From Candidatus Brocadiia bacterium (GTDB lineage Bacteria; Planctomycetota; B143-G9): a stretch of DNA of 13,897 bases. Where the stretch lies: the NCBI GenBank assembly GCA_041648755.1, contig JBAZOJ010000071.1, positions 1 to 13,897 on the forward strand. The letters are read 5' to 3'. Below are positions 1 through 13,897 of the stretch, piece by piece. How positions within the stretch are numbered: the first letter of the stretch is position 1; each line of letters starts with the position of its first letter. The position numbers and the translations under genes were made by a program. Below the pieces are notes generated by a model. It ran no database searches. It worked only from the letters and a program-made list of their open reading frames with translations, and was not told the origin of the DNA.

Positions 1-971
1 GCAACCTCACTACGCGCAAGATTTTCGGCATCTTCAGCGAGGATATGTCCAGCAACGAATGGAAGACCATCGCAACCGAGATCGGCAACGAGATCGAGAA
101 GGGCTGCGACGGCATAGTTATAGGCCACGGCACGGACACGATGCACTACACGGCCGCCATCCTTACATTCATGTGCCAGAACCTCCCCTGCCCGGTCGTG
201 ATAGTGGGCTCGCAACGGTCCAGCGACCGGCCGTCATCCGACGCCGCGCTGAACCTGACGAATGCCGTAAAGACAGCAGCCGAGAGCGACTTCGCCGAGG
301 TAATGGTCTGCATGTTCGGCCCCACCAGCGACGAGTACTGCCTGCTCCACCGCGGCACACGCGTGCGCAAGATGCATTCATCCTATCGCAGCACTTTCAG
401 AACCATCGGCGACACCCCGCTTGCAATGGTTTCGCCCAAGTGGATCAAGCCCATTCACCGCGATTACCGCGTGCGTGACAAGTCGCGCAAGCCCATCATA
501 AAGCCGGTCTTCGAGGATCGCGTTTCGATGCTCTATTACTACCCCAATATGAGCCCCGACCTTGTTGACTCGCTGCGCGACAACGGCTACAAGGGTCTGG
601 TCATCATCGGCACGGGCCTCGGCCACGTGAACCGTAAGATGAACCCCGCGCTTAAGCGCGCTGTCGATTCGGGCATGCATGTGTATATGTGCGTGCAGAC
701 GCTATGGGGCTATGTGCAGATGTTCGTGTACGACACGGGCCGCGACCTGCTAGAACTGGGCGTGGTTCCGCTTGGAAACATGATACCTGAGACGTCCTTT
801 GCGAAGCTTGGCTGGGCTCTGGGCCAGTCCAGTGACCGCGAGGAAGTCAAGAAGATCATGCTGACGCCGGTCGGCCACGACATCACTGAAGGTGAGCCCT
901 CCAACGGCTACCTGATATTCCAGGGCGGTACGCCTGACATCGAAGAGTTTCTAAAGCACATCAAGTTCTAA
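1..971 (+). CDS. gatD: L-asparaginase-fold protein, C-terminal ~322 aa. Motifs most resemble archaeal-type Glu-tRNA(Gln) amidotransferase subunit D (GatD). The gene is 5'-truncated by the window edge; the reading frame is open from base 3.
   Basis: The frame carrying the ORF at 45..971 stays open back to base 3 (N L T T R K I F G I F S E D M S...), so the gene starts upstream of the window. Asparaginase core motif IVIGHGTDTMHYTAA is present. VVIVGSQRSSDRPSSDAALNL, HRGTRVRKMHSS and YKGLVIIGTGLGH match what I recall as GatD signatures rather than bacterial AnsA (VIVTGSQIPL...). Stop TAA at 969-971 is followed by a hairpin terminator. Confidence 0.6.
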   Translation, partial: NLTTRKIFGIFSEDMSSNEWKTIATEIGNEIEKGCDGIVIGHGTDTMHYTAAILTFMCQNLPCPVVIVGSQRSSDRPSSDAALNLTNAVKTAAESDFAEVMVCMFGPTSDEYCLLHRGTRVRKMHSSYRSTFRTIGDTPLAMVSPKWIKPIHRDYRVRDKSRKPIIKPVFEDRVSMLYYYPNMSPDLVDSLRDNGYKGLVIIGTGLGHVNRKMNPALKRAVDSGMHVYMCVQTLWGYVQMFVYDTGRDLLELGVVPLGNMIPETSFAKLGWALGQSSDREEVKKIMLTPVGHDITEGEPSNGYLIFQGGTPDIEEFLKHIKF

Positions 972-988
972 CAACTGTGAGAGAGGAG

Positions 989-1023
989 AACGCCTCCGGC
1001 TAACCCCGGAGGCGTTTTTCGTT
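989..1023. terminator. Bidirectional intrinsic terminator shared by the convergent gatD-like and RIO kinase genes.
   Basis: AACGCCTCCGG (989-999), loop CTAACC, CCGGAGGCGTT (1007-1017), then TTTTCGTTTC. Lies between stop codons at 971 (+) and 1025 (-). Preceded by GA-rich tract GAGAGAGGAGAA (979-990). Confidence 0.6.
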
Positions 1024-1024
1024 T

Positions 1025-1762
1025 CTACAGCTCGGAATACCTGAAACGGTTCCAGAGGTCAGTTGCGATTTTCCATGGCCTGCACTCTACGCCGAAGCGC
1101 TCGAAGTACGACGCCAGGTTCTCGATGTCGCGCCCGAGGAACATACGGGCGTTGGAATTAAATCGGGGGTCAACTGCCTGCGGGAAGTCGATGATCCGAA
1201 TATGCCCGTTCCAGTACAGTACGTTGTACGGCGACAGGTCGGAATGCACCACATTGCAGGACAAGAACCTCTCGATATTTCCCATCACGCGCCTGAACAA
1301 GAGCTGAGCCTCGTCCCTGGAAGGGCGGTGCTCGCGCAGGGGCGGAGCGGGCGAGTCGTCGTGACCCGCAAGCTCCATCAGGATGGCGCAGCCGCGCAAC
1401 GCGATAGGACGGGGCACATCCGCGCCCGCTGAATGCAGAGCGCGAAGGGTCTCGTACTCGTTGGCCACCCACATACCATGCTGGACGCGTTTGCCGAAAT
1501 CGGTCTTCTTGGCGAACGCAACCTGCTCTCGGCGCTTCCCCATTACGCGCCCTTCGGAATATGCAGCATCGTTACGAAAGCCGCGCCCCGTAAGTGGGCG
1601 ATACACCTTGGCGGCCACGTAACTCGAACGACTCTTCCTGGTGCCACGGCAACAGAAGACCGTCGCCTCCTTACCGCTCTTCACCTGAAACAGGACTTCG
1701 CTAACGAACCCTTCATAGAGGAAGGGCTCGATGAATTCGATCAAATCCGGATTGTCGGACAT
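1025..1762 (-). CDS. RIO-type serine/threonine protein kinase (RIO1 family, atypical kinase).
   Basis: 245 aa. ATP-binding Lys context VAAKVYRP. Catalytic and metal-binding loop VVHSDLSPYNVLYWNGHIRIIDFPQAVD matches RIO1 (HxDLSEYN...IIDxxQ). Size is typical of stand-alone RIO kinases. Confidence 0.7.
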   Translation of the reverse strand: MSDNPDLIEFIEPFLYEGFVSEVLFQVKSGKEATVFCCRGTRKSRSSYVAAKVYRPLTGRGFRNDAAYSEGRVMGKRREQVAFAKKTDFGKRVQHGMWVANEYETLRALHSAGADVPRPIALRGCAILMELAGHDDSPAPPLREHRPSRDEAQLLFRRVMGNIERFLSCNVVHSDLSPYNVLYWNGHIRIIDFPQAVDPRFNSNARMFLGRDIENLASYFERFGVECRPWKIATDLWNRFRYSEL

Positions 1763-1866
1763 TGCTTTCTCCTGGTCCTCGAATGTGGAACACTACACTA
1801 AGAACTTGAACCGCGGAAGATGCGCTGCAAGGCATAAGCCCTCCCTTCGGGTTAGTAGAGAACGAA

Positions 1867-1926
1867 CAGGCGGCCAGTCTGGCCGCCTGAAAACAAAGCG
1901 GCCGCCCGTTTCCGGACGGCCGCCAA
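1867..1926 (-). terminator. Two tandem GC-rich hairpins on the minus strand. The upstream one (1926-1900) is followed by a U-run and is the likelier intrinsic terminator.
   Basis: Minus strand reads GCGGCCGTCCGGAAACGGGCGGCCGC + TTTGTTTT, then CAGGCGGCCAG-A-CTGGCCGCCTG + TTCGTTCTCT. They sit downstream of the 15-codon mini-ORF and about 100 nt upstream of the RIO kinase start. Confidence 0.45.
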
Positions 1927-1954
1927 TAAACGAGAAGACGTTTGCGCGACGATC

Positions 1955-2002
1955 CTATGCCGGGCGTGAACCTCCCGTGAAGAAAGCTTCTGTTGGTCTC
2001 AT
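1955..2002 (-). CDS. Possible 15-aa micro-ORF (MRPTEAFFTGGSRPA) with a strong Shine-Dalgarno.
   Basis: Minus strand reads ATAAGGAGGAcgttcctATGAGACCAACAGAAGCTTTCTTCACGGGAGGTTCACGCCCGGCATAG. SD AAGGAGGA sits 7 nt before ATG (2002..2000); stop TAG at 1957..1955. It is followed within 30 nt by the tandem hairpins at 1926-1867. Too short for homology support. Confidence 0.25.
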   Translation of the reverse strand: MRPTEAFFTGGSRPA

Positions 2003-2088
2003 AGGAACGTCCTCCTTATAGGAATAGCTCCGCGATTGAACCAGCGTACTGAAGATAAGTCGCGAAACAGTCAAGAGCCTGAGGGGTG

Positions 2089-2119
2089 GAAAACGGCGGC
2101 TGAAGCCGCCGTTTCCGGA
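2089..2119. terminator. Hairpin with flanking T-runs on both strands; the probable intrinsic terminator of the Lys-rich micro-gene (minus strand).
   Basis: Plus strand: GGAAAACGGCGGC TGAA GCCGCCGTTTCC. On the minus strand, stem CGGCGGC/GCCGCCG is followed directly by TTTTCC. Located 26 nt downstream of the micro-ORF stop (2145). Confidence 0.45.
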
Positions 2120-2144
2120 GAAAAGCTCTTGAGAAGAAGTTGTG

Positions 2145-2216
2145 CTACTTCTTCACCGGCTTCTTCGCGGGCTTCTTCTCTTCCTTCTTGGGCTCGCACT
2201 TCTTGCATCCAGCCAT
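2145..2216 (-). CDS. 23-aa lysine-rich micro-protein or leader peptide, MAGCKKCEPKKEEKKPAKKPVKK (13 of 23 residues Lys, all AAG; CxxC pair).
   Basis: Minus strand reads CCTAAGGAGGAAAACATGGCTGGATGCAAGAAGTGCGAGCCCAAGAAGGAAGAGAAGAAGCCCGCGAAGAAGCCGGTGAAGAAGTAG. SD AAGGAGGA lies 4 nt upstream of ATG (2216..2214); stop TAG at 2147..2145. Preceded by a strong promoter (2313-2285) and followed by a terminator (2119-2089). It is not in the supplied ORF track because it falls below the length cut-off. Confidence 0.45.
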   Translation of the reverse strand: MAGCKKCEPKKEEKKPAKKPVKK

Positions 2217-2284
2217 GTTTTCCTCCTTAGGATGAAAAGGGTTATGGCTCAACCGAAAGCACGCGTTGGCGCGCTACTGCCAAT

Positions 2285-2313
2285 AGTGTAGCAGAAATGT
2301 TCCCGCTTGTCAA
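2285..2313 (-). promoter_or_regulatory. Sigma70-like promoter on the minus strand driving the micro-gene: -35 TTGACA, 17-bp spacer, -10 TACACT.
   Basis: Minus strand reads cTTGACAagcgggaacatttctgcTACACTattggc. Perfect consensus -35 at 2313..2308, -10 at 2290..2285, spacer exactly 17 nt. Predicted TSS is near 2278, giving a ~60-nt 5' UTR to the SD. Confidence 0.5.
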
Positions 2314-2338
2314 CAGGGATTTTCGAAGAACTTTTGCG

Positions 2339-3163
2339 CTACTTCGCCGAGTTCTCGTATGCCGTGATGAACAGACGGGCGGTAAATACGGCCGCGGCGT
2401 CAATTCGTTCCTGTGCGAACTCGCGGACTTTATCAGACTTGATCACCCCGGAATTTGCTGGAATTTCCGGCTCCAGCGCGAAAACTGTCTCCACGAGCCC
2501 ATGGCTCTTATCAAGCTCTGTGGCTATTTCCATGAGGATGCCATTCCAGGAGTAAGGTTTCAGGCCGTTTACACAAGACCTTGTGGATTGCAGCTTTATG
2601 AGCAGCCAATCGACCCTCGAATGAAGGTCCTTTCCCTTGTGCTCTTCCTTGCCGTCGTAGAACACTGTGGTGTGCAATGGGTTGCAGAGATCCTGTGCGT
2701 AGTGGGCCAGCACGCCAGCGTACACAAGGCACTTTGCCTGGAGTTCCTTGCTGTCGGTTTTGTACCTGTAATTGTTAAAGGCTGTCGCCAGCCTGCCCGT
2801 CCATTCTGCAACCGCGTACGGAAGCATTCCGACATGCTCTGCGACTAAGTCCTTGTCATGGCACATCTTATAGAATGCCCATCGGTCGGTAGGAAGTGGA
2901 GATCTGCTCAGCTTCTCCATGTTGATGAAATGTTCGGGCTCCTCTGTGGAGCCGAGGATCTTGCTGCCATAGCTTCTGAAGGAGTCGGGGTCGTCCGAGG
3001 CCAACACTGCGTAAGCGGCGCCTTTGGCGAAGAACTCGGGCAGTCCCGCGCCCTGTGTGGCAACGGCAGCTTCAGTTATTGTTCGGTGCACAGCATGTGA
3101 CCAGCCGACAAATAGCACCGAAACGGAAACCAGTATCAGCAGTGGCGTTCGCGTGGCACGCAT
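2339..3163 (-). CDS. Secreted S1/P1-family zinc-dependent nuclease (same phospholipase C/P1 nuclease superfamily fold).
   Basis: Mature N-terminus WSHAVHRT corresponds to Trp1/His6 of the P1 nuclease zinc site. LAHYAQDLCNPLHTT matches P1 HFIGDxxQPLH. EHFIN matches LHFID. DLHSRVDWLL matches NLHSDWD. An N-terminal signal peptide is predicted to cleave just before the Trp. The six-frame ORF starts at 3190 (MRYRNTEGAMRATRT...), but the second ATG at 3163 is preceded by GGAGGG (5-nt spacing) and is the preferred start. Confidence 0.6.
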   Translation of the reverse strand: MRATRTPLLILVSVSVLFVGWSHAVHRTITEAAVATQGAGLPEFFAKGAAYAVLASDDPDSFRSYGSKILGSTEEPEHFINMEKLSRSPLPTDRWAFYKMCHDKDLVAEHVGMLPYAVAEWTGRLATAFNNYRYKTDSKELQAKCLVYAGVLAHYAQDLCNPLHTTVFYDGKEEHKGKDLHSRVDWLLIKLQSTRSCVNGLKPYSWNGILMEIATELDKSHGLVETVFALEPEIPANSGVIKSDKVREFAQERIDAAAVFTARLFITAYENSAK

Positions 3164-3394
3164 TGCACCCTCCGTGTTACGATATCTCATACAATTCTAC
3201 TCACGGTGAATATGCCGGTCAACCTCGTGTGCTCTCTGGCGAAATTTTCCGTGGACCAAAGCGAGGACGTAACCTGAGATCGCACGCACGTAATTCGTGC
3301 CATTCGCAATACGCGAGGTACAATGTTAGTGACTGGCACTGACCACTTGGGAATCAACCGCCGCTTAGTGAAATCTCCCGCGAAGGAGCGTCCA

Positions 3395-3877
3395 GTGAAG
3401 CGAGTACGGAGTTCATCCAAGGAAGAGGCGTACAAGTCGCTGATATCGCACCTCGACGCGATCCTCCGGGACGAGTCCACCCCGCTGGTTGATGAGGTTG
3501 CGCGGATGGCGACGCTGTGCTCGCTGGTGCATATCCTGATCCCGAAGGTCTACTGGGCGGGATTCTACCGGCTCGTTGGCCCCAAGACGCTGGTTGTGGG
3601 GCCATACTGCGGCACGCCTGCCTGTCTTGTGATAGACATCGGCCGCGGAGTTTGCGGCCAATGCGCGCGCGAAGGCAGGCCGGTGGTCGTCCCCGACGTT
3701 CGCCTGCATCCCGACCACATCGCCTGCGACGCCGAGTCCAAGTCGGAGATAGTCGTGCCCGTATTCGATGCAAAGGGAAGGCTCAAAGCCGTATTCGACG
3801 TTGACAGCGATCATCTGTCGGCCTTCGATGAGTTCGATGCCCGGCAGTTGCAGAAGGTGGTGCGGTACCTGGCATAG
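3395..3877 (+). CDS. msrC: Free methionine-(R)-sulfoxide reductase, GAF-domain protein (fRMsr, YebR/MsrC family).
   Basis: YWAGFYRLVGPKTLVVGPYCGTPACLVIDIGRGVCGQCAREGRPVVVPDVRLHPDHIACDAESKSEIVVPVF aligns with E. coli YebR (NWAGFYLL...LGPFQGKIACVRIPVGRGVCG...HIACDAASNSEIVLPL), including the catalytic Cys triad. Preferred start is GTG at 3395, with SD AAGGAG at 3383-3388 and the expected N-terminal length. The six-frame ORF begins at 3323. Confidence 0.7.
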   Translation: MKRVRSSSKEEAYKSLISHLDAILRDESTPLVDEVARMATLCSLVHILIPKVYWAGFYRLVGPKTLVVGPYCGTPACLVIDIGRGVCGQCAREGRPVVVPDVRLHPDHIACDAESKSEIVVPVFDAKGRLKAVFDVDSDHLSAFDEFDARQLQKVVRYLA

Positions 3878-3951
3878 AATTGCGGGTTGACCGGCTCCCT
3901 CTTGCCGCCCGCCGCACGGGGCTATAATCTTGGCAGGCAAAAGAGAAAGAG

Positions 3952-4899
3952 ATGAGAATGCGACTGCATTTTGCGATATTTCTTCCGACGGCCTTCGCGG
4001 CCGTCTTGTTGTTCTGCGGCACTTCATGGGCCGAGACTGCGGCTCCGACCGGCGAAGAGAAGCCGTCGCTGTCACTCTTCCAGGCTGCGGTGTTGGGCGT
4101 GGTCGAGGGCACAACGGAGTACTTGCCCGTGAGTTCCACGGGCCACCTACTGCTTGTCCAGCGCTGGCTGGGCATGTCAGGGGACGAGGAATCCGAATCC
4201 AGGAGCGCGGCTGACGCGTTCGCCATCGTCATCCAGGCTGGCGCGATCCTTGCCGTGTTGGGGCTGTTCCGAAGGCGCTTCAGGGGGATGGCGCTGGGAC
4301 TCGCGGGAAAGGACAAAGACGGCCTGCTGATGCTGCGCAACGTGCTGATTGCTTTCATTCCAGCCGCAGTGCTGGGTTTCCTGCTGGAACACAAGGTCAA
4401 GGAATACCTGTACGGTCCGCTGCCGATAGCGGGCGCGCTCTTCGTTGGCGGAATTGCGATCTTCGCGGCGGCCGCTTGGCGCAGGAACAAGCCGGAGGGG
4501 ATTTCGCTCGAGGAAATGGGCCTGCGGGCGGCCATCATCATCGGGATAGCCCAGAGCATAGCCATCTGCCCGGGAGTATCGCGCTCGCTGGCGACAATCT
4601 TGGGTGGGCTCGCGGCGGGACTCACGCTTGGCGCGGCTGTGGAGTTCAGCTTCCTGCTGGGTTTCGTCACGCTTGCCGCGGCCACGGGCTACGAGACGAT
4701 GAAGGAGGGCTCGCGGATACTCGGCGCCTACGGCTGGATCAGTCCGGTCGTAGGGTTCGTGGTCGCCTTTCTGACCGCAATTGTGGCCGTCAAGTGGATG
4801 GTATCGTACCTGCAATCCCACGGACTGGCCGTATTTGGCGTGTACAGAATCGCGCTTGCCGTGGCGATAGTCACATTAGTGGTGATGGGGCTGCTGTAG
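3952..4899 (+). CDS. uppP: Undecaprenyl-diphosphate phosphatase UppP (BacA), with an approximately 40-aa N-terminal extension.
   Basis: Signature [21 protein letters not shown] (E. coli [20 protein letters not shown]). A second conserved block [13 protein letters not shown] (PGxSRSG motif region). Eight predicted TM segments. The N-terminal extension [39 protein letters not shown] looks like a signal peptide. Confidence 0.8.
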   Translation: [315 protein letters not shown]

Positions 4900-4920
4900 G
4901 TTAGCTAGTGCCGAGAACCA

Positions 4921-4966
4921 AGGTGAATTGAAACGGGCCGCCCCAAAGGGCGGCCCGTGTTGTTCG
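4921..4966. terminator. Bidirectional intrinsic terminator between convergent uppP and the flotillin gene.
   Basis: CGGGCCGCCCC AAA GGGGCGGCCCG (4934-4957) is followed by TGTTGTT on the plus strand. On the minus strand the hairpin is followed by TTTCAATTCACC. Confidence 0.6.
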
Positions 4967-4982
4967 ATGCGCCGATCGCAAC

Positions 4983-6467
4983 TCACTTCTTCTCGGGCTT
5001 GTGCCCTTCCACTTCATGCTTCTCGTGAACAGCCTTGCCGAGGTATTCGGGCAATTGCAGGCCGACCATCTTGGCGATGTCGTGCATTGGGGGCACGGCC
5101 CCGATGAAGCGCTTGCCAAGGTTGGCCATGCCACCCGATTCGCCGCCGCCATCCCAAACGATGACCTTCTCGATCGGAAGATCCTTGATCGCGGTCGCCT
5201 GGATGTGCGCGACTTCAGTAAGCTTTTCGATCATCAGCAGCGAGGTAAGCAACTGCGGGTCGCTTACGCAGGCAGCAACAAGAGCCCTGTAACCGGCGGA
5301 CTTGCCGTCCAGGATGGCCTGGATGCCGCGGCCTTCGGCTTCCATCTTGAGAATGGTGGCTTCTCCGATAGCCTTGGCGTTGATAACCTGGGCATCGGCA
5401 TCGCCTCGCGCGATCAGGACGCGCTTTTCGCGCTCTGCATCGGCCTCGATGACGACCCTGGACTTCTGCGCCTCGGCGGGTACCGTAATTTCGGCGCGGT
5501 AACGGGATGCCTCGCGCAGAGCTCTGGCCTCTTCGGCCTTCTGCTGGGCATTTTCCTGGCTGACACGAATCTGGCCATCCGCTGTAACCTGGGCGGACGA
5601 ACCTTTTCCGCGCGCGCTTTCCTCGGCGACCTTCTGTTCGGCGTGGTAGGTGGCCTTGTTGGCGTTCGCTTCGGTCTCGGTGCGGACGGCTTCGGCGTCC
5701 AGCACGGCGGTTTTCTGGCGGCGGTCCCTGTCGGCTGAGGATTCGCCGATGGAGGCCAGCGAATTCGCGGCGGCTACCGCTACGCGCTGATCCTTCTCAC
5801 GCTCGGCGACGCCGATCTTTCCGCGTCTTTCCTGTTCGGCCACGTCAACGAGTGCCTGGTTGATGGCCTCGGCGGCCGCTTTCCGGCCCAATGCCTGGAT
5901 GTAGCCGCTCTCGTCCTCGATGTCCTTGATGTTGACGTTGATGACCGCGAGGCCGATCTTCTCGAGTTCGGCGGACACAGCCTCGTTCACCTTGTACATG
6001 AACGCCTGGCGGTCGCGGTTGATTTCTTCGATCTTCATCGTCGCGATAACGGCGCGCATCTGGCCAAGGATGATGTCCTGCGCCTGCTTCTGAATGTCGG
6101 TGTAGGTCTGGCCGAGGAGGCGGATGGCCGCGTTCTGCATGATGCCTTCCTCGGTGCTAATGGCGCACGTGACCGTGGTTGGCACGGAGACGCGGATGTT
6201 CTCCTGCGACAGCGCGCTGGACAACTCTATGGGAACGACAAAAGGCTCAAGCTCGAGCCACGCGTACGACTGCATTACGGGCCATACGAAGGCCGCGCCG
6301 CCGTGTACGCATCTTGCGACGCCTCTTCCGGTCTTGCCGTAGATGACCATGATCTTGTTGGACGGGCACCGCTTGTAGCGGTTGATGAAGGTGATGATCA
6401 TCACCAGAACGATGAACACGAGAATCAGAACGAGAATCAGGGTGGTCGGGATTTCGTTTCCGGGCAT
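4983..6467 (-). CDS. Flotillin / SPFH (band-7) domain membrane protein, YqiK-like.
   Basis: 494 aa. N-terminal TM helix, then an SPFH domain (KIMVIYGKTG...FVWPVMQSYAWLELEP...), then a long Ala/Glu/Arg-rich coiled-coil (EA repeats). Start ATG is preceded by GAGGAGGAA. Immediately downstream of an NfeD-family gene, the canonical operon arrangement. Confidence 0.8.
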   Translation of the reverse strand: MPGNEIPTTLILVLILVFIVLVMIITFINRYKRCPSNKIMVIYGKTGRGVARCVHGGAAFVWPVMQSYAWLELEPFVVPIELSSALSQENIRVSVPTTVTCAISTEEGIMQNAAIRLLGQTYTDIQKQAQDIILGQMRAVIATMKIEEINRDRQAFMYKVNEAVSAELEKIGLAVINVNIKDIEDESGYIQALGRKAAAEAINQALVDVAEQERRGKIGVAEREKDQRVAVAAANSLASIGESSADRDRRQKTAVLDAEAVRTETEANANKATYHAEQKVAEESARGKGSSAQVTADGQIRVSQENAQQKAEEARALREASRYRAEITVPAEAQKSRVVIEADAEREKRVLIARGDADAQVINAKAIGEATILKMEAEGRGIQAILDGKSAGYRALVAACVSDPQLLTSLLMIEKLTEVAHIQATAIKDLPIEKVIVWDGGGESGGMANLGKRFIGAVPPMHDIAKMVGLQLPEYLGKAVHEKHEVEGHKPEKK

Positions 6468-6532
6468 AGCTTCCTCCTCAAGTGGGGCGGCGCGCCGATC
6501 GCGGTCGGGACGCCCTCGAACAAGAACTTACT

Positions 6533-7129
6533 CTATTTCAGCTTCTCCACCTCGACAGTAGTGGAGTCAACACAGCGGGTCACTCTTATCCTGGCCCCGG
6601 GGGCAAGGCTTTCTCCGCTGACGGAGCGCGCCTTCACAAAACTGATGATCCCGTTCATCGGGACCCGGACTTTTCCCATGCCCTTCTCGGGGATGGTCAT
6701 ATAGACATCGCCTTCCACCCCGACACAGGTAGAGACGTTTGAGTTGCCTGTCTCCTGCAGCTTGGAAATCTGGATGATCAGAACGCCCACGATGATCCCG
6801 CCTCCGAGCCCCCACAACAGGCTGTACGCAATCGCCTGTCCAAAGGGGTAGCCCTGCTGAAGATATAGGGCTCCGGCCCAACTGAACAGAGTACCGAAGG
6901 CGATAACGGATCTGAAAGACAGGAGCCGAAAGACATCGAGTGTGCCGGCATCAACGTGGTCGGCAGCATCGGTTCCTGTAACGTCGTGACCGGCAGTGTC
7001 GATGTCCGCGCCGCCAGAGGTGAGGCCCAAGATCGCGCTGAAGAGTTGCCAGATGAAAAAGACTGAGAAGAACGCAGCAAGGCCGAAGAAAACCTTGTTC
7101 AGCGTGTTCAGTTCATTCCACCATTCCAT
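6533..7129 (-). CDS. NfeD-family membrane protein (YqiJ/YuaF-like), partner of flotillin.
   Basis: N-terminal hydrophobic helices MEWWNELNTLNKVFFGLAAFFSVFFIWQLFSAILGL..., then a C-terminal OB-fold-like soluble domain (GDVYMTIPEKGMGKVRVPMNGIISFVKARS...RIRVTRCVDSTTVEVEKL). Internal ATG at 7129 with GGGAG SD is preferred over the six-frame start at 7264, which would add 45 atypical residues. A 65-bp gap to the flotillin gene implies an operon. Confidence 0.65.
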   Translation of the reverse strand: MEWWNELNTLNKVFFGLAAFFSVFFIWQLFSAILGLTSGGADIDTAGHDVTGTDAADHVDAGTLDVFRLLSFRSVIAFGTLFSWAGALYLQQGYPFGQAIAYSLLWGLGGGIIVGVLIIQISKLQETGNSNVSTCVGVEGDVYMTIPEKGMGKVRVPMNGIISFVKARSVSGESLAPGARIRVTRCVDSTTVEVEKLK

Positions 7130-7275
7130 AAAGGCTCCCAGGATGCAGATGTCCAAACGTATTGTGTTTCTTTTTGACCGTCTTTCAAGGGGAATCCGGT
7201 AAGCCGCAGGGAAGAGGAAGAAGAAACTATCCGCAAACGCTTCGTCGGCGAGACCCGGAAGCACGAGCCAATGAA

Positions 7276-7289
7276 CGCGAATATTCGCG
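7276..7289. promoter_or_regulatory. Perfect 14-bp palindrome CGCGAATATTCGCG in the nfeD-murJ divergent intergenic region (candidate operator).
   Basis: Exact reverse-complement symmetry. Related half-sites ATTCGCG...CGAATAG recur at 7449-7475 (cATTCGCGgatgctcctggCGAATAgc). Sits in a 409-bp non-coding divergent region. Confidence 0.3.
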
Positions 7290-7538
7290 AATCGAGCGGA
7301 CCGAAGAGGACTTGAGCGGTGAAGGCTCCTAAGTTAGCACCTCAGGCTGACAAGGAAGACTTCTGCCGCGGCGATTCTCCGGCCAAAGTTAGTGTTCATT
7401 GGCGGATAATGTCCACCGTAGCTGTCTGCTTCTCAGAACTTCAGGGCCATTCGCGGATGCTCCTGGCGAATAGCAGCGCCTTGTTTGCCGCGGCGACAAA
7501 ACGAGGGATACTGTGCCGTCGAGCACCAGAGAGGAACG

Positions 7539-9158
7539 ATGCCGCAGGAGCAGAAGGGGTCTCCCGAAAAGGCCCCTATCGTGAGGTCCATTTTCTCCTA
7601 CTCGCTGGCGACCTTGCTGTCGCGTATCAGCGGCTTCGTCCGCGAAACCGCCTGGGCTGCGCTTATCGGCCCCACCCAGTTCTCGGATATCTTCCTGTTT
7701 GTCTATACCATACCCAACCTGATGCGCAGGCTTCTTGGCGAAGGCGCGATAGCGTCCGCGTTTGTCCCCCTGTTCAACTCGGTCGAGAAGCAGTCGGGAA
7801 TCGAGGAGGCTCGCAAGCTATCCTCAACCATCTACACGCTTCAGACCATGATAACGACCGCCTTCACGGTCCTGACCATGCTGGTCTGTATCATCATCCG
7901 ATTCACCGCTCCACCCGACTCGACAATTGTCATCTACGCCGAGTACCTTGCTGTGCTTGCCCCATACGCGGTGTTCATCTGCGCCGACGCATTCCTCGCA
8001 TCTCTACTGAATGCCCGACGGATCTACTTCCTGCCGAATATGGTGCAGGTAATCATCAACGTGTTCTGGCTGGGATTGACCTTCGTAGCCGTCTGGGCCT
8101 TCCAGCCAAGATACGGGCTGACGGTACTGGGCGGAGGAGTGGTTGCGGTCTGCGCCTACACGGTCTGGATGCTTGCCGCGCGGGCAAAAAAAGAAGGCGT
8201 TGCTGTCGAGTTTACCCTTCGGCATCTGAAGACCACGCCCGCGCTGCAGGGGTTCTTTGCGCGGTACTGGCTTGTCATCCTGGGCTCGGCTTCGTACACG
8301 ATCAATGTGTTGATTGACCGGCTTTTCGTGCAGTTCCTTGTCCCGGGGGAAGGCGCGATGACAATCTTCTACCAGGGCGAACGGTTGATGCAACTCCCGC
8401 TGGGGGTGCTCGCGGTGTCGGTTGGCACGGTTGCGCTGACGGAACTGAGCAAGTCAGTATTCGAGGAAGACAAGTTCCGCGACAACTTCACGCGGCTGAT
8501 GCGCATAGCCGGATTCCTGGCGATACCCACCACCGTTGTGATGGTCATGCTGGCCGTTCCGCTTGTTGATTTTTCACTGAATTACGGCAAATTCGCAGCG
8601 GCGTCCGCCGATCTGCACGCACTTTCCCGCGCCGCCAACGTGCTCATTTGCTATATGGTCGGCCTTCCAGCGTTCTTCCTGATGCAGGTTCTCACAAAGG
8701 TGTATTTCTCCATCAACGAACTGAAGATCACCGTGCGAGTCTCTACCTGGATGATCGTGTTCAATGTGGTAGCGAACATCGCCGTGCTGAGATACACAAC
8801 GATGGGCGAATCAGGGCTCGCGCTGACCAGTTCGATCGCATCGTGGCTGAGCGTGCTGTTGCTTTCATGGGCTTTGCACCACAGGATGCCCAAACTGGGA
8901 TCGTGGGCGGGAGTGAAATCATTCCTGTCATTCATTCCTGCGGCGGCTATTGCGGGCGTGGGGCTATGGGCATGCCTCCATTTGTTCGACGGGATGACCG
9001 GACGCTCTGTGCTTGACAGGTTCCTGCGGCTCGCGGTGCCCTCATTGGTGTTCTTTGGCATCTACTTTGCTGTTAACGCGGTGTTCAGGGTGCCCGAGGC
9101 GCGGTCGCTGGTCAGAAGATTGTTTCGCAGAAGCGCTTCCCAGCCGCCGTTGAAGTGA
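7539..9158 (+). CDS. murJ: Lipid II flippase MurJ (MviN).
   Basis: N-terminus SIFSYSLATLLSRISGFVRETAWAALIGPTQFSDIFLFVYTIPNLMRRLLGEGAIASAFVPLF matches the MurJ signature (SRxxGFxRE...AFxxxxxIPNLFRRxFAEGAFSxAFVP). About 14 TM segments; 540 aa from ATG at 7539, which has GAGAGGAA upstream. The six-frame track starts at an upstream TTG at 7485. Confidence 0.85.
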   Translation: MPQEQKGSPEKAPIVRSIFSYSLATLLSRISGFVRETAWAALIGPTQFSDIFLFVYTIPNLMRRLLGEGAIASAFVPLFNSVEKQSGIEEARKLSSTIYTLQTMITTAFTVLTMLVCIIIRFTAPPDSTIVIYAEYLAVLAPYAVFICADAFLASLLNARRIYFLPNMVQVIINVFWLGLTFVAVWAFQPRYGLTVLGGGVVAVCAYTVWMLAARAKKEGVAVEFTLRHLKTTPALQGFFARYWLVILGSASYTINVLIDRLFVQFLVPGEGAMTIFYQGERLMQLPLGVLAVSVGTVALTELSKSVFEEDKFRDNFTRLMRIAGFLAIPTTVVMVMLAVPLVDFSLNYGKFAAASADLHALSRAANVLICYMVGLPAFFLMQVLTKVYFSINELKITVRVSTWMIVFNVVANIAVLRYTTMGESGLALTSSIASWLSVLLLSWALHHRMPKLGSWAGVKSFLSFIPAAAIAGVGLWACLHLFDGMTGRSVLDRFLRLAVPSLVFFGIYFAVNAVFRVPEARSLVRRLFRRSASQPPLK

Positions 9159-9240
9159 AATCCGGGCAAATGCCGCTATACTGTTGCGTCTTGTAGCCAT
9201 TCGGACCCAACGGAGAACACTGAGTCTCCCAGGAGGAAAT

Positions 9241-11070
9241 ATGTTGAAGAAATTCGGCCTGCTGGCCATGGCCCTTCTCGCCTTCGCGGCGCTCCCAACG
9301 GTTGCGCCCGTCGCCGACGAGATGCCCTCCGGTTCCATCACGAAGTACCTTCCGGCAAACACGATTTTCGTCGCCGAGTTCAATGACTTCAAGTCATCGT
9401 ATACGCGCGCCCAGGAACTCGGAGTCGTCAAGATGATGAACGATCCCGAGGTCAAGGCCTTCTTCGAGTCGCTGCAGGGAATGAATCCCAATAATGCGCA
9501 GGACATGGAGAAATTCAGCGAACTGATTAAGTTCTTCCAGGAGATCGAGCCATTGGCTGCAGGGCTGTTCAAGGGATATGGTTCCCTGGCAGTTGTAACC
9601 GCCAATCAGAAGGAAAAGAGCGCATATGCCGTTCTGGCAGTTCAGATCGAGCAGGGCAAGGGCGCTGAGGGCGCGGAACTGATCAAGAAGATTCTCGAAA
9701 AGGTCACGCAGCTCAATCCCGACAAGCAGATGGATATCAAGACCGAAACCATTGGCAAGTACGAAGCCACCCGCATCGCTGAAAACGGCGAAAAGCCTGA
9801 CAATGAGGCTGGTTACTACACCTTCACCGACAACTACTTTATCCTTGGTGTCGGCAAGACGTCCCTCGTCACGGCGCTTGAGGCGATGGATGCCCCCCCG
9901 GCCGAGCCCATGTCCGCCAAGCCCGAATTGCTCAAGGCCTATTCGATGCACAAGTCCAAGGAAGGCTTCTTCTTCCTCAACCTCAAGGCCCTGTGCGACC
10001 TTATGACCGAGCAGGCAGAGCCAGAGCGCGTTGAGGACCTGGCCAAGATGAAGGAAGTCGTGCGGTTCGTTCCAGCCATTTCCGGCGGAATGACCTTTGA
10101 CGGCCCCAACTTCGACGAGCAGTTGATCCTTCACTTCGGCGATGTTCCGGAGTTCGCCATGGTCAGGAGCCTCCAGGCCAAGGCTCTGTCCTTCGCAACA
10201 GCTTCGCTGATGCCCAAGGAGCCCATGTTCTACGGTGCGATGTCGATGTCAGCGGCCGAGATCCTGGAAGATCTGCCCAAGATCATTCCGAATGCGGCAC
10301 AAATGGAAGCCGGTTTCGCGATGGTTGAGCAGGCGACCGGCATTTCTGTAAGGGACAAACTGCTTCCCGCCATCGGCGACGAAGTGGGATTCTATGTCAC
10401 TATGGCCGGAATGATGCCTGAGTACCTTGCGGTCGTGACTCTGAACGACCCGGTCATTGTCAGCACAATGCTTGACGGTCTCGTTGCCATCCCCGACGGC
10501 CCTGTAACCGAGGTTGGAACATTCAAGGATCACAAGCTCTTTGCGGCTGGCGCAGGCCAGGGAAATCCCAACGCACCAGTGTTCTGCGTACACCAGAACT
10601 TCCTGCTGGTCGGCGGAATGCTCGCACTCAAGAACACCATCAACCGCAACCCGGAAGCCTCGCTTGCCACGAACGACACGTTCAAGGAAGCCCTTGCCGG
10701 ATTCGGCGACACCAAGCATAACGCGTTTGTGTTCTTCGACACCAAGAAGGCATTCGATGCCGCATACAACTTCGTTCCCATGGTTGCCGGACCCATGGCA
10801 GCCAATCTGCCAGCCAAGGAAGTCTTCACGCAGTACATCACCCCGCAGGCTTTCTCGTTCAAGGTCAACGGAGACCACGCCATCCTGCGCGCCCGTGGTT
10901 TCCTCCCCGGCTCAGTAATTCTGATGGGAGCTGGCGCAGCAATGTTCTTTTCCGCTTCCCGCATGGAACGCCGCCCTCCGCCAGACGGCGACTTCCCCCC
11001 ACCTCCTCCTGGCGACGGTGAAATGCCTGATGATCAGAATCCGCCACCGGATGAGCAGCCCAACAATTAG
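9241..11070 (+). CDS. Exported protein of unknown function, 609 aa (paralog A). Signal peptide, large soluble region, C-terminal TM helix, proline-rich acidic tail.
   Basis: ATG at 9241 is preceded by AGGAGGAAAT. Signal peptide MLKKFGLLAMALLAFAALPTVAPVA | DEMP. C-terminal hydrophobic segment GSVILMGAGAAMFFSAS, then RMERRPPPDGDFPPPPPGDGEMPDDQNPPPDEQPNN. Clear paralogy to the downstream gene (NDPEVKAFFESLQGM vs NDPEVQALFEGLKSM; GGMTFDG vs GGITFDG; LLPAIGDEVGFYVTMAGMMP vs ILPALGDEYCSYFTMQGIMP). The 82-nt gap after murJ has no terminator, so the gene is probably co-transcribed with it. Confidence 0.75.
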   Translation: MLKKFGLLAMALLAFAALPTVAPVADEMPSGSITKYLPANTIFVAEFNDFKSSYTRAQELGVVKMMNDPEVKAFFESLQGMNPNNAQDMEKFSELIKFFQEIEPLAAGLFKGYGSLAVVTANQKEKSAYAVLAVQIEQGKGAEGAELIKKILEKVTQLNPDKQMDIKTETIGKYEATRIAENGEKPDNEAGYYTFTDNYFILGVGKTSLVTALEAMDAPPAEPMSAKPELLKAYSMHKSKEGFFFLNLKALCDLMTEQAEPERVEDLAKMKEVVRFVPAISGGMTFDGPNFDEQLILHFGDVPEFAMVRSLQAKALSFATASLMPKEPMFYGAMSMSAAEILEDLPKIIPNAAQMEAGFAMVEQATGISVRDKLLPAIGDEVGFYVTMAGMMPEYLAVVTLNDPVIVSTMLDGLVAIPDGPVTEVGTFKDHKLFAAGAGQGNPNAPVFCVHQNFLLVGGMLALKNTINRNPEASLATNDTFKEALAGFGDTKHNAFVFFDTKKAFDAAYNFVPMVAGPMAANLPAKEVFTQYITPQAFSFKVNGDHAILRARGFLPGSVILMGAGAAMFFSASRMERRPPPDGDFPPPPPGDGEMPDDQNPPPDEQPNN

Positions 11071-11085
11071 GCCACCTTCGTAACC

Positions 11086-11118
11086 AAAAGGGGCCCGCGA
11101 GTCGGGCCCCTTTTTTTG
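11086..11118 (+). terminator. Strong rho-independent terminator between the two paralogs.
   Basis: AAAAGGGGCCCG CGAGT CGGGCCCC TTTTTTT: 8-bp GC stem, 5-nt loop, 7 T residues, with an A-tract on the 5' side. Confidence 0.75.
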
Positions 11119-11341
11119 TGCGAAACTTGCACACTTGGGTGATTTATGCGCTTTACGTTCCCCGGCAACTCGGAGTGTGCGATCGACAGCTTGTTCGGCA
11201 CAGGTCCAAAACTCGGGATAATGGCCTGCAAAGGCACCAGACCGGGTAATGCGGACGCGATGACCACACGCGAGCCCGGCCGTTGCTTTGGCACAAGGAT
11301 TGATTCTATCTACCGGCCCCATGTGGGCGGGAGGAGTTCCG

Positions 11342-13138
11342 ATGCTACAACGCTCGCTTTCCATGCTGCTTCTGGCGACCTTGTTCACGATAACAATAAT
11401 GGCAACGCCCTACGCCGACGAAATGCCGGGCGAGTCCATGTCCAAGATGGTCTCCGCGGAGGCCGTCTTCTTCCTTGAGCTCAACGACCTTCACAAGTCG
11501 CTTGAGCGCGCGAAGGACCTTTCCATCGTAAAGCTGTTCAACGATCCGGAAGTCCAGGCGCTGTTCGAGGGCTTGAAGAGCATGAAGGAACAGGAAGTGG
11601 ATGACTTCCTGACCAAGTTCCAGGACTATACTACGCGGATTGCCGAGGCATTCAGCGGACGCGCGATGATCTGCATCCCCAGGATCGACATGGAGCAGAA
11701 GCTCATCGAGGTCGTGGCTGCGGCATCGGTTGCACCCGGCAAGGAGGCTGAGGCCAAGGCGTTGTTCGAGTTGCTCATCTCCGCAATGATGAACGACCCC
11801 AAGAACCAGGACAAGATTACCACTGAGGATTTCGGCGGTGTGCAAGTCACCATTATGCGCGCAAAGCCGGAACAGGAAGAAAAGATGAACGTCTGCCTGG
11901 CAATGCACAAGAACCAGGCGATTGTAACGCTGGGCTCGCAGACCATGAAGGACTACCTGGGCTATTTCGAAGTTCCCCCGGCCCGTCCGCTGTTCGATCT
12001 CCCCGCGTTTGCCAAGTTGTACAAGGCTGTCAGTTGCAAGGAAGTCTTCTGGTTCGTGGACGCCAATGCCGCAATCAAGATGTTTGCTCGGATTTTCGAT
12101 TTTGTCCCGGCCGGGAACGCGGAGATCCTCGATGTAGTCAAGGGCTTGATGGACAAGTTCTCCACACTTATCAGCTATGCTGCAGGCGGAATCACTTTCG
12201 ACGGTGAGATGATGAATGACGAGATTGCCGTCCAGTACACCCCCGCCGCGATGCAACTCAAGAGCATCACATCGATGAGGGGCTCCGTGTGCGAACTGAA
12301 GACGGCGAAGTTCGTTCCGGAGAACGCGCTTTACTACACGGCTACCCGCATCAACTGGGTGGATACGTACAGCGATTTCGAGGGCATGCTGCCCGAGTCG
12401 TGGCGCGAGCAGATCAAGAACATCGAGAACTCACTGATGCTGTCGCTTAAGGATGAGATCCTGCCTGCCCTTGGGGATGAGTATTGCAGTTACTTCACCA
12501 TGCAGGGCATCATGCCGAGTTCACTTTACGCAATCGAATTGAAGAACCCGGAAGTAATCGCGAAGGTTCTTGCAGGCCTGAATACGGTTGTCCCGTACCC
12601 GATTCAGGAAGTGGATTTCCGGGAGCATAAGATCTACAAGCTCAGCATGGGCGGTGGAGTTCCCGGGCCATTCGCAGCCACGACCATCTGGGGCTTTGCC
12701 ATCCACGACGGGTATCTGCTGGCGGGATACTTCAACACGGTCCAGGCTGTCATTTCGCACACCGGCAAGGACATTACGGCTAATCCGGAGTACCAGAAGG
12801 CACTGCTGGCCACTCCGCCGAAGACCGGGTTCATTTTCCTGGATGTGAAGAACCTGTTCGGGTGGATATATGACACCGTCCTGCCGTTCCTTCAGCCGAT
12901 GCTGGCCCAGAACCCCAACTTCGATCCCGCACTTCTGCCCAGCAGGGATGCAATACTCGGTTACTTGCAGCCAATGTCGGCAAATACTGAGCTGGTCGAC
13001 GATATGGCAATGGTCAGAATCAAATCGCCCGTCGCGATGTCACCCGTACTCGGCGTTATTTTCATCGCCATCAGCGCCGTGATGTTCGCAGCACCTGACA
13101 ACAGGGGCAACAACGGTGGTGACGAGGGCGTTTTTTAG
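11342..13138 (+). CDS. Exported protein of unknown function, 598 aa (paralog B of the upstream gene). Signal peptide and C-terminal membrane anchor.
   Basis: ATG at 11342 is preceded by GGGAGGAG. Signal peptide MLQRSLSMLLLATLFTITIMATPYA | DEMP. C-terminal hydrophobic helix VLGVIFIAISAVMFAAP, then a short Gly/Asn tail. About 25-30% identity to paralog A along the full length. Has its own upstream region (220 nt after a terminator). Confidence 0.75.
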   Translation: MLQRSLSMLLLATLFTITIMATPYADEMPGESMSKMVSAEAVFFLELNDLHKSLERAKDLSIVKLFNDPEVQALFEGLKSMKEQEVDDFLTKFQDYTTRIAEAFSGRAMICIPRIDMEQKLIEVVAAASVAPGKEAEAKALFELLISAMMNDPKNQDKITTEDFGGVQVTIMRAKPEQEEKMNVCLAMHKNQAIVTLGSQTMKDYLGYFEVPPARPLFDLPAFAKLYKAVSCKEVFWFVDANAAIKMFARIFDFVPAGNAEILDVVKGLMDKFSTLISYAAGGITFDGEMMNDEIAVQYTPAAMQLKSITSMRGSVCELKTAKFVPENALYYTATRINWVDTYSDFEGMLPESWREQIKNIENSLMLSLKDEILPALGDEYCSYFTMQGIMPSSLYAIELKNPEVIAKVLAGLNTVVPYPIQEVDFREHKIYKLSMGGGVPGPFAATTIWGFAIHDGYLLAGYFNTVQAVISHTGKDITANPEYQKALLATPPKTGFIFLDVKNLFGWIYDTVLPFLQPMLAQNPNFDPALLPSRDAILGYLQPMSANTELVDDMAMVRIKSPVAMSPVLGVIFIAISAVMFAAPDNRGNNGGDEGVF

Positions 13139-13141
13139 AAA

Positions 13142-13166
13142 CTCTCCTCTCTCCTCTCTCTCTTCC
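13142..13166. repeat. (CT)n-rich homopyrimidine microsatellite (CTCTCCTCTCTCCTCTCTCTCTTCC).
   Basis: A 25-nt pure C/T tract directly after the paralog B stop codon and before its terminator hairpin. A second, similar tract lies at 13283-13309. Confidence 0.7.
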
Positions 13167-13170
13167 GTAA

Positions 13171-13199
13171 CCCGCCCCGCAATGGGGCGGGTTTTGTTT
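13171..13199 (+). terminator. Intrinsic terminator for paralog B.
   Basis: CCCGCCCC GCAAT GGGGCGGG, then TTTTGTTT. Confidence 0.7.
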
Positions 13200-13241
13200 G
13201 GAGGGAGCGGGCGAGGACCCTCGCGTGTGGCAAAGATGCCA

Positions 13242-13282
13242 CCCCCAAAACGAAGCCGCCCCGCGCGTTAACGCGGGGCGGC
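13242..13282 (-). terminator. Intrinsic terminator for pheS (minus strand).
   Basis: Perfect 11-bp stem GCCGCCCCGCG / CGCGGGGCGGC with loop CGTTAA (13255-13282). On the minus strand it is followed by TTCGTTTTGGGGG. Confidence 0.6.
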
Positions 13283-13309
13283 CCTCTCTCTCTCTCTTCT
13301 CTCTCTCGG
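13283..13309. repeat. Second (CT)n-rich microsatellite (CCTCTCTCTCTCTCTTCTCTCTCTC), direct copy of the 13142-13166 tract.
   Basis: A 27-nt pure C/T tract between the pheS stop (13350) and its terminator. Same strand polarity as the first tract, about 140 bp away. Confidence 0.7.
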
Positions 13310-13349
13310 CTCTAAAGGATATCCGTTTTCCTGTCCGGTCAAGTTCCGG

Positions 13350-13897
<548 letters not shown>

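What the first reader, a model, noticed from the sequence alone, without database searches (positions are those of the whole stretch)
1..1762. Two archaeal/eukaryotic-signature genes (GatD-like asparaginase-fold protein and RIO kinase) convergently paired in a bacterial context
The 5'-truncated gene carries motifs I associate with archaeal GatD (SQRSSDRPSSDA, GTGLGH, HRGT(K/R)VRKMH) rather than bacterial type I asparaginase. The convergent neighbour is a RIO1-type atypical kinase, a family that is universal in archaea and eukaryotes but sporadic in bacteria. The rest of the window is bacterial (bacterial-type PheS motif 3, MurJ, UppP, sigma70-like promoter, intrinsic terminators). This suggests an inter-domain transfer island, or a lineage that retains these functions. 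The region is also followed by the lower-GC spacer holding the micro-genes. A stand-alone GatD without GatE would more likely be a free asparaginase or glutaminase than a tRNA amidotransferase.
Basis: partly seen in the sequence, partly recalled or inferred. Interest (0 to 1): 0.55.

Follow-up and report, generated by a model that had tools for sequence, protein, structure and literature searches.

The report
Bacterial GatD beside an unrelated RIO kinase
A planctomycete bacterium carries a genuine copy of GatD, an enzyme subunit that reviews call archaea-only, but it belongs to a large, mostly unremarked bacterial GatD/GatE clade, and its RIO-kinase neighbour is an unrelated bacterial gene rather than part of a transfer island.

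Summary
Window 1-971(+) is the 3' two-thirds of a true gatD. It scores 382 bits against the NCBIfam GatD equivalog (cut-off 310), and its best PDB hits are archaeal GatD. The longer source contig adds the GatD-specific N-terminal domain. Window 1025-1762(-) is an intact RIO1-domain kinase. A strong shared terminator hairpin separates the two genes.

The "inter-domain island" reading is not supported:
- GC3 and codon usage match the other genes in the window.
- RIO lies next to gatD in none of about 60 other loci examined, including the two closest relatives.
- The nearest homologues of both proteins are bacterial.

This GatD belongs to a monophyletic bacterial clade (99% bootstrap) found in FCB-group phyla and Planctomycetota. 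Members are 60-80% identical to it, against 37-48% for archaeal GatD. They share a clade-specific C-terminal extension and usually sit in a gatE-gatD pair, sometimes with glnA or tRNA-Gln upstream. Reviews up to 2022 still call GatDE exclusively archaeal.

In the window's own lineage gatD is unlinked from gatE. It is under strong purifying selection and keeps the family's near-invariant residues. It is therefore most likely the glutaminase subunit of a Glu-tRNAGln amidotransferase whose GatE is encoded elsewhere. That last point could not be tested here.

The parts
1..971 (+). 3' part of gatD, open at the window's 5' end. The reading frame starts at base 3, it covers residues 157-478 of a 478-aa protein, and the stop codon is at 969-971. 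It encodes the glutaminase/asparaginase-fold subunit D of the Glu-tRNA(Gln) amidotransferase family.
   Evidence: Translation. Pfam Asparaginase N and C domains. NCBIfam GatD equivalogs passed. PDB best hits are 1zq1 and 2d6f GatD. The full gene with GatD_N is at L001:10792-12228(-). The catalytic Thr/Thr-Asp/Lys residues are invariant.
989..1019 (.). GC-rich hairpin (stems 989-999 and 1006-1016, loop 1000-1005) followed by a T run on the + strand and preceded by a purine-rich stretch (A-rich only next to the stem). It probably acts as a shared, bidirectional intrinsic terminator for the two convergent genes.
   Evidence: Sequence read directly. RNA fold -27.6 kcal/mol against a shuffle mean of -12.2, z = -5.75, with 0 of 200 shuffles as stable. 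The simple terminator scan did not list it, so the function is inferred.
1025..1762 (-). Complete 245-aa RIO1-domain atypical kinase/ATPase of the compact bacterial type. It is an independent gene with no detected link to gatD.
   Evidence: PF01163 at 5.5e-37. NCBIfam PA4780-family RIO1-like model 180 bits, below its cut-off of 350. Alignment to A. fulgidus Rio1 with SGKEA, AAKVYR, HSDLSPYN and IDFPQ motifs. The closest homologues are bacterial. It is absent near gatD elsewhere.

Best explanation
The 5'-truncated gene is gatD. It encodes the Thr-nucleophile glutaminase subunit of a GatDE-type Glu-tRNA(Gln) amidotransferase, in a bacterial version of that enzyme.

In the known mechanism, GatE phosphorylates the Glu on Glu-tRNAGln. 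GatD releases ammonia from Gln or Asn, and the ammonia is tunnelled to GatE to make Gln-tRNAGln.

This copy belongs to a monophyletic bacterial GatD clade in FCB-group phyla and Planctomycetota. The clade was apparently acquired long ago from an archaeal, possibly Asgard-like, source. It is normally encoded as a gatE-gatD pair.

In the window's planctomycete lineage gatD has been separated from gatE. It most likely still works with a GatE encoded elsewhere in the genome.

The RIO kinase is an ordinary bacterial RIO1-family gene that merely shares a terminator with gatD. The pair is not a functional unit and not a transfer island.

Shown here: gene identities, domain architecture, catalytic residues, clade structure, lack of linkage and lack of a composition signal.
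Inferred: enzymatic activity, tRNAGln as the substrate, and the presence of gatE elsewhere in this genome.
For: Identity of GatD:
- The GatD equivalogs are passed by the fragment (382 and 377 bits) and by the full protein (488 and 480 bits).
- The GatD_N domain is present.
- T121/T124, T200-D201 and K279 are invariant across bacteria and archaea. These match the Thr nucleophile plus Thr-Lys-Asp triad described in PMC2330236.

The bacterial clade:
- All of the top 120 hits in 90%-identity clusters are 460-480 aa with the full architecture. Where named, they come from bacterial MAGs.
- 52 of 55 genome loci are bacterial.
- Bootstrap support is 99% for the bacterial clade against archaea and 100% for the window's subclade.
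- The C-terminal extension EPxNGYLxFQGGxPEVEEF occurs in only 2 of 123 full-length family representatives, and both are members or near-members of this clade.

The GatE partner in the clade:
- A 640-660-aa GatE lies next to gatD in about 45 of 55 loci, and in 4 further loci.
- These GatE proteins pass TIGR00134 (375-472 bits, cut-off 320).
- The residues aligning with the Mg2+-binding His15, Glu157 and Glu184 of M. thermautotrophicus GatE are invariant, as are the other cradle-domain motifs (PMC2330236).

Link to glutamine and tRNAGln:
- glnA (TIGR00653, 508 bits) lies directly upstream of gatE-gatD in 14 loci.
- A tRNA-Gln(UUG) gene lies immediately upstream of gatE-gatD, on the same strand, in L023.

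The solitary copies are not decaying:
- dN/dS is 0.08-0.12.
- Only 4 fixed changes occur at 195 near-invariant columns, against 0-8 in clades that keep the gatE-gatD pair.
- gatE and gatD can be separated by other genes, as in L004 and L005, where a solute-binding-protein gene lies between them.

RIO and the island idea.
Against: - No gatE lies on the 22.8-kb source contig, nor within 10 kb of gatD in the two closest relatives L003 and L058. No whole genome of this lineage could be searched, so a GatE partner is unproven.
- Three planctomycete GatE genes sampled all had gatD adjacent. No solitary gatE was found to match the solitary gatD.
- No bacterial GatDE has been assayed.
- The one bacterial tRNAGln seen has U1-A72, whereas archaeal GatDE recognises A1-U72 (PMC2330236). 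The bacterial enzyme would need altered recognition.
- The insertion and tail domains of GatE, which bind tRNA, are poorly conserved between bacteria and archaea.
- Whether these bacteria also have GatCAB or GlnRS, which would make GatDE redundant, is unknown.
Confidence: 0.6

Rival explanations
1. Orphan GatD. The window's lineage has lost gatE. The solitary GatD then works without it, either as a free cytoplasmic asparaginase/glutaminase or with a different partner such as GatB.
For: gatE is absent within 10 kb in all three members of the window subclade that have context (L001, L003, L058), and also in L019 and L021. The fold is that of type I asparaginases (TIGR00519, 360 bits). Two of the four subclade-specific changes (D66P, H69Y) fall in the N-terminal domain.
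Against: The solitary copies keep the GatD_N domain and the clade-specific C-terminal extension. About 98% of the family's near-invariant positions are retained, with dN/dS near 0.1 and no rate acceleration. Archaeal GatDE is glutaminase-inactive without Glu-tRNAGln, with the catalytic Thr held out of the active site (PMC2330236). Gene unlinking alone is weak evidence, since gatD and gatE are also separated in L056, L004 and L005.
Confidence: 0.2
2. The bacterial GatDE-like clade is real but has been recruited to another job, such as amidation of a different aminoacyl-tRNA or of a non-tRNA substrate. The gene would then be a GatD homologue but not a Glu-tRNAGln amidotransferase subunit.
For: The bacterial GatE insertion and tail domains, which measure the tRNA in archaea, are strongly diverged. 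Bacteroidales GatE falls below one of the two equivalog cut-offs (435 bits against 456). GatD has a clade-specific C-terminal extension. Bacterial tRNAGln has U1-A72, not A1-U72. From general knowledge, many bacteria already have GatCAB or GlnRS.
Against: The catalytic motifs of both subunits are fully conserved. A tRNA-Gln gene sits directly upstream of gatE-gatD in one locus. glnA lies next to gatE-gatD in at least 14 loci (directly upstream on the same strand) and on the opposite strand beside it in L060. The very high conservation across phyla (60-80%) is typical of a core translation function.
Confidence: 0.15
3. An inter-domain transfer island: gatD and rio arrived together, recently, from an archaeon.
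For: Both families are best known from archaea and eukaryotes. The two genes are adjacent, and a lower-GC spacer follows them.
Against: Codon usage and GC3 are native. The nearest homologues of both genes are bacterial. The pair is absent from all other loci, including the closest relatives. No mobility genes lie beside them among the genes called on the source contig.
Confidence: 0.02
4. An artefact: an archaeal fragment mis-assembled or mis-binned into a bacterial contig.
For: The source is a metagenome-assembled contig.
Against: The same junction is found at 100% identity in three independent assemblies. gatD lies between bacterial genes on one contig. The protein belongs to the bacterial clade, not an archaeal one.
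Confidence: 0.01

Closest known systems
Archaeal GatD, subunit D of the GatDE Glu-tRNA(Gln) amidotransferase (P. abyssi 1ZQ1, M. thermautotrophicus 2D6F)
   Same: It has the same three-domain architecture (GatD_N plus asparaginase N and C domains). The Thr nucleophile and Thr-Asp-Lys triad are the same. It passes both curated GatD equivalog models. In most bacterial relatives it is paired with a GatE that has the conserved Mg2+-binding residues.
   Different: The host is a bacterium. Identity to archaeal GatD is only 37-48%, against 60-80% within the bacterial clade. There is a ~25-aa C-terminal extension that archaeal GatD lacks. Here the gene is unlinked from gatE. The presumed tRNAGln substrate would carry U1-A72 instead of A1-U72.
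Type I L-asparaginase (AnsA; e.g. P. horikoshii 1WLS, E. coli AnsA 2P2D)
   Same: The catalytic fold and catalytic residues are the same. The TIGR00519 subfamily model is passed.
   Different: It scores far lower than GatD does (PDB 1e-30 to 6e-38 against 1e-88). The asparaginase equivalog PRK09461 is failed (137-138 bits, cut-off 376). AnsA has no GatD_N domain.
GatA of bacterial GatCAB (a functional analogue, not a homologue)
   Same: It has the same expected role, as the ammonia-releasing glutaminase feeding a GatB/GatE-type tRNA-dependent kinase (PMC2330236).
   Different: GatA has an unrelated amidase-signature fold, with Ser-cisSer-Lys chemistry rather than Thr chemistry, and needs GatC. 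Whether GatCAB coexists in this genome was not testable.
RIO kinases: archaeal Rio1 (A. fulgidus 1ZP9) and bacterial RioB / PA4780-family RIO1-like kinases
   Same: It has a RIO domain with the ATP-binding Lys, catalytic HxDLSxYN and metal-binding IDxxQ motifs. It has the compact ~245-aa size typical of bacterial forms.
   Different: It falls below the equivalog cut-offs of both the PA4780 family (180 bits, cut-off 350) and haloarchaeal Rio1 (105 bits, cut-off 480). It is only 50-56% identical to its nearest relatives. The function of bacterial RIO proteins is unknown (PMC5815136).

Membership tests
GatD (Glu-tRNA(Gln) amidotransferase subunit D) | Architecture of GatD-specific N-terminal domain plus asparaginase N and C domains | tested here: met
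   The window itself holds only the asparaginase domains. The full gene on source contig L001 has PF18195 GatD_N, PF00710 and PF17763. The window is 100% identical to L001.
GatD (Glu-tRNA(Gln) amidotransferase subunit D) | Score above the curated equivalog cut-offs, and higher than for asparaginase models | tested here: met
   NF003217 gives 382 bits for the fragment and 488 for the full protein (cut-off 310). TIGR02153 gives 377 and 480 (cut-off 324). The asparaginase equivalog gives 137-138 bits (cut-off 376). PDB GatD scores 1e-88 against 6e-38 for asparaginase.
GatD (Glu-tRNA(Gln) amidotransferase subunit D) | Thr nucleophile plus Thr-Lys-Asp catalytic triad | tested here: met
   T121/T124 (TGGTIAS), T200-D201 (HGTDT) and K279 (VRKMH) are invariant in alignment A1. 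The feature is as defined in PMC2330236.
GatD (Glu-tRNA(Gln) amidotransferase subunit D) | A GatE partner encoded in the same genome | not testable with these tools
   There is no gatE on the 22.8-kb contig or within 10 kb in relatives L003 and L058. In the wider bacterial clade gatE is adjacent in about 45 of 55 loci.
GatD (Glu-tRNA(Gln) amidotransferase subunit D) | Glu-tRNAGln-dependent glutaminase and transamidase activity | not testable with these tools
   This needs biochemistry. The only indirect support is a tRNA-Gln gene and glnA next to gatE-gatD in related loci.
GatD (Glu-tRNA(Gln) amidotransferase subunit D) | Archaeal host ('archaeal signature protein'). This is a statement about distribution, not a molecular feature. 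| tested here: not met
   The contig is bacterial, with MurJ, UppP, bacterial PheS and an ECF sigma factor, and is named Candidatus Brocadiia. Reviews state that GatDE is exclusive to archaea (PMC2330236, PMC8007984, PMC8762117, PMC9499178).
Bacterial type I asparaginase (AnsA) | Passes the AnsA equivalog and has no extra N-terminal domain | tested here: not met
   PRK09461 gives 137-138 bits against a cut-off of 376, and the GatD_N domain is present.
RIO kinase family | RIO domain with ATP-binding Lys, catalytic Asp/Asn loop and metal-binding Asp | tested here: met
   PF01163 gives 127.6 bits (cut-off 22). The SGKEA, AAKVYR, HSDLSPYN and IDFPQ motifs align to A. fulgidus Rio1.
PA4780-family RIO1-like kinase / archaeal Rio1 equivalogs | Score above the equivalog cut-off | tested here: not met
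   NF041645 gives 180 bits (cut-off 350). NF041310 gives 105 bits (cut-off 480). It is a generic bacterial RIO1-family member only.
Horizontally transferred genomic island | Deviant composition or codon usage, and a gene pair conserved as a unit | tested here: not met
   GC3 values of 0.79 and 0.74 lie within the window's range of 0.65-0.79, and codon-usage distance is average. The pair is found in no other locus.

The most novel reading that the evidence does not exclude
The solitary GatD of this planctomycete lineage, and of the L019/L021 lineage, has no GatE at all. It would then act in a new way, for example by supplying ammonia to GatB in place of GatA/GatC, or as a tRNA-independent amidohydrolase that kept the GatD-specific domains. 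A less extreme but still unconventional reading, which I consider likely (about 0.6), is that FCB and PVC bacteria run a genuine GatDE pathway retuned to bacterial U1-A72 tRNAGln. That would contradict the 'archaeal signature protein' status of GatDE.
Probability: 0.12. Interest if true: 0.75.

Novelty: new variant of a known kind. Interest (0 to 1): 0.45.

Why it matters
Specialist reviews up to 2022 describe GatDE as exclusively archaeal and co-evolved with the A1-U72 tRNAGln of archaea. That description is used in arguments about what LUCA encoded and about why archaea never acquired GlnRS.

A large, tightly conserved bacterial GatD/GatE clade therefore matters. It usually occurs as a gatE-gatD pair, sometimes with glnA or tRNA-Gln upstream, and it sits beside a bacterial U1-A72 tRNAGln. 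This shows the family crossed the domain boundary and was kept. It gives a direct experimental handle on how tRNA recognition by GatE can be retuned.

Pipelines (PGAP, IMG) already label these proteins, so the data are visible. However, I found no paper in the held library that discusses them.

For the window itself the practical message is modest. It holds one truncated member of that clade next to an unrelated RIO kinase, not an island.

Tried and rejected
1. Looking for gatE in the window's lineage:
- tblastn of three GatE queries against all fetched loci found none in L001, L003, L019 or L021.
- Contexts of the closest relatives P0001 and L003 showed a solitary gatD again.
- Three planctomycete GatE hits were looked up in the hope of finding a solitary gatE or one from the same assembly. 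All had gatD adjacent and came from other assemblies.
- The metagenome scan added only a 2.5-kb relative (L063) and the other half of the same gene (L102).

2. Looking for a conserved alternative partner next to solitary gatD. The neighbours differ in every lineage: flavin reductase and RIO; VWA and HEAT proteins; tRNA-Gly, pseudouridine synthase and HisRS.

3. Testing whether all solitary gatD genes form one clade. Bootstrap support is only 37%, so one or two separation events remain possible.

4. Apparent second 'GatD-like' ORFs downstream of gatD in some Krumholzibacteriota loci match no family and were clustering artefacts.

5. Rfam and tRNA scans of the window and source contig found nothing.

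7. Two literature searches were poorly targeted and uninformative. Sheppard & Soll 2008 (J Mol Biol) is not held.
Full report
**What is in the window**

The frame open from base 3 to the stop at 969-971 translates without interruption. Pfam finds the two asparaginase domains.

NCBIfam places the 322-aa fragment above the curated cut-offs of both GatD equivalog models, at 382 bits (cut-off 310) and 377 bits (cut-off 324). It scores far below the cut-off of the E. coli-type asparaginase equivalog. The best solved structures are the GatD subunits of P. abyssi and M. thermautotrophicus, at 1e-88 and 8e-79. Free L-asparaginases start at 6e-38.

The convergent ORF at 1025-1762(-) is a complete 245-aa RIO1-domain protein. 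It aligns to A. fulgidus Rio1 with the ATP-binding lysine, the HxDLSxYN catalytic loop and the IDxxQ metal site.

The 53-bp spacer between the genes folds into a -27.6 kcal/mol hairpin (z = -5.75) followed by a U tract. This is most simply a shared terminator.

**Extending the contig**

The RIO protein led to the source contig, ENA k141_2270469, 22.8 kb (L001), and to a Logan contig. Both are 100% identical to the window across the junction. The arrangement is therefore not an assembly artefact.

On L001 the complete gatD encodes 478 aa with the GatD-specific N-terminal domain. It scores 488 and 480 bits on the GatD equivalogs.

Beyond gatD lie a flavin reductase, a nitroreductase, an ECF sigma factor and VWA proteins. 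There is no gatE.

NCBI names the window's proteins 'Candidatus Brocadiia bacterium', a class of Planctomycetota. UppP, MurJ and bacterial-type PheS confirm a bacterial host.

**No island**

- GC3 of gatD (0.79) and rio (0.74) falls inside the 0.65-0.79 range of the other nine genes. Their codon-usage distances are average.
- A RIO homologue occurs next to gatD in none of the other loci.
- The two closest relatives of this gatD are L003 (79%) and L058 (80%). They share synteny with each other, with VWA/HEAT proteins on both sides of gatD, but not with the window. Neither has RIO.
- The nearest relatives of the RIO protein, at 50-56% identity, are compact bacterial RIO1-family proteins from Chloroflexota and Binataceae. 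This fits the RioB group, 'usually found in bacteria' (PMC5815136).

The pairing is therefore coincidental.

**A bacterial GatDE clade**

The homologue search returned thousands of proteins of 460-480 aa with the full GatD architecture, 60-80% identical to the query. Where named, they come from bacterial MAGs: KSB1, Bacteroidetes, Ignavibacteriae, Cloacimonadota, Zixibacteria and Clostridiales bins.

A scan of species-representative genomes found 55 loci, of which 52 are bacterial. They include:
- Planctomycetota
- Krumholzibacteriota
- Latescibacterota
- Fermentibacteria and Aegiribacteria
- Cloacimonadota
- Zixibacteria
- Calditrichaeota
- many rumen Bacteroidales
- a complete 5.4-Mb chromosome

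The three archaeal loci are only 37-44% identical.

Against one representative per 50%-identity cluster, the closest proteins outside the clade are 46-50% identical. They include a Sigynarchaeota (Asgard) GatD and a Thermococcus GatD.

In neighbour-joining trees the bacterial sequences form one clade with 99% bootstrap support. The window groups with L003, P0001 and P0003-P0005 at 100%.

All bacterial members share a ~25-aa C-terminal extension, EPxNGYLxFQGGxPEVEEF, which archaeal GatD lacks. Only rudimentary versions appear in the Asgard-like sequences.

**The partner and the pathway**

Clustering of neighbouring ORFs shows a 640-660-aa gene immediately next to gatD in about 45 of 55 loci. 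The usual order is gatE-gatD. Zixibacteria and archaea have gatD-gatE.

These proteins pass the GatE equivalog TIGR00134. They keep every catalytic cradle motif, including the residues that align with the Mg2+-binding His15, Glu157 and Glu184 of M. thermautotrophicus GatE (PMC2330236). Their insertion and tail domains, which contact tRNA in archaea, are much less conserved.

GatE is also common in Phycisphaerae and other Planctomycetota. In four further loci examined, including three planctomycete GatE hits, it is again adjacent to gatD.

Two context clues tie the pair to glutamine and tRNAGln:
- A type I glutamine synthetase gene lies directly upstream in 14 loci, and divergently in L060.
- In L023 a tRNA-Gln(UUG) gene lies immediately upstream of gatE-gatD, on the same strand.

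That tRNA has U1-A72 and G73, the bacterial form. Archaeal GatDE recognises A1-U72 (PMC2330236, PMC9499178). A bacterial GatDE acting on it must therefore have shifted its recognition. This is an inference, not shown here.

**The solitary gatD of the window's lineage**

gatE is absent within 10 kb of gatD in L001, L003 and L058, and also in L019 and L021. The neighbours differ between lineages, so no alternative conserved partner is apparent.

The solitary genes are nevertheless well maintained:
- dN/dS is 0.08-0.12, although dS is near saturation.
- The N-terminal domain and the C-terminal extension are retained.
- The window subclade has only four fixed changes at 195 columns that are near-invariant in the rest of the clade. 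That is no more than in clades with the gatE-gatD pair, which have 0-8.

gatE and gatD are also separated by other genes in L004 and L005, where a solute-binding-protein gene lies between them, and in the archaeal locus L056.

In addition, archaeal GatDE has no glutaminase activity without Glu-tRNAGln (PMC2330236). Taken together, I think the solitary GatD most likely still serves a GatE encoded elsewhere (confidence about 0.6). An orphan GatD with a new role remains possible (about 0.2). The genomes could not be searched in full because the collection scans were exhausted.

**Comparison with the literature**

Four reviews from the field, dated 2008 to 2022, describe GatDE as an 'archaeal signature protein', 'only in archaea' or 'exclusively in archaea'. 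Searches of the held library for GatDE together with bacterial carriers found no paper describing a bacterial GatDE.

Annotation pipelines already label these MAG proteins GatD and GatE. The clade is thus visible in databases but, as far as I could find, not discussed. Subscription-journal papers are not covered, so this absence is not proof.

**Verdict**

The 'two-gene inter-domain island' interpretation fails.

What remains of interest is that the window samples a bacterial variant of GatD, from a clade that contradicts the stated distribution of GatDE, in a lineage where gatD has been uncoupled from gatE.

The window's copy is truncated and its locus is otherwise ordinary. I score interest as moderate (0.45).

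Noticed in passing
P0361 (protein from the representative search, Logan contig of 12.8 kb): A 943-aa protein fuses a GatE-type catalytic domain (GatB_N, residues 24-304) to a complete GatD (GatD_N plus asparaginase N and C domains, residues ~486-937, 55% identical to P0001). It is a natural GatE-GatD fusion, apparently lacking the GatE tail.
   Followed up: partly
L023:7897-7971 (+), directly upstream of gatE at 7981: A tRNA-Gln(UUG) gene of bacterial type (U1-A72, G73, encoded CCA) lies immediately upstream of gatE-gatD, on the same strand, in a Bacteriovoracaceae-labelled MAG.
   Followed up: partly
L004:3581-4957 and 13 other loci (for example L009, L018, L041, L043, L046, L048, L049); L060:3420-4838: A type I glutamine synthetase gene (TIGR00653, 508 bits) sits directly upstream of gatE-gatD, in a glnA-gatE-gatD arrangement, in Krumholzibacteriota, Aegiribacteria and relatives. 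In a planctomycete locus it lies divergently.
   Followed up: partly
window 1763-2338: This is the lower-GC spacer between rio and the next gene. It holds a sigma70-like promoter on the - strand (2313-2285, 10 of 12 matches, extended -10). Two strong terminator-like hairpins lie about 360-420 nt downstream on the same strand (1924-1897 and 1889-1867). This could define a short independent transcript. There is no Rfam match, and no gene is called there on the ENA contig.
   Followed up: no
window 9184-11070 (+) and 11288-13138 (+): Two tandem paralogous genes of ~620 aa, 26% identical over ~580 residues (E 3e-61). Both encode a predicted N-terminal signal or anchor segment. Only the first gives a weak DUF3352 match. 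The function is unknown.
   Followed up: partly
L019:9702-9774 (-) and L021:9720-9795 (-): In the second lineage with a solitary gatD, a tRNA-Gly(CCC) gene lies divergently just upstream of gatD in both genomes. Both GatD proteins also carry a ~35-aa N-terminal extension.
   Followed up: no
L004:6975-8495 (-), L005:8245-9810 (-), L007:865-2391 (-), L008:1192-2691 (-): A family-5 solute-binding protein gene (PF00496) is inserted on the opposite strand between gatE and gatD, or just upstream of gatD, in four loci. This shows the gatE-gatD pair can be split.
   Followed up: partly
window 2339-3190 (-): A 283-aa protein with a signal-peptide-like N-terminus gives only a sub-threshold match to zinc-dependent phospholipase C (18.5 bits, cut-off 26.8). 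It has no NCBIfam match.
   Followed up: no

What the first reader, a model, noticed from the sequence alone, without database searches (positions are those of the whole stretch)
2089..2313. Self-contained micro-gene encoding a 23-aa peptide that is 57% lysine (all AAG)
All elements of a transcription unit are present within about 225 bp on the minus strand. There is a consensus -35 TTGACA, a 17-bp spacer and a -10 TACACT. A ~60-nt leader follows, then SD AAGGAGGA and ATG. The ORF is MAGCKKCEPKKEEKKPAKKPVKK (13 Lys, runs of AAG AAG, one CxxC pair). A hairpin/U-run terminator lies 26 nt after the stop. It falls below the length cut-off of the supplied ORF track and is antisense to a spurious 64-aa plus-strand ORF. 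Two readings are possible. (a) It is a genuine small basic protein, either nucleic-acid/ribosome-binding or a half zinc knuckle that dimerises. (b) It is a lysine-codon-rich regulatory leader whose translation speed reports lysyl-tRNA availability, in the classic attenuator logic. The next minus-strand gene, ~380 nt downstream past further hairpins, is the RIO kinase. RIO kinases are ribosome-biogenesis factors in archaea and eukaryotes.
Basis: seen in the sequence. Interest (0 to 1): 0.7.

Follow-up and report, generated by a model that had tools for sequence, protein, structure and literature searches.

The report
Unannotated lysine-rich 23-residue micro-gene
An uncultured planctomycete carries a tiny, unannotated gene with its own promoter, ribosome-binding site and terminator hairpin, encoding a 23-residue lysine-rich peptide with one Cys-x-x-Cys pair; it looks like a real small-protein gene, not a lysine-sensing switch, and its function is untested.

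Summary
The transcription-unit anatomy is real, but the lysine count is wrong: 10 of 23 residues (43%), not 13 (57%). On the minus strand lie TTGACA-17-TGcTACACT, a 5' stem-loop, AAGGAGGA 5 nt before ATG, the ORF MAGCKKCEPKKEEKKPAKKPVKK, and a 12-bp GC hairpin 28 nt after the stop. This combination occurred in 0 of 1000 shuffled windows. The ORF has the best codon score of 110 small ORFs in the window. "All AAG" is only the genome's codon bias (87% AAG).

The attenuator reading fails. The terminator stem stays at probability 0.999 wherever a ribosome is placed. Two stronger terminators follow, and the downstream gene is a RIO kinase.

Conservation cannot be tested. The source, a Candidatus Brocadiia MAG, has no relatives closer than 56% (RIO kinase) or 44% (upstream gene). 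No similar ORF flanks homologues of either neighbour.

A truncated metagenome scan for the peptide's architecture found Shine-Dalgarno-bearing Cys/poly-Lys micro-ORFs. One, MAGCCGCGPKKAVKK..., is 14/23 identical to this peptide.

Best reading: a genuine orphan micro-gene for a polycationic peptide, probably binding polyanions. Moderately interesting and unproven.

The parts
2308..2313 (-). -35 hexamer TTGACA
   Evidence: It is part of a 10/12 sigma-70-like site.
2285..2293 (-). Extended -10, TGcTACACT, 17 nt after the -35. The inferred transcription start is near 2278.
   Evidence: TG_before_second = yes. The start site is inferred, not mapped.
2258..2275 (-). 5'-proximal stem-loop of 7 bp with loop CAAC, at +3 to +20 of the inferred transcript
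   Evidence: -10.7 kcal/mol, z = -3.0. A role as an mRNA stabiliser is inference.
2221..2228 (-). Shine-Dalgarno AAGGAGGA. Its GGAGG core lies 5 nt before the ATG.
   Evidence: In this window, GGAGG followed by ATG at 4-8 nt occurs 7 times, and 4 of these are starts of long real genes.
2145..2216 (-). Micro-ORF of 23 codons plus TAG, encoding MAGCKKCEPKKEEKKPAKKPVKK (10 Lys, 3 Glu, net charge about +7, one CxxC)
   Evidence: Codon log-likelihood ratio is +0.86 bits per codon in this frame, against -22.2 and +3.8 bits in total for the other two frames.
2148..2178 (-). In-frame 12-nt tandem repeat, 2.6 copies at 89% match, encoding the (KKPx)n tail
   Evidence: (family D1).
2131..2139 (-). 3'-UTR tract CUUCUUCUC, perfectly complementary to codons 13-15 (GAGAAGAAG, 2172-2180). 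Significance unknown.
   Evidence: I13. It is paired in the minimum-free-energy structure.
2089..2116 (-). Terminator-like hairpin T1: GGAAACGGCGGC-UUCA-GCCGCCGUUUUC, with a short U-run
   Evidence: I2; -21.5 kcal/mol, z = -5.7. It is not listed by the terminator scan because its U-tract is shorter than 5.
1867..1924 (-). Two strong tandem intrinsic terminators, T2a (1924-1897) and T2b (1889-1867). They would stop any read-through before the RIO kinase gene.
   Evidence: -26.9 and -20.2 kcal/mol. They rank first and third in the terminator list for the window.

Best explanation
This is a stand-alone, unannotated small-protein gene.

How it is expressed:
- A sigma-70-type promoter with an extended -10 drives a transcript of about 190 nt.
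- The transcript begins with a short stem-loop and carries a near-perfect Shine-Dalgarno sequence 5 nt before the ATG.
- It encodes a 23-residue peptide and ends at a GC-rich hairpin (T1). Two strong terminators further downstream act as a backstop.

The product:
- The peptide is an intrinsically disordered polycation (net charge about +7).
- It has an N-terminal M-A-G-C-x-x-C motif followed by KK-x-x repeats. These repeats arose by in-frame 12-nt repeat expansion.

Inferred mechanism (not shown):
- The Lys-Pro-Ala tail binds a polyanion such as DNA, RNA, the ribosome or polyphosphate. This would resemble histone-H1-type KKPAKK tails or the tiny basic ribosomal proteins.
- A single CxxC cannot form a metal site on its own. 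It may bridge two peptides through a shared metal ion or a disulfide.

The gene is independent of the RIO kinase downstream. I put the probability that it is a real translated gene at about 0.6. I put the polyanion-binding mechanism at about 0.3.
For: - Promoter, SD, ATG, ORF and hairpin are all present at proper spacings.
- The composite occurs in 0 of 1000 shuffles.
- The only other 10/12 promoter in the window precedes the neighbouring real gene, so such promoters are used in this organism.
- Four of the seven GGAGG+ATG sites in the window are true gene starts.
- Codon usage is the best of 110 small ATG ORFs. Its non-Lys codons score just below the real genes (+0.19 against 0.20-0.53), and the other frames score poorly.
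- The repeat period is 12 nt, which is in frame.
- The stop codon is followed by a hairpin, and the in-frame continuation after the stop runs through that hairpin.
- In the architecture scan of metagenomes, strong SDs were enriched among hits (6 of 118 against 1.1 expected, P = 9e-4).
- All six SD-bearing hits share Ala2 and extra Cys residues that the pattern did not demand (Fisher p = 1.6e-4 and 5e-4).
- One of them, L357 (MAGCCGCGPKKAVKKAVKKAVKAPKKAVKKKKK), matches this peptide at 14 of 23 positions. That includes 7 of the 16 positions not fixed by the search pattern. The next best hit matches 5, and most match 0-1.
Against: - There are no transcript, ribosome-footprint or peptide data.
- The exact sequence is absent from 15 billion predicted proteins.
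- There are no hits by profile or sequence search in 1.84 billion representatives, Pfam, NCBIfam or the PDB. That is expected for 23 low-complexity residues and is uninformative.
- No close relatives of the organism exist. The best RIO kinase homologue is 56% identical and the best upstream-gene homologue is 44%. Purifying selection therefore cannot be measured.
- The only other copy, L002, is 100% identical over the aligned stretch that spans the whole intergenic region.
- No similar ORF lies next to homologues of either flanking gene.
- The high codon score comes mostly from AAG.
- Similarity to L357 is partly forced by the pattern and by low complexity.
- The SD-bearing class has 3 or more Cys, while this peptide has 2.
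- T1 has a weak U-tract.
- The SD is partly paired in a weak local hairpin in the minimum-free-energy fold.
Confidence: 0.5

Rival explanations
1. The functional product is the roughly 190-nt RNA itself, either a small RNA or the 3'-UTR-derived end of the upstream gene's mRNA. The ORF would be incidental or only serve RNA stability.
For: - The unit has its own promoter and hairpin, like an sRNA gene.
- The 201-nt stretch folds better than shuffles (z = -2.5), and the whole 531-nt intergenic RNA has z = -5.3.
- A CU-rich 3' tract is perfectly complementary to 9 nt of the AAG-rich region (I13).
- No terminator separates the upstream 274-aa gene from this unit.
- No peptide homologue exists in protein databases.
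Against: - There is no Rfam match at gathering score. The best sub-threshold hit is sroD, at 27 bits against a required 50.
- An 8-nt SD at ideal spacing from an ATG, gene-like codon usage and an in-frame repeat are not needed by an sRNA.
- Most of the folding z-score comes from the terminator hairpins.
Confidence: 0.2
2. It is a non-functional or very young ORF. An (AAG AAG CCN GNN)n slippage repeat happens to sit behind SD-like and promoter-like sequences. It may be translated but is not under selection.
For: - The Lys tail is a 12-nt tandem repeat, typical of slippage.
- The lineage is an orphan, so no conservation can be shown.
- Two other GGAGG+ATG mini-ORFs in the same intergenic region have non-gene-like codon usage (-0.06 and -0.47 bits per codon). 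SD+ATG alone is therefore not proof of a gene.
Against: - The full composite occurs in 0 of 1000 shuffles.
- The promoter is as good as the neighbouring gene's.
- Independent SD-bearing micro-ORFs of like design exist in other lineages, including a 14/23-identical one.
Confidence: 0.2
3. It is a lysine-codon leader peptide. Its translation rate would control transcription termination (classic attenuation) of downstream genes, including the RIO kinase.
For: - It is a short ORF with 10 Lys codons, followed 28 nt later by a hairpin and lying upstream of further hairpins.
- Amino-acid-specific sORF attenuators are known, for example the polycysteine sORFs in mycobacteria (10.1101/834739, found).
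Against: - The terminator core stem keeps probability 0.999 with a ribosome at any codon. There is no competing antiterminator, and the upstream pairings do not overlap the terminator arms.
- AAG is the abundant Lys codon (87%).
- The target would be a RIO kinase rather than lysine metabolism.
- That target lies behind two more constitutive-looking terminators.
- No such ORF lies upstream of RIO in 59 genomes.
Confidence: 0.04

Closest known systems
Tiny lineage-specific basic ribosomal proteins (bS22, bL37, Thermus THX, E. coli Sra)
   Same: - They are peptides of roughly 24-45 residues that are very basic and disordered on their own.
- They are often missed by annotation and were discovered only in ribosome structures (PMC6133939, PMC10081302 and PMC10085706, found; sizes and THX/Sra from my own knowledge).
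   Different: - There is no sequence similarity. phmmer against all PDB chains of at least 20 residues, which should include those proteins where they meet that length, gave nothing at E <= 10.
- Those proteins are Arg/Lys-rich without Cys and without a KKxx repeat.
- Ribosome association of this peptide is untested.
Histone-H1-like Lys/Ala/Pro repeat tails of bacterial nucleoid proteins (Chlamydia Hc1/Hc2, Pseudomonas AlgP, actinobacterial HU/Hlp C-terminal tails)
   Same: Both have tandem short repeats of the KKPA / KKPV type that expand by in-frame slippage. Binding of DNA through such repeats is from my own knowledge.
   Different: - Those proteins are much longer (roughly 100 or more residues, from my own knowledge), with many repeats and usually a folded domain.
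- Here there are only 2.6 repeat units in a 23-residue peptide, plus a CxxC.
- No Pfam or NCBIfam model matches.
Leader-peptide transcription attenuators (trp/his/leu type; polycysteine sORFs of mycobacteria, 10.1101/834739)
   Same: Both are very short ORFs enriched in one amino acid and followed by a terminator hairpin.
   Different: - There is no terminator/antiterminator alternative.
- The enriched codon is the common one.
- No amino-acid-related operon lies downstream.
Intermolecular single-CxxC metal sites (Rad50 zinc hook)
   Same: There is one CxxC per chain, which can only complete a four-ligand metal site by pairing two chains (my own knowledge; this is an analogy only).
   Different: - The Rad50 hook sits at the apex of a long coiled coil.
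- There is no sequence or structural relationship here, and metal binding is untested.
SD-bearing Cys-rich/poly-Lys micro-ORFs found here in metagenomes (L357, L303, L336, L277, L247). This is an informal class and, as far as my searches show, undescribed.
   Same: - All have an M-A-x-C N-terminus, a second Cys three residues later, and a Lys-rich tail that runs to, or nearly to, the stop codon.
- All are 17-33 residues long with a strong SD. In the orientation shown none overlaps an ORF of 70 aa or more on its own strand, although some overlap ORFs on the opposite strand.
- L357 is 14/23 identical to this peptide.
   Different: - All six SD-bearing hits have at least 3 Cys in the first 8 residues (CxCC, CCxC or poly-C). 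This peptide has only two.
- Gene neighbourhoods all differ.
- Common descent is not demonstrable for such short low-complexity sequences.

Membership tests
Leader-peptide transcription attenuator | Short ORF enriched in codons of the sensed amino acid | tested here: met
   10 of 23 codons are Lys. However, AAG is the genome's normal Lys codon at 87%.
Leader-peptide transcription attenuator | Mutually exclusive antiterminator and terminator structures whose choice depends on ribosome position in the ORF | tested here: not met
   The terminator core pairing probability is 0.999 without a ribosome and with a 30-nt footprint at each of the 24 codons. The 5' arm finds no alternative partner.
Leader-peptide transcription attenuator | Downstream operon for synthesis, transport or charging of that amino acid | tested here: not met
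   The next gene is a RIO1-family kinase. It lies behind two further strong terminators.
Leader-peptide transcription attenuator | Leader ORF conserved upstream of the regulated gene in other genomes | tested here: not met
   No Lys-rich or basic SD-bearing small ORF lies within 3 kb of RIO kinase genes in 59 genomes. All of these are at most 51% identical, so the test is weak.
Small basic ribosomal proteins (bS22 / bL37 / THX / Sra) | Sequence homology to a described family | tested here: not met
   There are no hits in the PDB (E <= 10), Pfam or NCBIfam.
Small basic ribosomal proteins (bS22 / bL37 / THX / Sra) | Physical presence in purified ribosomes | not testable with these tools
   This needs ribosome purification, cryo-EM or mass spectrometry from an uncultured organism or a heterologous host.
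Histone-H1-like Lys/Ala/Pro repeat nucleoid proteins | Tandem Lys-Pro/Ala-rich short repeats | tested here: met
   There is a 12-nt repeat of 2.6 copies encoding KKEE-KKPA-KKPV-KK.
Histone-H1-like Lys/Ala/Pro repeat nucleoid proteins | Long repeat array and/or an attached folded DNA-binding domain | tested here: not met
   The whole product is 23 residues.
Zinc ribbon / zinc knuckle | Four metal ligands (two CxxC/CxxH pairs) within one chain | tested here: not met
   The peptide has only C4 and C7.
Polycysteine sORF attenuators (mycobacteria) | Runs of consecutive Cys codons in a leaderless sORF upstream of Cys-related genes | tested here: not met
   Here there are two Cys separated by KK, a 62-nt leader with an SD, and no Cys-related gene downstream. 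The family definition is taken from the title and abstract of 10.1101/834739.
Known RNA families (Rfam 15) | Covariance-model match at gathering score | tested here: not met
   There are zero matches in the window at gathering threshold. The best sub-threshold hit is sroD, at 27.2 bits against a required 50.
   This is partly circular, because the scan pattern was derived from this peptide.
   All six SD-bearing hits have at least 3 Cys, whereas this peptide has 2.

The most novel reading that the evidence does not exclude
The peptide would belong to a widespread but never-annotated class of prokaryotic micro-proteins. Members of the class would have these features:
- 17-35 residues.
- An N-terminal M-A-x-C-x-x-C (often CxCC) thiol cluster.
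- A poly-Lys or (KKxx)n tail.

Examples were seen in several unrelated metagenome contigs, one of them apparently archaeal. The thiols would bind a metal between chains or act as a redox switch, and the tail would tether the complex to nucleic acid, ribosomes or anionic membranes. The same N-terminus on a membrane protein of at least 92 residues (L353) hints that it is a portable module.
Probability: 0.2. Interest if true: 0.6.

Novelty: new member of a known kind. Interest (0 to 1): 0.35.

Why it matters
Genes below about 30 codons are skipped by standard gene callers. The collection's gene calls for this contig list nothing between the two flanking genes, and the peptide's exact sequence is absent from a collection of 15 billion predicted proteins. 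If the peptide is made, it adds a new small polycationic protein to a phylum, Planctomycetota, whose nucleoid and ribosome accessory proteins are little studied.

The architecture scan also suggests that Cys-plus-poly-Lys micro-proteins recur in unrelated lineages. That would be a testable new small-protein family.

The finding does not make any long-standing question directly testable, and it is not a lysine-sensing regulator.

Tried and rejected
**Direct homology searches**
- The search for related loci and the search for homologous proteins refuse queries this short.
- A doubled peptide gave 35 word-sharing candidates, none at E <= 10.
- The 35-aa TTG-extended ORF against 1.84 billion representatives gave 0 hits.
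- tblastn against plasmids gave nothing, with the low-complexity filter on.
- Pfam, NCBIfam and PDB searches gave nothing.
- The exact-sequence look-up found nothing.

**Synteny**
- The RIO-kinase scan of GTDB genomes returned 59 loci at 51% identity or less, with no Lys-rich or basic SD-bearing small ORF nearby.
- The protein database holds no RIO homologue above 56% and no homologue of the upstream gene above 44%.
- Contigs carrying four homologues of the upstream gene show different, mostly tightly packed downstream genes and no micro-ORF.
- The second sample carrying this locus is 100% identical over the aligned stretch, so it gives no evolutionary signal.

**Pattern scans**
- MAGCKKC and related patterns in viral contigs gave only chance hits inside other genes.

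**Other ideas rejected**
- "All AAG" as a signal: rejected, because it is codon bias.
- The two other SD+ATG mini-ORFs in the intergenic region as genes: rejected, because their codon usage is poor. One of them also has its start codon buried in a 12-bp stem.
- Module 2 as a duplicate of module 1: rejected, because only short chance repeats are shared.
- A truncated longer gene: unlikely. The in-frame continuation after the stop, read from the sequence, runs through the hairpin and is not Lys-rich.

Full report
**1. What is in the sequence**

Reading the minus strand, the following elements appear in order:
- -35 TTGACA at 2313-2308, a 17-nt spacer, then TG-c-TACACT at 2293-2285.
- A 7-bp stem-loop at 2275-2258.
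- AAGGAGGA at 2228-2221.
- ATG at 2216, followed by 23 codons and TAG at 2147-2145.
- A pyrimidine-rich 3' tract.
- A 12-bp GC-rich hairpin at 2116-2089, whose 3' arm ends in UUUUC, followed by CACCC.

The translation is MAGCKKCEPKKEEKKPAKKPVKK. This has ten lysines (43%), three glutamates and one CxxC.

The promoter is the only sigma-70-like hit in 1500-2900 and scores 10/12 with an extended -10. The 64-aa plus-strand ORF at 2036-2230 exists. The RIO1-family kinase starts at 1762, 383 nt after the stop.

The hairpin is stable (-21.5 kcal/mol, z = -5.7). However, its U-run is only four residues long, so the consensus terminator scan does not list it.

**2. Is it more than chance?**

Several tests say yes.
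- A composite search looked for a promoter of at least 10/12, then GGAGG with an ATG 4-8 nt later, then an ORF of 12-60 codons, then a perfect GC-rich stem of at least 7 bp. It finds exactly one site in the real window, ATG 2216. It finds none in 1000 first-order Markov shuffles of the window.
- The only other 10/12 promoter in the window (3222-3194, minus strand) sits in front of the SD and ATG of the neighbouring 274-aa gene. Such promoters are therefore used by this organism.
- Of 31 GGAGG motifs in the window, seven are followed by ATG at 4-8 nt. Four of those are starts of long genes. The other three all lie in this 580-bp intergenic region.
- The ORF has the highest codon-usage score of all 110 ATG-started ORFs of 15-40 codons in the window (+0.86 bits per codon). 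The other two frames score -22.2 and +3.8 bits in total. With the Lys codons removed, the score is +0.19 per codon, just below the real genes' range of 0.20-0.53.
- The Lys-rich tail is a 12-nt, in-frame tandem repeat.
- This is the most Lys-dense 23-residue stretch in any frame of the window.

One feature is unremarkable. AAG makes up 173 of 198 Lys codons in the window's genes, so 10 of 10 AAG has p about 0.26.

**3. Source and the conservation problem**

The flanking proteins are identical to proteins of a MAG that NCBI labels Candidatus Brocadiia bacterium, on a 22.8-kb contig. A second sample (Logan SRR8542065) carries the locus, but it is 100% identical over the aligned stretch, which spans the whole intergenic region.

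The nearest homologues among 5.8 billion proteins are only 56% identical for the RIO kinase and 44% for the upstream gene. No related genome is therefore available for a synonymous/non-synonymous test.

No Lys-rich or otherwise basic SD-bearing small ORF lies near RIO kinase genes in 59 genomes. None lies downstream of four homologues of the upstream gene either.

For a 23-residue low-complexity query that gene callers never predict, these negatives carry little weight.

**4. Architecture scan**

One metagenome pattern scan was allowed. I used a pattern that fixes only M, the first base of codon 2, C4, C7, K10, K11, K14 and K15.

Among 118 scorable hits, six have an SD match of at least 6 nt at proper spacing, against 1.1 expected from all other ATGG sites in the same loci (P = 9e-4). 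After dereplication, all six SD-bearing hits have two features that the pattern did not ask for:
- Ala at position 2 (6 of 6 against 13 of 54, p = 5e-4).
- At least three Cys in the first eight residues (6 of 6 against 10 of 54, p = 1.6e-4).

Five of the six are ORFs of 17-33 residues, in contigs from unrelated organisms, that end in a Lys-rich tail:
- MAGCSCCGSKKSKKKKE
- MASCGCCTPKKKAKKKK
- MACCSCCSSKKTTKKKPTKKKK
- MACCCCCGTKKKTKKKKKK (its contig also carries an ORF that looks to me like archaeal elongation factor 1-beta; this was not tested)
- MAGCCGCGPKKAVKKAVKKAVKAPKKAVKKKKK

The sixth is a membrane protein of at least 92 residues with the same N-terminus.

The last ORF in the list (L357) lies between a rubrerythrin-family gene and an MFS transporter. 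It matches the window peptide at 14 of 23 positions. Seven of those matches are among the 16 positions the pattern left free. The next best hit matches 5, and the mode is 0-1. Its (KKAV)n repeat units differ at third codon positions.

I read this as evidence that SD-driven Cys/poly-Lys micro-ORFs are a real and recurrent kind of gene, and that the window peptide has at least one plausible analogue. There are caveats:
- The pattern came from the query.
- The sequences are low-complexity.
- The window peptide has two rather than three or more Cys.
- Similar strings also occur by chance inside other genes (L254 and L306).

**5. The attenuator idea**

I folded the inferred transcript with a 30-nt stretch forced single-stranded around each of the 24 codons in turn. 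The seven GC pairs of the terminator core keep a pairing probability of 0.999 in every case. The pairings that involve the ORF do not touch the terminator arms.

Three further observations count against attenuation:
- The enriched codon is the common one.
- Two stronger terminators (-26.9 and -20.2 kcal/mol) lie between this unit and the RIO kinase.
- The kinase has no link to lysine.

No Rfam family matches. I therefore reject reading (b).

**6. Most likely mechanism**

Shown:
- A complete set of expression signals.
- Coding-like composition.
- A product that is a +7 polycation with a single CxxC and KKxx periodicity.

Inferred:
- The transcript ends at T1, with T2a and T2b as backstops.
- The peptide is made.
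- Its Lys/Pro/Ala tail binds a polyanion, as do H1-like repeat tails and the tiny basic ribosomal proteins such as bS22 and bL37 (PMC6133939, PMC10081302).
- The lone CxxC acts between two chains, through a metal or a disulfide.

Proximity to the RIO kinase appears coincidental.

**7. Rivals and verdict**

The rival explanations and my confidence in each are:
- An sRNA or 3'-UTR RNA with an incidental ORF: 0.2.
- A young, unselected repeat-born ORF: 0.2.
- A lysine attenuator: 0.04.

The verdict is a plausible orphan micro-gene. The regulatory interpretation is rejected, and the protein interpretation is supported by signals but not by conservation or expression data. It is a new member of the known kind "unannotated small basic proteins". 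Its interest is moderate (0.35). That would rise if the Cys/poly-Lys class proves real.

Noticed in passing
window 2017-1945 (minus strand): A second identical SD (AAGGAGGA, 2017-2010) lies 7 nt before an ATG (2002) and opens a 15-codon ORF, MRPTEAFFTGGSRPA. Its start region (2011-2000) pairs over 12 nt with its stop region (1959-1948), and its codon usage is not gene-like (-0.06 bits per codon, GC3 0.40). It looks more like a structured RNA element than a gene, and no sigma-70 promoter was found for it.
   Followed up: partly
window 1924-1867 (minus strand): Two strong intrinsic terminators in tandem (T2a and T2b, ranked first and third in the window's terminator list) lie directly upstream of the RIO kinase gene, which has no recognisable sigma-70 promoter of its own. 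The whole 531-nt intergenic RNA folds with z = -5.3.
   Followed up: partly
window 1835-1713 (minus strand): A 40-codon ORF with GGGAGGG 3-4 nt before its ATG overlaps the RIO kinase start out of frame. Its codon usage is poor (-0.47 bits per codon, GC3 0.30), so it is probably spurious.
   Followed up: partly
L357 (micro-ORF at 500-601 of the reverse-complemented locus, i.e. about 1370-1471 on the minus strand), L303, L336, L277, L247; L353:1424 onward: These metagenome micro-ORFs of 17-33 residues have strong SDs and an MA-x-C-x-C-C (or CC-x-C) N-terminus followed by a poly-Lys tail. They sit in unrelated gene neighbourhoods, including one contig that looks archaeal. L277 also has a promoter-like site and a hairpin. 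L353 carries the same N-terminus (MARCFCCGNKKADKK) on a membrane protein of at least 92 residues. No Pfam, NCBIfam or PDB match was found for the two micro-ORFs tested (L357 in all three, L277 in Pfam and NCBIfam).
   Followed up: partly
window 2131-2139 versus 2172-2180: The 3' UTR of the micro-ORF contains CUUCUUCUC, which is perfectly complementary to codons 13-15 (GAGAAGAAG). A neighbouring 3'-UTR stretch pairs with the last codons and the stop, and further CUU-rich stretches downstream (for example around 1974-1984) also complement the AAG-rich ORF. The purpose is unknown, and this could be a by-product of composition.
   Followed up: no
window 2339-3190 (minus strand): The upstream gene most likely starts at ATG 3163 (274 aa), which has GGAGG 5 nt before it and a 10/12 promoter at 3222-3194, rather than at 3190. 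It has no Pfam hit itself, but some distant homologues carry PF02265 (an S1/P1-nuclease family, from memory). It has no terminator of its own before the micro-gene.
   Followed up: partly
window 1025-1762 (minus strand); loci L003-L061: The bacterial RIO1-family kinase has thousands of homologues at about 50% identity (4806 at E <= 1e-40), seen here in Chloroflexota (Ktedonobacteria, Dehalococcoidia), Planctomycetota, Poribacteria and Bipolaricaulota. None is close to this one, so the source lineage is poorly sampled.
   Followed up: partly
L169, minus strand, ATG at 10540 (viral contig): There is a 34-residue Lys-rich ORF without Cys (MPRVGKKKFAYTAKGKAAAKKHAKKTGKKMKKKY) behind a 7-nt SD. It is another unannotated-looking basic micro-ORF, unrelated in sequence.
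   Followed up: no

What the first reader, a model, noticed from the sequence alone, without database searches (positions are those of the whole stretch)
9241..13138. Tandem pair of divergent ~600-aa exported paralogs downstream of murJ: uncharacterised envelope system
Two adjacent genes encode paralogous proteins at roughly 25-30% identity with the same architecture. Each has a cleavable signal peptide, a ~550-aa soluble region with no catalytic motif I can recognise, and a single C-terminal hydrophobic helix. Both are predicted to be cleaved to leave the same mature N-terminus, D-E-M-P (APVA|DEMPSGS and TPYA|DEMPGES), which suggests a conserved processing or sorting determinant. Conserved blocks include NDPEV(K/Q)A(F/L)FE(S/G)L, GG(M/I)TFDG and (L/I)LPA(I/L)GDE...(Y/F)(V/F)TM(A/Q)G(M/I)MP. 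Paralog A follows murJ with no terminator in between, so it is probably co-transcribed. Paralog B sits behind a strong terminator with its own 220-nt upstream region. Ancient duplication, divergence and membrane tethering by a C-terminal anchor fit a two-component periplasmic or outer-leaflet machine. Its proximity to UppP and flotillin/NfeD may point to lipid-linked precursor handling, but the function is unknown.
Basis: partly seen in the sequence, partly recalled or inferred. Interest (0 to 1): 0.75.

Follow-up and report, generated by a model that had tools for sequence, protein, structure and literature searches.

The report
Paired exported DUF3352 paralogs after murJ
Two neighbouring genes downstream of the cell-wall flippase gene murJ in an uncultured planctomycete encode diverged copies of an exported, non-enzymatic protein of the catalogued but unstudied DUF3352 family; each is built from two lobes that resemble a spirochete protein proposed to carry lipids, so the pair is real and mildly interesting but not a new kind of system.

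Summary
Genes A (9241-11070, 609 aa) and B (11342-13138, 598 aa) are full-length paralogs (26% identity, E 4e-62). Both have Sec-type N-termini, a shared ADEMP motif and a C-terminal hydrophobic helix.

They are not an unknown family. A passes Pfam's threshold for DUF3352 (PF11832), and 48 of 71 relatives match it. An exhaustive HMMER search finds 592 cluster representatives.

New here:
- Each protein is an internal duplication of a ~250-aa module (hhalign 99.4%).
- murJ followed by 2-3 tandem copies recurs in two other Planctomycetota genomes whose MurJ is only 40-49% identical.

The UppP/flotillin neighbourhood is not conserved. More distant members are not murJ-linked. The same MAG holds at least five more paralogs in another array. 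The C-terminal anchor is only marginal in orthologs.

Best reading: extracytoplasmic, non-catalytic binding or scaffold proteins of the envelope, possibly coupled to lipid II export. Function is inferred, not shown. Interest is moderate.

The parts
7539..9158 (+). murJ (lipid II flippase). It lies upstream in the same orientation, 82 nt before gene A.
   Evidence: Pfam MurJ E 7.7e-65. NCBIfam TIGR01695 equivalog, 264.5 bits against a 235.55 cutoff. The start follows the gene call; the open frame begins at TTG 7485.
9241..11070 (+). Gene A (609 aa, WC712_06555), an exported DUF3352-family protein.
   Evidence: ORF and translation. Shine-Dalgarno AGGAGG at 9231-9236. Pfam DUF3352, 29.4 bits against a gathering cutoff of 26.8. 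Identical to an NCBI MAG protein. AF2 model pLDDT 89.7, pTM 0.85.
9241..9327 (+). A: signal peptide (residues 1-25) and the ADEMP motif (residues 25-29).
   Evidence: Hydrophobicity peak 2.15 at residues 4-26. Residues 18-25 have pLDDT below 50 in the model, so the motif lies in a flexible leader. The motif is conserved as ADE[LIMP]P in close relatives.
9328..10140 (+). A: N-terminal lobe (residues about 30-300), the first copy of the duplicated alpha/beta/alpha module.
   Evidence: hhalign of the N half against the C half of the family alignment: probability 99.4%, E 4e-21. The order of secondary-structure elements repeats in the AF2 model.
10192..10908 (+). A: C-terminal lobe (residues about 318-556), the second copy of the module.
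   Evidence: hhalign result. Residues 376-504 match positions 98-236 of the 536-position DUF3352 profile, which is the profile's N-terminal half.
10909..11067 (+). A: C-terminal hydrophobic helix (residues 557-576) followed by RMERR and a Pro/Asp/Glu-rich tail (residues 577-609).
   Evidence: Kyte-Doolittle 19-mer peak 1.65. Helix 557-576 in the model, with a low-confidence tail. Basic residues directly after the helix fit an N-out/C-in anchor; this is an inference.
11086..11117 (+). Intrinsic terminator-like hairpin (GGGGCCCG..CGGGCCCC) plus a T-run between A and B.
   Evidence: RNA fold -28.3 kcal/mol, z -3.61, with 0 of 200 shuffles folding as well. Sequence.
11342..13138 (+). Gene B (598 aa, WC712_06560), a paralog of A belonging to the 'B-type' orthologous group.
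   Evidence: BLASTP against A: 26% identity, E 4e-62. Shine-Dalgarno GGAGGA at 11330-11335. Identical to an NCBI MAG protein. Scores higher against P0003, P0004, P0005, P0007 and P0008 (240-308 bits) than against A (201-204 bits).
11342..11428 (+). B: signal peptide (residues 1-25) and the ADEMP motif (residues 25-29).
   Evidence: Translation, hydrophobicity, family alignment.
11429..13036 (+). B: two-lobed DUF3352-like body (N lobe about residues 30-300, C lobe about 318-565).
   Evidence: Collinear alignment with A and no large indels. The duplication is shown on the family alignment. B itself was not modelled.
13028..13135 (+). B: C-terminal hydrophobic helix (residues about 563-585) and a short tail ending ..DEGVF-COOH.
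   Evidence: Kyte-Doolittle 19-mer peak 2.38. The terminal [DE/G][VIL]F is shared by all six full-length B-type proteins seen.
13169..13203 (+). Terminator-like hairpin after B, lying between B and the convergent pheS.
   Evidence: 11-bp stem with 8 G-C pairs and a T-rich tail. pheS fragment at 13350-13835 on the minus strand.

Best explanation
A and B are two diverged paralogs of the DUF3352 (PF11832) superfamily, from a 'Candidatus Brocadiia' (Planctomycetota) MAG.

**Architecture.** Each is made with a Sec signal peptide and exported. Its roughly 530-aa body is an internal duplication of a ~250-aa alpha/beta/alpha module. That module's only significant solved-structure neighbour is the Treponema pallidum lipoprotein TP0453. 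A C-terminal hydrophobic helix probably holds the body at the outer face of the cytoplasmic membrane, clearly so in A and B and less clearly in orthologs.

**Likely activity.** The proteins have no conserved catalytic residues. Most likely they are non-enzymatic binding, carrier or scaffold proteins of the cell envelope. By analogy with TP0453, they would engage membranes or amphipathic, lipid-linked molecules between a beta-sheet and amphipathic helices.

**Link to murJ.** The first copy is probably co-transcribed with murJ, and this arrangement survives in lineages whose MurJ has diverged to 40-49% identity. This suggests a functional tie to lipid II export or peptidoglycan/envelope assembly in this clade.

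**Shown:** homology, family membership, internal duplication, fold resemblance, synteny. **Inferred:** export topology, ligand or membrane binding, coupling to MurJ, and distinct non-redundant roles for the first-position and B-type copies.
For: - **Paralogy:**
- **Family:** A passes the DUF3352 gathering score. 48 of 71 relatives hit DUF3352, best E 3e-23. 592 cluster representatives reach E<=1e-3, and 117 reach E<=1e-10.
- **Internal duplication:** hhalign 99.4%, E 4e-21.
- **TP0453 properties:** alpha/beta/alpha fold, amphipathic helices needed for membrane integration, proposed lipid/glycolipid carrier (review PMC5421087).
- **Extracytoplasmic location:** signal peptides. Relatives are fused to periplasmic-type domains: AhpC/thioredoxin, TPR, PDZ, T2SS-G and DUF1559 pseudopilin-like.
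- **Non-catalytic:** the only nearly invariant positions family-wide are Leu and Pro, and within the close subfamily mostly Gly, Pro, Leu, Phe and Ala. There are no enzyme-family hits.
- **Synteny:** murJ followed by 2-3 copies in three genomes, with murJ-to-first-gene gaps of 82-131 nt. MurJ is a true equivalog. The first-position and B-type pair also recurs, at >90% identity, on at least five assemblies of one lineage.
Against: - No ligand, membrane binding or interaction was tested.
- The TP0453 resemblance is at fold level only: 8-10% identity and no sequence-profile hit.
- TP0453's own carrier role is itself a proposal.
- The murJ linkage is missing for a B-type ortholog (P0004), for a pair in GCA_034521065.1, and for distant anchored members.
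- The family duplicates in tandem readily, so adjacency of paralogs carries little functional weight.
- The C-terminal helix is weakly hydrophobic (Kyte-Doolittle 1.3-1.55) and has acidic flanks in B-type orthologs.
- In this window a strong terminator separates A from B.
Confidence: 0.4

Rival explanations
1. A and B form an obligate A:B heterodimer, a 'two-component periplasmic machine'. The first-position and B-type copies would have complementary roles. It is compatible with the best explanation, of which it is a more specific version.
For: - A first-position gene and a B-type gene sit side by side in the window, GCA_964571525.1 and GCA_053940725.1.
- GCA_034521065.1 also has a pair, but its first member is a distant homolog.
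- B-type proteins share a distinct C-terminal ..[DE][VIL]F end, whereas first-position proteins have Pro/Glu-rich tails.
- The first-position proteins of the other two genomes cluster together with 100% bootstrap support.
Against: - No interaction evidence exists, and no multimer model could be run.
- One genome has three copies, and another has a lone B-type gene.
- Window A is closer to the B clade than to the other genomes' first-position proteins, so 'A-type' is not one clean orthologous group.
- In this genome A and B are separated by a terminator and 271 nt.
Confidence: 0.2
2. The proteins are accessory or scaffold parts of pseudopilin (type II secretion or type IV pilus-like) envelope machinery, and the murJ neighbourhood is incidental.
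For: - Many DUF3352 relatives are fused at the C-terminus to T2SS-G or DUF1559 (H-X9-DG) pseudopilin-like domains.
- Paralogs in the same MAG carry a pilin-like 'AAIAIPN..AR' helix and domain.
- The family profile's C-terminal helix region weakly matches pilin alpha1 helices (geopilin E 0.003, PilA 0.043).
- A T2SSG gene and a secretin gene lie near two distant members.
Against: - A and B have no pilin-like domain and no prepilin leader; their N-termini are Sec-type.
- The pilin matches are marginal and are driven by the fused relatives.
- Pseudopilin-like genes are so abundant in Planctomycetota that proximity carries little weight (my own knowledge).
- This model does not explain the conserved position after murJ.
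Confidence: 0.15
3. The proteins are fast-evolving, paralog-rich periplasmic or surface proteins with a generic structural or stress role. The position after murJ would be inherited gene order without functional coupling.
For: - Close relatives share only about 20-32% identity, while the adjacent MurJ keeps 40-49%.
- The family has large paralogous arrays.
- Fusion partners are varied.
- Synteny is lost outside the narrow clade.
Against: Gene order is otherwise scrambled among the three murJ-linked genomes; the upstream genes differ completely. Retention of murJ followed by the array with short gaps is therefore unlikely to be pure inertia.
Confidence: 0.2
4. The proteins are enzymes, for example hydrolases or transferases acting on envelope polymers, with an unrecognised active site.
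For: The only support is the location next to cell-wall genes.
Against: - No polar residues are conserved across the family. The nearly invariant positions are Leu and Pro.
- No hit to any enzyme family in Pfam, NCBIfam or PDB sequences.
- The structural neighbours are non-enzymatic binding proteins.
Confidence: 0.05

Closest known systems
Pfam DUF3352 (PF11832), an uncharacterised bacterial protein family of about 540-575 aa
   Same: - A scores above the curated threshold.
- 48 of 71 homologs recovered with the A+B profile hit this model.
- The length is similar, and the body is two-lobed and exported.
   Different: - B and several close relatives fall below the threshold, so this is a divergent planctomycetal subfamily.
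- The subfamily has an ADExP motif after the signal peptide, a C-terminal hydrophobic helix with Pro/acidic tails, a [DE][VIL]F end in B-type proteins, and murJ-linked tandem arrays.
- No paper in the searchable library mentions DUF3352 or PF11832.
Treponema pallidum TP0453 (30kLP; PDB 3k8g-3k8j)
   Same: - Its ~250-aa alpha/beta/alpha module is about the size of one lobe.
- It is extracytoplasmic, membrane-associated and non-enzymatic (PMC5421087, PMC7521688).
   Different: [quoted passage not shown]
- A and B have two modules, no lipobox Cys and a C-terminal helix.
- Sequence identity is 8-10% and no profile match was found, so common ancestry is unproven.
- I could not determine which lobe aligns.
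DcrB and the LolA/RseB/LprG-like periplasmic lipid-binding proteins
   Different: The scores are in the grey zone and the aligned regions are short. There is no sequence similarity. I do not treat the proteins as members.
Pfam DUF4836
   Same: Two of the 71 relatives also match this model (best E 7.5e-5), which suggests a related uncharacterised family.
   Different: A and B do not match it. No literature was found.

Membership tests
DUF3352 (PF11832) | Whole-protein score at or above Pfam's gathering cutoff of 26.8 bits. | tested here: met
   A scores 29.4 bits, E 4e-7. B has no hit at E<=1, but it is homologous to A over its full length (E 4e-62) and clusters with P0003 and P0004, which pass the cutoff.
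DUF3352 (PF11832) | Homologs recovered with the query profile belong predominantly to the same family. | tested here: met
   48 of 71 homologs hit DUF3352 at E<=0.01, best 3.1e-23. No competing family covers the body.
TP0453-like fold | Significant structural superposition on TP0453. | tested here: met
   [not shown]
TP0453-like fold | Detectable sequence homology to TP0453. | tested here: not met
   Profile searches of PDB sequences with A2 and A3 do not list TP0453, even at E<=10. The structural alignments show 8-10% identity.
TP0453-like fold | Lipoprotein anchoring through a lipobox Cys after the signal peptide. | tested here: not met
   No Cys lies near the N-terminus. The Cys positions are 252 and 449 in A, and 111, 185, 232, 317 and 382 in B.
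TP0453-like fold | Membrane insertion by amphipathic helices, or lipid/glycolipid binding. | not testable with these tools
Type IV pilin / T2SS pseudopilin | N-terminal prepilin leader and a pilin globular domain (T2SSG, N_methyl or DUF1559 hits). | tested here: not met
   A and B have Sec-type N-termini and no pilin-domain hit. Only fused relatives carry T2SSG or DUF1559. The weak helix match (E 0.003) comes from the family profile.
Sortase-type C-terminal sorting signals (PEP-CTERM, GlyGly-CTERM and similar) | A signature motif, then a TM helix, then a short basic cluster at the extreme C-terminus. | tested here: not met
   No NCBIfam sorting-domain hit. A has the helix and RMERR, but 28 further Pro/acidic residues follow. 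B-type tails are acidic and end in [VIL]F.
MurJ-linked operon partner (not a defined family) | Conserved adjacency to murJ in the same orientation. | tested here: inconclusive
   Adjacency is present in 3 of the 5 close-relative contexts long enough to judge. It is absent for distant members. No genome-wide census was possible, because the pattern scans of genome and metagenome collections returned nothing.

The most novel reading that the evidence does not exclude
In a clade of Planctomycetota, the murJ-linked DUF3352 pair could be a dedicated periplasmic partner of the flippase. It would be a membrane-tethered, double TP0453-like module that receives or chaperones flipped lipid II, or another undecaprenyl-linked precursor. 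The first-position and B-type copies would act as a hetero-complex, and the conserved ADExP and C-terminal [DE][VIL]F motifs would serve as docking signals, the latter perhaps read by DegS-type periplasmic PDZ proteins. If so, it would give DUF3352 its first function and add a new accessory step to cell-wall precursor handling in PVC bacteria.
Probability: 0.1. Interest if true: 0.75.

Novelty: new member of a known kind. Interest (0 to 1): 0.38.

Why it matters
DUF3352 is a widespread exported family, with 592 representative clusters at 50% identity in this search alone. It has no function, no solved structure and no literature in the searchable library.

This locus supplies three concrete handles:
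- a two-lobe architecture produced by internal duplication;
- a fold link to TP0453, a proposed lipid/glycolipid carrier;
- a conserved position directly after the lipid II flippase gene in one planctomycetal clade.

Planctomycetal peptidoglycan and envelope biology is unusual. For example, murJ is dispensable in Planctopirus limnophila under laboratory conditions (PMC10632474 supplement). An accessory envelope factor tied to murJ would therefore be worth testing.

The finding is still a divergent member of a catalogued family in an uncultured organism. Its function is inferred only from fold and neighbourhood, so the value is moderate rather than high.

Tried and rejected
- **Word-indexed homolog searches.** Searches with A, with B and with an 11-sequence alignment returned essentially only the queries themselves. 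The exhaustive HMMER search was needed to find relatives.
- **Pattern-based locus scans.** No phylum-wide synteny census could be made.
- **First AF2 run.** The run with a 2-sequence alignment was useless (pLDDT 38).
- **afdb50.** This Foldseek library was not available.
- **Sequence searches.** NCBIfam gave nothing for A or B. PDB sequence searches gave no meaningful hits.
- **Literature.** Searches for DUF3352, PF11832 and DUF4836 found nothing. The primary TP0453 structure paper is not held, so its content is cited through a review.
- **Promoters.** Promoter-like hits before A and B are at chance level and are not used.
- **Plim_0196.** I considered that Plim_0196, the essential hypothetical gene next to murJ in P. 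limnophila, might be a DUF3352 homolog. Insertion-index arithmetic implies 211 or 846 aa, so probably not. The question is unresolved.
- **Rejected readings.** Lipoprotein (no lipobox Cys), a PEP-CTERM-like sorting signal, an enzyme, and a functional link to UppP/flotillin (that neighbourhood is not conserved).

Full report
**1. What is in the sequence**

The window is part of a 22.8-kb contig from a 'Candidatus Brocadiia bacterium' (Planctomycetota) MAG. Two same-strand ORFs fill the flagged region.
- Gene A runs 9241-11070 (609 aa) and has a strong AGGAGG four bases before its ATG.
- Gene B runs 11342-13138 (598 aa) and has GGAGGA six bases before its ATG.

BLASTP of A against B gives 26% identity over about 590 collinear residues, E 4e-62.

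Both proteins begin with a basic n-region and a hydrophobic core, followed by ..A-D-E-M-P. Both end with a hydrophobic segment. In A the Kyte-Doolittle 19-mer peak is 1.65, followed by RMERR and a 28-residue Pro/acidic tail. In B the peak is 2.38, followed by a 13-residue tail ending DEGVF.

murJ is a true equivalog (TIGR01695, 264.5 bits against a 235.55 cutoff). It ends 82 nt before A, with no terminator-like site between them. A GC-rich hairpin with a T-run (11086-11117; -28.3 kcal/mol, z -3.6) follows A. The A-B spacer is 271 nt. A second terminator follows B.

The exact signal-peptidase site could not be tested. Pro sits at -3 of the proposed A|D site in both proteins, and canonical AXA sites exist a few residues upstream. 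'Same mature N-terminus' is therefore plausible but unproven.

**2. Family**

A passes Pfam's gathering score for DUF3352 (29.4 against 26.8 bits). B has no Pfam or NCBIfam hit.

Word-indexed searches found only the queries themselves. An exhaustive HMMER search with an A+B profile, with signal peptide and C-terminal helix removed, found 592 cluster representatives at E<=1e-3, 117 at E<=1e-10 and 14 at E<=1e-30. Of 71 of these relatives, 48 hit DUF3352 (best 3e-23) and 2 hit DUF4836.

Relatives carry C-terminal fusions to AhpC/thioredoxin, TPR, PDZ, T2SS-G and DUF1559 pseudopilin-like domains. All of these are typical of extracytoplasmic proteins.

The proteins are therefore a divergent planctomycetal branch of a catalogued but unstudied family. 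No paper in the library mentions DUF3352 or PF11832.

**3. Architecture and fold**

The Pfam hit in A places residues 376-504 on profile positions 98-236, which hinted at an internal repeat. hhalign of the N half (residues 30-300) against the C half (318-556) of the family alignment gives 99.4% probability, E 4e-21.

AF2 failed with a two-sequence alignment (pLDDT 38). With a 75-sequence alignment it gave a confident model (pLDDT 89.7, pTM 0.85). In that model the same order of strands and helices occurs twice, and a C-terminal helix (557-576) follows. The ADEMP segment lies in the low-confidence leader before the first structured element.

[quoted passage not shown] It has an alpha/beta/alpha fold and amphipathic helices needed for membrane integration, and it has been proposed to carry lipids or glycolipids during outer-membrane biogenesis (review PMC5421087).

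The resemblance is at fold level only. Identity is 8-10%, there is no profile match, and A and B have no lipobox.

Family-wide, the nearly invariant positions are Leu and Pro. Within the close subfamily the invariant positions are mostly Gly, Pro, Leu, Phe and Ala. This argues against catalysis.

**4. Context in other genomes**

All named close relatives come from Planctomycetota MAGs.

| Genome or contig | Arrangement |
|---|---|
| GCA_964571525.1 | murJ, then three paralogs of 584, 591 and 587 aa; gaps of 119-145 nt between paralogs and no terminators between them |
| GCA_053940725.1 | murJ, then 579 and 595 aa; pheS lies in a divergent operon upstream |
| GCA_034521065.1 | A pair (580 and 583 aa) after an archaeal-type gatD rather than murJ |
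| ERZ21831104 (P0004) | A lone B-type gene between nrdDG and a 1171-aa exported protein |
| Distant anchored members P0026 and P0043 | Not next to murJ |

The three MurJ proteins are only 40-49% identical, and the genes upstream of murJ differ completely. Retention of murJ followed by the array is therefore unlikely to be simple inertia. The 579/595-aa pair of GCA_053940725.1 also co-occurs on at least five assemblies of its lineage.

The UppP and flotillin/NfeD genes of the window are not part of the conserved neighbourhood.

The family is also prone to tandem expansion. The same MAG has another array of at least five more distant paralogs (593-730 aa, with a DUF3352 body plus a pilin-like C-terminal domain). 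It includes one 600-aa gene that keeps the signal peptide and ADEP but lacks the DUF3352 body.

**5. Orthology and motifs**

B groups with P0003, P0004, P0005, P0007 and P0008 (240-308 bits). The first-position proteins of the other two genomes group together with 100% bootstrap support. Window A sits just outside the B clade with weak support. The A/B split is therefore old, but 'A-type' is not one clean group.

ADE[LIMP]P follows the signal peptide in 15 of the 21 best hits. Other exported proteins in these genomes also start with acidic residues after ..A. Part of the motif may therefore reflect general signal-peptide context, while Pro at +4 and at -3 is specific to this family.

All six full-length B-type proteins end in [DE/G][VIL]F. 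Their C-terminal helices are only marginally hydrophobic (1.3-1.55) and have acidic tails. The anchor reading is good for A (positive-inside RMERR) and for B (2.38), but it is not secure for the clade.

**6. Most likely mechanism**

*Shown:* exported-type DUF3352 paralogs, internally duplicated, TP0453-like fold, no catalytic signature, conserved placement after murJ in one clade.

*Inferred:* the two-lobe body sits on the periplasmic face of the cytoplasmic membrane, tethered by the C-terminal helix. It binds membrane or amphipathic lipid-linked molecules, or scaffolds envelope proteins. In this clade it works in the same process as MurJ. Confidence is about 0.9 for identity and architecture and about 0.3 for the functional part.

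*Rivals:*
- an obligate A:B heterodimer;
- an accessory of pseudopilin machinery, supported by the recurrent fusions and a marginal pilin-helix match;
- fast-evolving generic periplasmic proteins with incidental synteny;
- an enzyme (unlikely).

**7. Comparison with known systems and novelty**

The proteins are members of DUF3352 by Pfam's criterion for A, and by homology for B. They resemble TP0453 in fold, but they fail its defining lipoprotein anchoring and show no sequence homology to it. They should therefore be described as 'TP0453-like modules', not as TP0453 family members. They are not pilins and not sortase-type substrates.

Novelty is 'new member of a known kind'. The added value lies in the duplication, the fold link, the murJ-linked arrays and the terminal motifs.

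**8. Verdict**

It does yield a testable hypothesis for an unstudied, widespread family. Interest is 0.38.

Noticed in passing
window 45-971 (+), C-terminal part; full gene at L001 295-1731: The 'asparaginase' gene is an archaeal-type Glu-tRNA(Gln) amidotransferase subunit GatD equivalog (NF003217, 488 bits against a cutoff of 310; TIGR02153, 480 bits) in a Planctomycetota MAG. A GatD-like gene, split into two ORFs, also sits directly upstream of the DUF3352 pair in GCA_034521065.1 (L010 6375-7642). By my own knowledge GatDE is normally archaeal. No gatE was looked for.
   Followed up: partly
window 1025-1762 (-): A RIO1-type protein kinase. The Pfam RIO1 hit has E 5.5e-37. Its closest NCBIfam model is the PA4780-family RIO1-like kinase, at 180 bits and below that model's cutoff of 350.
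   Followed up: partly
window 2339-3163 (-): A 274-aa hypothetical protein with a signal-peptide-like N-terminus. Its only family match is a sub-threshold hit to zinc-dependent phospholipase C (E 0.0019, 18.6 bits against 26.8).
   Followed up: partly
window 3952-7129: This stretch holds UppP/BacA (3952-4899, +), a flotillin-like Band_7 protein (4983-6467, -) and a 198-aa protein with only a faint NfeD C-terminal match (6533-7129, -; E 0.1). This neighbourhood is not conserved next to murJ in the related genomes.
   Followed up: yes
L012 1-12408 (same MAG, contig k141_2202557): A tandem array of at least five more distant paralogs of 593-730 aa. They have nearly identical signal peptides plus ADEPP, a DUF3352-like body and a pilin-like C-terminal domain. 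One 600-aa member keeps the signal peptide and ADEP but joins them directly to pilin-like domains. A 112-aa fragment looks like a severed C-terminal domain.
   Followed up: partly
window 13124-13135; L003 and L010: All full-length B-type proteins end in [DE/G][VIL]F-COOH. In two genomes the B-type gene is followed by a conserved set: a 1171/1197-aa exported protein, an (FHA-)Ser/Thr kinase, an HD protein, and an exported ~400-aa protein whose only recognisable domain is a DegS/DegP-type PDZ. Such PDZ domains read C-terminal hydrophobic motifs, so this is a possible partner. The link is speculative.
   Followed up: partly
family alignment A3, profile positions 572-620: The C-terminal helix region of the family profile weakly matches the alpha1 helix of type IV pilins (geopilin E 0.003, PilA 0.043, GspG 0.8). 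The match is driven by relatives fused to pseudopilin-like domains that lack a prepilin leader. Topologically this is odd, because the helix follows a Sec-exported 550-aa domain.
   Followed up: partly
Planctopirus limnophila Plim_0195 and Plim_0196 (literature, PMC10632474 supplement): In P. limnophila murJ is non-essential, but the adjacent hypothetical gene Plim_0196 is called essential and is poorly conserved. Its inferred length is 211 or 846 aa. Whether it is related to DUF3352 could not be checked.
   Followed up: partly
L011 1313-4665: The relative P0009 (611 aa) lies divergently next to a MatE transporter. MatE belongs to the same MOP flippase superfamily as MurJ. The contig is too short to judge this further.
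   Followed up: no
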